A stretch of 64,000 nucleotides of DNA from positions 88,151-152,150 of the forward strand of contig CBDBHH010000005.1 of assembly GCA_965205535.1 (NCBI GenBank). Reading direction: 5' to 3'. The translations under genes and the position numbers were made by a program. The stretch's first letter is position 1. Each line of letters opens with the position of its first letter. The stretch comes from Alphaproteobacteria bacterium. GTDB lineage: Bacteria; Pseudomonadota; Alphaproteobacteria; UBA6615. The notes below the pieces were generated by a model. That model was not told where the DNA came from. It saw only the letters and a list, made by a program, of their open reading frames with translations, and searched no databases. This document shows, one piece after another, positions 1-64,000 of the stretch.

Positions 1-2
1 TC

Positions 3-1850
3 GCGGTCTATGACCCTTCCGGCTTCGCGCCGGCGCTGGCCGAACTTTTCCCGCTCGCCACACTCCCGATCCGGGAAGTCCTGGTCCAGGACCTGGCCGC
101 GCTCGGCCAACCGGTGTTGGGCAAGACAACCCAGCCTGTAACCGATCTGGCGTCCTCCACCGCGTCGCATCTCCTCGTGGTCGCCTTCGACGCCGACAAG
201 GTGCTGCGCGACATCTCGCATCTCATCCCGCAAGGCATGGACGTCATCACGCTTGACGAACTTCGACTGCCCAATGACCGGCAGACCAACAAGCGACGCT
301 ATCTCGACCCGCTCAACTTCGCGACGAACTTCGCCTTTTTCCGCGATGGCCCCGATGGACGTGGTGGGCGCCTGCACACCCGGGTCGCAACAGCAAACTA
401 CTGGCACCGCTATGGCGGCGCGAATGTCACCCTGTGGCTGACGCTGATCGACGAACAGGGCGAGACCTGCGCCGAGTGGGATCTGGCTTTGCCCGACGCG
501 CCCGGTGGCGTGACGATCGACAGCGCCGAAGTCTGCGCCCGGTTCGGGCTCGAGGACTTCACAGGTCAGTTGTTTATCCATGCGATCGGTGCGACCGGGC
601 ACGACATCGTCAAATACGCCCTCGACACCTACGGCGACGACCCGCATGACCTGTCATGCACCCACGACGCCAACGCATGGCCCGCAGACTTCTATGCCGG
701 CCTCCCCGCGCCGAAGGGCGATGAACGGGTTCTGGTGTGGATTCAGAACAGCCACCCCTGCCCCATCCCGTCGGGCGCGGTCGGCCTCAACCTCATGGGC
801 GACGACCAGACGATCTGGCTAGACCGCGAGATCGAACCCTTCGGCACCTACGCGCTCGACACCGCCGATCTGCTACCCGACGCACAATGGCCCGCACAGA
901 TCGAGGTCCATGCCGGCAAGCATTTCGTGCGCCCGCGCTATGAGATCGAAATCCGTTCGAATGATCAGGTCGAACGCCGGCGCACGGCCCATGTGAATGT
1001 CGAGCGCACCGATCTGGAGCCCGACCCGCGGATCGCCGAAATCGGCAACCTGATGGGCAAGGGCTTCATCCTGCCGGCGCCGATCCTGCCGCGGGACAGT
1101 TTCCGTTCCATAGCACTGCCCACACCGATGTCGACGACCCAGGAAACCCTGCCCGTGCGCGCACTCCTCTATGACGCCGCGGGCCAGGAGGTGGGCCGGC
1201 ATGATTTCGGCGAGCTCGCACGTGCCGACAGCGTCACGCTAGAGGCGGACGATGTCCTGAATGGCTCGGATGCCCTGCGCGACAGCGCCGGCCATATGGA
1301 GCTGATTTATGATTTCGGGGTCGCGACCCGCGGGGTCGACGGCTGGCTGCACGGGCTGTTTCGCTATGAGGTGCGCGAGTCGGGTCACGCGGCGGAGACA
1401 AGCTTCGGTGCGCATATCTTCAATACCGTCCTGACCTGGAACAACGAGCCGCAATCCTATTCCGGCGCGCCGCCGGGCCTGTCGACACGGCTTTTTCTGC
1501 GCACCGACCCGGCCATGGCGGTGGGCGATCACGACCATGACACCTTCTGCCACCTGATCTATCCAGCCTCGACGCCGTGGCATGCCACATCCGAAACCCA
1601 GTTACAGCTGCATGATGGCAGCGGCCATGTCGTGGCCGAGGAAAACCTCCGGATTGCCTGCGGCGGGTCGGCCCATTTCCGTCTCAGCGAGACCTTCGAC
1701 GCGAAGGCCCGCGCTGCGGCGGCCGAACCTGGTGCAGCCGGTAGTGGCTACGTGCTGATCCGCGACACCACATGCCGCCTGTTCGGATATCATGGCCTGA
1801 TCGCGCGCGACAGGAACGCCTTCTCGCTCGATCACATGTTCGGGTTTTAG
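3..1850 (+). CDS. Conserved hypothetical protein, 5' end outside the window
   Basis: Frame of ORF 114..1850 stays open back to position 3 (AVYDPSGFAPALAELF...). Host-like codon usage and several conserved-looking His-rich motifs (HDIVKYALD, CTHDANAWP, GWLHGLF, DHMFGF). No function recognised. Confidence 0.8.
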   Translation, partial: AVYDPSGFAPALAELFPLATLPIREVLVQDLAALGQPVLGKTTQPVTDLASSTASHLLVVAFDADKVLRDISHLIPQGMDVITLDELRLPNDRQTNKRRYLDPLNFATNFAFFRDGPDGRGGRLHTRVATANYWHRYGGANVTLWLTLIDEQGETCAEWDLALPDAPGGVTIDSAEVCARFGLEDFTGQLFIHAIGATGHDIVKYALDTYGDDPHDLSCTHDANAWPADFYAGLPAPKGDERVLVWIQNSHPCPIPSGAVGLNLMGDDQTIWLDREIEPFGTYALDTADLLPDAQWPAQIEVHAGKHFVRPRYEIEIRSNDQVERRRTAHVNVERTDLEPDPRIAEIGNLMGKGFILPAPILPRDSFRSIALPTPMSTTQETLPVRALLYDAAGQEVGRHDFGELARADSVTLEADDVLNGSDALRDSAGHMELIYDFGVATRGVDGWLHGLFRYEVRESGHAAETSFGAHIFNTVLTWNNEPQSYSGAPPGLSTRLFLRTDPAMAVGDHDHDTFCHLIYPASTPWHATSETQLQLHDGSGHVVAEENLRIACGGSAHFRLSETFDAKARAAAAEPGAAGSGYVLIRDTTCRLFGYHGLIARDRNAFSLDHMFGF

Positions 1851-1937
1851 TTCGCCTTCGCTCTTCCGGAGGCCTCGCGCACACCCCGTCCCGATGCTAC
1901 CCTCGAGTTGAGGGATTAAGTTGTTTTGGGGGATTAC

Positions 1938-2789
1938 ATGAAAATTCGAACACTTGCGGCTGCGTTCGCGGCAGTCCTGTCTGCGAGCGTAACGTTTGGT
2001 TCGTCGAGCGCGTCGGCAGAAACCCTGCTGGAGCGCGGCACCTATCTGATGGAATCGATCGTCGCCTGCGGCAATTGCCACACGCCCCAGGGGCCGAATG
2101 GCCCCATCGCCGGCATGGAACTCGCCGGCGGGCTTGTGTTCGACGAGCCCGGCTTCGTCGCGGTTTCGACCAACATCACCCAGGACAAGGAAACTGGTAT
2201 CGGCGACTGGACCGACGCGCAAATCATCGCTTCCATTCGCGAAGGCAAGCGCCCGGACGGAACCACCGTCGGCCCGCCGATGCCGATCGAGATGTATCGC
2301 GGCCTGTCCGACTGGGATGTGCAGGCCATTGTCGCCTATCTGCGCACGGTGAAACCGGTGCGCAACGAAGTGCAAAAATCGAAATATGATTTCCCCCTGC
2401 CGCCGGCCTATGGCCCGCCGGTCGGCTCGGTACCATCTGTTTCACCCGACGACCGTGTCGCCTATGGCGCCTATCTGGCCGGCCCGGCCGGGCATTGCAT
2501 GGAATGCCACACGCCGTTTGCCAAGCCGGGCATGCGTGATTTCGAGAACAATCTGGGCGCCGGCGGTGTCGAGTTCCACGGCCCCTGGGGAGTCAGCACA
2601 TCGACGAACATCACGCCGTCTAACCTGAGCGACCGCAGCTACACGGACATCAGGAGCCTGATCACGACCGGCACCCGACCCGACGGTTCGCGGATGATGC
2701 CGCCGATGGCCTACCCGTACTACGCCAACATCACGGAAGAAGATCTTCAGGCAATCGTCGCCTATCTGCGCACGATTCCTGCAAGGTAG
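1938..2789 (+). CDS. Periplasmic diheme cytochrome c
   Basis: Signal peptide (MKIRTLAAAFAAVLSA...ASA), two CxxCH motifs (CGNCH, CMECH), each followed by NIT and PMP/PPM motifs. Confidence 0.9.
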   Translation: MKIRTLAAAFAAVLSASVTFGSSSASAETLLERGTYLMESIVACGNCHTPQGPNGPIAGMELAGGLVFDEPGFVAVSTNITQDKETGIGDWTDAQIIASIREGKRPDGTTVGPPMPIEMYRGLSDWDVQAIVAYLRTVKPVRNEVQKSKYDFPLPPAYGPPVGSVPSVSPDDRVAYGAYLAGPAGHCMECHTPFAKPGMRDFENNLGAGGVEFHGPWGVSTSTNITPSNLSDRSYTDIRSLITTGTRPDGSRMMPPMAYPYYANITEEDLQAIVAYLRTIPAR

Positions 2790-2800
2790 GCAGTCCCGAC

Positions 2801-3532
2801 ATGGCCGAGAAAGAGTTCGATATCGCGACCCCTGACGGGGTGATGCCCAGTTTCGCGGCCTGGCCCGATGAGCCCGGGCCCCACCCTGTCATCGTCATTT
2901 ACATGGACGCGCCGGGCATCCGCGAGGAATTGCGCGACTTCGCGCGGCGGATCGCCGGTGAGGGCTACTATGCCGTCCTGCCGGATCTCTACTACCGGCT
3001 CGGCCTGCTGCGTTTCAACCTGGCAGAACGCACCGAGAAGATGGGCGAGATGATCTTCGCCGCCTGGCACAGCCTGACCAACGCGGGCGTGGCGAGCGAC
3101 ACCGGCGCGATCCTTTCCGCGCTGGGCGAGGACCCGGCCGCCTCGGACGGGCCCATGGGCTCGGTCGGCTATTGCATGAGCGGCGCGTTCATCACCACCG
3201 TCGCAGGCCGCTTCCCCGACCGCTTCGCCGCCAACGTCTCGCTCTACGGGGTGTGGATTGTGACCGAGCATGAAGATTCCCCTCACCTGCTCGCACCCCA
3301 GATCGAGGGCGAAATGTATTACGCCTTCGCCGAGCATGACCACTGGGTGCCGGACAACGTGATCCCCGATCTCACCGCCGCACTGGATGATGCCGGCGTG
3401 CCCCACGAAATCGAGACCTTCCCGGGCACAGAGCACGGCTTCGCCTTTCCCCAGCGCCCGGTCTATCACGAGGCATCGGCCGAGATTGTCTGGGGTAAGA
3501 TGTTCGAGCTCTACGCCCGCGTGCTGGGATAG
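2801..3532 (+). CDS. Dienelactone hydrolase family protein
   Basis: GYCMSG nucleophile motif, EHD and HGF catalytic-type motifs, 243 aa. Confidence 0.9.
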
Positions 3533-3626
3533 TACTGCAAATCCCCACCGTCACACTTGCGCTCGCCCGCTCGCCTTGGGACACTCCAAGCCAACGAGAA
3601 CAACCGCATATCCGGGAGAAATCGCC

Positions 3627-4736
3627 ATGGAAACCCGCGCCGCCGTCGCCCTCGAGGCCGGCAAACCCCTGAGCATCGAAACGGTCAACCTGGACGGCCC
3701 GCGTGACGGCGAAGTGCTCGTCGAGATCAAGGCCACCGGGATCTGCCACACGGACGAATTTACCCTGTCGGGCGCAGACCCCGAAGGGCTGTTTCCCGCG
3801 ATCCTGGGCCATGAGGGCGCGGGTGTGGTTGTGGATGTGGACAAGGGCGTAACGTCGGTGAAGAAGGGGGACCACGTGATCCCGCTCTACACGCCCGAAT
3901 GCCGCGAGTGCGACTATTGCACGTCTGGCCGGACCAACCTTTGTCAGGCCATTCGCGAGACCCAGGGCCAGGGCCTGATGCCCGACGGCACGTCGCGCTT
4001 CTCCATCGGCAAGGACCGACTGTTCCACTATATGGGCACCTCGACCTTCTCCAACTACACCGTGCTGCCGGAAATCGCGGTTGCCAAGGTGCGTGAAGAC
4101 GCACCGTTCGAGAAGATCTGCTACATCGGCTGCGGTGTAACCACGGGCATCGGCGCGGTGATCAACACCGCCAAGGTCGAGCCGGGCGACAATGTGGTCG
4201 TGTTCGGTCTCGGCGGGATCGGCCTCAACGTCATCCAGGGTGCGCGCCTCGTCGGTGCCAACAAGATCGTCGGTGTCGATCTGAACCCCGCACGCAAACC
4301 GATCGCCGAGGCCTTCGGCATGACCCATTTCGTCAACCCGTCCGAAGTCGAGGGCGATCTGGTTCCCTATCTGGTCGACCTGACCGATGGCGGCGCGGAT
4401 CACTCGTTCGAGTGCATCGGCAACGTCGAGGTGATGCGCCAGGCGCTGGAATGCTGTCACAAGGGCTGGGGCAAATCGACGATCATCGGTGTCGCCCCCG
4501 CGGGTGCCGAAATCGCCACCCGGCCGTTCCAGCTTGTCACCGGCCGCACCTGGCAGGGCACGGCGTTCGGGGGCGCCAAGGGCCGTACGGATGTGCCCAA
4601 GATCGTCGACTGGTACATGGACGGTAAGATCAACATCGACGATCTGATCACCCATGTCATGCCGCTGGACCAGATCAACGACGCGTTTGACCTGATGCAC
4701 AAGGGTGAGTCGATCCGCAGCGTCGTCACGTTCTAG
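3627..4736 (+). CDS. frmA: S-(hydroxymethyl)glutathione dehydrogenase / class III alcohol dehydrogenase
   Basis: GICHTD, GHEGAG, structural Zn cysteines C-x2-C-x2-C-x7-[17 protein letters not shown]. Start set at ATG 3627 after a GGGAGA RBS. Confidence 0.95.
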
Positions 4737-4897
4737 CGTGACGTCCCAAATCGTATTCTGAACCTGACTTCACGGGTGAGTTTCCGGCAGGCGGCTTGCC
4801 TCACGCCGGTGTCCCAACTATCTAACTATGAACAACGAAGCAGGCCCGCGCACCGGCGCGTGCCGCCGCAACGATCAACACAGAGGACGCTCATCTC

Positions 4898-5869
4898 ATG
4901 TCCGAGACCCATCACTCCAAGGTTCTGATCCTTGGCTCCGGCGCTGCCGGCTGCACCGCAGCCATCTACGCCGCGCGCGCCAACCTCAAGCCGATCATGG
5001 TTCACGGCATGCAGCCGGGCGGCCAGCTGACCATCACGACGGAAGTCGAGAACTACCCGGGCTTTGCCGATGTGATCCAGGGCCCCTGGCTTATGGAACA
5101 GATGGTCGAACAGGCCGAAAAGGTGGGCACGAGGATCATGGACGACCTGATCGTCGACGTGGACTTCAGCACCCGTCCTTTCACCTGCACCGGCGATTCC
5201 GGCGATGTTTACACTGGCGACACGGTCGTCGTGGCGACGGGCGCATCCGCCAAGTGGCTCGGCCTCGAAAGCGAACAGAAATTCTCCGGCTTCGGTGTCT
5301 CGGCCTGCGCGACCTGCGACGGGTTTTTCTACCGTGACAAGCCGGTCGCCGTCATCGGCGGCGGCAACACCGCCGTCGAAGAAGCGCTGTTTCTGACAAA
5401 TTTTGCGTCCAAGGTTACCTTGATCCATCGCCGTGACGAGCTTCGCGCAGAGAAGATCATGCAGGATCGCCTGCTGCGTCACGACAAGATCGACGTCGCC
5501 TGGGATACGGTCCTCGAAGAGGTTGTGGGCACCGAAGACCCGCCGGGCGTGACCGGGGCAAAGATCAAGAACGTCAAAAGCGGCGACAACCAGGATCTGG
5601 AAGTGGACGGTGTTTTCATCGCCATCGGCCATGACCCGAATACCAAGGTCTTCCAGGGCAAGCTGGACATGGATGATGAGGGTTATCTGATCACCGCACC
5701 CGACAGCACTGCCACCAACATTCCCGGCGTCTTCGCCGCGGGTGACGTGAAAGACAAGATTTACCGTCAGGCTGTGACCGCCGCCGGTATGGGCTGCATG
5801 GCCGCACTCGAGGCCGAGAAGTTCATCGCCGCACACGAAGATGAAGTCGCACAGGACGCAGCCGAGTAA
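4898..5869 (+). CDS. trxB: Thioredoxin-disulfide reductase
   Basis: GSGAAG, GGQL, SACATCDGFF, GGGNTAVEEA, HRR, AAGDV, YRQA motifs. Confidence 0.97.
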   Translation: MSETHHSKVLILGSGAAGCTAAIYAARANLKPIMVHGMQPGGQLTITTEVENYPGFADVIQGPWLMEQMVEQAEKVGTRIMDDLIVDVDFSTRPFTCTGDSGDVYTGDTVVVATGASAKWLGLESEQKFSGFGVSACATCDGFFYRDKPVAVIGGGNTAVEEALFLTNFASKVTLIHRRDELRAEKIMQDRLLRHDKIDVAWDTVLEEVVGTEDPPGVTGAKIKNVKSGDNQDLEVDGVFIAIGHDPNTKVFQGKLDMDDEGYLITAPDSTATNIPGVFAAGDVKDKIYRQAVTAAGMGCMAALEAEKFIAAHEDEVAQDAAE

Positions 5870-5920
5870 ACCAGCGCGCACGCATCACGCAACGCGCAAG
5901 TCCCCGGGGGGAACGGCCCT

Positions 5921-6820
5921 ATGGCCATGGATTGGGACAAACTGCGGATATTTCATGCCGTCGCAGATGCCGGCAGCTTTACCCATGCGGGTGAAGCCCT
6001 GCATCTGAGCCAGTCTGCGGTCAGCCGACAGATAAGCTCGCTTGAGGACAGCCTCGGCTCGCGGTTGTTCCACCGCCATGCCCGCGGCCTGATCCTGACC
6101 GAACAGGGCGAGTTGCTGTATCGCACCGTGCATGACGTCTTCGCCAAGCTCACCATGGTCGAAGCACGCCTCACGGATTCCCAGGAACGACCGCAGGGGC
6201 CGCTGAAGATCGCCACGACGGTGGGCCTGGGGTCGCTTTGGCTGACGCCGCGCATCAACGAGTTTATCGATCTGTATCCGGACATCGAGGTGAACCTGAT
6301 CACCACCGATGAAGAGCTCGATGTCTCCATGCGCGAAGCCGATTGTGCCATCCGGCTGACCCCGCCGACCCAGGGTGACCTGATCCAGCGCCGGCTCACC
6401 CGGGTCCACACCCATGTCTTCGCATCGCCTGAATATCTGCAAAGCCGCGGGATGCCGGAAAAGGTCAGGGATCTGGCGAACCACGACCTGGTGGTTTATG
6501 GCGAGAACGTCGCCATGCCCGCACCAAACATCAATTGGCTGCTAAATGCGGTCCGCGACGCCACCAACGAGGAACCCCGCAAGGTTCTGACCCTGAACAA
6601 CCTGTATGGCATGTTCCGGGCGGTCGAAGCCGGGATCGGTGTGGCCGGATTACCGGACTTTCTGGCTCGTGAAGCCAAGAATCTGGTGCGTGTCCTGCCC
6701 GAGCTCGAAGGCCCGGGAAACGATGCGTATTTCGTATATCCGGAGGAAATGCGCAGTTCCCAGAGAATCGCGGTTTTCCGGGATTTTCTGCTGAGCAAGG
6801 TTGCTCAGACCCGCTTCTGA
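5921..6820 (+). CDS. LysR-family regulator, VtlR/LsrB type
   Basis: N-terminus MDWDKLRIFHAVADAGSFTHAG...LSQSAVSRQI resembles VtlR/LsrB, and the position directly downstream of trxB matches the rhizobial trxB-lsrB synteny. Confidence 0.9.
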   Translation: MAMDWDKLRIFHAVADAGSFTHAGEALHLSQSAVSRQISSLEDSLGSRLFHRHARGLILTEQGELLYRTVHDVFAKLTMVEARLTDSQERPQGPLKIATTVGLGSLWLTPRINEFIDLYPDIEVNLITTDEELDVSMREADCAIRLTPPTQGDLIQRRLTRVHTHVFASPEYLQSRGMPEKVRDLANHDLVVYGENVAMPAPNINWLLNAVRDATNEEPRKVLTLNNLYGMFRAVEAGIGVAGLPDFLAREAKNLVRVLPELEGPGNDAYFVYPEEMRSSQRIAVFRDFLLSKVAQTRF

Positions 6821-6861
6821 ATCTCAGCTTGTCGACAAGCGGTTGAAATCAAACAACATAT

Positions 6862-6884
6862 AGATATGCAATTCATGCATATCT
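6862..6884. promoter_or_regulatory. Palindromic LysR-type operator
   Basis: Perfect inverted repeat AGATATGCA-attca-TGCATATCT containing T-N11-A (TGCAATTCATGCA), about 45 bp upstream of a candidate -10 (CTATCT, 6926-6931). Confidence 0.65.
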
Positions 6885-6939
6885 GGTTAACCGTTTTGCC
6901 GTCTCCTCCTCGGAGCGTCGGCGCACTATCTATTGAGTA

Positions 6940-7086
6940 CACACGGTGCAACACGCACCACGCCGCTGGTTTGTCCCTCCCAGTAAACCAGTGGCTTCGA
7001 GGCCCCTGAACATGGCCTCGGCGTCTCCCAAGACGTAACGCCTCCCCGTTCACCTGCCGGGCCCTTCGGGGCCCGGCTTTATTTTT
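6940..7086 (+). ncRNA. AbcR-like trans-acting small RNA (putative)
   Basis: Consecutive hairpins: GCCGCTGGTTT/AAACCAGTGGC with loop GTCCCTCCCAGT; CGAGGCC/GGCCTCG; CGTCT-CCCA-AGACG; then an intrinsic terminator. Two CUCCCA anti-SD motifs, located downstream of the lsrB/vtlR-like gene. 5' end approximate. Confidence 0.7.
7056..7086 (+). terminator. Rho-independent terminator
   Basis: GCCGGGCCC-TTCG-GGGCCCGGC followed by TTTATTTTT. Confidence 0.9.
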
Positions 7087-7158
7087 CGAATATGAGAGGT
7101 TTGCGCAGGCATGCTTTGCACCGCCTGAAGAGGCGCAGGTGCAGGGCTACGCTAATGT

Positions 7159-8136
7159 CTAGCGGAAGTAGGAATCGCCTGCATCGGCCGGATACATACC
7201 GGCGACGAACTCGCCATAGCCATTATACAGACGCGTCGGCACCCGATCGCTCTGGCGGCCGCCGAGCAGCCATTCGGTCGCCTGGCTCCAGCGGGGATGG
7301 TCGATCTCCGGATTGACGTTGGCCCAGAAGCCGTACTCCTTGTCCTGAAGCGACTCCCAGAACGTCTTGGGTTGCTTGTCCGTGAACGAGAAGCGGATGA
7401 CCGACTTGATCGACTTGAAGCCGTATTTCCAGGGCACCGCCAGGCGCAGCGGTGCACCGTTTTGCGGCGGCACCGGCTTGCCGTAGAGGCCTGTGACCAT
7501 GAAGGCGAGATCGTTGGTCGCCTCTTCCATCGTCAGGCCTTCCTGATAGGGCCACGGATACCAGAACTGGCGTAGCCCCGGCATCTCCGCCTTGCTCTCC
7601 GCGATCGTCTGCATCATCACATACTTGGCGCCGGACGTTGGCTTGGCGAGCTTCACAAGCTCCTTCATGGCGAAGCCCGACCAGGGCACCGTCATCGCCC
7701 AGGCCTCGACGCAACGATGGCGGTAGACCCGCTCCTCGAGCTGGACCTGCTTCAGCAGATCATCGATCCCGATCTCGAATTCCTTCTCGACCATGCCGTC
7801 GATAATGATGTTCCACGGTCGGGTCTGGAGCCGCTGGGCGGCGCGCGATATCTGCTTGTGGGAACCGAACTCGTAGAAATTATTGTAGGAGATGGCCTCT
7901 TTCTCTTCCGTCAGCGGGCGCTCGACCGTGTATTTCTCGTTGCGCGGCACCGGGTAGAGGCTGGCAGACGGGTCCGTCGCAGCCATCGCCATGCCGGTCG
8001 GCAATACGCTCGCGGTCGCCGCAACGGCAGGCGCGATGCCCAGCGCTTTCACGATCTGACGGCGATTGAGATAGATGTCCTCGGGTGTGACCGCACTCTC
8101 GGGCAGTTCCCAGCCCCGTTTCACCTTGACCAGCAT
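7159..8136 (-). CDS. msrP: Protein-methionine-sulfoxide reductase catalytic subunit
   Basis: Tat motif NRRQIVK, YNNFYEFG, RHRCVEAW, QNGAPLRLAVPWKYGFKSIKS, YGFWANVNP, HPRWSQATE. Confidence 0.95.
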   Translation of the reverse strand: MLVKVKRGWELPESAVTPEDIYLNRRQIVKALGIAPAVAATASVLPTGMAMAATDPSASLYPVPRNEKYTVERPLTEEKEAISYNNFYEFGSHKQISRAAQRLQTRPWNIIIDGMVEKEFEIGIDDLLKQVQLEERVYRHRCVEAWAMTVPWSGFAMKELVKLAKPTSGAKYVMMQTIAESKAEMPGLRQFWYPWPYQEGLTMEEATNDLAFMVTGLYGKPVPPQNGAPLRLAVPWKYGFKSIKSVIRFSFTDKQPKTFWESLQDKEYGFWANVNPEIDHPRWSQATEWLLGGRQSDRVPTRLYNGYGEFVAGMYPADAGDSYFR

Positions 8137-8285
8137 GTCATTCTCCGTTCGTGACTGCGCAAATCCATGCGCCGTGCCCATACGATGGGGATGCGCACGC
8201 GCGAAAACAAGTCACGGCTGCTTGAAAACCGCCAAACGGAATAAACTAGTTGTTCCGGTGTTACCGCCCGGAAAAAGGGGGGAAA

Positions 8286-9497
8286 TCAGGCAGATTGCGC
8301 CGAAAGAAGCCGTTCGACAGGCTCATCTCGGATCGGCCAGTGGAGCGCCGCCGCAAGCAACCCAAGCAGGATCGAGGTGAACCAGACGGCATTGTAGTCA
8401 CCGGTCACATCGAAGTTCAGGCCGCCAAGCCAGGCGCCGAGGAACGCGCCGATCTGATGACTGAAGAACACCAGCCCGAACAGCATGCCCAGATGGCGTG
8501 CGCCGAACATCTTGGCCACGACACCGCTGGTCAGGGGTACCGTCGACAGCCAAAGCAGGCCGAACACGCCCGAGAAGATGTAGATCGTCATCTCGGTCTT
8601 CGGCATCAGCATCATCCAGGCGATGAGCAAGGCGCGAGCCAGATAAATCAGGCTGAGCAGGTTTTTCTGCTTGAACCGATTGCTGAGCAAGCCGGCTGTA
8701 TAGGTGCCGATGATGTTGCCACCGCCGATCATGAACAGCGCCCATCCTCCGACGGTCGCCGCGAGCCCGCACCAGGCGACGAAGCCCGGCAGATGGGTGC
8801 CGATGAACGTGACGTGGAACCCGCAGACAAAGAAACCGGCGACCAGGAGCAGATAGCCGCGGCTCTTGCGGGCTTCGCCAAGCGCCTGGGCCCAGCTCTG
8901 CGACGCTTCGCCAGTCTCGTGGTCGGCCTTGCCACGTATCAGCGCGCCAAGCGGTATCATCAACGCCACCACCCCGGCTGTCGCTATCAGCGAAACTTCC
9001 CAGCCGAAGCCACCAATCACGATCTGGGTTACCGGGGGCAGCAGAAACGGCCCAAGCGCGCCGATCGTGCTGACGATGGCCATGGCGTAGGTGCGTTTTT
9101 CGGGCGCCACCATCCGCGCAACCGCACCATAGACCACGGCCATGCCGACGCCGCTCATACCGATGCCGATCAGAACGCCACCGGAGATCAACAACTCTGT
9201 CGGCGTGATGGCGCTCGCCATACCCAAAACGCCAACCGCATAACAAATGGCACCGCCAACGATGACGCGGCCGGAACCGTAGCGATCGGCCAGCCCCCCG
9301 ATGAAGGGTTGCGATGCCCCCCAAACAAGATTCTGAAGCCCCATGGCAATTCCGAAGAGCTCACGGCTCCAGTCCAGGTCGATGGTCATCGGCACGAGGT
9401 ACAACCCGAGCACCTGGCGGACGCCGAGTACAACCGCGAGCAGAGCCGCGCCTGCACCCATCACCATTACCTGTTGTCGGTTGAGTGCCAGAGACAT
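8286..9497 (-). CDS. MFS transporter
   Basis: About 12 hydrophobic segments, GGLADRYGSGRV motif A, FFVCGFH and SHQIGAFLG motifs. Confidence 0.9.
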   Translation of the reverse strand: MSLALNRQQVMVMGAGAALLAVVLGVRQVLGLYLVPMTIDLDWSRELFGIAMGLQNLVWGASQPFIGGLADRYGSGRVIVGGAICYAVGVLGMASAITPTELLISGGVLIGIGMSGVGMAVVYGAVARMVAPEKRTYAMAIVSTIGALGPFLLPPVTQIVIGGFGWEVSLIATAGVVALMIPLGALIRGKADHETGEASQSWAQALGEARKSRGYLLLVAGFFVCGFHVTFIGTHLPGFVAWCGLAATVGGWALFMIGGGNIIGTYTAGLLSNRFKQKNLLSLIYLARALLIAWMMLMPKTEMTIYIFSGVFGLLWLSTVPLTSGVVAKMFGARHLGMLFGLVFFSHQIGAFLGAWLGGLNFDVTGDYNAVWFTSILLGLLAAALHWPIRDEPVERLLSAQSA

Positions 9498-9637
9498 AGA
9501 GACCTTCCGGTGTCGTAAGCTGAAAGCATGCGCCGAATATCGTCGCACCCATTACACAAGATTGCGTGATGGCGAGAACATCGGCTTCGCGCCACCAAAA
9601 GTCGAGACCTGATATGAAGTGACCGAAAAGTCAGTTC

Positions 9638-10192
9638 CTAGAGTTCCTGACCGCGCACCCGTTGCTTCAGGTCGCGAATGAGGGCCTGCATGCCCGGCAG
9701 CCGGGGGTGAACCTTCACCGCGTCCTCGAACGCCTTGAGCGCCGCATCGCCGTTCCCGCGCAGCATCTCGATCTGTCCCAGGCCGCTGAGAGCGCCGAAA
9801 TGCCGCGGCTCCAGCGCCAGGGTCTGCTTCACATCGGCCGATGAAAGCGCGAGCTTGCCCTGGATGAAATAGACCGTGGCCCGCTTGTTCCACGCCTCCG
9901 CATAGTCCGGCGCCTGGTCGATCAACGCGGTGTAGACCTCCACCGCGTCGTCGAAGCGCCGGTCGGCCATGGCCTTGATTCCAATATGCATCAACCGGGT
10001 GTTTTCACTGTCCTCGTGCGCAATCCACGTCGTCCAGATCAGATTCTCCGCGGCCCGCACCTCAAGCTGCTCTTCGCTCGATTGCAGGATCAGAAACAGG
10101 TTATCGAGACGCGGATCTGTCTGGTCCGCATTGGCCGGTCGTGACCCGGCGACGGCAACCACAAGCAGGAGTGCGAAACAAAGCGTGCGCAT
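9638..10192 (-). CDS. Exported tetratricopeptide-repeat protein
   Basis: Signal peptide, DQTDPRLDNLF, AEAWNKRAT and LEPRHFGALSGLG TPR motifs. Confidence 0.85.
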   Translation of the reverse strand: MRTLCFALLLVVAVAGSRPANADQTDPRLDNLFLILQSSEEQLEVRAAENLIWTTWIAHEDSENTRLMHIGIKAMADRRFDDAVEVYTALIDQAPDYAEAWNKRATVYFIQGKLALSSADVKQTLALEPRHFGALSGLGQIEMLRGNGDAALKAFEDAVKVHPRLPGMQALIRDLKQRVRGQEL

Positions 10193-10260
10193 GGCCCGAT
10201 TATGCGACGGCTCGGATGGATCGCTCAAGTGGGTACATGCATGTCCACAAAGATGTGATT

Positions 10261-11352
10261 CTATTGCGGGCCCAGCGCATAGACGAACCCGGTATGGCTG
10301 CCGAAATAGATGCGTCCGCCCACAACGCTCGGCGATGTCCAGACCCGGTCGCCGGCCTCGAAACGCCATGCAATAGCTCCGTCACTACGGCGCAATGCAT
10401 ACAGATGCCCGTCGCTCGAGCCGACATAGATGTGTGCATCGGTTACCGCGGGGGACGAGAAAACCGGTCCGTTGATCCGGGTCTTCCAGCGCTCCCGCCC
10501 GCTTGCCGCATCGAGTGCGTAGACGAAGCCCGTGTGGGCACCGATATAGACCGTCCCGCCGATGATCGCAGGCGACGAGAACACCTCACGCCCCGTGGCG
10601 AAGGTCCAGCGTTTCTCGCCCGTCACCGCATCGCGCGCATAGATGTTGCCGTCGTCCGAACCGACCACGACGAGACCATCGGCCACGGCAGGCGAGGAGA
10701 ATATCTGCCCACGCGCGCGCATCTGCCAGATGCGTGTGCCTGTCGCGGCGTCGATCGCGTAGAGAATGCCACCGATCGAACTGATGTAGACAACCCCGTC
10801 CACCACCGCCGGTGAGGCCAGCACGCCGCCGCCGACACGGAAGCGCCAGCGCAAGGAGCCGCTGGCCGTGTTCAGCGCATAGACATGATTATCGAAGGCC
10901 CCGAAATACACGACATCGTCAACAACCGCAGGCGAGGATTGTTCGCCGCCCGGGCCCAGTTCGAAGGACCATTTGCCCGCACCCGTCTCGGCATCGACCG
11001 CATAGAATTTGTTGTCGTCGGCGCCGAAATAGACCGCCCCGTTGACCACTGCCGGCGAGGCCCGCAGCAGGCCGCCAACCGGAAATCGCCAGAGCTCCTC
11101 GCCCGTGTTCGCATCCACCGCAAACAACGCCTGCGCGAAACTGCCCGCATAAACGACACCGTCGACGACCGCGGGAGAGGATTCGACGATATCGCCGGTG
11201 TCGAACTTCCACAGGAGATCCGGTGCGGTGGCGATATCGCCCTGGCCATCCCACGCGCCGTGGGCGGGATCGAGCCGAAAGGCCGGCCAGTCGTCGGCCA
11301 GCGCAGGACCGGCGGCAATCAGAAACAGAAACAACGATATCGTGCGTACCAT
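10261..11352 (-). CDS. Exported PQQ-like (BamB-type) beta-propeller repeat protein
   Basis: Eight repeats of W.F..G....SSPAVV.G.VY.G..D...YA.DA.TG, with a signal peptide. Confidence 0.9.
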   Translation of the reverse strand: MVRTISLFLFLIAAGPALADDWPAFRLDPAHGAWDGQGDIATAPDLLWKFDTGDIVESSPAVVDGVVYAGSFAQALFAVDANTGEELWRFPVGGLLRASPAVVNGAVYFGADDNKFYAVDAETGAGKWSFELGPGGEQSSPAVVDDVVYFGAFDNHVYALNTASGSLRWRFRVGGGVLASPAVVDGVVYISSIGGILYAIDAATGTRIWQMRARGQIFSSPAVADGLVVVGSDDGNIYARDAVTGEKRWTFATGREVFSSPAIIGGTVYIGAHTGFVYALDAASGRERWKTRINGPVFSSPAVTDAHIYVGSSDGHLYALRRSDGAIAWRFEAGDRVWTSPSVVGGRIYFGSHTGFVYALGPQ

Positions 11353-11459
11353 GGCCCGGAGTGTCACCGACCACCGGGGACCCGGCCAGTCACAGCTTCG
11401 TGCATGACACATGATCCCTATAATGGTGCCCGACGCATTTTCATTCAGGACACGCATCT

Positions 11460-11882
11460 ATGGCTCTCTCTTCCGACGACATCATCGGCACCTGGTATCT
11501 CGTGGACACCTATCGCGACGACCCGGATGGCACACGTGTACAGCATCAGGGGCCGGAGCCCAACGGCATCATCATGTACACCGCCGACGGCCATATGAGT
11601 GCGATCACCCGCTGGGGCACTCGCGATTTCCCGCCCACAGCAGACGCGACGGACGCCGACAAGGCCCGGATGTTCGATACCTATCTGAACTATGCCGGCC
11701 GCTGGTCCCTCGACGGTAACACCGTCACCCACCACATCGCCCACGCCCTGAACGAAAACTTCGTCGGCAATGACCGGACCCGCGAGATCGACCATCAGGG
11801 CGACCGCATGGTGCTGAAGGGCAAAGGTGGTGACGGCACGTCGACCGCCACGATCGTTTGGGAACGCGCGCCGAAGAGATAA
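11460..11882 (+). CDS. Lipocalin-like domain protein
   Basis: IIGTWYLV, G.EPNGIIMYTADGHMS, YLNYAGRW and VTHHI pattern of the Lipocalin_5-type family. Confidence 0.8.
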   Translation: MALSSDDIIGTWYLVDTYRDDPDGTRVQHQGPEPNGIIMYTADGHMSAITRWGTRDFPPTADATDADKARMFDTYLNYAGRWSLDGNTVTHHIAHALNENFVGNDRTREIDHQGDRMVLKGKGGDGTSTATIVWERAPKR

Positions 11883-11888
11883 GCCAGC

Positions 11889-13181
11889 TTAGTCGAGCCC
11901 GACCGGCTTCGGCCCGCCGGTCGCCCAGTCGAGCAACTCCACCGTGTGGACCACCGGCGCATCCAGCGCGCCGGCAAGCTGGGTGATGCAACCGATATTC
12001 CCGGTCGCGACAACTTCGGGTGTGGTGCGGGCGATGTTCGCGGCCTTGCGGTCGCGCAGGCGCCCCGCAATCTCGGGCTGCAGGATGTTGTAGGTTCCTG
12101 CTGAGCCGCAGCACAGATGCCCCTCGCCCGGCTCGCTTACCGTGAACCCGGCAGCCGTCAGCAGCGCCTTGGGCGGCGTGCGGATTTGCTGGCCGTGCTG
12201 CATCGAACAGGCCGAATGATAGGTCACACGCAGTTCGGGAATATCCGCGACGGGTTTCAACGCGGGCTCCAGGGCCGCCAGATATTCGCTGACGTCCTTG
12301 GTCAACTCCGACACCCGGGCCGCCTTGTCGACATAGGCCGGGTTTTCACGGAACATGAAGCCGTAATCCTTGACCTGGGTGCCGCAGCCGCTGGTGTTGA
12401 TGATGATCGCGTCGAGCCCCTCGCCATCGACCTCGGCGATCCAGGCATCGATGTTGGCCGCAGCCTGGGCATGAGAGGCATCGACCTTACCCATATGGTG
12501 GACCAGCGAGCCGCAGCAGCCCGCCCCGTCGGCCACCACGACCTCGACCCCGAGCCGGGTCAGCAGGCGCACGGTCGCCTCGTTGATCTGAGGTGCGATG
12601 ACGGTCTGAGCGCAGCCGTTCAGCAGCGCGACGCGGCCACGGCGCTTGCCTTCCGCCGGGATCACCTGAGGCACGTCCACGGGCGACGGCGGGCCGAGGT
12701 CGGTCGGGGCAAGCTCCAGCATGGCGCGCAGGCGCCCGCGGAACAGCCCGCGCAGCGGGCGGGCCAGAGATGCCGCAGCCAGCAACGCCCGGAACCGCAG
12801 CGGATGCGGGATCGACCAGGCCAGCGCCCAGCGGATCATCCGATCGAACAGCGGCCGGGTGTAGGTCTCTTCGATATGCTTGCGGCCGTGGTCCACCAGG
12901 TGCTGGTAGTGCACGCCCGACGGACAGGTGGTCATGCAAGACAGGCACGACAGACAGCGATCTACATGGCGGACGGTTTCCTCGTCGGCCGGCGCATCGG
13001 CCTCGAGCATCTGCTTCATCAAGTAGATCCGCCCGCGCGGGCTGTCGAGCTCGTCGCCCAGCTCCACATAGGTCGGGCAGGTCGCGGTGCAAAAGCCGCA
13101 ATGAACGCACGCCCGCAGGATGTCGTTGGCGACCGCGATATCGGGGTCGGCGAGCTGGGCCAGTGAGAAATGGGTTTGCAT
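11889..13181 (-). CDS. glcF: Glycolate oxidase iron-sulfur subunit
   Basis: CVHCGFCTATCPT, CLSCLSCMTTCPSG and two CCG domains. Confidence 0.95.
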   Translation of the reverse strand: MQTHFSLAQLADPDIAVANDILRACVHCGFCTATCPTYVELGDELDSPRGRIYLMKQMLEADAPADEETVRHVDRCLSCLSCMTTCPSGVHYQHLVDHGRKHIEETYTRPLFDRMIRWALAWSIPHPLRFRALLAAASLARPLRGLFRGRLRAMLELAPTDLGPPSPVDVPQVIPAEGKRRGRVALLNGCAQTVIAPQINEATVRLLTRLGVEVVVADGAGCCGSLVHHMGKVDASHAQAAANIDAWIAEVDGEGLDAIIINTSGCGTQVKDYGFMFRENPAYVDKAARVSELTKDVSEYLAALEPALKPVADIPELRVTYHSACSMQHGQQIRTPPKALLTAAGFTVSEPGEGHLCCGSAGTYNILQPEIAGRLRDRKAANIARTTPEVVATGNIGCITQLAGALDAPVVHTVELLDWATGGPKPVGLD

Positions 13182-13184
13182 CGA

Positions 13185-14393
13185 CTAGACCCCGCTATAC
13201 ATGCGGCCGGGGTTGAGGATATGGCGCGGGTCGAAGCTTTCCTTCACCCGGGCCGACAGGGCCGCCAGCGGCGTCGGTTGAGGCTCGAACACGTCGACCG
13301 TGCGGCGAACATCTTCGGGGGCACGCACCAGGGTGGCATGGCCCCCGCCGTTCGCGGCGAGCGCACCGCGCACGACCACTGCACCCGCGTCGGACACAGA
13401 GTCGCCGGGCGTGTACCAGACGAGCCCGCCGCCCCAGTCATAGAGCATTCTGCCCGGGACACCTGTCGCGATGGACGACACAATATCCGCGGCCTTGTTC
13501 GGCGTGACCGAGAGCCGCCAGAGCGGCGCATCGTCGTCGCCGACCCCACCGACATCGCGCACGGCGGCCCAGAAGGCCTGAGAGTCTTCACGGTCGAGCG
13601 TCGACACGCTGCCATGGCCGCCGACGAGGTCGCGCAGCGTGTCGCCACGCGCGGCAACCGAGGGTGCGAAGCCTTCGATCCGGAATGCCGTGACCGGGCC
13701 CGATACCGCCGCCATGCCGCCGGGCATATGCGCCGCAGCTGACACCTCGTTGCTGGAATTGAGCGCCGCAGACATCAGGCCCACAGCGGCCGCATCGTCC
13801 GCATCCGACACCAGAATTGTTTCTTCGGTTTCTGCTGCGGGCAAAACCTTGATCGTGATCTGGGTCATCGCCGCCAGGGTGCCGAAGGAGCCCGTGAGCA
13901 GTTTCGAGAGGTCATAACCCGTGACGTTCTTCACCACCCGACCGCCGCTCTTCACCAGATCGCCGCGACCGGTAACGGCCTCTATACCCAAAATATGATC
14001 TCGCGCGGCACCCGCCTTGACCCGCCGCGGGCCGGCCAGATTGCAGGCGATCATGCCGCCCAGCGTACCGCCCTCTTCACCGTAGAGCCGCGCGAAACGC
14101 GGCGGTTCGAAGGCCAGCATCTGGCCCTTTGCCGCAACAGCCGCCTCGATCTCGGCCAGCGGCGTGCCCGCCCAGGCCGACAGGACCAGCTCTTCGGGTT
14201 CATACAGAGTGATACCCGACAGGCCCGACAGGTCGACCGCGTGGGCGATGGTGCGGTTGCCGTCCCCCATAAGTCGGCCGAAGCCGCGCTTGGTCCCGGT
14301 GCCGAGGATCTCGACCGGGGTCTCCTCGCCGGTCGCCCAGGCGATTGCCTCGACGACCTGTTCGGTGGTCTCAGGTTTGAGGGTTTCGACCAT
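13185..14393 (-). CDS. glcE: Glycolate oxidase FAD-binding subunit
   Basis: YEPEELVL, GAARDHILG, GGRVVKNVTGYDLSKL, FDPRHILNPGRM; lies between glcD and glcF. Confidence 0.92.
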   Translation of the reverse strand: MVETLKPETTEQVVEAIAWATGEETPVEILGTGTKRGFGRLMGDGNRTIAHAVDLSGLSGITLYEPEELVLSAWAGTPLAEIEAAVAAKGQMLAFEPPRFARLYGEEGGTLGGMIACNLAGPRRVKAGAARDHILGIEAVTGRGDLVKSGGRVVKNVTGYDLSKLLTGSFGTLAAMTQITIKVLPAAETEETILVSDADDAAAVGLMSAALNSSNEVSAAAHMPGGMAAVSGPVTAFRIEGFAPSVAARGDTLRDLVGGHGSVSTLDREDSQAFWAAVRDVGGVGDDDAPLWRLSVTPNKAADIVSSIATGVPGRMLYDWGGGLVWYTPGDSVSDAGAVVVRGALAANGGGHATLVRAPEDVRRTVDVFEPQPTPLAALSARVKESFDPRHILNPGRMYSGV

Positions 14394-14401
14394 CTGCAGG
14401 C

Positions 14402-15889
14402 TCAGAAACGCGGCAGATCGGGGAACGGCATCTGGCCGCGATGAATATGCATCCGCCCCAGCTCGGCGCAACGATGCAGGGTCGGGAACACCTTGCCCGG
14501 ATTGAGCAGCTGGTTGGGGTCGAAGGCGCATTTGACCCGCATCTGCTGGTTCAGATCATCGTCCGTGAAGACTTCCGACATGAGGTCGCGCTTCTCGACC
14601 CCCACGCCGTGCTCGCCGGTCAGGACGCCGCCGACCTCGACACACAGGCGCAGGATATCGGAACCGAAATTCTCCGCCCGTTCCAACTCACCGGGCTTGT
14701 TGGCGTCATACATGATCAGCGGGTGCAGGTTGCCGTCACCGGCATGGAAGACATTGGCCACACCGAGCCCGTATTTCTCCGAAAGGCCGGACATACGCTC
14801 GAGCACCTCGGGCAGGCGGTGGCGCGGGATGGTGCCGTCCATGCAGTAATAGTCGGGGGTCAGGCGGCCAATCGCAGGGAACGCGGCTTTGCGGCCCGCC
14901 CAGAACTGATTGCGTTCTTCTTCGCTCTCGGAGACCCGGATCGACACTGCGCCCAGCCCCTCGGCGATTTCACGTACCCGGCCAATCAGAAAGTCCACTT
15001 CAACCGGCGGGCCGTCCAGTTCCACGAGCAGCAGCGCCCCCACATCGAGCGGATAGCCAACCTGCACGAAGGCCTCCGCCGCCTCGATCGCCGGTCCGTC
15101 CATCATCTCCATGCCGCCGGGGATGATACCGGCGCCGATGATGTCGGCGACGCACTGGCCACCGGCGGTGCTGGATTCAAACCCGATCATCAGCGCGCGC
15201 GCCGTGGTCGGTTTCGGCAGGATCCGTACGGTCACTTCCGTAATCACACCCAGCAGGCCCTCCGAGCCGGTCATCAGGCCCAGCAGGTCGTATCCCTCGG
15301 AATCCATATGCTTGCCGCCGAGGCGCAGGACCTCGCCGTCCGGCAGCACCATTTCGATACCGAGGATGTTGTTGGTGGTCAGGCCGTATTTCAGGCAATG
15401 CACGCCGCCTGAATTCTCCGCCACGTTGCCGCCGATCGTGCAGGCGATCTGGCTCGACGGGTCGGGCGCGTAATAGAACCCATCCGCCTCGACCGCATGG
15501 GTGATCCCGAGATTGGTGACCCCCGGCTGGACGACGGCGCAGCGATTCTCGTAATCGATCTCGAGCACCCGGTTGAACTTGCCGAGCCCCAGTGTGATTG
15601 CGTCGGCGGCCGGCAGCGCGCCGCCGGACAATGACGTGCCCGCCCCGCGTGGGACGATCTTTACCGCATTCTCGTTGCAGTAACGCATGATCGCCGAGAC
15701 TTGGGCGACGGTCTCGGGCAGGACGACGATCATCGGCAGCTGCCGGTAGGCCGTCAGGCCGTCAGATTCATAGACCGCCATGCCGGTTTCATCGGCGATG
15801 ACCCCTTCACCGGGAACGAGCACACGCATGGCCGCGACGATCTCATCGCGCCGCGCGAGGGTCTGGGCATCGGGCTCGGGCATCTTCAT
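14402..15889 (-). CDS. glcD: Glycolate oxidase FAD-linked subunit
   Basis: PRGAGTSLSGG, YAPDPSSQIACTIGGNVAENSGGVHCLKYG, HAGDGNLHP, GEHGVG. Confidence 0.95.
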   Translation of the reverse strand: MKMPEPDAQTLARRDEIVAAMRVLVPGEGVIADETGMAVYESDGLTAYRQLPMIVVLPETVAQVSAIMRYCNENAVKIVPRGAGTSLSGGALPAADAITLGLGKFNRVLEIDYENRCAVVQPGVTNLGITHAVEADGFYYAPDPSSQIACTIGGNVAENSGGVHCLKYGLTTNNILGIEMVLPDGEVLRLGGKHMDSEGYDLLGLMTGSEGLLGVITEVTVRILPKPTTARALMIGFESSTAGGQCVADIIGAGIIPGGMEMMDGPAIEAAEAFVQVGYPLDVGALLLVELDGPPVEVDFLIGRVREIAEGLGAVSIRVSESEEERNQFWAGRKAAFPAIGRLTPDYYCMDGTIPRHRLPEVLERMSGLSEKYGLGVANVFHAGDGNLHPLIMYDANKPGELERAENFGSDILRLCVEVGGVLTGEHGVGVEKRDLMSEVFTDDDLNQQMRVKCAFDPNQLLNPGKVFPTLHRCAELGRMHIHRGQMPFPDLPRF

Positions 15890-15937
15890 GGGGCATCTCC
15901 AAAACGCAAGCCCAGAGTATAGCGGGCTGCGGGCAAC

Positions 15938-15966
15938 AAAAAACCGCGCATCACGCGCGGCTTTTT
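15938..15966 (-). terminator. Intrinsic terminator of rpmJ, potentially bidirectional
   Basis: A6-CCGCGC-atcac-GCGCGG-c-T5. Confidence 0.7.
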
Positions 15967-15990
15967 CATCACTTCATCAAACGCGCGGGC

Positions 15991-16116
15991 TCAGCCCTGG
16001 CGTGCCTTGAAGCGGGGGTTGCGCTTGCTGATCACGTAGATGCGTCCACGCCGGCGTACGACCTGGCAGCCGCGACCGCGCTTCTTGAGTGTCTTCAACG
16101 AACTTGCGACCTTCAT
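15991..16116 (-). CDS. rpmJ: 50S ribosomal protein L36, type B (missing from the ORF track)
   Basis: Manual translation: [41 protein letters not shown] (41 aa); GGGAG RBS upstream. Confidence 0.95.
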
Positions 16117-16212
16117 CGGACCGCTCCCAAATATGAAAATCCCGCCCCAAATGGCGGAAACGCGCGGAAACTAGCCGCGCGGCACCACCATGTCAACGGC
16201 CTGAACAGCTAT

Positions 16213-16505
16213 TCAACGCGCCTTGGCGTGATATTCAGGATTGGGCATCCGGTCCAGCGCCGTAGAGACCCGGTTTGTCATGTTGAAGAAGGCCGCGATG
16301 TTGGCGATATCGAGGATATCGCGCTCGTCGAAACCCGCGTCGCGCAACGCCTGACGATCAGGTTCCTCCACTTCAGCGGGTGCGCGGGTCATTTTGACCG
16401 CGAAGTCCAGCATGGCACGCTGGCGCGCAGAGATTTCCGCCGCACGGTAGTTGATGGCCATCAGCTCCCCCAGCGCGGGATCGCCCGACAGCTCACGCAC
16501 GCCGC
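16213..16505 (-). pseudogene. 3' half of a peroxidase-related AhpD/CMD-family gene, 5' half missing
   Basis: VRELSGDPALGE...NYRAA...RQRAMLDFAVKMT...AAFFNMTNRV is the C-terminal half. The expected CxxC-bearing N-terminus is replaced by unrelated sequence at about 16505-16580. Confidence 0.75.
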
Positions 16506-16581
16506 GCTCTCGCAACCGGAAGCGACGACGCACACGCGGTTGCCGCCGCGGGCTTCGTTCTGATGATGGTCGGCCGCGAGT

Positions 16582-17412
16582 ATGACGGGAGCGTGTGAAG
16601 AGGTTTTACCATCTTTGAACGAAAACTCATTTGATGCCTGTATCACTGACCCACCATATGGAATTGGAATGGATCATTGGGATCATTCAGTGCCATCGGT
16701 AGAAGTTTGGGAACAGGTATATCGTGTAATGAAACCCGGCGGATTCTTACTCTCGTTCGGATCACCGCAACTCTATCACCGTATGGCAGTAGCGATTGAA
16801 GACGCTGGATTTCTTATCAAAGATCAAATCATGTGGATGACGACCACAAAAATGCCAAAACCAAATCGGTTAAAATCTGCTCACGAACCTATTGTGGTAG
16901 CACAAAAACCACCGGAAGGGACATTAGAGCAAAATTACGAAAAATGGGGGTGTGGTCTAATTGATATAGAGGGAGCACGAGTGGCGTGGAATGGAGATGC
17001 TCCCGGCGATTATGCTTTAGGCGGATTCCAGCGCACCGTTTATGGAAGACCAACGACAAAAGGTTCTACCAAACATTTGGGTAAAGTCTCTCCAAATGAA
17101 AATGGGCGGTATCCATCTAACATTATTGGTGAGGTGCACCCAGATCATCAAAAGTATTTCTATTCCCCAAGAGCAAGCAGAGCAGAAAAGGGTGACGAAA
17201 ATAATCATCCAACGGTGAAACCGTTAGATTTGATGAGGTATCTGGTAAAGATTTATGCGCCTGTCGGTAGCACCCTCCTTGACCCTTTCTGTGGGTCTGG
17301 CAGTACAGGGATCGCTTGTCTGGCAGAGAACAGACAATTTCTTGGTATAGAAAAAGACAAGGGATATGCTCACCTCGCAAGACAATCACTCTCAATTACA
17401 GAGGCGTCATGA
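16582..17412 (+). CDS. Site-specific DNA methyltransferase (N6/N4, beta class), orphan; N-terminus possibly clipped
   Basis: TDPPY near the N-terminus, HEPIVVAQKP, GRYPSNII, NNHPTVKP, LDPFCGSGSTG. Confidence 0.9.
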   Translation: MTGACEEVLPSLNENSFDACITDPPYGIGMDHWDHSVPSVEVWEQVYRVMKPGGFLLSFGSPQLYHRMAVAIEDAGFLIKDQIMWMTTTKMPKPNRLKSAHEPIVVAQKPPEGTLEQNYEKWGCGLIDIEGARVAWNGDAPGDYALGGFQRTVYGRPTTKGSTKHLGKVSPNENGRYPSNIIGEVHPDHQKYFYSPRASRAEKGDENNHPTVKPLDLMRYLVKIYAPVGSTLLDPFCGSGSTGIACLAENRQFLGIEKDKGYAHLARQSLSITEAS

Positions 17413-17614
17413 TGCCGCCTGTATTTTTCACAGGGAAGTTTCAACATACCCCCATCCAGTTTTAGGTGGGCTTTTATGATTTTCACTGGATACTATGGGG
17501 GTTTGTAGACTGTGTTTCGGAATGGGACCCAAATCGCACTCCCGTCAGCTTAGATGGGGGGATAAAGGTCTTTATCTATAGCATTTTTTTCGTTTAGAAA
17601 CAGGTACTTACAAC

Positions 17615-19069
17615 ATGTACGAAGCCGCGTTCAAGAATATTGACGATACGTTACGGAAAGACGCTGGCTGTAGCAGTGAACTTGACTACATCGAACAAAC
17701 CAGCTGGATTTTGTTCCTAAAGTACCTTGATGACTTCGAAGCTGATAAAGCCAACTCAGCACTGCTGAACGGAGAGACGTACACGCCCATCCTGAATGAT
17801 GAATTTAGCTGGACGACATGGGCGTCACCAAAATCGGCAGATGGCAAGCAGGATTACAACGCAGCACTCACAGGCGATGATTTACGGGAATTCGTTAATT
17901 TCAAGCTGTTTCCCTATCTCAAGCAATTCAAGGTATCAGCTGACAGCGCCAATACGCTGGAATACAAAATCGGTGAAATTTTCAGCGAGATAAGCAACAA
18001 GCTGCAAAGTGGCTATGCTCTGCGTGACGTAATCAACAAAATTGATGAGCTGAGCTTCCTCAGCAATGACGACAAGCACGAACTCAGCAGCTTGTACGAA
18101 GATAAAATTAAGAATATGGGCAATGCTGGCAGGAACGGTGGCGAATATTATACGCCTCGCCCACTCATCAAAAGCATCGTCAAAGTTGTTAATCCTGTCA
18201 TCGGCGAAACTGTTTATGACGGCGCTGTGGGTAGTGCAGGGTTTTTGTGTGAAGCATATGCCCACATACGTGGCAGCAAGGAACTCAGTGCCGGTGAGTA
18301 TGAGCAACTGCAGCAACACACGCTCTATGGCAAAGAGAAAAAGTCATTAGCCTACGTGATTGGCATAATGAACATGATACTCCATGGCGTTGAAGCGCCT
18401 AATATCGTGCACACAAATACCCTTGGCGAAAATATTGCTGACATACAGCAAAAGGACCGAGTGGATGTCGTACTCGCTAATCCTCCGTTCGGTGGCAAAG
18501 AACAGGCAGAGGTCCAGCAGAACTTTCCTGTAGCAACCAGTGAGACAGCGTATCTGTTCTTGCAGCATTTTATAAAGATGCTGAAGGTAAACGGACGCTG
18601 TGGCGTTGTGATTAAGAATACGTTCCTCAGCAACACAGATAATGCCAGCGTTGCACTGCGTAAGCAGCTGCTTGAGGAATGTAATCTGTTTGCTGTGCTG
18701 GATTTGCCCGGCGGCGCATTTATTGGCACAGGCGTTAAGACTGTGGTGCTGTTTTTTGAAAAAGGAAAATCCACTGAAAACGTTTGGTACTACCAGCTGA
18801 ATGTCGGCAGAAACATGGGGAAAACAAACCCGTTGAACGAGCGCGATTTGGCTGAGTTTGTTGAGATGGCTAAGACACAGGAGCTGAGTGACAACAGCTG
18901 GTTGGTAGACGTAGCAACTGTCAACAAAGACACTTGGGATTTAACTGTTAACAATCCGAATACAGTTGAAGAAGTTGATAATCGCACACCTCAAGAAATC
19001 ATCGCAGAAATTGAACAGCTGGATGTGCAAGCAGCACAAGCATTACAGGCAATCAAGGAGTTGCTGTGA
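17615..19069 (+). CDS. hsdM: Type I R-M methyltransferase subunit
   Basis: GEYYTPR, YDGAVGSAGFL, LANPPF; directly upstream of hsdS and hsdR. Confidence 0.95.
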   Translation: MYEAAFKNIDDTLRKDAGCSSELDYIEQTSWILFLKYLDDFEADKANSALLNGETYTPILNDEFSWTTWASPKSADGKQDYNAALTGDDLREFVNFKLFPYLKQFKVSADSANTLEYKIGEIFSEISNKLQSGYALRDVINKIDELSFLSNDDKHELSSLYEDKIKNMGNAGRNGGEYYTPRPLIKSIVKVVNPVIGETVYDGAVGSAGFLCEAYAHIRGSKELSAGEYEQLQQHTLYGKEKKSLAYVIGIMNMILHGVEAPNIVHTNTLGENIADIQQKDRVDVVLANPPFGGKEQAEVQQNFPVATSETAYLFLQHFIKMLKVNGRCGVVIKNTFLSNTDNASVALRKQLLEECNLFAVLDLPGGAFIGTGVKTVVLFFEKGKSTENVWYYQLNVGRNMGKTNPLNERDLAEFVEMAKTQELSDNSWLVDVATVNKDTWDLTVNNPNTVEEVDNRTPQEIIAEIEQLDVQAAQALQAIKELL

Positions 19070-20255
19070 TGTGGAAGACAGTGAAGCTTGGGGATGTTTG
19101 TACAATAAAAACTGGGAACAGTATCCCAGCCAAGAAAAAAGATGAGTTTTTCACTGGTGTTAAAGGAATGCCATATGTAGCAACCAAAGATGTCGGATTT
19201 GATGGCGATATCAATTACGAAAATGGTATTCGAATACCTGATGCATATCAAAGTAAATTCAAAATATCTCCAGCCGGAGCAACGCTTATTTGTGCAGAGG
19301 GTGGAAGCGCAGGTAGAAAAATCGCCTTCTCTTTTGAAGACTGTTGCTACGTTAACAAACTGTTTTCACTACAGACTGACATAAATGTAATCCCAAAATT
19401 CATTTACTATTATGCTTTAAGCGCTGGCTTTCAGTCTCAGTTTAAGGAAGCATTGCATGGGCTGATTGGTGGTGTTTCGTTATCAAAAATAAAAGATTTT
19501 CAAATATCAATCCCCCCACTCGCAGAACAACAACGCATCGTAGCCAAACTGGATGCTGCGTTTGCTGAGATTAATAAAAGCCAAGCTTCGAATTTAAATA
19601 AAAAAATGAATTAGCCGCGATATCATTAACAACAACTCAGCTAGTGTTTGATAAATTTAGTTCCCAAATTCAATATCAGGAACTGCAGGAACTTTGCTCG
19701 AAGATTACAGACGGGGTGCACAAAAAGCCTGACTACGTTGATGGTGGTGTGCCCTTCCTAAAAATTAACAACTTAACAGCAGGGGAAGGCATCTCATTCA
19801 AAAGCATAAGCTACATAACGCAGGAAGCACATGAGCAATTTATTAAAAGAACACATCCAGAGCGCGATGATATTCTTATCACTAAGGATGGAACAATTGG
19901 TGTTGTTCGAAAAATAGATACAGACGTAGAGTTTTCAATATTTGTTTCCTTAGCACTAATTAAACCTAAGAAAAAAAAGCATTCTGATTATCTCACTTAT
20001 GTACTTCGTTCAACGTACTGCCAGAGCCAGTTAAACCCAAGTGGAACGGCTCTTAAGCATATTTACCTTAAAGATTTGCGAAAACTAAAAATCCCGATTT
20101 CTTCGGATGAAGTGAATTCACAGATTGTTAATGCGTTAAATGATTTTGAAGAAAAAATACGAATTTTATCTACAACCCTAGATCATAAACAAAATGCTTT
20201 GGAAAGGCTGAAAACCGGAATACTCGCACAAGAACTGCAAAGCGAGGCAGCATGA
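19069..20255 (+). pseudogene. hsdS: Type I R-M specificity subunit, frameshifted at an A7 run (19600-19606)
   Basis: WKTVKLGDVC...PPLAEQQRIVAKLD (TRD1 plus coiled coil) continues in another frame as a second TRD (ITDGVHKKP...ILAQEL). Adding one A joins the two parts without a stop. Confidence 0.88.
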
Positions 20256-22588
20256 ACGAAGCTGACACACGTGCTGAATACATCGACAAACAGCTGGAAG
20301 CCGCTGGTTGGAGCTCTGGTGGCGATGTGCGTGTGCAGCGTGAATACAATATCAATGCCGGTGAGATAAAAGCTGGCGGCATACGCACAGGCAAGCTGAT
20401 TGCTGACTATGTGCTGAGTTATAAAAACCGCAAACTGGCGGTGGTTGAGGCAAAGAGTAACGAGTTAGAAGTTGGCGAAGGCGTTGCACAGGCAAAGCTG
20501 TATGCACAAAAGCTGCATCTTGAAACCAGCTACGCGGCTAACGGCAATGAGATTTATCAAATCTGCCACAAGACAGGCGCAGAGGAATTAGTAACCGCTT
20601 TTCCAACGCCTGAAGAACTCTGGAACAAAACCTTCGCTGAGCCCAATGAATGGCTTGAGAAATTTAATGCTGTTCCATTCGAAGATTTAAACGGGACCAA
20701 ACAAGCACGGTACTATCAGGAACTGGCTGTTAACAACGTAATGGCAGCAATCGCCAATGACGAAAAACGTGCATTGCTGACACTGGCAACAGGAACAGGC
20801 AAGACGTTCATCGCGTTTCAGATTGCATGGAAGCTATTTAAAAGCCGATGGAACAAACAGCGTGACGGCAAACGACAGCCACGCATTTTGTTTCTCGCCG
20901 ACAGAAATATTCTAGCTAATCAAGCCTTCTTGGACTTTGGCGCATTCAGCGATGACGCACTGGTGCGAATAAATCCCAAAGAGATTACGCAGACAGGTGA
21001 AGTGCCAAAAAATGGCAGTGTGTTTTTCACAATTTTCCAAACCTTTATGAGCGGGGCTAATGGAAAGCCTTACTTCGGCGAATACGAGAAAGACTTTTTC
21101 GATTTTGTAATTATTGACGAGTGTCACCGAGGTGGCGCGAATGACGAAAGCAGTTGGAGAGACATACTTAATCACTTCGACAGTGCAGTTCATCTTGGAC
21201 TTACGGCTACGCCAAAGCGTGATGACAATGTGGATACGTATGATTATTTCGGTGAACCTGTTTACGTCTACAGCCTGAAAGAAGGCATTCAAGACGGGTT
21301 CCTAACCCCATTCAAAGTAAAACGTATCCAGACCACAATCGATGAGTACGTGTACACGCCCGATGACGAAGTCCTAGACGGCGAAGTTGAAGAGGGTAAC
21401 GTCTACACGGAAAGCGACTTCAACAAAAAGATTGTGATTGAGGAACGAGAACGCAAGCGAGTGCAGGACTTGCTTGCGGCAATAAATCAAAACGAAAAGA
21501 CAATCGTGTTCTGTGCCAACCAAGCACATGCCCTAATGGTACGAAACTTAATCAACCAAGAATCTGACAGTACCTCTGTAGATTACTGTGTGCGTGTCAC
21601 TGCCAATGATGGGGCGCTTGGCGATACCTATCTCAACCAGTTCAAAGATAACGAAAAGCTGCTGCCCACTATCCTGACTACCAGCCAAAAACTCACCACA
21701 GGCGTTGATGCACGTAATGTACGCAACATTGTTCTGCTGCGTCCTGTGAACAGCATGATTGAGTTCAAACAGATTATTGGACGCGGCACTCGGCTGTTTG
21801 AAGGCAAGCACTATTTCACAATCGTAGACTTTGTTAACGCATATCATCTGTTCCTTGATGATGAGTGGGATGGCGAACCCATGGAGCCAGACGACAATGG
21901 AGGCGATACCGGAAACGGGGGTGAAGGTGAAGGCGAAGGCGAAGGTGGGGACACTGGTGGAGACGGTGACGGTGGCGAAGGTGAAGGCGAACAGCCCACA
22001 ACGCTAAAAATACGTCTGTCTGATGGCAAGGTGCGCGAACTACAAAGCATGACTTCCACGTATTTTTACGTGGACGGAAAACCAATCAGTGCAGAAGAAT
22101 TCTTACAAAAGCTGTTCGACACGCTGCAGCTGCCAAGCTTGTTCAGTAGCGAAGAGAAGCTGCGCGAGATTTGGGCAAACCCACTGACGCGTAGAGACTT
22201 AATAAGCAACTTGGAAAAAGAAGGTTGCGATAAAGACGATTTGCTCAAAATGCAGGAACTCATAAACGCCGAAGACAGCGATTTATTTGATGTGCTCCAG
22301 TATATTGCATACGCCAAAGAAACCATCAGCCGTGCGGCACGTGTAGAAACAAACAAAGACAATATCTACACGCTGCTGAATGCCGAGCAACGCGAGTTCG
22401 TTAGCTATGTGCTGCGTAATTATGTTGAGGTTGGCGTTGATGAATTGGATGTCTCAAAACTAAGTACGGTGCTTACAGCAAAGTATGGAAGCATACACGC
22501 GGCACAGCAGCAGCTAGGGAACAATCAAGATATACAGCGTACCTTTATTGAATTTCAGTCACAGCTCTACAAAGAGGCGGTTGGCTGA
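20252..22588 (+). CDS. hsdR: Type I R-M restriction subunit (EcoAI/EcoEI-like)
   Basis: MNEADTR, ADYVL...VVEAK nuclease motif, LATGTGKT, DECHRG, LTATP, QIIGRGTR. Confidence 0.95.
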   Translation: MNEADTRAEYIDKQLEAAGWSSGGDVRVQREYNINAGEIKAGGIRTGKLIADYVLSYKNRKLAVVEAKSNELEVGEGVAQAKLYAQKLHLETSYAANGNEIYQICHKTGAEELVTAFPTPEELWNKTFAEPNEWLEKFNAVPFEDLNGTKQARYYQELAVNNVMAAIANDEKRALLTLATGTGKTFIAFQIAWKLFKSRWNKQRDGKRQPRILFLADRNILANQAFLDFGAFSDDALVRINPKEITQTGEVPKNGSVFFTIFQTFMSGANGKPYFGEYEKDFFDFVIIDECHRGGANDESSWRDILNHFDSAVHLGLTATPKRDDNVDTYDYFGEPVYVYSLKEGIQDGFLTPFKVKRIQTTIDEYVYTPDDEVLDGEVEEGNVYTESDFNKKIVIEERERKRVQDLLAAINQNEKTIVFCANQAHALMVRNLINQESDSTSVDYCVRVTANDGALGDTYLNQFKDNEKLLPTILTTSQKLTTGVDARNVRNIVLLRPVNSMIEFKQIIGRGTRLFEGKHYFTIVDFVNAYHLFLDDEWDGEPMEPDDNGGDTGNGGEGEGEGEGGDTGGDGDGGEGEGEQPTTLKIRLSDGKVRELQSMTSTYFYVDGKPISAEEFLQKLFDTLQLPSLFSSEEKLREIWANPLTRRDLISNLEKEGCDKDDLLKMQELINAEDSDLFDVLQYIAYAKETISRAARVETNKDNIYTLLNAEQREFVSYVLRNYVEVGVDELDVSKLSTVLTAKYGSIHAAQQQLGNNQDIQRTFIEFQSQLYKEAVG

Positions 22589-22867
22589 AACGATGAATGA
22601 GTGCATTCGAAGCATCTCTAAAGCAAGAGAGATGTGGCTATGCCTCACGGAATTCCATACAAATCATCTCATCCTTTATATTGGTTGTGCTCTTTTTAGG
22701 GTTTGGGCGTCTCATTAAGGTCTAGACCTCACTTGAAACTGTTCCACAAATCATTATCGGGTGTTTTTACATCTGTATTGAACCCCACCAGATGCAGCAT
22801 CCCGAAACCCCCGTTTTCTCCCATTTTCAGGCACCAAAATATGAGGGGTAAAAACACCCCTCTCATA

Positions 22868-23062
22868 TCACCAACTGGATAGGGAAACCCTGCGTTTCCT
22901 CTGTTGGGCAATCTGTTCCATCTTCTTATCTCTCACCATACGCAGACCTTCATTCACCATCGCATTGATGGATGTAGTCCCTGCATCCAAACTCTTCACC
23001 TTGGTCATATCCATCCAGAGGTCATAATCAATCCGTGCGGCATATTCGTGTATCTGGTTCAT
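22868..23062 (-). CDS. Small protein with ribbon-helix-helix (CopG/Arc)-like pattern
   Basis: YAARIDYDLW...GTTSINAMVNEGLRMV fits RHH spacing; ATGA overlap with the upstream ORF. Confidence 0.5.
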   Translation of the reverse strand: MNQIHEYAARIDYDLWMDMTKVKSLDAGTTSINAMVNEGLRMVRDKKMEQIAQQRKRRVSLSSW

Positions 23063-23208
23063 CGACAGTTCCTTTCATCATTCTGTATTCTGGCGACTAT
23101 GCGGGTAATCATTTCCAGTATCCGTTCTTCCTTTGGTTTATTGGATAGAGGTTTCTTGTTCATACCCCATAGGGATTTGAAATCAGGTTTCTGTTGGTCA
23201 TTCTTCAT
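23059..23208 (-). CDS. 49-aa hypothetical protein (missing from the ORF track)
   Basis: MKNDQQKPDFKSLWGMNKKP...ERNCR; GGAG RBS; stop overlaps the next ATG. Confidence 0.5.
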   Translation of the reverse strand: MKNDQQKPDFKSLWGMNKKPLSNKPKEERILEMITRIVARIQNDERNCR

Positions 23209-23339
23209 TGGGCAATCTCCTGTTCCCTATCGTCTGGCATCCAGTGATTATTTAGGTGTTTCCCCATAGGTATAAGATGCAGATACAGGGGCATCTGTTG
23301 GGGTAGGCACAAAACCGCACTTAACATCGGGACAGATAG

Positions 23340-23873
23340 TTAGGCAGCAACCCTTGTCGGGTTCATATTGGACGGTGTGGTGAAGAACCAATCTTCACCG
23401 GCATCAATCCTGTTCATCCACTTTGAGCAGTAGATTGTGGTGGCAATTACATTCTCCACCTTCTGGACATCCAGAGGTCGTTTCCCGTCAGGGCAAAGCA
23501 TCCTCATCTTTCCAGAGTATGGATTTTGTGATGGCATCATCATCCAATCCATCTGGATGTCTGCACTCACATTCTCAAATTGTATTTTCCTGTGCAGCAC
23601 CGATGGAGTGTGGAGAAGGATGTGATAGTGAATTTGATGACCAAATCCATCACCCTCACGAAATCCCACCATCCAAAATCTATTATCAGCATCCCACTTC
23701 GGGAAACTGGATTTTAGATATTTCTTGTTCAACTGATATTCCATCGTCCTCATACGTTGGATGATTTCATCCTGTTTGAATGGCAACGATGGTGTGGGTT
23801 CAATGGTAATGAAATGCGACCAATCAATGGTCTTCATCCATTTCTGCATTTCATATTTTTGAGTGGCACCCAT
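23340..23873 (-). CDS. HUH-endonuclease / rolling-circle Rep-like protein, 5' end split off by the IS1595
   Basis: Motif I-like FITIE, motif II HYHILL, motif III-like YCSK. The original start MGSKF lies at 26440-26454, across the IS. Confidence 0.6.
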   Translation of the reverse strand: MGATQKYEMQKWMKTIDWSHFITIEPTPSLPFKQDEIIQRMRTMEYQLNKKYLKSSFPKWDADNRFWMVGFREGDGFGHQIHYHILLHTPSVLHRKIQFENVSADIQMDWMMMPSQNPYSGKMRMLCPDGKRPLDVQKVENVIATTIYCSKWMNRIDAGEDWFFTTPSNMNPTRVAA

Positions 23874-23897
23874 AAATTTTGGGGATTATACGCTTAA

Positions 23898-24071
23898 CTA
23901 GCCATTGGGTTTCGCGAGTTTCCGGGGCTTCCGGCGGGTCGGGTCCGGTTTTTTCACGGCGGAGAACATCGCCCGCGCCACGCCTTTCGGCGCTGCGTCC
24001 AGCTTGATCTCGCGCGTGACGGGGCGGCCACGCTTCGGGGGCTCTGGCTGAGGTTTCGTCTTGCCGGTCAT
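23898..24071 (-). CDS. 57-aa basic protein with AT-hook-like KRGRP motif, at the IS end
   Basis: Manual translation MTGKTKPQPEPPKRGRPVTREIKLDAAPKGVARAMFSAVKKPDPTRRKPRKLAKPNG; its stop lies inside the IR. Confidence 0.55.
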   Translation of the reverse strand: MTGKTKPQPEPPKRGRPVTREIKLDAAPKGVARAMFSAVKKPDPTRRKPRKLAKPNG

Positions 24072-24084
24072 CGCGTGGTCCCGG

Positions 24085-24804
24085 TTAGAACAGGTAGTAT
24101 CGGAGGGACGTTTCGGCCACCTCTTTCAGGATATCGAACATTTCCCCGCGCTTCCATTCGGGCTCGCGGAAGTACATCGAGACCGGGGCGAAACGATTCC
24201 TGTCCGATGAGCCGTCCTTCTTGAAAACGTGTGTCCGGTTGAGCGGGTAGAACTCGTTCATCATCGAGACCTTCGACATGACGAACGAGCTTTCGTCATA
24301 GTCCTCCACGAAGTCGCAGCCCCATCCGAAGCATACGAACGGCGTCAGGGCCTCGTGGTTCATGGCCGCGCGTATCCCGATCAGGTTCTTTCCCAGCCGC
24401 TCGATTGCGTTGCCTTGTGCCTGCCGGGGGCGGCCCTCGGCCAGCCGTTCCTTGTTGGTTCCCTGTTTCTTGATCTCCGAGACCAGGACGAGACGGCGGT
24501 AATCGCCGTCCCCTTCCTTCAGGAGCCAGATCACACCGCCGTCCGGCTTGATGGTGCGGTCGAGAAACGTCTGGTCGAACTCGACCCGTTGCCCCGCGAC
24601 GCCGATCATGGCGATGAGCTGGCGATAGGACAGCCTGGTATCGAACACCAGGCTGTAGCCGTCGAGATTGTCCGCCATGCGATCTTCGAGATAGCCAATA
24701 CAATCCTGCATGGCGTCGTGAATGGCCTTGTCGCTGCGGGCGGACTCCCGGTTCTTGGGGCGGTGCTGCGCCTTGTTCCGGCGAAGGTCTTCCGACCTAG
24801 CCAT
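24085..24804 (-). CDS. EcoRI-family type II restriction endonuclease
   Basis: IKPDGG...VLVSEIKKQG (PD-x-ExK) and GNAIERLGKN, compared with EcoRI GNAIERSHKN; then PFVCFGWGCDF. 239 aa, apparently intact. Confidence 0.85.
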   Translation of the reverse strand: MARSEDLRRNKAQHRPKNRESARSDKAIHDAMQDCIGYLEDRMADNLDGYSLVFDTRLSYRQLIAMIGVAGQRVEFDQTFLDRTIKPDGGVIWLLKEGDGDYRRLVLVSEIKKQGTNKERLAEGRPRQAQGNAIERLGKNLIGIRAAMNHEALTPFVCFGWGCDFVEDYDESSFVMSKVSMMNEFYPLNRTHVFKKDGSSDRNRFAPVSMYFREPEWKRGEMFDILKEVAETSLRYYLF

Positions 24805-25409
24805 CGTAGAAATAATGGCCGCGCAGGCCCTCGACGTTGAAGATGAGGACCTCGCTGTGGAACAGGACGCCTTCGTAGACGTCTTTCGGCAAGGCGACGA
24901 TGGCCGAGATCGGCGGGTAGGAACCGTCCAGGAATCGCCGCCACCGCTTGCTGGCGACCGTCTGGTTGAGCCGCAGCCCGTAGGGCGCGAACAGGACCAG
25001 GGGCACCCCCCCCCCCCCACAATTCCACGGCCTTGTGCAGCCAGACTTCCGGCAGCAGGGGCCGTCGGCCGAAATTGGCCGCAACCATGTCTTTCGTCTT
25101 GGCGTCGATGTTGAAGGGCGGGTTGGCGATGACGAGGCCGGGGCGGTCGATCTCGCCGGGACGGACGCCGATGAAATCCCGGACGATCGTGTCCGGCCAG
25201 CCCTGGTCCTCGATGTCGATCCCGACTGTCGGGAACCCCGCCTCGCGGAACGGGCCGAGCAGGGAACCGGTGCCGACACACGGATCGAGGACGACACCGT
25301 CGATCCGCTCGCTCACGAGATCGAACAGGAACCGGCTGACGGACGGCGGCGTGTAGACCGTGGCGTCCTTGCCGTTCCGGTAGAAATCGTTTCGATCGAC
25401 ACGGTACAT
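24797..25409 (-). pseudogene. Small gamma-type adenine DNA methyltransferase, frameshifted in a G13 tract
   Basis: VYTPP, LDPCVGTGSL, IANPPFN. The reading continues in another frame after C13 (25006-25018) as VPLVLFAPYG...FHSEVLIFN. G12 gives a 203-aa protein whose stop overlaps the nuclease start. Confidence 0.85.
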
Positions 25410-25413
25410 CGCG

Positions 25414-26352
25414 CTACGCCACCAGGTCCCGGTAGCGCAGCCGCTTGCCGACCATGCCGCGCGTCAGCGCCGCCATCTGGGCGACGGTATCGAGATCGCG
25501 GATGTTGTGCCGTCCGGCAAACTCGCGGACGTAGCGGTCCAGGTGCTTCGGGCTGACATGGTGGAACGTCCCGTGATAGCCGCGTTTCAGCATCGACCAG
25601 AAGGACTCCATGCCGTTGGTGCTCGCCATCCCGTCGACATACTCGCCCGCGCTGTGACGCACGGTCTCGTGGTCGAAGGGCAGCCCGCGATAGGCCGCGT
25701 GCTCGTCGGTGTAGACCTTCGCGCCCGGTGCCGCGCGAGCGGCAACGAAGCCCTGCAACGTCGCGGCGTCGGTGCCCCCGACGACGGTGGCGGAGATACG
25801 CTTCGATCCCCGGTCCCGCGCACCGGCGACGGCCACCTTGCCGACGGCCCCACGTCCGGCCCGGAGTTTCTTGCGCCCGTGTTTGTTCTTTTCCTTGCCG
25901 CCGATATAGGTCTCGTCGACCTCGACGGGGCCGGGGAAGGGCAGGCCGACACCGGCCTCGAAGCCCTCGCGGATGCGCTGCATCAGGTGCCACGCGGTCG
26001 CCTGCCGGATGCCGAGCTCGCGGTAGAGCTTCATCGACGACGTACCCTTGAGGCCGGTGGTCATCATGTAGATCGCGACCGCCCATTTCTGAAAGCCAAT
26101 CTTCGACGACTGCATGACGGTGCCCTTTTTGACGCTGAAATGGGCGCGGCAATCGCGGCAACGATACGGCATCGGCCTGCGGTTCTTCACGGATACGGTC
26201 TCGGTCGACCCGCAGTCCGGGCAGAACCGGCCATCGGGCCAGCGCTGTTCCTCGAACCACGTCTCCGCCGATGCATCGTCGGGAAACATCTGAAACAATT
26301 CCAGGATGGTCAGCCCCTCGCGATGCGATCTGCCGGGTGCTTTCTGTGCCAT
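25414..26352 (-). CDS. IS1595-family transposase
   Basis: N-terminal Zn ribbon CPDC...CRDC, VEVDETY, YTDEHAAY, TNGMESFW, HLDRYVREFAGRHN. Confidence 0.95.
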   Translation of the reverse strand: MAQKAPGRSHREGLTILELFQMFPDDASAETWFEEQRWPDGRFCPDCGSTETVSVKNRRPMPYRCRDCRAHFSVKKGTVMQSSKIGFQKWAVAIYMMTTGLKGTSSMKLYRELGIRQATAWHLMQRIREGFEAGVGLPFPGPVEVDETYIGGKEKNKHGRKKLRAGRGAVGKVAVAGARDRGSKRISATVVGGTDAATLQGFVAARAAPGAKVYTDEHAAYRGLPFDHETVRHSAGEYVDGMASTNGMESFWSMLKRGYHGTFHHVSPKHLDRYVREFAGRHNIRDLDTVAQMAALTRGMVGKRLRYRDLVA

Positions 26353-26561
26353 GACGATTCGATCCCTGTCAATGTGTCTGGCTAATTATATGGTATTTAA
26401 TCAAGGATTGTCAATGGCTAGTTAAGCGTATAATCCCCTAAATTTTGAACCCATAACTAACAAACTAACAACACAGACGAACTATGTTCTTTCTCATATT
26501 CCAGACGATTTATTTATAATATCTATGATTTTCATATGAAGAGCGGATAAAGCACCCACCC

Positions 26562-26811
26562 TTACGCACATTGTGCAAACTCGGGCAGAACTTTACGCAC
26601 GGTCTGGTTAGATACAGAAAATTCCTTGGCAAGTTTCTTAATTCCCCACCCTTCATTCCGTCTTTCAAGGATTTGAGCAGCAACCTCATCCGTCATATTG
26701 GTGCGTCTTCCCCAAGCACCACCGTTCTTGCGTCTGGAATTGGATATTCCTGATTTCACACGATGCGACAGGTTGAAAAGTTCCATCTTGGAGATGGCAG
26801 ACAGCATCGTG
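26562..26811 (-). pseudogene. C-terminal part of a serine resolvase/invertase
   Basis: MLSAISKMELFNLSHRVKSG...GRR...IKKLAKEFSVSNQTVRK (helix E, GRx linker, HTH). The N-terminus is replaced by IS sequence at 26812. Confidence 0.75.
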
Positions 26812-26929
26812 TGAGCTACTCCCCGGAAATGGGACACTGACGTAAGCTACGATTTGTTGTCTGCTGGTCTTCGACGAAAAGGAGATCAGCGATGTCGAAA
26901 CGCAAGCAGCACTCCCCCGAGTTCAAGGC
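26812..26929 (+). mobile_element. Left-end fragment of an IS3-family element
   Basis: TG-starting end TGAGCTACTCCCCGGAAATGGGACAC, AAGGAG RBS and an OrfA start MSKRKQHSPEFKA cut off by the next IS. Confidence 0.7.
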
Positions 26930-27002
26930 TGTCCGTCGTCATATAAAATGGGACATCAGAGTGGTTTGAGCATTGGAGTCTCTGGCTCGTTTGTGTGATT
27001 GA

Positions 27003-27983
27003 TTATGCGGCTTGTTTCTGATGTTGCAAGCGGCGTTGTTTGATTGTGTTTTTCTTAATCTTTTCCCTTTCTCTGAGAATTGCTTTGTCGCGGCCGAAGT
27101 AGACGTCGACTGGTGTGACGTTGTTCAGGCTCTCGTGGTAGCGCCGGTTGTTGTAGTATTCGACGAAGGCCCCGATCTGGCGTTCAAGATCGCCTGGCAG
27201 ATAGTAATTCTCCAGCAGAACCCGGTTCTTCATGGTCTGGTGCCAGCGTTCGATTTTGCCTTGGGTTTGTGGGTGGAACGGCGCGCCGCGAACATGCGTC
27301 ATTTTTTGATCCTCCAACCAGTTGGCCAGATCGCCGGAGATGTAGCATGAACCGTTGTCGCTGAGCAGACGTGGCTTGTGACGCACAACCGCCTGGTCGC
27401 AACCAGACGCCGTCAGCGCCAGCTCGATCGTGTCTGTCACGTCCTCAGCACGCATGTTGGTGCAAAGCTTCCACGCAATGATGTAGCGGCTGTAATCATC
27501 GAGGATCGTGCTCAGATAATACCAGCCCCAGCCAATGATCTTGAAGTAGGTGAAGTCTGTTTGCCACATCTCGTTGATGGCCGTGGTTTTGTCGGTGAAC
27601 TCGTCGGCAGCTTTGATCACCATGTAGTCTGGCGCGGTGATGAGGTCAGCTGCTTTGAGAATGCGATAAGCTGATGATTCAGAGACAAAATACCGCCTCT
27701 CATCCGTGTATTTGACCGCCAGTTCCCGTGTGGTCAGCGCCTCATGTTCCAGCGCGAACTCGATCAGGTCATCACGACGAGCATCAGGGATGCGGTTCCA
27801 GACCGATCCTGGGCGTGGGGATTTGTCAGCCAGTCCATCCAGGCCGCCGTCAATATAGAGATCATACCATCGGTAGAATGTCGTGCGTGGGATGCCCAGC
27901 ATGTCGAGGGTTTGTTTCACCGGCAGATGTGATCCCTCAACGGTGCGGATGATCTCCAGTTTCTCAGACGCAGGGTATCTCAT
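27003..27983 (-). CDS. IS3-family transposase OrfB (DDE)
   Basis: WQTDFTY, LSDNGSCY, QGKIERWH integrase-core motifs. Confidence 0.93.
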   Translation of the reverse strand: MRYPASEKLEIIRTVEGSHLPVKQTLDMLGIPRTTFYRWYDLYIDGGLDGLADKSPRPGSVWNRIPDARRDDLIEFALEHEALTTRELAVKYTDERRYFVSESSAYRILKAADLITAPDYMVIKAADEFTDKTTAINEMWQTDFTYFKIIGWGWYYLSTILDDYSRYIIAWKLCTNMRAEDVTDTIELALTASGCDQAVVRHKPRLLSDNGSCYISGDLANWLEDQKMTHVRGAPFHPQTQGKIERWHQTMKNRVLLENYYLPGDLERQIGAFVEYYNNRRYHESLNNVTPVDVYFGRDKAILREREKIKKNTIKQRRLQHQKQAA

Positions 27984-28354
27984 TCCTCGAACTCCCCAGC
28001 CCCTGTCATGCTTTTTTTGAGCAGACGGTTCTCAAGGGTGAGATCGGCAACGCATTCCTTTAATGCCAGCGACTCCGAGCGCAGATCCTTCACTTCGGGC
28101 GGCGTAGCCTGCCGTGCCGTGTCACCAGATAACCGGCGCTTGCCAGCTTCGAGAAATTCCTTGGACCAGCTATAATACAGGCTCTCGGCAATCCCCTCGC
28201 GGCGGCACAGCACCGAGATGCTTTCCTCGCCACGCAGGCCCGCCAAGACGATGCGGATTTTCTCTTCAGCTGAATAGGTTTGCCGCGTCTTGCGGCGGAT
28301 GTTCTTAACCACCTTGCCGGCGGCGTCTTTCGATGTCTGGGGCTTCTTCGTCAT
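27980..28354 (-). CDS. IS3-family transposase OrfA (HTH)
   Basis: YSAEEKIRIV...LCRREGIAESLYYSW; A7G -1 frameshift motif at 28011-28018. Confidence 0.9.
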   Translation of the reverse strand: MTKKPQTSKDAAGKVVKNIRRKTRQTYSAEEKIRIVLAGLRGEESISVLCRREGIAESLYYSWSKEFLEAGKRRLSGDTARQATPPEVKDLRSESLALKECVADLTLENRLLKKSMTGAGEFEE

Positions 28355-28439
28355 CTCGATCTCCTAATCGATAAGATGAACCAGAAATCCTCCGTTATTC
28401 AAATCCTCAATTCTGTCCCACGGGTGCTGATGTCAGACA

Positions 28440-28612
28440 TTGTGCGCATTTCGGATGATGTCGGACTGTACGCAGTGGTACTGGACGCCCTCGACGAAGA
28501 TCTCGCCACCCGCTTCTACCAGACTCTCGGCTTCATCCAGTTTCCATCAAACCCCAATCGGCTTTTTCTGTCGATTGGCACAATCAAGCAGCTGTACGTG
28601 GAAGCCGAATAA
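28440..28612 (+). pseudogene. C-terminal fragment of a GNAT acetyltransferase (TacT/AtaT toxin-like)
   Basis: SDDVGLYAVVLDALDEDLATRFYQTLGFIQFPSNPNRLFLSIGTI; the 5' part is removed at the IS3 end. Confidence 0.7.
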
Positions 28613-28756
28613 CCTTCCCCGCATACGTCAGCGGGAGGCCCGCAGCGGACACTTCAATGGCCGCGGCGGCAGGGTGCAGTGGGCGGGGTGAGTGACAGGC
28701 GGCCATGGGGATATCCTTACCTGGCTAGCCAGGGGGGAATGCGCAGCCCCTGCCCC

Positions 28757-31700
28757 TCAGAACTTCATATTCAGCTTGACCCCCAGGCCCCAGGCCTCAT
28801 AGTCGCTTTGCCCGATGCCGTCGTAATTGCCGGTGAGCGACAGTCGGCGGGCACCTTCGGGGTCGGTCATGCTGATCCCCGGCGCAACCCGCGCCCGCCA
28901 GCCATCCCCGTCCCCGGCGGTGGTGGTCAGGAAGCCACCACCCCCGCTGGTGTCCGCATGGCTGTAGATCGCATCCAGCGTGAGCGTCGGTTCATAGCGC
29001 CAGCCATTGTCACCCAGGAACCACCGCGAGACCGTCGGGCCGAACCTGAATTGCCCCTGCGAGACCGTCTGGCCCGGAATGGTGTCGCCCAGCGTGCCGG
29101 TATAGGATTTCTGTTTGTCGGCCAGCCAGGACAGGGCAGCATTGGGCCGGAGGGTCCATTGATCATGGGTGAACACCCCCGACAGGCTGACGTCGGCCAG
29201 CCAGCGGGTTGATTTGAAGTTGTCGGTATAGGCGCCCGTCGGCGTGACGTCATTGTCGGACGCGCCCCCGGCCACGCGCGCGTCGAGATAGAGGTTCTCC
29301 TGCAGCCGCGCGGTCACATAAGGCCCGGCCAGCCAGCCCTTGCCGTCGATCCTGGAGTTGTCGCCGTCGTTGCTGTCGGTCAGGCTGTCATATTGCACCA
29401 CCGCGCCCACCAGCAGGCCCGGCGAGACCAGATAGTCGGCCCCCAGATGGACAATGGCGAAATCACCGTCAGAGCCCGCGCCGCCGTTGAACCTGTGGAA
29501 GCCGCCCTCAACCCAGACATCAAGGCGGCGGCGCTCATGGGCGGCCGTCCCTCCCTGCGCCACCTGCCCCCCCTGCATCACCTCCAGGTGAGCGGCGGCG
29601 CGGGTGACCTGGTCCAGGCTCGTGGCGAACTTGTAAGTCCCCGAGACAAGGTCGCGCAGGTTGAAGTCAACCGGCATGAGCTTGTTGATCTCACCGGTGG
29701 CGAAGCTCAACTGTTCCGGGCCAACGCCGCTTCGCAACCGGTCGATCCGGCGCGACGCATCCGGCTGGTTGGCCAGAATGAGACGGGTCCGCGTCTCCAT
29801 AAAACGGTTGATCGTCTCAACCGTCTTTTGAACCGAGGCGTCCGTACTCACCGAGATGGCCACGGTATCGGTGTTCTCCGCCCCTGCCGCATCTCTCACG
29901 GTCAGGGTGAACTCAAACTCTCCGTCATCCGCAGACTGGCGGGTTGGCGCGGTGAAGGTGGCGATGGTGGGGTCGGTGTCCGATACGGTCAAGGAGACAG
30001 TGGTTCCACCGGTCTGGGTCCATGCGTAGGTCCGCCCGTCACCGGGAAGACCGGAACTGCCGCTGCCGTCAAGGGTGACTTCCTCGCCCTCGTCCACGGT
30101 CTGAGGCTCTCCGGCATTGGCCTCGGGGGGCAGGTTCGTCACGGAGATGGTCACCGTGACGGTGTTAGACCCGCCTGCCGCATCTCTCACGGTCAGGGAG
30201 AACACCAACTCTTCGTCATCCGCCGTCTGGCGCACTGGCGCAGTGAAGGTCGGGGAGATTGCCGTGGCGTCGTTCAGGGTGACATCCGTGCCGCTGGTCT
30301 GGGTCCAGAGGTAGGTCCGCCCGTCACCGGGAAGACCGGAACTGCCGCTGCCGTCAAGGGTGACTTCCTCGCCTTCGTTCACGGCCGTGCCCCCGACGAC
30401 GGTGGCGACAGCGATGGGCGGCAGATTGGTCACCGAGATGGTCACTGTGGCGGTGGAAGTTTCATTTTCTGAATCGGTCACGGTCAGAGTGAACGCCAGT
30501 TCTCCGTCAGTCATCGTCTGGCGGACCGGCGCGGTGAAGGTCGGGGAGATCGCAGACGTGTCATTCAGGGTGACAGTGGTTCCGCTGGTCTGTGCCCACG
30601 AATAGGTCAGGATGTCGCCCGCATCCGGGTCTGTGGTGCCGGTGCCGTCAAGGGTGACGGTAGCGCCCTCGTTCACGGTTTGATTTGAACCGGCACTGGC
30701 CATGGGGGGTTCATTGGCCGCGCGCACCGCCGCCGTGGCGGCACTGGTTCGGCTTTCCTGCCTGCCACCGCCATCGATGAAGCTGGCCGTCACGGTGATC
30801 GCTTTGCCGATCTCGGCCGTCGTCAGGGAGTAGGTGCTGGAGGTCGCGCCGGAAATAGCGGCGCCATCCGCCTGCCATTGGTAGGTGAACTCGGGGGGGA
30901 CACCTTCGCTGATGACCTCGAACCCATTGGCATCGTCAATTCCAGAGGGGGCCGCCGTCAGTTTCTCATCCTCGATCGGGTCACCGGAGATGGTCGGGAC
31001 ACCGGTCGCCGGGGCGTTGGTCACGGTAATGTTAAAGGGCAGTGAATCCGTGTCTCCGTCCCCATTCGTCGCAGTGTAGGTCAGGTTAAACGTCCGGGTT
31101 CTCATGGTTCCTGTCGGCGTACCAGACAATATGCGGTTATTAAGGGACAGTCCATTGGGCACGGAACTGAGCGTATAGGCATTGGTACTCGGCACTGCCG
31201 CGGGCCCCGCCAGTGCCTCGGGCAAAGTCAGATCAGTAATTGCATTGCCCGCGCTGTAGGTCTGATTAGCAATGGTCGTCCGAAACAGCGGTCTGACAAA
31301 GATGCGGACGTCATCAGTGTCCTCGTCGGTGGCCGGGTACGCTGCGTCACGAACACGCAAGCTGAAAGTCACCGAAGCCGGGCCAGGTGCTGGTGGTATC
31401 ACGTCTGGAATGATGAACGTTGGCTGGGCTGCTGTCGGACTGCTTAAAGTCACATCGGGGCCGGCAGTCTGCGTCCAGAAGTAACGTAGGTTCGAATTAT
31501 CGCCATCGGGATCGTTACTGCCAGTGCCATCAAGGGTGACTGTGGCGCCCTTGTCGACCCTCTGATTATCCCCGGCGTCAGCGGTGGGCGGCATATTGTG
31601 GTTGCGAATAGTTATCGACGCGGAGTTGACAGCCGGTCCGGCAGAAGTGGTCCCAAAGACCTGAAGGCGAACGCCAAACGTAGTCCCATCTAGCACTGAG

Positions 31701-32032
31701 GGGCTCGCAGTGATGGTAAAAGTTGACTGATCCCTTCTGGAAAAGGTAACCCCTGCCGGGGTACCCGCAGCGTTGGGAGGCTGCCATATGTATGTGAAGG
31801 GGCTAGCAAGGCCGGAGATTGAAGCAGCGGTGAGAGTCAGGGACCCTCCCGCATCAAATGTACGGACATTTGCGCCCCCGCTTCCTTGGGAATTAATCGT
31901 AACATTCTGCGCACTGGCCCCGGTTGCCGAGATCATCAGAGAGATGAGTGCCAGCACGCACAACCGCGCCGAGGCTATGAAGGTCGCCCCAAAAAAATGA
32001 GATAACAACAGGAAAGGTTTTGAAACGATCAT
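28757..32032 (-). CDS. Autotransporter-type adhesin A with PKD/Ig-like repeats (about 1,090 aa)
   Basis: Long signal peptide ending ASA-Q, four A.AG..QTV.EG..VTLDG.GS PKD/K319L-like modules, C-terminal beta-barrel ending KLNMKF. Confidence 0.88.
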   Translation of the reverse strand: MIVSKPFLLLSHFFGATFIASARLCVLALISLMISATGASAQNVTINSQGSGGANVRTFDAGGSLTLTAASISGLASPFTYIWQPPNAAGTPAGVTFSRRDQSTFTITASPSVLDGTTFGVRLQVFGTTSAGPAVNSASITIRNHNMPPTADAGDNQRVDKGATVTLDGTGSNDPDGDNSNLRYFWTQTAGPDVTLSSPTAAQPTFIIPDVIPPAPGPASVTFSLRVRDAAYPATDEDTDDVRIFVRPLFRTTIANQTYSAGNAITDLTLPEALAGPAAVPSTNAYTLSSVPNGLSLNNRILSGTPTGTMRTRTFNLTYTATNGDGDTDSLPFNITVTNAPATGVPTISGDPIEDEKLTAAPSGIDDANGFEVISEGVPPEFTYQWQADGAAISGATSSTYSLTTAEIGKAITVTASFIDGGGRQESRTSAATAAVRAANEPPMASAGSNQTVNEGATVTLDGTGTTDPDAGDILTYSWAQTSGTTVTLNDTSAISPTFTAPVRQTMTDGELAFTLTVTDSENETSTATVTISVTNLPPIAVATVVGGTAVNEGEEVTLDGSGSSGLPGDGRTYLWTQTSGTDVTLNDATAISPTFTAPVRQTADDEELVFSLTVRDAAGGSNTVTVTISVTNLPPEANAGEPQTVDEGEEVTLDGSGSSGLPGDGRTYAWTQTGGTTVSLTVSDTDPTIATFTAPTRQSADDGEFEFTLTVRDAAGAENTDTVAISVSTDASVQKTVETINRFMETRTRLILANQPDASRRIDRLRSGVGPEQLSFATGEINKLMPVDFNLRDLVSGTYKFATSLDQVTRAAAHLEVMQGGQVAQGGTAAHERRRLDVWVEGGFHRFNGGAGSDGDFAIVHLGADYLVSPGLLVGAVVQYDSLTDSNDGDNSRIDGKGWLAGPYVTARLQENLYLDARVAGGASDNDVTPTGAYTDNFKSTRWLADVSLSGVFTHDQWTLRPNAALSWLADKQKSYTGTLGDTIPGQTVSQGQFRFGPTVSRWFLGDNGWRYEPTLTLDAIYSHADTSGGGGFLTTTAGDGDGWRARVAPGISMTDPEGARRLSLTGNYDGIGQSDYEAWGLGVKLNMKF

Positions 32033-32136
32033 GAAAAGTATTAACTCCACAGTGCGGCTTTTAATGCGATTTTTACAGAACCTATCAAATTCAACAGCCT
32101 GGTCAACATTGAATTTGCAGGGGGTTTATTCAGTTA

Positions 32137-32869
32137 GAGTCTTACCTGGCAGAGCATAACCAGGAAAGGCATAAGGCTCTGTATAGCAATGAAAAACAGA
32201 TACTCAAAGAGTTCGAAACTTTCTGAAGCCAAAATTCGCGCCGTCGTGAAGTGCTTTGCCGCTGATCTCACAGCGCTCCAGGCAGCCCAAATCTGTGGCT
32301 TGAACCGCAACACGGTGAATCGGATTTATCGCGGCCTGAGAGAACGGATATTCTCAGCCTGTGAGGCTCAACGTCCTTTCTTCGGCGTTGTCGAAGTCGA
32401 TGAAAGCTTCTTTGGCGCCAGGCGTGTGAAGGGCAAGCGGGGACGCGGCGCCTATGGCAAGACCGTCGTCTTCGGCATCTTCGAGCGCGACGGACAGGTC
32501 TACACAGAGATTGTCGAGGATTGCTCAAAGTCCACGCTGCAAGGGATTATCCGGGGTCGGGTCGACCCCAGCACCATCGTCAACTCCGACGGATGGCGCG
32601 GCTATAACGGCCTCGTCGATCTCGGCTATGGTCACTTCCGGGTGGAGCACTCCAAAGATGAGTTCGCCAGGGGCACGGTCCATATTAATGGCCTCGAAGG
32701 GTTCTGGGGTATGGCCCAAGTGCGCCTGGCGAAGTTCAAGGGGCTGCCAAAACACACCTTCCACTTCCACCTCAAGGAGACCGAATGGCGATTCAACAAC
32801 CGCGCTTCCAATAAGGTCAGGCTCCTGCTACAATCCCTCCGGGAAAAACCTCTCTGCCAGGCAAAACCC
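32137..32869 (+). mobile_element. Short IS1595-family (IS1016-like) element, probably decayed
   Basis: Transposase from 32189 (VEVDESFFG, NSDGWRGY, HINGLEGFW, LKETEWRFN); 15/18 IR match (GAGTCTTACCTGGCAGAG and GGGTTTTGCCTGGCAGAG). The ORF reads through the right IR and no TSD is present. Confidence 0.8.
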
Positions 32870-33115
32870 TTTCTGAAATCCGCACACGGCCACCGACAAG
32901 TTGAACGTCGCATAATAACTCGCCGTCAGACCGTCACGCATCAGGTCCTCGTTTGACAGGGCCATATCCAGAATCATCGAGGCAGGCAGGTCGATCTCCT
33001 CGATAATAGCAGGTTTGACGTCAGGTGCCCTGTTGGGATTGGCCAGGGAAACACCCACAGACAGACCAAAGGCCAGCGCGCCCACCAGGGGCATAATCAG
33101 GAAGGAACAACGCAT
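32870..33115 (-). pseudogene. Small exported protein, truncated by the IS
   Basis: MRCSFLIMPLVGALAFGLSVGVSLA signal-like N-terminus with a GGAG RBS; the ORF runs into the IS end. Confidence 0.45.
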
Positions 33116-33945
33116 CAGAAAATATCTCCTTTGGGAAACGTAATTGCAGCTTCGGGCCAGCCAGGCCATTGGGGTCCTTTGACAGGGAAGTACACCTGTG
33201 TGACTTCGGCCCGGCATGTCGCCCGTTTCAAGAACGCAAAGTGATCTATGTTCCTAAGGATTTCTACGCCCAGCGTGTCGATCTCGTGCTGCTCCATATG
33301 AGCGAACGGGTCGTCAGCGCGATGTTGACCCTGATGGTAGAAGTCGGCGAAGTCCTCCAAGTCCGACACGTTCCAGTGGAAACCTGATCCACAGAACACC
33401 AGAATGCCTGGACCGGCTACTTCCTGGTTGGCTTCCGCCAACCTGTCCTCGAAGGCGAGCGAATAGTCCAAAAACTTCGAGCGGGATGCGAATGTGTTGC
33501 CGTAAATCATACCGCCCATCCACTTCTCTTCGACGACGAAGTTCACATTGTCGGGGTGGTACTCCTGCAATTGAAGATAGCGCTTCCAAGTAGCGGCAGA
33601 GTCGGGAGTGTTCGGGTAAACGGATTTGACCTCGACGTATAATCTGTCGTGGTCCCGTTCCACGACGAAATCGATCTTCCTTTCGCTGGCAAGTATGGAC
33701 GGTTCATATGAGATCGAACCTGTGAGAGTGTCATTATCAACCAAAGACTTGGCTGTCGCTAATTCATTGATGCGTTCACGCATACGGCGTTCGCCGTTAT
33801 CCTGGCCAGATCGCACGGCATCTACAGCGGACTGGAACTGAGCCCAAAGGTGACTGCCACCGACGATGCGACTGTCGGAGCCCCGAACCACGCCTTCGTA
33901 GGTGGCACACACCTCCGCAATCAGGGCTTCAGGATCATCACACAT
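33115..33945 (-). CDS. Hypothetical protein with PD-(D/E)xK-like motif
   Basis: 276-aa ORF with NELATA...KIDFVV...LYVEVKS. Confidence 0.65.
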   Translation of the reverse strand: MCDDPEALIAEVCATYEGVVRGSDSRIVGGSHLWAQFQSAVDAVRSGQDNGERRMRERINELATAKSLVDNDTLTGSISYEPSILASERKIDFVVERDHDRLYVEVKSVYPNTPDSAATWKRYLQLQEYHPDNVNFVVEEKWMGGMIYGNTFASRSKFLDYSLAFEDRLAEANQEVAGPGILVFCGSGFHWNVSDLEDFADFYHQGQHRADDPFAHMEQHEIDTLGVEILRNIDHFAFLKRATCRAEVTQVYFPVKGPQWPGWPEAAITFPKGDIF

Positions 33946-34226
33946 ATCTAAGTCTTAACTTCGAAAGTGAAAGGCTTCGGGCTGATCTGGGATTGGGAAA
34001 GGGGCGTCAATTTATGGGCAATATGGTTGTCAGTGCGGCAAAACCTGAAAACACGATCCTCACCGTTCCGCAGAGCACTGCATCCCACGTTCCGGGCGCG
34101 GCCCCATATCAGTGATCATGCCGCTCTGAAAACACGGCGTCAAGATCAGCGCCGTCGTCCCAAACGTCGCGACCAAGGATTCTCATCCTGATTGTCGCGC
34201 TACACGGTGATTGTGATTTCTTTGGG

Positions 34227-34793
34227 GTGGTCGCGGCGGATATTGGCGCCCTCGACGCCAAACTCGGTCAGTTTTTTACGCCCTACGATGTCGCCAGGTG
34301 CATAGCCGAGATGACGTTGGGTGATGTGGATAAACTCATCGCAGAACAAGGCTACGTCACGATTGGAGAGCCAGCAGCTGGCGCCGGCGGCATGATCATT
34401 GCTGCAGCAGAGTGCATCAAGTCCAGAGGCCACAAGCCAGCGACAACGATGTCGGTCGAGGCCACTGAACTGAGCCGGCGAACCTTTCACATGTGCTACG
34501 TGCAACTCGCACTGTGCGGGATCCCCGCCCTGATGGTCCACGGCAACAGCCTGTCGCTCGACCAACACGAGGCATCCTGGACGCCGGCCGCCCAGGAATT
34601 TCTATCACGTCACGGACACTTGTTCCCCGACCGTGAAAGCGCCGTTGTGAGAGACGAATCCCAAAACACAATCACGAAATCCTGCGCGACCAACGGTTGG
34701 AATAACGAAACGGCACAATCGGGGCCGCAGACCGAACTCCACGAACCGTTCACCGCCCCAGCTGATGCCGCATCCATTGCGCAATCACCGTGA
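34227..34793 (+). pseudogene. N-6 DNA methylase-like fragment of plasmid/ICE type
   Basis: LGQFFTPYDVA, EPAAGAGGM, MCYVQLAL, VHGNSLS; no good start codon. Confidence 0.65.
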
Positions 34794-34844
34794 ACCACCA
34801 GAGCTGGAGGTCATGAACGAGAAATCGAGCCCCAGGAGAACACT

Positions 34845-35135
34845 ATGAGCGCCTATCCCGAGCACGAAAAGATGAAAGAGATCAGCGACCAATCGCAGGC
34901 CATCGGTGCATTTCTCGAATGGTTGCAGGGCGAACGTGGTGCGTCGCTGCTGGTTTTGGATGATTGCCCCAGCGGTAGTCTTGCCGAGACATGGGGCGAC
35001 CGTCGCTCGGACTACCGGCCCGCACCACACACCGAGAAACTGCTGGCCGAGTATTTCGAGATCGACCTCAACAAAATCGAAAACGAAAAGCGCGCAATGC
35101 TCGATGAGTTCGCCGCCATGACCGACGCCGCGTAA
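34845..35135 (+). CDS. Hypothetical protein, mobile-element type
   Basis: Strong AGGAGA RBS, 96 aa, YPEHEKM...SQAIGAFLEWL. Confidence 0.65.
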   Translation: MSAYPEHEKMKEISDQSQAIGAFLEWLQGERGASLLVLDDCPSGSLAETWGDRRSDYRPAPHTEKLLAEYFEIDLNKIENEKRAMLDEFAAMTDAA

Positions 35136-35151
35136 TCGAGCGGGTATCGAC

Positions 35152-35568
35152 ATGGGCACCAAAACAATCGCCGAACACGCCGCAGAACACCTCCGAGAGA
35201 ACGACGAGGACGGCTTGATGTGGGGTGACGTGACACTGGCCCACGAAGTCGCCGACAGAGCAGGTGTCCCGCAGCGAGGGATGCGAACATCGGGGCTGAT
35301 CCTCCTAAACGCCCTTGAGGGCTCGCCGCTGTTCAGGAAGGAACTCATTCCCGTCCACATCCCCGGCGCAGGCGAACGCCTGGTCAGATCATTCAAGCTG
35401 GTCGGCATTAACGCCGCTTCGCATAACCTCGCATCAAGCAACGCCGCTCAGGCGAGTTTCCACAAACAGCGGGACATTCCCTGTGATTTACCCGGTGCTT
35501 TCTTGGCCATTGATTCGCCTCTTGTAAGACGAATATTAGGACTTCTGGATGCATCGTCAAGGATATAA
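35152..35568 (+). CDS. Hypothetical protein
   Basis: Co-oriented ORF 16 bp downstream of the previous gene; plausible codon usage in the first ~85 codons. Confidence 0.45.
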   Translation: MGTKTIAEHAAEHLRENDEDGLMWGDVTLAHEVADRAGVPQRGMRTSGLILLNALEGSPLFRKELIPVHIPGAGERLVRSFKLVGINAASHNLASSNAAQASFHKQRDIPCDLPGAFLAIDSPLVRRILGLLDASSRI

Positions 35569-35640
35569 ATCCCAAACTAATACACCTATATGGTACCTAT
35601 ACGTAACGATACGTAGGGGCCGCCGGGCGGTGGTTTCCCC

Positions 35641-38600
35641 TCAGAACTTCATATTCAGCTTGACCCCCAGGCCCCAGGCCTCATAGTCGCTTTGCCCGAT
35701 GCCGTCGTAATTGCCGGTGAGCGACAGTCGGCGGGCACCTTCGGGGTCGGTCATGCTGATCCCCGGCGCAACCCGCGCCCGCCAGCCATCCCCGTCCCCG
35801 GCGGTGGTGGTCAGGAAGCCACCACCCCCGCTGGTGTCCGCATGGCTGTAGATCGCATCCAGCGTGAGCGTCGGTTCATAGCGCCAGCCATTGTCACCCA
35901 GGAACCACCGCGAGACCGTCGGGCCGAACCTGAATTGCCCCTGCGAGACCGTCTGGCCCGGAATGGTGTCGCCCAGCGTGCCGGTATAGGATTTCTGTTT
36001 GTCGGCCAGCCAGGACAGGGCAGCATTGGGCCGGAGGGTCCATTGATCATGGGTGAACACCCCCGACAGGCTGACGTCGGCCAGCCAGCGGGTTGATTTG
36101 AAGTTGTCGGTATAGGCGCCCGTCGGCGTGACGTCATTGTCGGACGCGCCCCCGGCCACGCGCGCGTCGAGATAGAGGTTCTCCTGCAGCCGCGCGGTCA
36201 CATAAGGCCCGGCCAGCCAGCCCTTGCCGTCGATCCTGGAGTTGTCGCCGTCGTTGCTGTCGGTCAGGCTGTCATATTGCACCACCGCGCCCACCAGCAG
36301 GCCCGGCGAGACCAGATAGTCGGCCCCCAGATGGACAATGGCGAAATCACCGTCAGAGCCCGCGCCGCCGTTGAACCTGTGGAAGCCGCCCTCAACCCAG
36401 ACATCAAGGCGGCGGCGCTCATGGGCGGCCGTCCCTCCCTGCGCCACCTGCCCCCCCTGCATCACCTCCAGGTGAGCGGCGGCGCGGGTGACCTGGTCCA
36501 GGCTCGTGGCGAACTTGTAAGTCCCCGAGACAAGGTCGCGCAGGTTGAAGTCAACCGGCATGAGCTTGTTGATCTCACCGGTGGCGAAGCTCAACTGTTC
36601 CGGGCCAACGCCGCTTCGCAACCGGTCGATCCGGCGCGACGCATCCGGCTGGTTGGCCAGAATGAGACGGGTCCGCGTCTCCATAAAACGGTTGATCGTC
36701 TCAACCGTCTTTTGAACCGAGGCGTCCGTACTCACCGAGATGGCCACGGTATCGGTGGACACATCGCCGTCAGGGTCAGTCACGGTCAGGGTGAACTCAA
36801 ACTCTCCGTCATCCGCCGTCCGGCGGACCGGCGCGATGAAGGTGGCGGTGACGGTGTCCGCTCCGGTCAGGGTGACAGGGGTTCCACCGGTCTGGGCCCA
36901 TAAGTAGACCACGGTATTGCTCACGGCAGGATCGGAACTGCCACTGCCGTCAAGGGTGACGGTATCGCCTTCGTTCACGGTCTGGCTCGGACCGGCATCA
37001 GCCGTTGCAATAGTTGCCTCAATCATTGCCGTCGCCGTCGCCGTACCCAGGCTGAAACCTGTCGGCAAGGCGTTGTTAGAGTTCGCGCTCAGGGTCGCCG
37101 TGAAGGTCTCGGCCTCTTCCGCCTCTCCATCGGTTAACACCGGCACGGTAAAGGTCTGGCTCAGATCGTCCCCGCTCGCGCCAGCCGCGAAGGTCAGCGT
37201 GCCGTTCGTTGCTGTGAAGTCACTCCCCGCGGTCGCCGTGCCCGCCGCGGTGGCATAATCCACCACTACTGCCGCGCCCGGTGAGCCCGACAAGGTCACC
37301 GTGAAGGTGGCATCATCGCCTTCGTTCACGTTGCCGGTGGGCCCGGCAATCGACACCGTCGCCGTGCCCGCTGCCGTGATCGTCGCCGTCGCCGTCGCCG
37401 TGCCCAGGCTGAAGCCTGTCGGCAGCGGGTTCGAGCTGTTCGCGCTCAGGGTCGCCGTGAAACTCTCGTCGCCTTCCACAATGCTGTCGGTTAACACCGG
37501 CACGGTGAAGGTCTGGGTCAGATCGGTCGTGTTCGCCACAAAGGTCAGCGTGCCGCTCGTTGCGGTGAAGTCAGTCGCCGACGCCGTCCCTGTTGCGGTG
37601 GCATAATCCACCACCACCGCCGAGCCCGGTGAGCCCGACAAGGTCACCGTGAAGGTGGCGTCATCGCCCTCGGCCACGTTGCCGCCGCCCGAGATGGATA
37701 CCGTCGCCGAACCATTCGCCCTAATCGCCGCCTGCGCGCTCGTCCTGCCCCGGCTGAAACCTGGCGGCAGCGGGGTGTCCTCGTTCGCCCTATTCAGTCT
37801 TACGGTGAAGGTCTCGCTGCCTTCCACCTGAGGATCGTCAAGCACCGGCACGGTAAAGGTCTGGGTCAGAGTGGTCGTGTTCGCCGCAAAGGTCAGCCTG
37901 GCGAACCTTTGTGTGTAATCACTCCCCGCAGTCGCCGTGCCCGGCACGGTGAGAGGGGTTATCACCAGATCCGCGCCCGGTGAGGCCGACAACGTCACCG
38001 TGAAGGTGGCCTCATCGCCCTCGTCCACATTGCCGCCGCCCGAGATCGACACCGTCGCCGTGCCCGCCGCCCCAATCGTCGCCGTCGCCGTCGCCGTGCC
38101 CAGGCTGAAGCCTGTCGGCAGCGGGTTCGAGCTGTTCGCGCTCAGGGTCGCCGTGAAACTCTCGTCGCCTTCCACAATGCTGTCGGTTAACACCGGCACG
38201 GTAAAGGTCTGGCTCAGATCGGTCGTGTTCGCCACAAAGGTCAGCGTGCCGCTCGTTGCGGTGAAGTCAGTCGCCGACGCCGTCCCTGTTGCGGTGGCAT
38301 AATCCACCACCACCGCCGAGCCCGGTGAGCCCGACAAGGTCACCGTGAAGGTGGCATCATCGCCTTCGTTCACGTTGCCGGTGGGCCCGGCAATCGACAC
38401 CGTCGCCGTGCCCGCCGCCCCAATCGTCGCCGTCGCCGTCGCCGTGCCCAGGCTGAAGCCTGTCGGCAGCGGGTTCGAGCTGTTCGCGCTCAGGGTCGCC
38501 GTGAAACTCTCGTCGCCTTCCACAATGCTGTCGGTTAACACCGGCACGGTGAAGGTCTGGGTCAGATCGGTCGTGTTCGCCACAAAGGTCAGCGTGCCGC

Positions 38601-41600
38601 TCGTTGCGGTGAAGTCAGTCGCCGACGCCGTCCCTGTTGCGGTGGCATAATCCACCACCACCGCCGAGCCCGGTGAGCCCGACAAGGTCACCGTGAAGGT
38701 GGCATCATCGCCTTCGTTCACGTTGCCGGTGGGCCCGGCAATCGACACCGTCGCCGTGCCCGCCGCCCCAATCGTCGCCGTCGCCGTCGCCGTGCCCAGG
38801 CTGAAGCCTGTGAACGAAGGCGATGCTGTTCGCGCTTCACGGTCGCCTTGTCGAAACTCTCGTCGCCTTCCACAATGCTGTCGGTTAACACCGGCACGGT
38901 GAAGGTCTGGGTCAGATCGGTCGTGTTCGCCACAAAGGTCAGCGTGCCGCTCGTTGCGGTGAAGTCAGTCGCCGACGCCGTCCCTGTTGCGGTGGCATAA
39001 TCCACCACCACCGCCGAGCCCGGTGAGCCCGACAAGGTCACCGTGAAGGTGGCATCATCGCCTTCGTTCACGTTGCCGGTGGGCCCGGCAATCGACACCG
39101 TCGCCGTGCCCGCCGCCCCAATCGTCGCGGTGTCGATTGCCGGGCCCACCGGCAACGTGAACGAAGGCGATGATGCCACCTTCACGGTGACCTTGTCGGG
39201 CTCTCGTCGGGCTCCACGGTGCTGGTCGGATTATGCCACCGCAACAGGGACGGCGTCGGCGACTGACTTCACCGCAACGAGCGGCACGCTCTTTGTGGCG
39301 AACACGACCGATCTGACCCAGACCTTCACCGTGCCGGTGTTAACCGACAGCATTGTGGAAGGCGACGAGAGTTTCACGGCGACCCTGAGCGCGAACAGCT
39401 CGAACCCGCTGCCGACAGGCTTCAGCCTGGGCACGGCGACGGCGACGGCGACGATTGGGGCGGCGGGCACGGCGACGGTGTCGATTGCCGGGCCCACCGG
39501 CAACGTGAACGAAGGTTCGATGCTGTTCGCGCTCAGGGTCGACCGTCGGGCTCTCGTCGGCCTTCCACAATGCTGTCGGTTAACACCGGCACGGTGAAGG
39601 TCTGGGTCAGATCGGTCGTGTTCGCCACAAAGGTCAGCGTGCCGCTCGTTGCGGTGAAGTCAGTCGCCGACGCCGTCCCTGTTGCGGTGGCATAATCCAC
39701 CAGCACCGCCGAGCCCGGTGAGCCCGACAAGGTCACCGTGAAGGTGGCATCATCGCCCGTTCACGTTGCCGGTGGGCCCGGCGATCGGCACCGTCGCCGT
39801 GCCCGCCGCCCCATCGTCGCCGTCGCCGTCGCCGTGCCGGGCCCACCGGCAACGTGAACGAAGGCGATGATGCCACCTTCACGGTGCCGTGGGCTCTCGT
39901 CGCCTTCCACAATGGTGTCGGTTAACACCGGCACAGGTGAAGGTCGTCGGCAGATCGGTCGTGTTCGCCGCAAAGGTCAGCGGCCGCTCGTTGCGGTGAA
40001 AGTCAGTCGCCGACGCCTTCACCGTTGCGGTGGCATAATCCACCACCACCGCCGAAGCCCGGTGAGCCCGACAAGGTCACCGTGAAGGTGGCAGCATCGC
40101 CTTCGTTCACGTTGCCGGTGGGCCCGGCGACGGCGACGTCGACGATTGGGGCGGCGGGCACGGCGACGGTGTCGTTGCCGTGCCCACCGGCAACGTGAAC
40201 GAAGGCGATGATGCCACCTTCACGGTGACCTTGTCGGGCTCACCGGGCTCGGCGGTGGTGGTGGATTATGCCACCGCAACAGGGACGGCGTCGGCGACTG
40301 ACTTCACCGCAACGAGCGGCACGCTGACCTTTGTGGCGAACACGACCGATCTGACCCAGCCTTCACCGTGCCGGTGTTAACCGACAGCATTGTGGAAGGC
40401 GACGAGAGTTTCACGGTCGACCGTGAAGCGCGAACATCTCGCCTTCGCTGCCACAGGCTTGCCTGGGCACGGCAACGACGACGGCGACGTGGGGCGGCGG
40501 GCACGGCGACGGTCGTCGTTGCCGTGCCCACCGGCTGAACTGTCGGCAGCGAAGGCGATGCTGTTCGCGCTTCAGGGTCGACCGTCGGGCTCTCGTCGCC
40601 TTCCACAATGCTGGTGGATTATGCCACCGGCACGGTGACGGCGTCGGCAGATCGGTGACTTCGCCGCAAGGTCAGCGTGCCGCTGACCGTTGTGGTGAAC
40701 ACGTCAGATCGCCGACGACCTTCACCGTTGCCGGTGGCATAACCGACACCACCGCCGAAGCCCGACGAGAGCCCACGGTCACCGTGAGCGCGAACAGCTC
40801 GAACCCGTGCCGACAGGCTTCAGCCTGGGCACGGCGACGGCGACGGCGACGATTGGGGCGGCGGGCACGGCGACGGTCGTCGATCGCCGGGCCCAGGCAA
40901 CGTGAGCGAAGGCGATGATGCCACCTTCACGGTCGACCTTGTGGGCTCACCGCCTTCCACAATGCTGTCGGTTAACACCGGCACGGTGAAGGTCTGGGTC
41001 AGATCGGTCGTGTTCGCCACAAAGGTCAGCGTGCCGCTCGTTGCGGTGAAGTCAGTCGCCGACGCCGTCCCGTGCGGTGGCATAATCCACCACCACCGCC
41101 GAGCCCGGTGAGCCCGACAAGGTCACCGTGAAGGTGGCATCATCGCCTTCGTTCACGTTGCCGGTGGGCCCGGCAATCGACACCGTCGCCGTGCCCGCCG
41201 CCCCAATCGTCGCCGTCGCCGTCGCCGTGCCCAGGCTGAAGCCTGTCGGCAGCGGGTTCGAGCTGTTCGCGCTCAGGGTCGCCGTGAAACTCACGTCGCC
41301 TTCGGCAATGCTGGTGGATTATGCCACCGGCACGGTGACGGCTCGGTCAGATCGGTCGTGTTCGCCACAAAGGTCAGCGTGCCGCTCGTTGCGGTGAAGT
41401 CAGTCGCCGACGCCGTCCCTGTTGCGGTGGCATAATCCACCACCACCGCCGAGCCCGGTGAGCCCGACAAGGTCACCGTGAAGGTGGCATCATCGCCTTC
41501 GTTCACGTTGCCGGTGGGCCCGGCAATCGACACCGTCGCCGTGCCCGCCGCCCCAATCGTCGCCGTCGCCGTCGCCGTGCCCAGGCTGAAGCCTGTCGGC

Positions 41601-44600
41601 AGCGGGTTCGAGCTGTTCGCGCTCAGGGTCGCCGTGAAACTCTCGTCGCCTTCCACAATGCTGTCGGTTAACACCGGCACGGTGAAGGTCTGGGTCAGAT
41701 CGGTCGTGTTCGCCACAAAGGTCAGCGTGCCGCTCGTTGCGGTGAAGTCAGTCGCCCACGCCGTCCCTGTTGCGGTGGCATAATCCACACCACCGCCGAG
41801 CCCGAGAGCCCGACAAGGTCACCCTGAAGGCGCATCAGCTCGTTCCCGCTGCCGACGCTTCAGCCTGGGCCCGGCAACGACACCGTCGCCGTGCCCGCCG
41901 CCCCAATCGTCGCCGTCGCCGTCGCCGTGCCCAGGCTGAAGCCTGTCGGCAGCGGGTTCGAGCTGTTCGCGCTCAGGGTCGCCGTGAAACTCTCGTCGCC
42001 TTCCACAATGCTGTCGGTTAACACCGGCACGGTGAAGGTCTGGGTCAGATCGGTCGTGTTCGCCACAAAGGTCAGCGTGCCGCTCGTTGCGGTGAAGTCA
42101 GTCGCCGACGCCGTCCCTGTTGCGGTGGCATAATCCACCACCACCGCCGAGCCCGGTGAGCCCGACAAGGTCACCGTGAAGGTGGCATCATCGCCTTCGT
42201 TCACGTTGCCGGTGGGCCCGGCAATCGACACCGTCGCCGTGCCCGCCGCCCCAATCGTCGCCGTCGCCGTCGCCGTGCCCAGGCTGAAGCCTGTCGGCAG
42301 CGGGTTCGAGCTGTTCGCGCTCAGGGTCGCCGTGAAACTCTCGTCGGGATCCACAATGCTGTCGGTTAACACCGGCACGGTGAAGGTCTGGGTCAGATCG
42401 GTCGTGTTCGCCACAAAGGTCAGCGTGCCGCTCGTTGCGGTGAAGTCAGTCGCCGACGCCGTCCCTGTTGCGGTGGCATAATCCACCACCACCGCCGAGC
42501 CCGGTGAGCCCGACAAGGTCACCGTGAAGGTGGCATCATCGCCTTCGTTCACGTTGCCGGTGGGCCCGGCAATCGACACCGTCGCCGTGCCCGCCGCCCC
42601 AATCGTCGCCGTCGCCGTCGCCGTGCCCAGGCTGAAGCCTGTCGGCAGCGGGTTCAAGCTGTTCGCGCTCAGGGTCGCCGTGAAACTCTCGTCGCCTTCC
42701 ACAATGCTGTCGGTTAACACCGGCACGGTGAAGGTCTGGGTCAGATCGGTCGTGTTCGCCACAAAGGTCAGCGTGCCGCTCGTTGCGGTGAAGTCAGTCG
42801 CCGACGCCGTCCCTGTTGCGGTGGCATAATCCACCACCACCGCCGAGCCCGGTGAGCCCGACAAGGTCACCGTGAAGGTGGCATCATCGCCTTCGTTCAC
42901 GTTGCCGGTGGGCCCGGCAATCGACACCGTCTCCGAAATCGCCGCTCCAATGCTGACCGCTTGGCTGGTCAGTCTTTCATTGTTGCCGGCATCGTCGGTA
43001 AAGCTGACCCGTACCTCAATATCCGCTCCTAAATTCGTAGCCGTCAAGGCGAGGGTCGGCGAGGTCTCCCCGCTAAGGGTCCCGCCATCCTCCAGCCATT
43101 GGTAGGTGAAAGTCGTGTTGGTAAGGCCATCGGGATCGGTAATGCCGCTGGTGTTTGCCGTCAGGGTCGCCCCCACCCGGGGCGTACCGCTAATGGTCGG
43201 CAATCCGCCGGGCGCGTCATCGACCGGGTTAACGGTCACGGTTGCCGTGGCGGGCGGGGCACTGAAGTCGGTGCCGTCGGAGACGCTGAAGGTGAAGGTC
43301 GCATCGCCGTTGACATTGGTGACCGGGGTATAGACCAGAGTCGGAATATCGGCAACGGCAATCACCTGGGCAATGTTAACCGGCGTAGCGCTCGCGCCCG
43401 TGCCCAGCGCCAGACTGCCGTCGGCGCTGTCGGGCAGGCTATCGATGCGCACCGCTGTCAGGCTATCGCCGCTGTCGGTATCGGTAAAGGGGAAGTTAGC
43501 CACCGTAAAGGTATAGTCGGTATCCTCGTTTGTGGTGACCGTGAACGCGCTGGTGGTGGGCGGGTTATTGGCGGCACTGGTCACTTCAATGTTAAAGCTC
43601 AGTGAATCCGTGTCATTGAACTCATTCGTCGCGGTGTAGGTCAGGTTAAAGGTCCCGTCTTGTGTCGGCGTACCAGACAGTATTCGGCTGGTAGCATTAA
43701 AGGCCAGTCCAGCCGGCAGAGGAGTCAGCGTATAGGTATTGGTACTCGGCAATGAATCGGGCCCCCCCCGCGCCTCGGGCAAAGTTACAGGCGTAATTGC
43801 ATTGCCCTCGCTGAAGGTCTGATTGGCGATGGTTGCCTGAAACAGCGGTCTGATAAAGATTCTGACGGTTGCGGGGTCGGACGATTCCTGCCCGTCATTA
43901 ACGGTCAACCTGAAAGTGTACGAGGCCGGGTTAGCCGGTATCACGGCTGGAATGATGAAGGTTGGCCGTGCGGTTGTCGTACTGCTTAAAGTCACTTCGG
44001 TGGGGCCGGCAGTCCGTTCCCAGAGATAGATCAGGGCTGAATTATCGCCGTCAGGATCTCTACTGCCCGTGCCATCAAGCGTGACTTCTGTGCCCTTGCT
44101 CACCCGCTGATTTGCACCGGCATTGGCGATGGGCGGGACATTGGTGCCAGCGGTGGCGGTGACTGCGATGGCGAAGGGGCTAAGGGCTACCGGCGTGGTG
44201 ATGATGTTATCGGTGACGCTGATGATGATATTTTCGTGGTTGCCAACATCGGTGCTGGCAGGCGTGCCGGTCAAGGCCCCGGTCGTTTCGTCGAAATTAG
44301 CCCAGCTTGGCGTACTGCTGATGGCGTATTCCAGCGTGTCGCCATCCACATCATCGCCGCGCGGCGTGAAACTATAGCCCTCCCCTTGCACCACGGTTTT
44401 GTCGGGGAGGCCGACGATGGTGGGCGCGTCATTGACCGGAGTAACGGTCACGGTTGCCGTGGCGGGCGCGGTACTGAAGTCAGTGCCGTCGGAGACGCTG
44501 AAGGTGAAGGTCGCATCGCCGTTGACATTGGTGACCGGGGTATAGACCAGAGTCGGAATATCGGCAACGGCAATCACCTGGGCAATGTTAACCGGCGTAG

Positions 44601-47600
44601 CGCTCGCGCCCGTGCCCAGCGCCAGACTGCCGTCGGCGCTGGCGGGCAGGCTATCGATGCGCACCGCTTGCAGGCTATCGCCGCTGTCCACATCGTTAAA
44701 GGTGAAGTCCGCCACCGCAAAGGTATGGGTGGTGTCCTCAGCAGTCGTGGCCGTCAGATTGCCGGTGGTGGGCGCGTCATTGACCGGAGTAACGGTCACG
44801 GTTGCCGTGGCGGGCGGGGCACTGAAGTCGGTGCCGTCGGAGACGCTGAAGGTGAAGGTCGCATCGCCGTTGACATTGGTGACCGGGGTATAGACCAGAG
44901 TCGGAATATCGGCAACGGCAATCACCTGGGCAATGTTAACCGGCGTAGCGCTCGCGCCCGTGCCCAGCGCCAGACTGCCGTCGGCGCTGGCGGGCAGGCT
45001 ATCGATGCGCACCGCTTGCAGGCTATCGCCGCTGTCCACATCGTTAAAGGTGAAGTCCGCCACCGCAAAGGTATGGGTGGTGTCCTCAGCAGTCGTGGCC
45101 GTCAGATTGCCGGTGGTGGGCGCGTCATTGACCGGAGTAACGGTCACGGTTGCCGTGGCGGGCGGGGCACTGAAGTCGGTGCCGTCGGAGACGCTGAAGG
45201 TGAAGGTCGCATCGCCGTTGACATTGGTGACCGGGGTATAGACCAGAGTCGGAATATCGGCAACGGCAATCACCTGGGCAATGTTAACCGGCGTAGCGCT
45301 CGCGCCCGTGCCCAGCGCCAGACTGCCGTCGGCGCTGTCGGGCAGGCTATCGATGCGCACCGCTTGCAGGCTATCGCCGCTGTCCACATCGTTAAAGGTG
45401 AAGTCCGCCACCGCAAAGGTATGGGTGGTGTCCTCAGCAGTCGTGGCCGTCAGATTGCCGGTGGTGGGCGCGTCATTGACCGGAGTAACGGTCACGGTTG
45501 CCGTGGCGGGCGGGGCACTGAAGTCGGTGCCGTCGGAGACGCTGAAGGTGAAGGTCGCATCGCCGTTGACATTGGTGACCGGGGTATAGACCAGAGTCGG
45601 AATATCGGCAACGGCAATCACCTGGGCAATGTTAACCGGCGTAGCGCTCGCGCCCGTGCCCAGCGCCAGACTGCCGTCGGCGCTGTCGGGCAGGCTATCG
45701 ATGCGCACCGCTTGCAGGCTATCGCCGCTGTCCACATCGTTAAAGGTGAAGTCCGCCACCGCAAAGGTATGGGTGGTGTCCTCAGCAGTCGTGGCCGTCA
45801 GATTGCCGGTGGTGGGCGCGTCATTGACCGGAGTAACGGTCACGGTTGCCGTGGCGGGCGGGGCACTGAAGTCGGTGCCGTCGGAGACGCTGAAGGTGAA
45901 GGTCGCATCGCCGTTGACATTGGTGACCGGGGTATAGACCAGAGTCGGAATATCGGCAACGGCAATCACCTGGGCAATGTTAACCGGCGTAGCGCTCGCG
46001 CCCGTGCCCAGCGCCAGACTGCCGTCGGCGCTGGCGGGCAGGCTATCGATGCGCACCGCTTGCAGGCTATCGCCGCTGTCCACATCGTTAAAGGTGAAGT
46101 CCGCCACCGCAAAGGTATGGGTGGTGTCCTCAGCAGTCGTGGCCGTCAGATTGCCGGTGGTGGGCGGGGTGTTACTGCCCGCATCGCCCCGAATGGTCGC
46201 CTTGGCGCTGGTGGCCGACGGGTTGAGGATGAAAGTTGGCGGCAGGGTGGAACCGTCGGCCACCGTCAGGGTCAGCGTGAATGTCTCGTTGCCCTCGGTC
46301 TCGTTATCCGCCGTTATGGGCACTGTGATGCCCGCGGTCAGGTTGTTGTTGCTGGCAAAGCTCAGCACGCCGCTGGTCGGCGTGAAATCATTCTCCTGGG
46401 CGCTGTCGTCGCCCTCAATGGAGGTGCTATAGAATATTTGGAACGAGCGCTCCGGCAAAGCCGACAGGGTTACGGTGAAGATGGCATCATCGCCCTCGTC
46501 CACCGTACCGCTCTCCCCGGTCAGGGATATCGTATGGGGCTCATTGAGGATAGCCGCCGTAGGCGCACTGGTTAAGGGCCCCTCGTCGGTGCCGTCGGCA
46601 TCGGTATATTCCACGCTCACGGTGATTTGAGCGCCCACATCGTCCGCGGTCAGGGTGTAGATTAAAGAAGTCGCGCCGCTGATGGCTTCGGTCGTGGTTC
46701 CGTCGCCCCGGTTCCATTGATAGGTGAATGGCAGGACATTCGGGCCATCGACATCGTCGATGTCGAAGGTATTGGCGATCAGATTCTCGCCCCGCACCGG
46801 CGCGCCGGCGATGGTCACCGTGCCGCTGGGCGGGTCATTGACCGCGTTCACGGTCAGGGTTGCCGTGGCGGGCGCGGCACTGAAATCAGTGCCATCGGAG
46901 ACGCTGAAGGTGAAAGTCACCTCGCCGTTGGCATTGGCCACCGGGGTATAGACCAGAGTCGGGATATCGGCAACGGCAATCACCTGGTCCACGGCGACCG
47001 CTGTGCCGTTCAGCGCCAGGCTGCCGCTGGCGCTGTCGGGCAGGCTATCGATGCGCACCTGTTGCAGGCTATCGCCGCTGTCGGTATCGGCAAAATTAAA
47101 CTGGGCGGCCGCAAAAGTATGGCTGTCATCCTCGTCCAGCGTGACATTCAGCCCGCTTGAGGTGGGCCGGTTGCTGGTCCTGAGATTGAGGGTTCGGGTC
47201 AGCGTGGTGGTGGAGTAGGTGGAACCACCATCGTAACTTACCTCAGCGATGAGTTGAATCTGGCGCCCGCCGGTACCGGCGGGTGCTGAAAAGGTGACGT
47301 GCCGGAGTAGACCACGCCACCTCGCTGGGTCTCGGGCAGTGTCGGTGTTCGCATTGGCGGAGAACAGAATATGTGGCGCTGTGCCGGCAGTGGCACCGGT
47401 GTTGGCAGACACCGAATAGCCGGTACTGTTCGCACCAGCACCAAGACCCGTGGTATCGCCGTCGTCCAGATCACCCGGGTTCAGGACTCGTATTCTAAAG
47501 ACATTCGGCTCGCCGCTCACGCTCAGGTCGGGAAAGATCACCACCGGATTACCCCCCGGCGTGAGGGGAAGGAGCGTTGTGGTGCCGTTCAGGTCAGCGG

Positions 47601-50600
47601 ACACCGCCGCCGTGGGCGCGCTGGTCAATGGCCCCTCGGCGTTGCCCTCCGCATCGGTATAGCGCACGGACACGGTGATCCGCTCACCCAAATCGTCCCC
47701 GCTCAGGGTGTAGGTTGCAGTGGTCGCGCCGCTGATGGCCGTGTCGGTGGATCCAGACCGCGTATTCCATTGATAGGTGAATTGCAGGCTGGCAGGGCCA
47801 TCATCATCGGTAATGGCCGAGGTATCCGCCGTCAGGGTCGCGCCCTGGGTCGCCGTGCCGACGATGCGCACCACGCCGGTGGGGCCAAGATTGCCATCGG
47901 CGACCTCCGCCGTGGGCGCGCTGGTCAGTGGCCCCACTTCAATGCCATTCGCATCGGTATAGCGCACGCTCACGGTGATTCGCCGGCCCACTTCGGCCTG
48001 GCGCAGGAGGTAGCTGCGGTTGGTCGCGCCGACGATTTCCGCGTTGGTGGTTCCGTCGTTTGCGAACCATTGATAGGTGAAGGTGGACCCCGGTTGCGGG
48101 TTATTGTCAATGGCCGAGGTATCCGCCACCAGGGGCTCGCCCTGGGTCGGCGTGCCCCTGATGACCACCGGCGGCTCGCCACTCACCGGCCCAACGGGGT
48201 CGCTCCTCAGGCTTTCATTTCTGCCACCAGTGGGGGTAGCCGTATCCTCGTAGCTGACTGTGACGGTGATGAGTTGGCCGGCATCGTCCGCCGTCAGGCG
48301 GTAGCTGCGCTCGGTGGCGCCGGCAATATCAAAGAGATTGCGCTGCCATTGATAGTCGAAGGTGGAGGCAGCGGGCAGACCATCGGGATCGCCCAGGGTG
48401 TCAGTGTTCGCCGTCAAGGTCGCGCCCAGGAGCGGGGTGCCGGTGATGCGCACCGCGCCGGTGGGCGGGGAGTTTGGCTGTATGTTGACAGTCACCCTGG
48501 CCGAGTGGGAAAGGCCGGCGGTGTCGGTTACCGTCAGTTCAAACTCGGCACTCGTATTAACACGAGGGTCATCTGTTGATGGCGGCGCCGTGAAGCTGGC
48601 CATGGGCGTGCCGGCTCCGTCCAGGGGAATCCTTTCGCTAAAGAAACCACCTATTAGATGCCGCCAGCGATAGGTCAGGGTCGCGGTTTGGCCTAAGTCG
48701 GGGTCGAAACTGCTGCTGCCGTCCAGGGTGACCGTATCGCCCGAAAAGACGGTCTGGTTGCCAGGCTCGGGGTCAGCAGTCGGGCGACGATTGGGAATAG
48801 GCGCCTGAGGCAAGAGGACATACTCTACCGTCGCGGTATCCTCCAAACCGTCAGGGTCGGTCACCGTCAAAGAGATGGTCAGAGTATCCGCAAATGATTG
48901 CCGCTGGACTGTAGTGAGTACGGGGGTGGCGATGCTATTATTCGTCACGGTACCCCCTGGGGTGCCGGTGGCCGCGCTCGAAAAAGACCATAGATAGGTC
49001 AGCTCATCGCCATCGGGGTCGGAGCTGCCGCTGCCGTCCAGGGTGGTGCTGATGCCCCCGTCCAGGCCGGTCAGGCCCCCTTCGGTGAGCAACAGCGCCG
49101 GATCAAGAGGCGCGATCACGGCGACCGGCGCAGAGTTCGCCGGCACCACCGGCCCCACGGCCAAACTGGTCACGCGCTCAGCCACCCCCAGATCATCGGT
49201 ATAACGCAGCACCAGGCTAATCCTGGCGTCGATCTGCGCATCGGTCAGCAGGTAGGTGGGGTCGGTCGCGCCGTCAATGGCCGCATTGGTGGTTCCGTCG
49301 TCTGCAAACCATTGATAGGTGAATGCACCCGCCGTACCTGTAGCGGGCAGGCCATCGGCATCGTCAATGGCGCTGGTATCCGCCGTCAGGGTCGCGCCCG
49401 AGCGGGGGTCGCCATCGATGGTCAGGCGACCGGTGGGCGGATTGTTGGAGCCCGATGCGGCGGCGCGAACCCGAACCCGAACCTCGTCCGAGGCAAATCC
49501 ACCGCTTGTATCGGACACCCCCAAGGAAAATACCAACTCGGCATCTTCACTCAGCCCGGTTGGTGCGGGGAATGTCAGTTGCGCGGTGAAGGGATTCGCC
49601 AGAAAAATGTCATGGCCACTGTTGTCGTCCTGACCCCAAAGGTAGCTCAAAGGCCCGGGGGCAGGGCCGGAACTGCCGCGGCCGTCAAGGGTGACGAGAT
49701 CGCCCTCGTCGACCACCTGATCCGCCCCCGCATCGGCGACCAGCGGAGCGGCGGGGCCGGTCACCAGCGAGCCGAAAGTATTGGTTACGCTTTCATCCGC
49801 AGGAGGGGTGCCGAGGTCGGTGTAGCTCACCGTAACGCCGATCCGCAGGCCGACCTCGTCCTCGGTCAGGGTATACGTGCGGGAGGTCGCGCCGGTAATG
49901 GGCGTGTTCGTACCCGGCTCGCTTCCCGTGCCGTCGTTGGTATGCCATTGGTACCGGAAGGTGGACACCGCAGGCAGCCCATCGGCATCGGCCACATTCA
50001 CGGTATCCGCCGTCAGCTCCTGCCCCTGGGCGAACAGCCCACGCACAGTAGGCCTTCCGGTGGGCGGGCTGTTGGTCTCCGCCGCTTCAACGGTGACCTC
50101 GGTGCTGGTCAGCATTTCATTGAAACCGTCATCGTCGGTAAATCTGACCCGTACACTAATATCCGTGCCTAAATTCAAACTCGTCAAGGCGAGAGTCTGC
50201 AAGGTCTGCCCGCTAAGGTTCCCGTCATTCCCCAGCCATTGATAGGTGAAAGTCGTGTTGGTAAGGCCATTGGCATCCGCAATCGCCCCGGTCTCCGCCG
50301 TCAGGGTCTGCCCCACCCGGGGCGTGCCGCTGATCGTCGGAAGCCCCGTCGCCGGGCTGTTGACCGGCGCCGCCGCGCCGATATTGAGGGTTCGGGTCAG
50401 GGTGTCGGGGGAGTCGGAACCAGCAAGACTGTATCGCACCTGAACGAATAATCGAATCTCGCGTGGGCCACTACCGGCGGGTGCCGCAAAGGTGAGGTTC
50501 CTGAGCAAATCCTGCCATCTATCTGCGCCTGGGGGTGTCCCGGACGCAAAACCGCCAAACAATGTATCACTAGAAGTACCTATAATATCGGCGGCGGGAA

Positions 50601-50943
50601 AAAACTGCACCTGAATCCCGCTCGTATTCGGAGTACCGCTGAAGGCCAGGGTATCGCCAGCATTCAAATCATCCGGGTTCTCGACTCTTACTCTCATGAC
50701 TACAGGGTTTGCATCTGCATCGCTCACCGTCAAATCGGGAAAGACCACCACCGCATCACCCCCCGGCGTGACCGCAAGGGGCGTTGTGGTGCCGCTCAGG
50801 TCAGGCGTTTGGGCATTAGCCGGTTGCGCCACCCACAGCAAAGCAAGCAACGCCACCGCGCAGAACCGCAGCCTGGCTAAGAAGCCCGACCCCAAAAAAT
50901 GAAGTGCCGGCGGGAAATATTTCGAAACGGCCATGAAAAGCAT
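35641..50943 (-). CDS. Giant autotransporter-type adhesin B (about 5,100 aa if continuous): Ig-like, PKD, cadherin-like and Calx-beta modules plus beta-barrel; interrupted at about 38810-41880
   Basis: ORF 41860..50943 has the signal peptide but no barrel. ORF 35641..38748 has the barrel but no start or signal. Both are in the same frame, and both end or begin in the same Calx-beta array. Confidence 0.8.
37020..42930 (-). repeat. Array of about 17 Calx-beta units (348 bp, 116 aa)
   Basis: Unit [24 protein letters not shown]...VDYAT..GTA...DF....GTLTF...D.IVEGDESF. Markers at 37301, 37649, 38345, 38693, 39043 ... 41128, 41478, 42176, 42524, 42872. Confidence 0.85.
44425..46164 (-). repeat. 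Five near-identical 348-bp cadherin-like (VNDAP) repeats
   Basis: [18 protein letters not shown]...VTPVNDA x5; related dispersed copies at about 43220-43560 and 46835-47160. Confidence 0.92.
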
Positions 50944-51295
50944 CAGAATTGCCTGCGTTTAGGGACTCGGTTTTAGAATTTTCCGATAAGGATTAGAAAC
51001 AAATCTTGTTAGTCGGAGCTCTTTAGTAAAAGCAATAGCTTATACGTTCCAAATTCATAACATATTTCGGTTATCCCATCTTCATAGCCTCTTAAATATA
51101 TGTGTATGCATCTTTGTTGCTTTCATGACAAGAGGAAATGTCCCGCTGTTTGTTGAAACTTTGAATTAGGGTGGCGTTGCTTCCCCTGAGCCGTAGGCTC
51201 GGGGTGTTCAAACCAAGAAAGGAAGCAACACCATGAAGACGACTACCCCATCCCCCCTTGCACTGGCGACAGCCCCGAGCGGTCCTTTGGCTTGC

Positions 51296-52051
51296 TCATG
51301 TTCGTCTCCATTCGGCATGGACGGTGCAAGCTGAAAGTTGAATTCGGCGGACGGTGATCTTGGCGTCCGAACGATCTACCGCGACAATCGCCGCGAACTT
51401 GCCGTTGGCCTCGCACTCAATCGCCGGGGCGTCGGAGCGAAAGAGGGCCAGAGGCGCTTCATGGATCGTGTCGAAGATGCTGGCCGGGATTTCCAGTAGC
51501 TGGTAGCGGCGCGGCACGTCGGCGGAAGTATCCCGGAAGGCTCGTAACATAATGATCGCCGATACCGCGTCTTGGTATTGGCGAAACAGTTCTCGCATTT
51601 CGTTCCGTCGGGTGGTCGCCGTCCGGGCGTCTTGCACCCCAGGCGGCCTCGGTTAGCTTCGATATGTGCGCGGAATCTTCCTTCAAGCCTTTCGCGGCGG
51701 TCGATTTGAGGGACAAGCGACGCTCCGGCCCCGCATCGGTCTGAACGGTAAGATCGACGAACCTCTGCGTCCGGGAACCCGGTGGATCAAGAGTCCATTC
51801 CACATGCTGGCAGGCATTGCGGAACACGGACTCAAAGGCAGTCAGACCCAACGGTTCCGCCGTGGCGCTATGGTGTACGGAAAGGGCAAGCCCGAAATAC
51901 TCGATCCAAGCGCTGCGCCGGTGAGCCAGGTTCCTTCTTCCCGTATGTCAGCACTCGGCGGATTAGACAGCGAATCCACGACCGTTGCGACAAACTCGAT
52001 TTGAGCTGGCGAAAACGAGTCGAGCCGCGCCTTGAGATCATTGAGGGTCAA
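51296..52051 (-). pseudogene. SmaI-family restriction endonuclease, frameshifted
   Basis: Fragments in different frames: LSLKSTAAKGLKEDSAHISKLTE, YQLLEIPASIF and KITVRRIQLSACTVHAEW resemble R.SmaI motifs as recalled; TTG start overlaps the MTase stop. Confidence 0.7.
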
Positions 52052-52670
52052 GGCCCGGACACCCGATCTGCAATCAGATCCACAAACGTCGGTTTGATCT
52101 CGGCCCCCACCCACCGGCAACCAAATTCCTGCGCAGCTATCAGGCTCGTTCCGCTCCCGGCATAGGGGTCGAGCACAACCCCGCCCTCTCGACTTGTCAT
52201 GGCTACGCACTGGCGAGCCAGCGTTAGGGGCATCATTGCCGGGTGATCGTCGGCCACCATTCCTGGCGTTGGAGCGGTTCCGTAGGCAAGTCCCATACCG
52301 TCCTGATCCGCCGCCCGTTCGCGCCACGGATTGCGTCATCGTCGAAGTAATAATCTTGTTCCTTGGTTATAGCAGGAAAACGGTTTCATGCGCCTTGGTC
52401 GGGCGGGCCCTCACCGATTCAGGTTGGGCATTCGTCTTGTGCCAGATCACTTCGCTACGGAGCCACCAACCAGCCTCTTGGAGGGCGAAGGCGAGCCGCC
52501 ACGGAACGCCTATCAGGTCTTTCGGTTTCAACCCCACCGGCGTTGGAGGGCGAACGCCCATGGCCCGGGCCCGATTCTTTTTATCGGGCGCACGATACCG
52601 GCGATTCCCGGACGTGTAAACGTCGCCCACGTTCAGCCAGACCGTGCCATCGGCGCACAGAACTTCCTTG
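52048..52670 (-). pseudogene. M.SmaI/M.Cfr9I-like N4-cytosine methyltransferase, truncated and frameshifted
   Basis: DGTVWLNVGD.YTSGNR...RPPTP.GLKPKDLIGVPWRLAFALQ..GW.LR...QPESV...PT..HE, then HPA.MP and LDPYAGSGTS. Premature stop at 52367; the TSPPY N-terminus is absent. Confidence 0.85.
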
Positions 52671-52723
52671 AACGGAATTTCATAGTAGAATGCCATGGGC
52701 ATTAACTATGAAATTCCGTTTAA
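52668..52723. repeat. Near-perfect ~56-bp palindrome overlapping the start codon of adhesin C
   Basis: AACGGAATTTCATAGT (52671-52686) and ACTATGAAATTCCGTT (52705-52720) form a perfect 16-bp pair; inner pair AATGCC/GGCATT. Confidence 0.9.
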
Positions 52724-55700
52724 CATTCATTGTATGTATCCTGTTCAGCATAGTTGCGACCCATGCAGTCGGTGCGGAGGAAGCCGCGCCCGTCGCCCCG
52801 GTTGTTCCGCAGTATGAAGTACCTGCCGCCCGCACGGCAGCCGCCCAAAGCGCCGGCAATCCCGGCGTCGGGCTAAGCACCACTGGCAAATTTGCGGCGC
52901 TGGAACTGCGTATTATCGACGGCCCGCAATCTCTTCCGGTCTCCGGAATGTTCAATAATCCCGGCGGCGGTTCCTTGATCTACACGGCGGCCTCCTCTGA
53001 GGCGACGGTCGCAACGGTGAGCATTACCGAAAGCATCCTGACCATCACCCCGGTCGCGGCAGGTGCCACCGACATCACCATCACCGCCAGAGATGATGCC
53101 GCCGATTTGGAAGTCGCGCAGACGTTCCGGGTAACCGCCATCAGCCTCATCTCACCCAGTACCAGTATCCCCGATCAACAACTGACAGCCTCTGGCAGGC
53201 CTCGGACCCTTGATCTCAGCGACTACATCAGCGACCCGCAGGGCAACCCCCTGTCCTTCACAGCGTCGTCCAATGATTTGACCGCCGCAACAGTGGGCGT
53301 CGATGGCAACATCCTGACCATCACCCCGCTCGCACCGGGCACCGCCACCATCACCATCACCGTCAGAAATAACCCACTCGATGCGGGGATCACGCTGAAC
53401 TTCCAGGTGCAGGTCATCAACTTCCCCCCGACCAGCCCCGGCAGTTCCGGCATTCCAGATCTACAACTGGTATTTTCTGGCGTTAGTACGCGGCTTGATC
53501 TCAACGACTACTTTAGCGATACGGAGGGCGATACACTACGTTACTCGGATGCGGTTTCCTCTAACCTGGCTGTCGCCACGGTGTTTAAAGGTGATCCTAC
53601 GAACTTCTTGTTTATCACCCCGACCCCGAACGGCCTCCTGGGCACCACCGACATCAGCGTTACCGCCAATGATAGATTTGGCGGGACACTCACACAGGTA
53701 TTCCAGGTGGAAACCACCAACCAGGCCCCAATCAGCTGTTGCACTTCTGCAACGAGTACCACGACCGTCGCTGGAGGGCCTGAGACCATTGATCTCGATG
53801 GCTTCTTCAGCGATCCGGATGCGAGTTCGATTCCCGATCATGCCCTGAGCTACACGGCGGTTTCCGATAATAAAACCGTCGCAACGGTGAGCATTAGCGA
53901 AAGCATCCTGACCATCACCCCGGTCAAAAGAGGTGCCGCCGACATCACCGTCACCGCCAGTGATGGCCTTGAGAATGCCTCGCTGACAGTCCGAGCGTTT
54001 GTTAATCCCAGCGCCCCAACCACCACCGGCATTCCAAATCAAAGACTGTCACTTTCCGGTGCCAGCGGCTCTCTAACCCTCAATCTCAACGACTACTTCA
54101 GCGATCCTGATGGCGACAGCCTAGTATATGAATTCCTAGCAGAACCGCAAGGCACTCGGCGAGCCACGGAAGTAAATCTCAGAGATAACCTGCTGTTTGT
54201 CAGTAAAAGCAGAAGTATAAGAACAACAGGCACCGACGAAATCAAGGTCACCGCCCGCAAAGTAGTAAATGGGAAGACTTTCACTAATCGAGCGTCTTTT
54301 TTTGCTGTCGTCGACCCACAACCACCTCGTCTAAAACCTGGTATGAACATTGGCGGAAGATTCAGCCGTATTTCAGCTCATTCTCCTCAAACATTTAATC
54401 TCGATGACTACTTCGAAGCTTCCGTTCCCCTGAGTTACAGGCCAAGCTCTGCTGATTCAAGCAAAGTAAGGGTGCGCATCGATGGTAGCAGCCTGACCGT
54501 CACCCCCGTCAGATCAGGCGGCGGATCCACCCGCATCACCATCCTCGTCAGTCATGGACTCGGCTCCTCTCTTTTCTATACGTTTGACGTGTCCGTCCCC
54601 AACAATACTCCAACCGCAAGTGAACGGAATACAGTCTTTAGATTTACTGATACAGGTCAGATAGCCTTTGCTGACCATGGCCTTTATTTTACTGACCTTG
54701 ACGACGACCCCCTGAGCTACACCACTCGTAGCAATAACACTAACATAGTCTCTGTCTCCATCTCTCCCGCCACCGGTAATACCCTTTTGCGTGCCAAGGG
54801 TGTCGGCATCGGAAGCATTAGAATTACCGCCAGAGATCCACTCGGCGCATCGGTCACGAGGGACTTCGTTGTGCCTGTCCTCGGCACCGCCCCAAGCGTC
54901 ACCGCCACTATTTTGGGGCCGAACCAGCGTTACCTGTTACAGCGTATCGGTAATAGTACCGACCCTGACAACCAGGTGCGGCTTGATCTCAACGACTACT
55001 TCAGCGATGCCGACGGCGGGCAGCCGATCTACACGGTAGCGCAAAATACTAGTTTCTTTGTGAATTCCAGCCTCTCCGGGAACATCCTGACCATCACGCC
55101 GACAGACAGACCAGGTGACACCACCATCACGGTCACCGCCACTGATCGAATCATAAGCAGCCTCAAGGCCACGCAGACCTTCGCGGTGGCAGTCGTCAAC
55201 GGCAATCCGGTCAGAAACGACACTCCATTTGAACCCGAGGTGACACTTTCTCTCGGGGCCCAGACCCTTAATCTCGACAACTACTTCAGCGACCCTGATG
55301 CCGATTCCATATCCTACGCATTGGAATCTATCGAGTCCGATTATGCAATGGTGCGCACCGACAGAATCGGTAGAGCAGACAATCTAATCATCACCCCCCT
55401 CAAACGAGGAGGGCCTGTGAGCTTCACTATCACCGCCAGTGATCCATTTGGCGGGACGTCCACCCATGAATTCGAGTTCGACGTTGGCAACGCTGCGCCG
55501 GTCAGGATGGGTGGGGTTCCGGCCCTGGTAATGAACCAGGGGGATGGCCCACAGAAACTGGTTAATATCGACAGCAAATTCTTCGATCATGACGGCGATG
55601 ACCTGACCTACACAGCGACCCCATCCGGCGCTGGTGGAGGCAGCGTGGTAACGGTGGACGTCGATGGCGACATCCTGACCATTACTCCGCTTGCGCGAGG

Positions 55701-58700
55701 GAGGGTAGATTTCGACATCGCCGCATCGGATGGTCACCGCACATCGGGTGGCGGCCTCATCTTATCAAGGCCCCACACCTTATCCGTCAACGTCAAAGCA
55801 GCGCCGACCATCGCCGGCACCCCTGCGCTCACGGTGGACGAAAACAGCCCCTATAGCTTCACGCCAAGCGGCGCGGATGCCGATGGCGACCCTCTCACCT
55901 ATTCCATTGTGAACAAACCCTCCTGGGCCGATTTTGATACCGCCACAGGCGCCCTGACCGGCACGCCGCTGCACGAACATGTCGGCATCACAACCGGCAT
56001 CGTGATCAGCGTATCCGAACCCGGCGGGGCGGAGGTGTCCCTGCCAGCCTTTGACATCACCGTGATCGATGTCAATAACGCGCCGGTAGGTCGTCCAGTC
56101 ATCACCGGACTCCTGGCCCCGGGGGCGCTCCTAACGGCGACAACCGATACCATTCGCGATGAAGACGGCCTGGGCACGTTCAGATATCAATGGAACACCA
56201 ACGACGGCGACACAGACACCGCCATCAGCGACGCGGACTCAAACACCTACACCCCCACTGAAACAGACGTTGGCAAGTCAATCACCGTGACCGTCAGCTA
56301 CACCGATGGAGAGGGGACGCCTGAAAACCTGACCAGTGAGGCTGTTGGGCCGATCAGACCCGCGGCAACGGTGGCGATCACCGGCGGCGGCAGCGTGGCC
56401 GAGGGCGACAACGCCACCTTCACGGTGACTTTGTCGGACTCACCGGGCGCGGCAGTGGTGGTGGACTATGCCACCGCAGCGGGCACGGCAACCGCGGGGG
56501 ATGATTTCACGGCGACCAGCGGCACGCTGACCTTTGCGGCCGGCGCGACCGGCGACGATCTGACCCAGACCTTCACCGTGCCGGTGCTCGACGATGCCCA
56601 GGTGGAAGGCGACGAGAGCTTCACCGCAACCCTGAGCGCAAACGCCTCGACCCCGCTGCCGACAGGTGTCCGCCTCGGTACGGCAACGGCAACGGCGACG
56701 ATTGGGGCCGCGGGCACGGCAACGGTGGCGATCACCGGCGGCGGCAGCGTGGCCGAGGGCGACAACGCCACCTTCACGGTGACTTTGTCGGACTCACCGG
56801 GCGCGGCAGTGGTGGTGGACTATGCCACCGCAGCGGGCACGGCAACCGCGGGGGATGATTTCACGGCGACCAGCGGCACGCTGACCTTTGCGGCCGGCGC
56901 GACCGGGGACGATCTGACCCAGACCTTCACCGTGCCGGTGCTCGACGATGCCCAGGTGGAAGGCGACGAGAGCTTCACCGCAACCCTGAGCGCAAACGCC
57001 TCGACCCCGCTGCCGACAGGTGTCCGCCTCGGTACGGCAACGGCAACGGCGACGATTGGGGCCGCGGGCACGGCAACGGTGGCGATCACCGGCGGCGGCA
57101 GCGTGGCCGAGGGCGACAACGCCACCTTCACGGTGACTTTGTCGGACTCACCGGGCGCGGCAGTGGTGGTGGACTATGCCACCGCAGCGGGCACGGCAAC
57201 CGCGGGGGATGATTTCACGGCGACCAGCGGCACGCTGACCTTTGCGGCCGGCGCGACCGGCGACGATCTGACCCAGACCTTCACCGTGCCGGTGCTCGAC
57301 GATGCCCAGGTGGAAGGCGACGAGAGCTTCACCGCAACCCTGAGCGCAAACGCCTCGACCCCGCTGCCGACAGGTGTCCGCCTCGGTACGGCAACGGCAA
57401 CGGCGACGATTGGGGCCGCGGGCACGGCAACGGTGGCGATCACCGGCGGCGGCAGCGTGGCCGAGGGCGACAACGCCACCTTCACGGTGACTTTGTCGGA
57501 CTCACCGGGCGCGGCAGTGGTGGTGGACTATGCCACCGCAGCGGGCACGGCAACCGCGGGGGATGATTTCACGGCGACCAGCGGCACGCTGACCTTTGCG
57601 GCCGGCGCGACCGGCGACGATCTGACCCAGACCTTCACCGTGCCGGTGCTCGACGATGCCCAGGTGGAAGGCGACGAGAGCTTCACCGCAACCCTGAGCG
57701 CAAACGCCTCGACCCCGCTGCCGACAGGTGTCCGCCTCGGTACGGCAACGGCAACGGCGACGATTGGGGCCGCGGGCACGGCAACGGTGGCGATCACCGG
57801 CGGCGGCAGCGTGGCCGAGGGCGACAACGCCACCTTCACGGTGACGTTGTCGGACTCACCGGGCGCGGCAGTGGTGGTGGACTATGCCACCGCAGCGGGC
57901 ACGGCAACCGCGGGGGATGATTTCACGGCGACCAGCGGCACGCTGACCTTTGCGGCCGGCGCGACCGGCGAGGATCTGACCCGGACCTTCACCGTGCCGG
58001 TGCTCGACGATGCCCAGGTGGAAGGCGACGAGAGCTTCACCGCAACCCTGAGCGCCGCCAACCCGCTGCCGGCCGGCGTCCGCCTCGGCGCGGCAACGGC
58101 CCCGGCCACCATCACGGCCAACGGCGCGGCGACGGTGGCTGAAGACCATGATCGGTTCGGCAGAAAAACGCTGGTGACACATCTTGCCGGTGTTCAGAGC
58201 GGTCTGGTGATGAGCACGGTTCAGCACCACCTGAAGGCGCTGGACGGCGGCAACAGGGTGAGTGGCCTGTCCTCACCCCAGGCGGGCAGACAGGGAAACG
58301 GACAGACAGGCGGCTTTTCTGCGAACGGCCGCACGCCCGGTTCCGGCACCGACGATCTGATCATCGGATATTTCAGTATTGACCGTGACCGTTTGGGCGA
58401 TGGCACATCGGTTGGATACAGGAACGCCCGTGAGATGTTTTCAAAGGTGGAATTCCATATCTCCCTGAACAGCCTGATGGCGTCCAATAACAACGGGCCG
58501 AAGACCGGGCTTGCAGGTGATCAAGCTGCTGCAGGCGGAAACCTGGCCAACTCCGGTCCGCGCACCAGCCTGTCTGAACCGGGCACGGTCACGGTGTGGG
58601 GCGGCGCCGGCGAAACACGCCTGGAGAACGATTACAATACCGGGGGTAGCGACAGCCGCTATGACGGCACGGTATGGGTCTATAACACGGGGCTGGATTA

Positions 58701-59646
58701 CCGCACCTCCGAGGTTCTGACTCTGGGCGCGGCCATCGGCTATTCGGACAGCGACCTGGCCACCGCCTATAACGACGGCACCTATGATGAGACGATGCTG
58801 TCGATCATGCCCTATATGCTCTATGAGAGCCCGTCGGGGCTGGATATATCGCTGCTCGGCGGCTACGGGATCGGAGAGGTTGATTTGACGGGCAGGTTTG
58901 GACAGGCGGACACCCCGTTTACGGCGTCGGCCGACACTACCCTGTTATTCGGCGCGGCGCGGGTTTCGGGGACGATGACGTTCCTGGAGAACCAGGCACT
59001 GGAAGTGAGTCCGAATGTGAGTCTGCTCTACAGCCGCAAGACACTGGGTGGGTATACCGACAGCGCCAACCGGACGATTGACGAGACCACGGCAACAGTA
59101 CTTCGCCTGATGCCGAGCCTTGAGGTGGGCTACCGGTTCGACTTCGCGGGCGGAACGGTGACGCCGTTTGCGAGCGGTGGTTTGATCCTTGATTTGCTCG
59201 ATACAGTGAATGACGACGACATGGCCTACAGCTTGGGCGGAGGTATCCGGCTTGAGACCGATGCGGGCCTGAGCGCGTCGCTGGAGGGTCAGCGCGAGCT
59301 GGGCTGGGCTGCCGTTGAACAACAGCGCCTTGTGGGCACGCTGACCTACGGGTTCCCACTGGGCGCGGCGGGGCAGGCGGGCACGCTGACGCCGCGGCTC
59401 GGGTTTGATCATGCATCCGGGGACGAGCTGTCACAGGCATACGGCCTGGAGTACACTTCGAAAAACGGCCTCCACCGGTTCAACCTTAATCATGACAGAT
59501 CGGATGAGGCGGGCGCCCGCTCAGGTTTGGGGTATCAGTACAGCACGGAGATCATGCCGGGTATGAACCTGAAGGCAACCGTGTCGTCCCCGAATGCCGA
59601 AGACCGGGAGGTTGACGTGTTCCTTGGCATGAAACTTCGGTTTTAA
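52708..59646 (+). CDS. Autotransporter-type adhesin C (about 2,310 aa): ten cadherin-like modules, Ig modules, five Calx-beta repeats, beta-barrel
   Basis: Signal peptide MKFRLTFIVCILFSIVATHAVGA; repeated LDL.DYFSDPDGD.L.Y...ILTITP; C-terminus ends MKLRF. Confidence 0.9.
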   Translation: MKFRLTFIVCILFSIVATHAVGAEEAAPVAPVVPQYEVPAARTAAAQSAGNPGVGLSTTGKFAALELRIIDGPQSLPVSGMFNNPGGGSLIYTAASSEATVATVSITESILTITPVAAGATDITITARDDAADLEVAQTFRVTAISLISPSTSIPDQQLTASGRPRTLDLSDYISDPQGNPLSFTASSNDLTAATVGVDGNILTITPLAPGTATITITVRNNPLDAGITLNFQVQVINFPPTSPGSSGIPDLQLVFSGVSTRLDLNDYFSDTEGDTLRYSDAVSSNLAVATVFKGDPTNFLFITPTPNGLLGTTDISVTANDRFGGTLTQVFQVETTNQAPISCCTSATSTTTVAGGPETIDLDGFFSDPDASSIPDHALSYTAVSDNKTVATVSISESILTITPVKRGAADITVTASDGLENASLTVRAFVNPSAPTTTGIPNQRLSLSGASGSLTLNLNDYFSDPDGDSLVYEFLAEPQGTRRATEVNLRDNLLFVSKSRSIRTTGTDEIKVTARKVVNGKTFTNRASFFAVVDPQPPRLKPGMNIGGRFSRISAHSPQTFNLDDYFEASVPLSYRPSSADSSKVRVRIDGSSLTVTPVRSGGGSTRITILVSHGLGSSLFYTFDVSVPNNTPTASERNTVFRFTDTGQIAFADHGLYFTDLDDDPLSYTTRSNNTNIVSVSISPATGNTLLRAKGVGIGSIRITARDPLGASVTRDFVVPVLGTAPSVTATILGPNQRYLLQRIGNSTDPDNQVRLDLNDYFSDADGGQPIYTVAQNTSFFVNSSLSGNILTITPTDRPGDTTITVTATDRIISSLKATQTFAVAVVNGNPVRNDTPFEPEVTLSLGAQTLNLDNYFSDPDADSISYALESIESDYAMVRTDRIGRADNLIITPLKRGGPVSFTITASDPFGGTSTHEFEFDVGNAAPVRMGGVPALVMNQGDGPQKLVNIDSKFFDHDGDDLTYTATPSGAGGGSVVTVDVDGDILTITPLARGRVDFDIAASDGHRTSGGGLILSRPHTLSVNVKAAPTIAGTPALTVDENSPYSFTPSGADADGDPLTYSIVNKPSWADFDTATGALTGTPLHEHVGITTGIVISVSEPGGAEVSLPAFDITVIDVNNAPVGRPVITGLLAPGALLTATTDTIRDEDGLGTFRYQWNTNDGDTDTAISDADSNTYTPTETDVGKSITVTVSYTDGEGTPENLTSEAVGPIRPAATVAITGGGSVAEGDNATFTVTLSDSPGAAVVVDYATAAGTATAGDDFTATSGTLTFAAGATGDDLTQTFTVPVLDDAQVEGDESFTATLSANASTPLPTGVRLGTATATATIGAAGTATVAITGGGSVAEGDNATFTVTLSDSPGAAVVVDYATAAGTATAGDDFTATSGTLTFAAGATGDDLTQTFTVPVLDDAQVEGDESFTATLSANASTPLPTGVRLGTATATATIGAAGTATVAITGGGSVAEGDNATFTVTLSDSPGAAVVVDYATAAGTATAGDDFTATSGTLTFAAGATGDDLTQTFTVPVLDDAQVEGDESFTATLSANASTPLPTGVRLGTATATATIGAAGTATVAITGGGSVAEGDNATFTVTLSDSPGAAVVVDYATAAGTATAGDDFTATSGTLTFAAGATGDDLTQTFTVPVLDDAQVEGDESFTATLSANASTPLPTGVRLGTATATATIGAAGTATVAITGGGSVAEGDNATFTVTLSDSPGAAVVVDYATAAGTATAGDDFTATSGTLTFAAGATGEDLTRTFTVPVLDDAQVEGDESFTATLSAANPLPAGVRLGAATAPATITANGAATVAEDHDRFGRKTLVTHLAGVQSGLVMSTVQHHLKALDGGNRVSGLSSPQAGRQGNGQTGGFSANGRTPGSGTDDLIIGYFSIDRDRLGDGTSVGYRNAREMFSKVEFHISLNSLMASNNNGPKTGLAGDQAAAGGNLANSGPRTSLSEPGTVTVWGGAGETRLENDYNTGGSDSRYDGTVWVYNTGLDYRTSEVLTLGAAIGYSDSDLATAYNDGTYDETMLSIMPYMLYESPSGLDISLLGGYGIGEVDLTGRFGQADTPFTASADTTLLFGAARVSGTMTFLENQALEVSPNVSLLYSRKTLGGYTDSANRTIDETTATVLRLMPSLEVGYRFDFAGGTVTPFASGGLILDLLDTVNDDDMAYSLGGGIRLETDAGLSASLEGQRELGWAAVEQQRLVGTLTYGFPLGAAGQAGTLTPRLGFDHASGDELSQAYGLEYTSKNGLHRFNLNHDRSDEAGARSGLGYQYSTEIMPGMNLKATVSSPNAEDREVDVFLGMKLRF
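56368..58130 (+). repeat. Five Calx-beta repeats (354 bp, 118 aa), four almost identical
   Basis: Units start at 56368, 56722, 57076, 57430 and 57784. Confidence 0.92.
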
Positions 59647-59782
59647 GGCCGCGCTTTGGTAGCGGTGATTGGGCTTGCGGATTCAACTGTGATCCGTGAG
59701 TTCATCCCTGTTTCTGTCCAAATCTTCCTCAGGCCGGACCCAGAAGAACCCTGTGTTTTTAGAAATGGTGAACGACTTCTTG

Positions 59783-59970
59783 TCAGATGGCCTTGAAATC
59801 CACCTTGCCGGTTCGGGCCTCGGCCATCAGGTTCTGCAGCGCCTCGCGGCCGTCCAAACGCAAGCCGGACCGACCAGAGTCCCCGGACACGCGCACGATT
59901 TGCAGGCCCCGGGCAGTGGCGTAGTTCCGAATGACATTGAGCTGGTTCTCGGGCACGTATGGTCCGAGCG
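59783..59970 (-). pseudogene. N-terminal fragment of a large serine recombinase
   Basis: Manual translation PENQLNVIRNYATARGLQIVRVSGDSGRSGLRLDGREALQNLMAEARTGKVDFKAI*, the typical S.ENQ...D.G.SG...R..L catalytic-domain pattern. Confidence 0.7.
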
Positions 59971-60227
59971 GGGCGCACCTGATTGCCCTGGCGCGAAGCT
60001 CCGACGAGGTGCTGGGTACATTCCTGGCGATGGGCAGCGAGAGTGGGTTGGGCCGGTTGGACGCTCAAGACAGGAGTTCCTGCGGAATCGGCTTCCTGAT
60101 TCAGGGTGAGTATATCGATTAACATATTGATATCAAATCACTACCCCCCCCCCCGCAAATACCTCTTGATTAACCTATCGAATTTGGTATTTTCCCTGAA
60201 AAGGTACACCATGGAAAAGGAACGTTC

Positions 60228-62231
60228 ATGACCATCTTGAAACCTTACCTGCTGCCATCTGTTTTTTTGGGAGCGGCCTTGATGCTTGCCCTGCCGTGGG
60301 GCGCAGCAGCACAAACCATCGATAATGCCAGAACGATCACGTTAGACTCAGTCGTCGCTGACGCGACAATCACCGTTACCGAGACGGGAGAAATCACACC
60401 AAACGGAATCCTCCAACACGGCATTGACTCAATTGGTGAGAGTCCAACAATCACCAACAATGGCACAATCACAACGGACGGTGGTAGCGCCAGCGGCATT
60501 CACTCGACTGGCGATGGCTCAACACAAGATAAAACAACAATCACCAACAATGGCACGATCACAACAAACGATAATACCTCGCGCGGCATTCTCGCAAATG
60601 GCGGTTGGGCGGAAATCACCAACAATGGCATGATCGAAACGTTCGGAGAGCGTTCGGCAGGTATCTTTTCGTCCGGCGCCAACGCGACAATCACCTTGGG
60701 CGAAAACGGCACGATCACAACAAGCGGCCCAATCTCAGCCGGCGGCAGCGGCGCGCCCGGCATTTATTCAAGCCACGAGAACGCAATGATCACCATCAAT
60801 GGCGCGATCACGACAAGCGGTGAGGCGGCCCACGGTGTTCAATCGACTAACAATCCTTCCGACAGTGGAAATCCCCGTAACGCGAATATCACCGTTGGTG
60901 TGACTGGAACAATCTCAACGAGCGGTAATAACGCGCACGGCATTCAGGCAACCGGCGATAATGCGACAATCACCATCGATGGCAAGGTCACTGTCAGCGG
61001 CGAGGGTTCCTATGTGGTGCGCGGTGGCGATGATACCAACCAAACGCTGACCCTGTCAGAGGGCGCGGTAACCCAGGGGGAATTCAATCTGGGAGAGGGC
61101 GAAGGCGATAATGATGTCGCCAACGTTTGGGTGGATACCACGGCGGGCGCCTCATCGACCGTCACTATCGGCGGCGCGGAGACCATTAACCTGATGAGTG
61201 CGGATCCAGACGCCCGGATGTTTCAATTACCCCGATTAGTGAGCAGCTCAGGCGATAGGGTGGCTATGATCGACCCGACGGGGGCGGCCGCAACGCGCAT
61301 GGCACTGGGCGCAACCACGGGCCAGATTCATCGACAGGTGTCAAACCGTCTGGCCTTCGCGCCGCAAGCCGGGGGACGCGCAGGGGACGCGCGTGACAGA
61401 ACCGCATGGGGCGCTTTTTTGGGTGGCCACTCCGGGCGCGATGACGACGGGCTGGCGCTGGCTTTTGATCACAGCCTTTATGGTGTGGTCGGAGGCTACG
61501 ATGCTTACATAGACAGCGGCCAGCGGGTCGGCTTTTTTGCCGGGTTTGGCAGGGAAGATATCAAAACCTCCGACAGTGCGTCCATCACCGACACCGCAGA
61601 CCGCGCGTTTGCCGGGGTTTACGGGCGGCATGTGATCGGTAATCTGAGCCTGGATGCATCGGTGGTGCTCGGATATGCCAGCCACAAGGCCACCCGCGCC
61701 GTGTTTGACAACACGACAGGAGCCGAAACCGCTAACGGAGAATACAACAGCGCCACCGTCAGCCCGGCGCTGCGCCTGGGCTGGTCCCACGCCTTCGCCA
61801 ACGGGCTTGAACTGCGGCCCGGCGCGCAAATCGCCTATACCCACGGGTTTTATGGCAGTTACACCGAAAGCGGCGCCTCAAACTCGAATATAAGCTTCGA
61901 GAATCGGAACGTGAGCATTGCCGATGCGCGCCTGCAACTGGCGTTGGCGCAACCGTTTGACGCCGACCGGGGAGAGATCGAATTCCGCATCGGGGGCATT
62001 GCAACGCATTACGGCAAGGACAGTGTCAACGCCCAACTGGTGGGCGGGGGCGCGACCACATCCTACGCGGTGCCGGGCGACAGGACGTTCTCCGGCGGCT
62101 TTGTCGGGGCTACTCTGCACTACGCCATCAAGGATCGTGTCAATCTGGACGGTACGATCGAATATGCCCGGACATCGGGCGACAGCTCTGGCGCACTCTC
62201 GGGGCAACTGGGGCTGGTGTTCAAATTTTAG
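60228..62231 (+). CDS. Autotransporter D with beta-helical passenger (667 aa)
   Basis: Signal peptide, repeated ITNNGTITT.G..A.GI, C-terminal barrel ending GLVFKF; AAGGA RBS. Confidence 0.9.
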   Translation: MTILKPYLLPSVFLGAALMLALPWGAAAQTIDNARTITLDSVVADATITVTETGEITPNGILQHGIDSIGESPTITNNGTITTDGGSASGIHSTGDGSTQDKTTITNNGTITTNDNTSRGILANGGWAEITNNGMIETFGERSAGIFSSGANATITLGENGTITTSGPISAGGSGAPGIYSSHENAMITINGAITTSGEAAHGVQSTNNPSDSGNPRNANITVGVTGTISTSGNNAHGIQATGDNATITIDGKVTVSGEGSYVVRGGDDTNQTLTLSEGAVTQGEFNLGEGEGDNDVANVWVDTTAGASSTVTIGGAETINLMSADPDARMFQLPRLVSSSGDRVAMIDPTGAAATRMALGATTGQIHRQVSNRLAFAPQAGGRAGDARDRTAWGAFLGGHSGRDDDGLALAFDHSLYGVVGGYDAYIDSGQRVGFFAGFGREDIKTSDSASITDTADRAFAGVYGRHVIGNLSLDASVVLGYASHKATRAVFDNTTGAETANGEYNSATVSPALRLGWSHAFANGLELRPGAQIAYTHGFYGSYTESGASNSNISFENRNVSIADARLQLALAQPFDADRGEIEFRIGGIATHYGKDSVNAQLVGGGATTSYAVPGDRTFSGGFVGATLHYAIKDRVNLDGTIEYARTSGDSSGALSGQLGLVFKF

Positions 62232-62308
62232 GGATACAAACCCCGGACATCTCGCACCCCGGACATCTCGCTTCGAGGTTCAGGGCCGGTGGCCGCCCGG
62301 AAGACCGG

Positions 62309-62444
62309 TCATCGACTCGACAACGCCGAAGAAAGGACGTTGAGCCTCACAGGCTGAGAATATCCGTTCTCTCAGGCCGCGATAAATCCGATTCACCGTG
62401 TTGCGGTTCAAGCCACAGATTTGGGCTGTCGGGAGCGCTGTGAG
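62309..62444 (-). mobile_element. Internal fragment of the IS1016-like element seen at 32137-32869
   Basis: Reverse complement is nearly identical to about 32267-32403; cut by IS3 copy 2. Confidence 0.85.
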
Positions 62445-62517
62445 TGTCCGTCGTCATATAAAATGGGACATCAGAGTGGTTTGAGCATTGGAGTCTCTGG
62501 CTCGTTTGTGTGATTGA

Positions 62518-63498
62518 TTATGCGGCTTGTTTCTGATGTTGCAAGCGGCGTTGTTTGATTGTGTTTTTCTTAATCTTTTCCCTTTCTCTGAGAATTGCTT
62601 TGTCGCGGCCGAAGTAGACGTCGACTGGTGTGACGTTGTTCAGGCTCTCGTGGTAGCGCCGGTTGTTGTAGTATTCGACGAAGGCCCCGATCTGGCGTTC
62701 AAGATCGCCTGGCAGATAGTAATTCTCCAGCAGAACCCGGTTCTTCATGGTCTGGTGCCAGCGTTCGATTTTGCCTTGGGTTTGTGGGTGGAACGGCGCG
62801 CCGCGAACATGCGTCATTTTTTGATCCTCCAACCAGTTGGCCAGATCGCCGGAGATGTAGCATGAACCGTTGTCGCTGAGCAGACGTGGCTTGTGACGCA
62901 CAACCGCCTGGTCGCAACCAGACGCCGTCAGCGCCAGCTCGATCGTGTCTGTCACGTCCTCAGCACGCATGTTGGTGCAAAGCTTCCACGCAATGATGTA
63001 GCGGCTGTAATCATCGAGGATCGTGCTCAGATAATACCAGCCCCAGCCAATGATCTTGAAGTAGGTGAAGTCTGTTTGCCACATCTCGTTGATGGCCGTG
63101 GTTTTGTCGGTGAACTCGTCGGCAGCTTTGATCACCATGTAGTCTGGCGCGGTGATGAGGTCAGCTGCTTTGAGAATGCGATAAGCTGATGATTCAGAGA
63201 CAAAATACCGCCTCTCATCCGTGTATTTGACCGCCAGTTCCCGTGTGGTCAGCGCCTCATGTTCCAGCGCGAACTCGATCAGGTCATCACGACGAGCATC
63301 AGGGATGCGGTTCCAGACCGATCCTGGGCGTGGGGATTTGTCAGCCAGTCCATCCAGGCCGCCGTCAATATAGAGATCATACCATCGGTAGAATGTCGTG
63401 CGTGGGATGCCCAGCATGTCGAGGGTTTGTTTCACCGGCAGATGTGATCCCTCAACGGTGCGGATGATCTCCAGTTTCTCAGACGCAGGGTATCTCAT
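62518..63498 (-). CDS. IS3-family transposase OrfB
   Basis: Identical to 27003..27983. Confidence 0.93.
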   Translation of the reverse strand: MRYPASEKLEIIRTVEGSHLPVKQTLDMLGIPRTTFYRWYDLYIDGGLDGLADKSPRPGSVWNRIPDARRDDLIEFALEHEALTTRELAVKYTDERRYFVSESSAYRILKAADLITAPDYMVIKAADEFTDKTTAINEMWQTDFTYFKIIGWGWYYLSTILDDYSRYIIAWKLCTNMRAEDVTDTIELALTASGCDQAVVRHKPRLLSDNGSCYISGDLANWLEDQKMTHVRGAPFHPQTQGKIERWHQTMKNRVLLENYYLPGDLERQIGAFVEYYNNRRYHESLNNVTPVDVYFGRDKAILREREKIKKNTIKQRRLQHQKQAA

Positions 63499-63869
63499 TC
63501 CTCGAACTCCCCAGCCCCTGTCATGCTTTTTTTGAGCAGACGGTTCTCAAGGGTGAGATCGGCAACGCATTCCTTTAATGCCAGCGACTCCGAGCGCAGA
63601 TCCTTCACTTCGGGCGGCGTAGCCTGCCGTGCCGTGTCACCAGATAACCGGCGCTTGCCAGCTTCGAGAAATTCCTTGGACCAGCTATAATACAGGCTCT
63701 CGGCAATCCCCTCGCGGCGGCACAGCACCGAGATGCTTTCCTCGCCACGCAGGCCCGCCAAGACGATGCGGATTTTCTCTTCAGCTGAATAGGTTTGCCG
63801 CGTCTTGCGGCGGATGTTCTTAACCACCTTGCCGGCGGCGTCTTTCGATGTCTGGGGCTTCTTCGTCAT
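63495..63869 (-). CDS. IS3-family transposase OrfA
   Basis: Identical to 27980..28354. Confidence 0.9.
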   Translation of the reverse strand: MTKKPQTSKDAAGKVVKNIRRKTRQTYSAEEKIRIVLAGLRGEESISVLCRREGIAESLYYSWSKEFLEAGKRRLSGDTARQATPPEVKDLRSESLALKECVADLTLENRLLKKSMTGAGEFEE

Positions 63870-64000
63870 CTCGATCTCCTAATCGATAAGATGAACCAGA
63901 AATCCTCCGTTATTCAAATCCTCAATTCTGTCCCACGGGTGCTGACGTCAGACATATTGAGAAGCAATTTATGTGCCGATTTCGGGCAATTCCCGCCCCA

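Follow-up and report, generated by a model that had tools for sequence, protein, structure and literature searches.

What does the gap behind a trxB-lysR gene pair encode in an alphaproteobacterium outside Rhizobiales? The AbcR1/2 small RNAs (sRNAs; alpha-r15) and the regulator LsrB/VtlR, known from Sinorhizobium, Agrobacterium, Rhizobium, and Brucella, form a riboregulatory circuit that is among the most thoroughly studied in Rhizobiales living with plants or animals, and in which AbcR1 and AbcR2 pair with the ribosome-binding sites of their target mRNAs and repress their translation. The AbcR genes lie in the region directly downstream of lsrB/vtlR, as described in the available text of PMC7486931 and PMC8844928. 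We analyzed a window of 64,000 nucleotides, in which an earlier note had proposed an AbcR-like sRNA gene behind such a pair. The best explanation of this element, to which we assign a probability of roughly three in four, is a gene for an LsrB-activated, trans-acting anti-Shine-Dalgarno (anti-SD) sRNA, which would be the counterpart of AbcR1 in position and regulation but would form part of another family, distinct in both sequence and structure and widespread in non-Rhizobiales Alphaproteobacteria.

Gene order and the LsrB/VtlR ortholog

The genes of the locus are arranged as follows.

4898-5869, plus strand: trxB, coding for thioredoxin-disulfide reductase and leading the conserved pair with lsrB, with a match to TIGR01292
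5921-6820, plus strand: LysR-type regulator of 299 residues, LsrB/VtlR ortholog by reciprocal best match
6938-7087, plus strand: sRNA gene of ~150 nt, full-length match to model R1, with a predicted 5' end and the 3' end in the T-tail
7159-8181, minus strand: msrP, convergent on the same gap as the sRNA gene

The trxB product scores 408 bits against TIGR01292, above the cut-off of 343 bits. The LysR protein encoded beside ar15 (AbcR) in R. leguminosarum finds its best match in the host genome in the LysR of the window, at 343.8 bits, with the next LysR at 127 bits; the two proteins are reciprocal best matches and share 52% identity over residues 1-295. A same-strand trxB directly precedes the LysR ortholog in 72 of 80 related loci, and both orthology and the trxB-lsrB pair place the window LysR with LsrB/VtlR. 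The proteins nearly identical to those of the window are labelled Rhodospirillaceae or Alphaproteobacteria MAGs, in agreement with the Rhodospirillales-like host outside Rhizobiales that had been supposed.

The LsrB protein of A. tumefaciens carries a redox cysteine pair, C144 and C273, of which C273 is functionally important, according to the available text of PMC11975290. In an alignment of 11 sequences (A5), the window LysR possesses the cysteine equivalent to C144 (ADCAIRL) and a valine at the position of C273 (YFVYP), with one cysteine in the whole protein. The second cysteine is restricted to two Rhizobiaceae sequences among the 11 aligned. The window circuit differs in this respect from that of AbcR, and since the C273 equivalent is missing, the signal sensed by the window regulator may differ as well.

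Fold and conservation of the RNA

The covariance model R1, built for the family of the window RNA, matches the sRNA gene over its full length at 175.8 bits (G000:C5:95088-95237). The segment 6936-7086 folds with a minimum free energy of -70.2 kcal/mol, against -46.5 ± 3.9 kcal/mol for 200 dinucleotide shuffles (z = -6.06), none of which is as stable. It adopts a layout of five helices, the hairpins SL1 to SL4 followed by a terminator.

6945-6959, plus strand: SL1, a 5-bp hairpin given by fold and consensus; 5 of 5 pairs covary in alignment A4
6962-6995, plus strand: SL2, a long hairpin with the loop CCCUCCCAGU, candidate anti-SD seed 1 (CUCCCA at 6977-6982)
6998-7020, plus strand: SL3, a hairpin of 7 bp whose 9-nt loop is devoid of an anti-SD motif; 7 of 7 pairs covary in A4
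7021-7036, plus strand: SL4, a short hairpin conserved in sequence, candidate anti-SD seed 2 (CUCCCA at 7025-7030, spanning stem and loop)
7037-7055, plus strand: linker with CCUCCCC (7041-7047), candidate anti-SD seed 3; CCUCCCUGUU in relatives
7056-7087, plus strand: Rho-independent terminator with a UUCG loop and a U-tail; stem at 7056-7077 with nine G-C pairs; 10 of 10 pairs covary in A4

The four hairpins, the two CUCCCA motifs, CCUCCCC and the UUCG-capped terminator, as well as the palindrome and the -10-like element described below, all lie where the earlier note had placed them. Its figure of about 265 bp between the LysR stop and the end of the terminator is also close to the measured value, as the T-tail reaches ~7086, 266 nt past the stop at 6820. 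The sequence CTCCCA is depleted in the window, where 33.4 ± 6.4 sites would be expected and 8 are observed; this RNA contains two of them, 48 nt apart. The CCUCCCC motif of the linker is unpaired in the consensus fold supported by covariation; in the single-sequence fold, a weak 4-bp helix is placed over 7037-7051.

Within the genus, 10 of the 11 other genomes conserve the DNA of the element, as do 15 of 24 genomes at the level of the family. Compensatory changes are observed for 14 of the 41 base pairs among 11 close homologs. In the A4 alignment of 68 matches, 94.3% of the cells are paired, against 38-45% in slid controls, and 40 of the 41 pairs show double changes, the observed values being reached by 0 of 500 shuffles; these covariation counts are biased toward structure, since A4 was fitted to a covariance model. 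The stem of SL2 covaries around a loop motif that is invariant within the genus, and the linker motif is invariant across genera. The pairs of SL4 are near-invariant in the 68 matches: five of the six are identical in 54-62 matches and the closing A-U pair in 44. The CUCCC motifs are thus invariant where the stems vary, in keeping with the seed role that the earlier note had given to the CUCCCA loops, and its proposed hairpins are confirmed by both folding and covariation. The element is a conserved gene and not a chance feature.

Operator, relation to AbcR and range of the family

Two elements precede the RNA gene.

6862-6893, plus strand: candidate LsrB/VtlR-type operator, a perfect dyad at 6862-6884 with a conserved extension to 6893
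6926-6931, plus strand: predicted -10-like element, CTATCT, conserved in the genus alignment

The palindrome of T-N11-A type is perfect, as had been described: the dyad 6862-6884 is composed of 9-bp arms, forming nine pairs, around a 5-nt spacer with no mismatch, and includes T(6867)-N11-A(6879), with the half-sites ATGC at 6866-6869 and GCAT at 6877-6880. The operator is near-invariant in the alignment of genus and family, where the two half-sites are kept in the sequence itself, beyond mere complementarity. The VtlR box is printed as GCAT-N3-TG-N3-T in the available text of PMC7486931; the window box, GCAT-ATC-TG-GTT-A, agrees with it at six of the seven specified positions, the last being A and not T. 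An extended box, ATGC-N7-GCAT-N2-CTGG, is common to the window and to the abcR1 promoter of R. leguminosarum, with GCAT at -61 in both. The strict box has two sites in the 3.7-Mb genome, the second inside a coding region; the other box sites in the genome fall mostly within coding regions and were taken as chance. Strict ATGC-N7-GCAT is present in at least 26 of 53 loci, a lower bound since one match per locus, the last, was kept; only this strict count is given because the loose pattern also picked up an SL1-like palindrome in some loci. The element CTATCT lies 49 nt past the GCAT half-site in the window, and among the 14 related loci with a detectable element, 13 have it at a distance of 47-49 nt. 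The box and CTATCT are conserved, whereas the DNA from the LysR stop to the box is not. The LsrB ortholog encoded just upstream would bind the dyad ATGC-N7-GCAT, whose center lies ~65 nt before the predicted start, and activate the promoter of the sRNA.

When compared with AbcR1/2, the window RNA occupies the same place, immediately behind trxB-lsrB and in the same orientation, and shares with AbcR1 the extended box at its -61 offset. Both RNAs present an anti-SD loop of the CCUCCCAGU type on a long hairpin, the SL2 loop CCCUCCCAGU being nearly the same as the loop of the AbcR 5' hairpin (aSD1), UCCUCCCAGU, seen in one Rhizobiaceae-type locus (L097). Both have a further C-rich motif in single-stranded RNA and end in a Rho-independent terminator, and the window host encodes Hfq (111.5 bits). 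The window RNA has ~150 nt and five helices, whereas AbcR has ~112-121 nt and three; it is present in a single copy, whereas AbcR genes form a tandem pair; and its family is found outside Rhizobiales, whereas AbcR belongs to Rhizobiales. Its motif CCUCCC(C/U)GUU lies between SL4 and the terminator, whereas AbcR aSD2, UUCCCCUC, is single-stranded between SL1 and SL2 in the available text of PMC8844928 and is missing from the window RNA. The extra hairpin by which the earlier note had distinguished the window RNA from AbcR is therefore not the sole change, since the RNA has five helices where AbcR has three and its second anti-SD motif is another one.

Searches in both directions separate the two families. 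The ar15 model (RF02345) has no match in the window at its gathering score (40 bits) and none in 6780-7200 at E ≤ 10, and its best score in the whole genome, 17.7 bits, falls at another place. As a positive control, six AbcR genes score 101.8-127 bits with the same model; they belong to three Rhizobiaceae-type loci (L094, L095, and L097), which carry two ar15 genes each at the same position downstream of the LysR ortholog. Conversely, R1 run with filters off gives these six true AbcR genes ~2.5-3.4 bits. The earlier note had spoken of an AbcR member or analogue: the second term is upheld by the orthologous regulator, the syntenic trxB, the predicted VtlR box (6/7) and the -61 offset, and the first is not supported in view of the lack of an ar15 match, the R1 scores of ~3 bits on AbcR and the departure from a three-helix architecture.

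The window RNA could still be a true but strongly diverged AbcR/ar15 member by descent, in which SL1, SL3, and SL4 were added and the second anti-SD motif was altered. We consider such a descent possible, though we lean somewhat against it. The shared locus, strand and order after trxB-lsrB, the identical box at an identical offset and the closeness of the SL2 loop to aSD1 would all follow from common descent; moreover, ar15 belongs to the Rfam clan CL00108 together with suhB/mmgR, which the 3' half of the window RNA matches weakly (19.4 bits), and other box-linked variants at further loci (L082/84/85/87, L076, and L069) suggest a fast divergence at a fixed locus. Against it stand the reciprocal model scores, the number of helices and the missing aSD2, as well as the lack of intermediates: no intermediate sequence was found, and the Hyphomicrobiales-labelled loci L066, L090, L091, and L093 show neither RNA type. 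Short anti-SD loops could, besides, have arisen by convergence.

Other Rfam models touch mainly the 3' part of the RNA. Its 3' module weakly matches SorX (RF02784; 20.9 bits, cut-off 46.6), SorY (RF02651; 16.2 bits, cut-off 111) and MmgR/alpha-r8 (RF00519, suhB; 19.4 bits, cut-off 41), all three falling far short of their gathering scores. The likeness consists of a short hairpin, a single-stranded motif of the CCUCCCUGUU type and a G+C-rich terminator, whereas the 5' two-thirds of the window RNA (SL1-SL3) have no counterpart in these RNAs; the genomic contexts of SorX and MmgR also differ from that of the window RNA. The cuckoo RNAs (alpha-r14 / CcsR / RSs0680) resemble it as alphaproteobacterial sRNAs with adjacent modular hairpins and anti-SD-like loop motifs. 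They carry CCUCCUCCC in each of two to four adjacent hairpin loops and are reported from Rhizobiales and Rhodobacterales, in a paper whose text does not contain the word LysR (PMC4615179). The loops of the window RNA are CCCUCCCA, the motif-free 9-nt loop of SL3 and CCCA; it is not a cuckoo RNA because CCUCCUCCC is missing from every one of them. Matches to Atu_C3, the XIST A-repeat, PhotoRC-I and the L2 leader lie mainly over the terminator and were treated as chance. The family is absent from Rfam 15 at gathering thresholds.

The earlier note had underestimated the scope: the window RNA is no isolated divergent copy but belongs to a broad family. R1 gives 59 matches of at least 30 bits in 53 of the 80 LysR-anchored loci, all on the strand of the LysR gene, with Thalassospira, Kiloniella, Azospirillum, and Minwuia among the carriers. 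In a class-wide sample of 151 genomes, one per family, R1 has a match in 66 and ar15 reaches its cut-off in none, so that the window RNA family is the commoner of the two among the genomes sampled. It ranges over Rhodospirillales, Minwuiales, and many unnamed families, with a near-invariant 3' signature in which SL4, presenting CUCCCA, is followed by CCUCCCUGUU and then by the terminator. Among the 65 best class-wide hits, 40 are directly downstream of an LsrB-like gene and 21 do not adjoin one; the LsrB linkage is therefore not universal in the family. An upstream dyad is retained by 13 of the 25 hits that are non-adjacent or have a short flank.

Transcription, targets and wider meaning

The window RNA might lack a promoter of its own and represent the 3' UTR of the trxB-lsrB mRNA, perhaps processed, with the dyad acting as an autoregulatory LsrB site or as an RNA hairpin. 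No plus-strand terminator was found between the lsrB stop (6820) and 7056, so that the RNA could also be cut from a trxB-lsrB transcript that reads through. The sequencing runs listed as containing this DNA are three from a single study, kept as contigs, and none is recorded as RNA, which bears on transcription in neither direction. A promoter scan of the region returned no site for the sigma-70 consensus, which is of the E. coli type and uninformative for an activator-dependent alphaproteobacterial promoter. SorX, which the 3' module resembles, derives from the 3' UTR of its parent mRNA. We nevertheless judge this origin improbable. The half-sites are invariant in sequence and agree with the DNA box at promoters that VtlR/LsrB activates, CTATCT keeps a constant distance from the box, and the 21 family members away from LsrB-like genes keep the RNA, with a dyad upstream of part of the non-adjacent or short-flank hits. 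In addition, the abcR1 box of R. leguminosarum has the same -61 offset, and abcR1 of S. meliloti is transcribed from its own LsrB-dependent promoter, to which LsrB binds, according to the available text of PMC8844928.

As an LsrB-activated, trans-acting sRNA, the preferred reading, 6938-7087 on the plus strand would be an independently transcribed gene whose ~150-nt product exposes three C/U-rich anti-SD motifs, one each in the loops of SL2 and SL4 and one in the single-stranded linker. These motifs would pair with the ribosome-binding sites of mRNAs and thereby repress translation, probably with the help of Hfq. Potential targets were sought with a duplex-energy scan of 6837 SD-plus-start sites, using three seeds and 15 shuffled-flank controls for each. 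With seed A, 452 sites reached -16 kcal/mol or better, against 245 ± 95 in the controls (maximum 440), and seeds B and C stayed at or under the control means; the scan has no discriminating power. Contiguous seed complementarity of at least 9 nt was found for 56 ORFs, against 30-68 in 12 controls, which shows no enrichment. Among the 14 candidates for the SL2 loop (GGGAG core), 12 are annotated by Pfam, and three of these encode solute-binding proteins (NMT1_3, DctP, and SBP_bac_1), to be taken as a lead only; several other SL2-loop candidates look like wrong internal starts.

These target scans, which do not rise above their controls, would also suit an element that is mainly cis-acting or protein-binding, either a protein sponge or a bidirectional terminator or stability element for lsrB and msrP, the latter converging on the gap from the opposite strand. 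Such a role seems to us very improbable. A terminator needs neither four extra covarying hairpins nor three invariant CUCCC motifs; the DNA search match is limited to the gap, the downstream neighbor not being conserved; and the family is present in other contexts too. That the element encodes a small protein, in one of the mechanically listed ORFs at 6866-7009 (plus strand, 47 aa) and 6805-7053 (minus strand, 82 aa), is hardly credible: both ORFs are ruled out because indels of 1 and 2 nt among close relatives fall in both (alignment columns 25, 60-61, and 95-96), the stem substitutions are compensatory and show no codon pattern, and the plus-strand ORF begins within the operator, before the predicted transcript start.

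Judged by sequence, the regulator, trxB, the candidate operator, and an adjacent putative anti-SD sRNA are found together outside Rhizobiales, in lineages that are free-living and for the most part marine or from soil. The available text of a 2025 paper (PMC11975290) presents LsrB as unique to Rhizobiales, on the basis of five alphaproteobacterial species. It is a plausible, evenly balanced proposition that the module of trxB-lsrB, LsrB box, and anti-SD sRNA is ancestral to much of Alphaproteobacteria, the window RNA type being the widespread and probably older one. In that event, the printed claim on LsrB would be wrong, and AbcR/ar15 would have derived from the older type, or have taken its place at this locus, within a particular lineage, a natural experiment in which an sRNA was remodelled or replaced under a constant promoter logic. 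The regulator would then mostly function without the C144/C273 pair and so sense something besides an intramolecular disulfide, which raises the question of the signal of LsrB where the reported redox pair is missing. For annotation, the gain is a covariance model with a defined signature, and the cultivable carriers Thalassospira, Kiloniella, and Azospirillum are at hand for the study of what, on the ancestral reading, would be a single uncharacterized sRNA family with one of the widest distributions of any trans-acting sRNA in Alphaproteobacteria.

An unannotated structured RNA between the LysR gene and msrP

The gap between the LysR gene and the convergent msrP carries every element that the earlier note had reported: a dyad, a CTATCT element, hairpins, two CUCCCA motifs, a CCUCCCC and a UUCG-capped terminator.

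Features of the LysR-msrP gap (window coordinates)
5921-6820, plus strand: LysR gene, left border of the gap
6862-6884, plus strand: perfect dyad, 9-bp arms and 5-nt spacer, found as a 9-pair stem
6926-6931, plus strand: CTATCT, -10-like element
6945-6959, 6962-6995, 6998-7020 and 7021-7036, plus strand: four hairpins of the fold, SL1 to SL4
6977-6982, plus strand: CUCCCA in the SL2 loop
7025-7030, plus strand: CUCCCA within SL4
7041-7047, plus strand: CCUCCCC, unpaired in the consensus fold
7056-7077, plus strand: terminator with nine G-C pairs, UUCG loop and T-tail
7159-8181, minus strand: msrP, convergent, right border of the gap

The RNA at 6936-7086 has a minimum free energy of -70.2 kcal/mol, against -46.5 ± 3.9 kcal/mol for 200 dinucleotide shuffles (z = -6.06). 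A DNA-level search recovered the gap in 16 of 41 related genomes, the window's own included; by group, it was present in 10 of the genus's 11 other members, in 15 of 24 family genomes and in none of the 16 from other families. In the alignment of the relatives, the stems vary around fixed CUCCC motifs, an unchanged dyad and an unchanged CTATCT. Covariation was found: RNAalifold returned the same five helices from 11 full-length homologs, with 14 of 41 pairs kept through two-sided changes. When 68 matches were aligned to R1, the covariance model built for this RNA family, 94.3% of cells were paired versus 38-45% with the partners slid, double changes were seen in 40 of the 41 pairs, and none of 500 shuffles reached the observed values, in an alignment that is fitted to R1 itself and is therefore biased towards the structure. 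Two mechanical open reading frames overlapping the region were excluded by 1-2-nt indels between close relatives. Judged from its sequence and that of its relatives, the element is a real sRNA gene.

The window has fewer CTCCCA sites than expected (8 versus 33.4 ± 6.4), and two of the eight lie 48 nt apart in the RNA. The approximately four-fold depletion holds for both strands and may reflect selection against anti-Shine-Dalgarno (anti-SD)-like words, or codon usage. The neighborhood shows a redox/detoxification theme, with a glutathione-dependent formaldehyde dehydrogenase, a thioredoxin reductase and the methionine-sulfoxide reductase MsrP (3387-4736, 4898-5869 and 7159-8181).

The LsrB/VtlR ortholog and the putative promoter

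The LysR gene is preceded by trxB (TIGR01292, 408 bits), an arrangement described as conserved in the class (PMC7486931); of 80 LysR-anchored loci, recovered with a LysR alignment, 72 have trxB as the next gene upstream in the same orientation. With the Rhizobium leguminosarum LysR protein whose gene adjoins two ar15 (AbcR1/AbcR2) genes as query, the window LysR was by far the best match in its genome (343.8 bits, 52% identity, full length; runner-up, 127 bits). An intramolecular disulfide between C144 and C273 has been proposed for Agrobacterium tumefaciens LsrB (PMC11975290). Unlike that protein, the window LysR keeps the C144 equivalent alone, its single cysteine, and has Val at the C273 site; as read from the alignment, such a disulfide therefore cannot form in it. 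Among the 11 LsrB-type sequences aligned, a cysteine equivalent to C273 is restricted to two from Rhizobiaceae, and both cysteines are missing from several orthologs (Thalassospira, Azospirillum, Kiloniella).

The VtlR box is given as GCAT-N3-TG-N3-T (PMC7486931), and the window reads GCAT-ATC-TG-GTT-A from 6877. The extended element ATGC-N7-GCAT-N2-CTGG is common to the window and the first ar15 gene of the R. leguminosarum locus (L097), where GCAT stands at -61 from the RNA start; the window GCAT lies 61 nt ahead of 6938, the start of the R1 alignment, with an equal offset in a close relative (locus L019). The spacing from GCAT to the CTATCT-like element is 47-49 nt in 13 of 14 related loci with a recognizable element, the window having 49 nt. 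The dyad is centered at 6873, some 65 nt ahead of the inferred start, where LysR-type regulators classically have their recognition site. Across the 3.7-Mb genome there are two strict boxes, the second within a coding region. In S. meliloti, abcR1 is reported to require LsrB and its box, and LsrB to bind the promoter (PMC8844928). From the trxB-LysR orthology, the shared box, the -61 offset, the CTATCT spacing, the rarity of the box and the S. meliloti precedent, we infer that the RNA has its own LsrB-activated promoter.

The promoter spacer (6899-6925) that separates the box from the -10-like element, ahead of the inferred start, holds a genus-conserved CCUCCUC-type stretch with a possible small hairpin. 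The stretch may belong to the second site bound by the activator; it could also indicate that some transcripts begin further upstream. Outside the window, an intergenic ATGC-N7-GCAT-N3-TG (G000:C5:1671489-1671508, in the same genome) about 75-95 nt upstream of an HlyD/CusB-type membrane-fusion protein gene is a possible second LsrB site.

Distribution of the RNA family

In the 80 LysR-anchored loci, R1 gave 68 matches at E <= 1, of which the 59 scoring at least 30 bits were kept; they fall in 53 loci, all downstream of LysR on its strand. Among the nine dropped were three opposite-strand terminator-only matches, two weak full-length ones on the minus strand and one truncated at a contig edge. 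The family is represented in, among others, Thalassospira, Kiloniella, Azospirillum, Magnetovibrio, Tagaea, Dongia, Niveispirillum, Phaeospirillum, Novispirillum, Minwuia and Stellaceae MAGs; the genera looked up in the NCBI taxonomy belong to Rhodospirillales or Minwuiales. Tandem R1-type copies downstream of lsrB, three in L096 (3498-4140) and two each in L021 (4004-4491), L031, L046 and L052, echo the abcR1/abcR2 arrangement of Rhizobiales. When 20 of these 80 loci were scanned with Rfam at gathering score, ar15 appeared in just three, all of Rhizobiaceae type and none with an R1 match. In some other loci lacking an R1 match, the box precedes another kind of CUCCC-bearing RNA (L082, L084, L085, L087, L076 and L069), variants that escape both models. 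In the first four, the RNA lies about 90-300 nt past the LysR stop with a pair of CCUCCCCC motifs, the terminator hairpin loop apparently holding one of them. In about a dozen further loci without an R1 match (L026, L029, L036, L051, L064, L073, L077, L088, L090, L091 and L093), no box or RNA was found directly downstream.

In a class sample of one genome per family (n = 151), R1 matches 66 genomes and ar15 reaches its cut-off in none. A single sub-threshold ar15 match (32.2 bits, G061:C5:9853-9946) lies in a genome with an R1 match elsewhere (G061:C13:8285-8397), a candidate case for coexistence of both RNA types. Outside the window's genome, 40 of the 65 best R1 matches lie 85-1339 nt downstream, on the same strand, of an LsrB-like gene (49-64% identity), with trxB further upstream in 33 of the 40 by count of the printed rows; four have too little flank to judge and 21 are in other contexts. 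These 25 mostly keep the 3' signature (SL4 core in 13, linker motif in 17), and the dyad is upstream in about half (13). The 21, L107, L111, L116 and L129 among them, mostly retain a near-invariant 3' module, ordered as the SL4 hairpin with CUCCCA, CCUCCCUGUU and the terminator.

LsrB has been called unique to Rhizobiales on the basis of five alphaproteobacterial species (PMC11975290). A search covering few subscription journals found nothing joining "AbcR" with "Rhodospirillales"; by title and abstract, papers pairing "LsrB" with "Rhodospirill..." concern quorum sensing or PGPR, presumably the AI-2 receptor LsrB, and the one pairing "VtlR" with it concerns EipB. The 13-nt SL4 signature was in none of the papers listed (15 of 493) for the motif strings.

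Relation to AbcR and presumed function

The earlier note placed the RNA as a member or analogue of the LsrB/AbcR circuit. The second part stands, as its locus, regulator ortholog and box make it correspond to AbcR1 in both position and regulation; membership of ar15 does not. Rfam 15 gave no match at gathering score in the whole window, and ar15 was not among the matches on 6780-7200 at E <= 10. The weak matches there, SorX (20.9 bits, cut-off 46.6), suhB/mmgR (19.4, cut-off 41), SorY (16.2) and Atu_C3 (21.1, cut-off 100), are all confined to SL4, the linker (the stretch between SL4 and terminator) and the terminator. Genome-wide, ar15 scores at most 17.7 bits, at a place away from the RNA, and six true AbcR genes (L094, L095, L097) score about 2.5-3.4 bits with R1, filters off. 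The SL2 loop CCCUCCCAGU is nearly identical to the AbcR loop UCCUCCCAGU. [quoted passage not shown] Common descent with AbcR is conceivable, at somewhat below even odds. A cuckoo RNA is ruled out because CCUCCUCCC (definition in PMC4615179) is in none of its loops.

Target prediction gave no signal above controls; three of 12 annotated SL2-loop candidates are transporter solute-binding proteins, which we regard as a lead only. Together with the genome's Hfq gene and the putative LsrB promoter, the AbcR-like loop and the exposed, conserved C/U-rich motifs point to an RNA that would act in trans as an anti-SD repressor of translation. On the sequence comparisons, it represents a family distinct from AbcR/ar15 and more widely distributed.

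Follow-up and report, generated by a model that had tools for sequence, protein, structure and literature searches.

The stretch of DNA analyzed here, a 64,000-nucleotide window from an Alphaproteobacteria bacterium, harbors a 2558-bp IS1595-family element at positions 23881–26438 (all coordinates refer to the window), with four genes that all lie on the minus strand. The element is a transporter IS (tIS), a 2.56-kb unit mobilized by a single transposase acting on its two 27-bp ends. Its passengers include the two adjacent genes of a type II restriction-modification (R-M) system: a methyltransferase gene, which is out of frame at a run of 13 G residues, and a restriction endonuclease gene, whose ORF is intact and retains the catalytic residues. 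We lean towards the view that this is a transporter IS whose R-M operon is gated by a hypermutable tract, here in the off state.

The boundaries of the element are sharp. Terminal inverted repeats of 27 bp (GGGGATTATACGCTTAACTAGCCATTG) are found at 23881–23907, the cargo-distal side (the right end in gene orientation), and at 26412–26438, the transposase side, and are complementary at 27 of 27 positions. Immediately outside lies an 8-bp target-site duplication, TAAATTTT, present as a direct repeat at 23873–23880 and in the 8 bases beyond the opposite end (26439–26446). (Duplications of 8 bp are typical of the IS1595 family.) An earlier note on this DNA had described these perfect repeats and the intact duplication correctly, and had proposed that a single IS1595 element carries the methyltransferase–nuclease pair as a moving unit. 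This proposal is supported by two copies, two duplications, an empty site and sister elements. The second copy in the genome, also 2558 bp and 100% identical, is flanked by a different 8-bp duplication, AAAAAAAT, while a contig from seawater metagenome run X1 joins position 23872 directly to 26439, with a single TAAATTTT and 2566 bases skipped. The passengers between the ends thus move along with them, since the whole 2558 bp is duplicated identically and the empty site omits all of it.

Sister elements with the same cargo and diverged transposases (54–91% identity) occur in three other genomes. The closest, L009, is the same element at 2569 bp, with a transposase that is 91% identical. In L018, the gene order is unchanged and the transposase is 64% identical. 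A third genome has two identical 2588-bp copies (L012 and L013), the flanking duplications being AAACGGAT and CTGATTAT. They share the cargo of the 2558-bp element, although transposase identity falls to 54%. Duplications of 8 bp are thus found at both copies in the genome under study and at L012 and L013.

The gene arrangement is also as the earlier note had it, with four packed, co-oriented genes: transposase (26352–25414), methyltransferase (from 25409), nuclease (24804–24085) and a small ORF (24071–23898). A 4-bp gap separates transposase and methyltransferase (25414 versus 25409). The claimed 8-bp overlap between methyltransferase and nuclease holds as well, because the methyltransferase stop codon in the downstream frame is at 24799–24797, reaching into the nuclease ATG. 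The transposase (312 aa; 25414–26352, minus strand) combines a DDE domain of the ISXO2-like type with an N-terminal zinc ribbon (PF12762, 2.5e-41; PF12760, 3.1e-9), and scores above the cut-off of the NCBIfam model transpos_IS1595 (5.3e-56). Facing it is a sigma-70-like promoter candidate (26385–26414, minus strand), a consensus match at 12 of 12 positions (TTGACA, 18 nt, TATAAT), the first hexamer of which overlaps the inner end of the transposase-side repeat.

The nuclease (239 aa; 24085–24804, minus strand) belongs to the EcoRI family of type II restriction endonucleases (Pfam PF02963, 4.9e-13, at 49.2 bits where the cut-off is 22) and also matches the PADLOC REase_II model (2e-14). In alignment with EcoRI chains (1qps/1ckq, 1.4e-7), the IKPDGG, E-x-K (SEIKKQG) and GNAIER motifs are conserved, and a low dN/dS of 0.09 was obtained against L009. 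The system thus resembles that of EcoRI in its nuclease family, in the retained PD...E-x-K and GNAIER residues, and in the pairing with an N6-adenine methyltransferase that has an NPPF motif. However, identity to EcoRI is about 27% over 64% of the length, the order here is methyltransferase then nuclease, with the genes overlapping, and the methyltransferase is merely about 205 aa long. The recognition site probably has a central AATT.

The small basic ORF (57 aa; 23898–24071, minus strand) reaches into the terminal repeat and has no Pfam or NCBIfam match. Homologues lie at the same element end in L009, L012 and L018 and in two other elements of this genome, the 2741-bp element and T4, and a profile built from them detects elements outside the seed, namely L061 (3e-14), L053 (1.5e-8), L045 and L043. 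When five R-M loci that have no transposase were translated, no homologue was found after the nuclease. Its dN/dS against L009 is 0.24. From these comparisons, the small ORF appears to belong to the conserved backbone of the IS clade and not to the R-M pair.

The methyltransferase gene (24797–25409, minus strand) would encode a gamma-class N6-adenine DNA methyltransferase of about 204 aa if it were in frame. The N-terminal part matches Pfam N6_Mtase (1.2e-7) and has the motifs VLDPCVGTGSLL and NPPF, while the C-terminal 69 aa lie in the +1 frame. In-frame homologues are 205–224 aa long, and the predicted model of one of these (pLDDT 82.9) matches the catalytic domain of M.TaqI (5.6e-9); judging by this model, the protein of about 205 aa is a catalytic domain with no separate recognition domain. 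The break in frame occurs at 25006–25018 (minus strand), where the coding strand has a run of 13 G, one above the in-frame length. The earlier note had assumed 12 G and a whole R-M system, and in this it was mistaken: because the homopolymer has 13 bases, not 12, the methyltransferase gene is not one open frame in either genomic copy. With 12 G, it would read W-G-G-G-V-P-L, colinear with W-G-K-D-V-P-L of relatives. A repeat of at least 9 bases within the coding sequence thus sets the frame, and the frames on either side of it differ, as in a contingency locus. Relatives carry TGGGGCAAGGATG at the position where the 2558-bp element reads T and then 13 G, a difference too large for one slip to have built the run. 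The region after the tract, read in its proper frame, is under purifying selection, as estimated from dN/dS (0.165 against L009 and 0.11 against L010).

How might such an operon work? The promoter overlapping the transposase-end repeat would give one message for transposase, methyltransferase, nuclease and small ORF. The nuclease ATG, which overlaps the methyltransferase stop by 8 bp, has no purine-rich stretch upstream, and the nuclease presumably lacks a ribosome-binding site of its own, its translation being coupled to that of the methyltransferase. With the start and stop overlapping in this way, the nuclease would be made only by ribosomes that complete the methyltransferase, and a nuclease slaved in this fashion would never be made without it. 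The G13 run would serve as a hypermutable switch, its length altered by strand slippage. At 12 G, methyltransferase and nuclease would both be produced; at 13 G, the length that both copies have, the methyltransferase goes out of frame and, given the coupling, translation of the nuclease would fail too. The entire system would then be silent and harmless, yet reversibly so.

The tract is not an isolated occurrence in this genome. A search of the same slot in sister elements for other cargo, which the earlier note had suggested, was productive: IS1595 elements of 2.3–3.9 kb carry six or seven different R-M cargoes in one 3.7-Mb genome. Three of the other elements also have long runs in their methyltransferase genes, and 8 of the 13 genomic G/C runs of at least 9 bases fall within the tract-bearing methyltransferase genes of such elements. 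One, a 2741-bp element present in four copies, has a C5 methyltransferase gene followed by an overlapping HNH nuclease gene; the tract is C16, out of frame, in three copies and C15, giving a full 309-aa ORF, in the fourth, which lies at the start of a contig. In T4 (G10) and T10 (G11), the methyltransferase genes are both out of frame. Missing mismatch repair was considered as a cause of the tracts and rejected, as mutS and mutL are present. (A C11 run is also found upstream of an autotransporter-like ORF, which suggests that the host uses such tracts more widely.)

Long runs also recur among relatives of the methyltransferase itself. Runs of at least 9 bases are found in 4 of the 14 family genes examined (the present one, L009, L010 and L015); all four genes are out of frame, and all four nuclease ORFs are intact. 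Among the nine run-free genes examined, eight are in frame at 205–224 aa, while the ninth, L020, is in frame at the tract site and has an altered end. On a wider scale the tract is rare. A long run was present in none of 29 metagenome relatives bounded by inverted repeats. A large protein search returned 577 clusters, the best 120 of which were all full length, and of these 120 in-frame homologues one has three glycines at the tract site. Taken together, these counts indicate that the tract is not a general property of the methyltransferase family.

Why, then, are so many of these genes out of frame? Free switching would not predict the observed bias, in which six of the seven tract-bearing genes are exactly one base too long; recoding might account for it, or something technical. 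The tract might deliberately be one base over, with RNA-polymerase slippage or +1 ribosomal frameshifting giving a low level of methyltransferase and, via the coupling, of nuclease, so that the system would be on but throttled. We consider programmed recoding of this sort unlikely, even though the +1 genes (G13 here, G9 in L010 and in L015, C16 in three of four copies of the 2741-bp element, G10 in T4 and G11 in T10) span different assemblies, one of them short-read judging by its record name, and even though each is paired with an intact nuclease and the sequence past the tract evolves under purifying selection. A G run reads GGG in every frame, and a tRNA can re-pair after a shift, as it presumably could on G13. 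On the other hand, the run in L009 is +2/-1, the 2741-bp element has an in-frame copy among its four, as a switch at the DNA level would predict, and the zero frame has no stimulatory rare or stop codon after the tract. Documented transcriptional slippage in bacteria is mostly on A or T runs, which also counts against recoding.

A technical cause would be an assembly error: if the true tract were 12 G, the methyltransferase would be intact and the element a plain, active, IS-borne R-M system. Long homopolymers are error-prone, both copies could share one polished consensus, and the sole copy of the 2741-bp element that is in frame sits at a contig start, where polishing may differ. However, contigs from runs X18 and X19, aligned over the region, have no insertions or deletions, although the assembly may itself have been made from these runs; the +1 state is also seen in two other assemblies; and a G9 run in a 229-aa ORF at an unrelated locus of the genome is in frame. 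An error is on balance very unlikely. (Run X20 has almost zero cover over 24921–25154 and was excluded from the evidence; of the seawater runs, X1 alone was used.) The tract is 13 long in the second genomic copy too, and no length variation was seen for the 2558-bp element in a comparison made at the level of contigs, where minor length variants are invisible.

Both 2558-bp copies are at the same off length, and no in-frame methyltransferase of this family exists anywhere in the genome, which counts against switching and would fit a decaying cargo, with the methyltransferase a pseudogene and the R-M pair non-functional; the element would still move, since transposase and ends suffice. Nor are candidate sites avoided in the genome (ratios of 0.96 for GAATTC and 0.95 for CAATTG, with other AATT palindromes likewise giving no signal), and broken forms exist elsewhere, with transposase remnants in L011 and L020 and deletions in the nuclease genes of L020 and L022. 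Decay is nevertheless distinctly unlikely. A dead methyltransferase beside an expressed, intact nuclease should kill, yet in this element and in three tract-bearing relatives alike the nuclease ORF is unbroken; dN/dS values are low in the nuclease as well as in each half of the methyltransferase gene. A 13-base run arising from mixed sequence requires several changes, and the tract recurs in three unrelated methyltransferase genes of the same genome. A switchable operon continues to be the reading towards which we lean.

The R-M pair itself is kept in 13 of 14 related loci and also exists apart from a transposase. Seven loci with no transposase sit between housekeeping genes, and no convincing inverted repeats or end remnants were found around the transposase-less loci. 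The pair occurs in none of 11 other genomes of the same genus and, among 60 relatives, in one distant genome only (72% identity). On plasmids, the closest nuclease is 37% identical and the closest transposases are at most 47% identical, annotated just as "IS1595 family transposase"; no R-M genes were found in two annotated plasmid neighborhoods. As a broader and more tentative proposal, an IS1595 clade whose ends start with GGG(G/A)ATTATA, and which has a conserved small terminal ORF, might specialize in shuttling compact type II R-M operons. In some hosts these operons might have evolved a shared safeguard, with a long G or C tract in the methyltransferase gene one base off and a slaved nuclease; through switching of the DNA or through recoding, it would hold the system silent or at trace level while many different copies live side by side and transpose in one genome. 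This is possible, though we would put it below an even chance.

The earlier note had known of no characterized example with this architecture, but precedents exist. The IS1595 transporter IS (Siguier, Gagnevin and Chandler 2009) is an established class, as presented in passages of PMC3129680, a TnCentral preprint and PMC11891212, and R-M units inside inverted repeats are reported in PMC2853133. Since the class is already known, the 2558-bp element is a variant of it and not a new class. Like the described tIS, it has passengers enclosed by short terminal repeats, one IS1595-type transposase and a target duplication of 8 bp. The passengers named in the relevant passages of those three sources are regulators, methyltransferases and antibiotic resistance; those passages mention neither a complete methyltransferase–nuclease operon nor a homopolymer gate, nor a small terminal ORF that is conserved.

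In their work on R-M genes inside inverted repeats, Furuta, Abe and Kobayashi (2010; PMC2853133) describe such units in N. gonorrhoeae (repeats matching at 26/26) and X. oryzae (60/65). As with the present element, the duplication is 8 bp and an empty site is known, there from a relative. In Neisseria, the unit includes a gene with a COG3677 transposase motif, judged probably inactive. As far as that paper's account of them extends, the units carry a truncated type IIG gene with an S subunit, or have no transposase, and are single copies with no tract, whereas the 2558-bp element has an intact transposase, is multicopy and carries a classical two-gene cargo. The same paper cites Siguier 2009 among reports of IS-flanked R-M or solitary M genes, and the latter may contain a related R-M case. 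Apart from the related cases in PMC2853133, a search of the literature (papers, as distinct from ISfinder or REBASE) turned up no description of an IS1595 element that carries both R-M genes. Tract-controlled methyltransferases also have a counterpart in Helicobacter pylori, where, according to the sections of PMC3936762 on this point, G/C runs longer than 8 in methyltransferase or specificity genes break the frame, and frame repair restored activity in 4 of 7 cases. Those systems are of types I, IIB, IIG and III, chromosomal, and belong to a host-adapted pathogen. Here, by contrast, transposable elements of a marine-type alphaproteobacterium carry type II systems of two genes, with the tract in M.

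What does this mean for the evolution of R-M systems? How they spread, and how one cell tolerates gaining many of them, are open questions. Whole R-M operons are carried here by the smallest kind of autonomous transposon, the same R-M cargo rides on diverged transposases across three phyla, and the number of R-M cargoes in the IS1595 elements of this one genome is notable. The methyltransferase family revealed by the 577 clusters is unusually small for a DNA methyltransferase, at 205 aa, and almost unannotated. If both the gate and the coupling are true, a toxic nuclease could be safely carried on an element that lands anywhere, and defense specificity could be switched on and off at the level of the population.

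The element (window positions 23881–26438, 2558 bp) is essentially what the earlier note described, except in the methyltransferase gene, which is not intact as read. The perfect 27-bp terminal inverted repeats (GGGGATTATACGCTTAACTAGCCATTG, 23881–23907 and 26412–26438) and the 8-bp direct repeat (TAAATTTT) flanking both were read from the sequence as claimed, and the four genes are co-oriented on the minus strand: a 312-aa transposase (26352–25414), a methyltransferase gene starting at 25409, with a 4-bp gap past the transposase stop, a 239-aa nuclease (24804–24085), and a basic 57-aa ORF (24071–23898) that terminates within the terminal repeat. A candidate promoter facing the transposase (26414–26385, minus strand; TTGACA-18-TATAAT, 12/12, by consensus match only) has its first hexamer overlapping the inner end of the terminal repeat. 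The G+C content of the element (62–70%) is similar to that of the genome (61.4%), with window flanks of about 45%; the surrounding region, about 18000–27000, is low in G+C (about 34–52% vs. 61% genome-wide). Immediately after the element comes a 177-aa ORF that belongs to no known family (23340–23873) and has a start codon overlapping the 8-bp duplication; the element's flank also occurs in a seawater metagenome contig at about 99% identity.

Does the element move as one unit, as had been proposed? The genome (3.70 Mb, five contigs) contains a second copy at C5:1428589–1431146 (C5 being one of its contigs), 100% identical across all 2558 bp and bounded by a different 8-bp duplication, AAAAAAAT. 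When contigs from four public sequencing runs were aligned to window 23400–26900, a 1826-base contig from a seawater metagenome (X1) joined 23872 straight to 26439, omitting 2566 bases, the length of the element and a single copy of the duplication together; 473 bases match on one side of the junction and 373 on the other. This contig is a precise empty site, and together with the identical second copy it bears out transposition of the whole unit. Three runs of the same organism label, X18 and X19 (both from one sample) and X20, have contigs that match the element exactly at about twice the depth of single-copy flanks, and the loose contig ends correspond to the sequence flanking the second copy. 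Beside the exact contigs, these runs contain others about 90% identical over window 24294–25618 (32 differences in 365 bases and 42 in 422), at roughly single-copy depth and with no counterpart in the genome assembly; they would represent either a third copy that has diverged or one belonging to another organism in the sample.

The transposase belongs to the IS1595 family (PF12762, 2.5e-41; PF12760, 3.1e-9; NCBIfam transpos_IS1595, 5.3e-56). The nuclease matches PF02963 EcoRI (4.9e-13, 49.2 bits against a cut-off of 22), PADLOC REase_II (2e-14) and EcoRI chains (1.4e-7), with conservation of IKPDGG, S-E-I-K-K-Q-G (the E-x-K) and GNAIER, and shares about 27% identity with plasmid EcoRI genes. 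In EcoRI itself, GNAIER contacts the inner AATT, which makes a recognition site with a central AATT a reasonable guess, not a result. The methyltransferase contains NPPF and motif I (VLDPCVGTGSLL), its N-terminal part matches Pfam N6_Mtase, and it belongs to a large, almost unnamed family of 577 clusters at E<=1e-10. In-frame homologues are 205–224 aa long; for one of them, an AlphaFold model (pLDDT 82.9, from an eight-sequence alignment) resembles the M.TaqI catalytic domain (5.6e-9), M.BseCI and type I M subunits, and has no separate recognition domain.

A nuclease scan of species-representative genomes yielded 14 loci, which were then searched by tblastn with the four proteins of the element. 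The methyltransferase lies directly upstream of the nuclease in 13 of the 14, preceded by a full transposase in four loci from three genomes. L009, from an alphaproteobacterial MAG, is a 2569-bp element between related repeats (transposase 91% identical); L012 and L013, both from the same Bryobacterales MAG, are 2588 bp long and 100% identical to each other, and have their own 27-bp repeats, duplications AAACGGAT and CTGATTAT, and a transposase only 54% identical; and L018, from Latescibacterota (transposase 64%), retains its left end, the right having been lost beside other transposases. Two loci (L011, L020) have transposase remnants only. In seven more (L010, L014–L017, L019 and L022), the pair is flanked by housekeeping genes, and neither a transposase nor repeat remnants are present, so that it travels by other means also; here it forms an insert of about 1.3 kb, for example between the serine hydroxymethyltransferase and tRNA-guanine transglycosylase genes. 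Its association with IS1595 elements is nonetheless a long one, the transposases having diverged more than the cargo.

The earlier note had suggested looking for sister elements with other cargo in the same slot, and these were found, both in the same genome and in metagenomes. The genome has 28 IS1595-type transposase matches (tblastn), among them further elements that have inverted repeats at their ends, 8-bp duplications, and cargo located downstream of the transposase and co-oriented with it. One of these, 2741 bp long and present four times (C5:2733330–2736070, 3906–6646, 3372997–3375737, and 1–2712 plus the contig end), carries a cytosine-C5 methyltransferase (5.1e-50) and, after and overlapping it, a gene for an HNH nuclease. 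T4 (2864 bp, C5 about 1021–1022 kb, duplication TTTCTTTT) carries a D12-like methyltransferase and a NotI-family nuclease, T9 (about 2715 bp, 1781.7–1784.4 kb, AAAATTAT) an N6_N4 methyltransferase and an MvaI/BcnI-family nuclease, T10 (2313 bp, 436.3–438.6 kb, TGATCAAA) a D12 methyltransferase and a PD-(D/E)XK/DpnII-like nuclease, T13 (about 3913 bp, 1784.5–1788.5 kb) an 806-aa N6_Mtase/Eco57I-like (type IIG-like) protein and a ParE-like ORF, and T6 (about 2929 bp, 1382–1385 kb, AATGATTA) a weak methyltransferase-like ORF and an unknown ORF, its cargo being uncertain. The duplications are clear in four of these five T elements. Other IS1595 elements in the genome have P63C-domain or unknown cargo, and a 1418-bp relative (transposase 60% identical; C5:2936752–2938169 and four further copies) has in its cargo slot one opposite-strand ORF of 119–133 aa that matches no family. 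Among the 2741-bp copies the 8-bp flanks are swapped, AATGAGTT standing to the left of one copy and to the right of another, and AAAATAAT likewise, which indicates rearrangement by recombination between copies.

When metagenomes were scanned with the transposase, 80 loci with 39–76% identity were recovered, 29 of them (22 distinct elements) bounded by inverted repeats that mostly begin GGG(G/A)ATTATA. These elements are 1.6–4.5 kb long, every one larger than a bare transposase gene. Recognisable cargo includes Mom (L041), N6_Mtase with a type I S-like subunit (L043), a type II methyltransferase and nuclease (L045), BglII-family nucleases (L048, and L053, where MT-A70 accompanies it) and, in L072, a SocA-like antitoxin; the cargo of the remaining bounded elements had no matches. 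The small terminal ORF is shared: a profile from six examples finds the non-seed L061 (3e-14), L053 (1.5e-8), L045 and L043. As there was no such ORF after the nuclease in the five transposase-less loci translated, it belongs to the IS backbone. These ORFs (23898–24071 in our element; also in L009, L012, L018, L043, L045, L053, L061 and elements of the genome) encode 47–88 aa, are basic, lie at the cargo-distal end and share a motif of the type GRP...(I/L)...(T/A)PE(E/D).A(R/K)A with no library match; its GRP core resembles an AT-hook.

The homopolymer in the methyltransferase gene, given as 12 G in the earlier note, has 13 bases (25006–25018), and because of the extra base the N-terminal 130 and C-terminal 69 residues fall in different frames. 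Twelve G would read W-G-G-G-V-P-L, colinear with W-G-K-D-V-P-L in relatives, which have TGGGGCAAGGATG at the site of the T and 13 G. The reported 8-bp overlap with the nuclease start exists in that 12-G frame (ATGGCTAG), but the methyltransferase as read is not one open frame. L010 and L015 have G9 at the same place, likewise one base out of frame, and L009 has a C10 run elsewhere in the gene, where the frame is lost by +2 or -1. Runs of at least 9 thus occur in 4 of 14 genes of this family, all four broken at the run and all four beside a full-length nuclease ORF; among 11 relatives examined, the eight full-length methyltransferases have no run. Three other elements of the genome also have a long methyltransferase run: in T4 (G10) and T10 (G11) the run is one base too long and breaks the frame, and of the four 2741-bp copies three have C16 and are out of frame, while the contig-start copy has C15, giving a complete 309-aa ORF. 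Of the genome's 13 G/C runs of at least 9, eight fall in IS1595-borne methyltransferase genes; mutS and mutL are present. There was no long homopolymer in the 29 bounded metagenome elements, so the tracts characterise some hosts rather than the clade. Elsewhere in the window, an 11-C run (60144–60154) precedes a 667-aa autotransporter-like ORF (60228–62231) by 74 bp, where a promoter-located phase-variation tract would be expected. A G9 (C5:782006–782014) divides another gene, beside a 550-aa ORF, into two frames; by eye this gene has a PLD-type motif (HPKL...GSHN), and it may be another switchable defence gene.

What do the runs do? We lean towards the element being a transporter IS (tIS) with a type II restriction-modification (R-M) operon, in which slipped-strand changes in the methyltransferase run would act as a switch, its present state being off. 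Translation of the nuclease would be coupled to that of the methyltransferase; in favour of this, the 8-bp overlap of stop and start is conserved and no purine-rich stretch precedes the nuclease ATG. Assembly error would account for the odd base, but is quite improbable, since the X18 and X19 contigs aligned over the region have no insertions or deletions (the assembly may itself have been built from these runs, and minor variants do not show in contigs) and the same state recurs in other assemblies. Decay of the cargo is an unlikely explanation, given that the nucleases are intact and that dN/dS against L009 is 0.077 before the tract and 0.165 after it (in the proper frame), the nuclease standing at 0.09, the transposase at 0.165 and the small ORF at 0.24; these values rule out an old methyltransferase pseudogene. 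In six of seven tract-bearing genes the run is exactly one base too long, an excess that free switching does not predict, so programmed recoding stays viable, if rather doubtful.

The novelty proposed for the element holds in part. tIS, IS-like elements with passenger genes, are said in excerpts of a TnCentral preprint and of PMC3129680 to be confined to the IS1595 and IS66 families, with regulators, methyltransferases and resistance genes as passenger classes named in part of PMC11891212. R-M units within inverted repeats, with 8-bp duplications and empty sites, appear in sections of Furuta et al. 2010 (PMC2853133), the N. gonorrhoeae unit having a COG3677 transposase-like gene, and homopolymer-switched methyltransferases appear in H. 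pylori type I, IIB, IIG and III systems in a portion of PMC3936762. The class is therefore known, but our literature search, outside which lay the 2009 IS1595 paper, ISfinder and REBASE, any of which may hold precedent, found no intact IS1595 element shown to be multicopy whose cargo is a classical type II system of two genes, no single genome with several R-M-bearing IS1595 elements of different cargo, and no homopolymer gate in IS1595-borne R-M cargo. The variant, its multiplicity and the recurrent tract are together worth a bench test.
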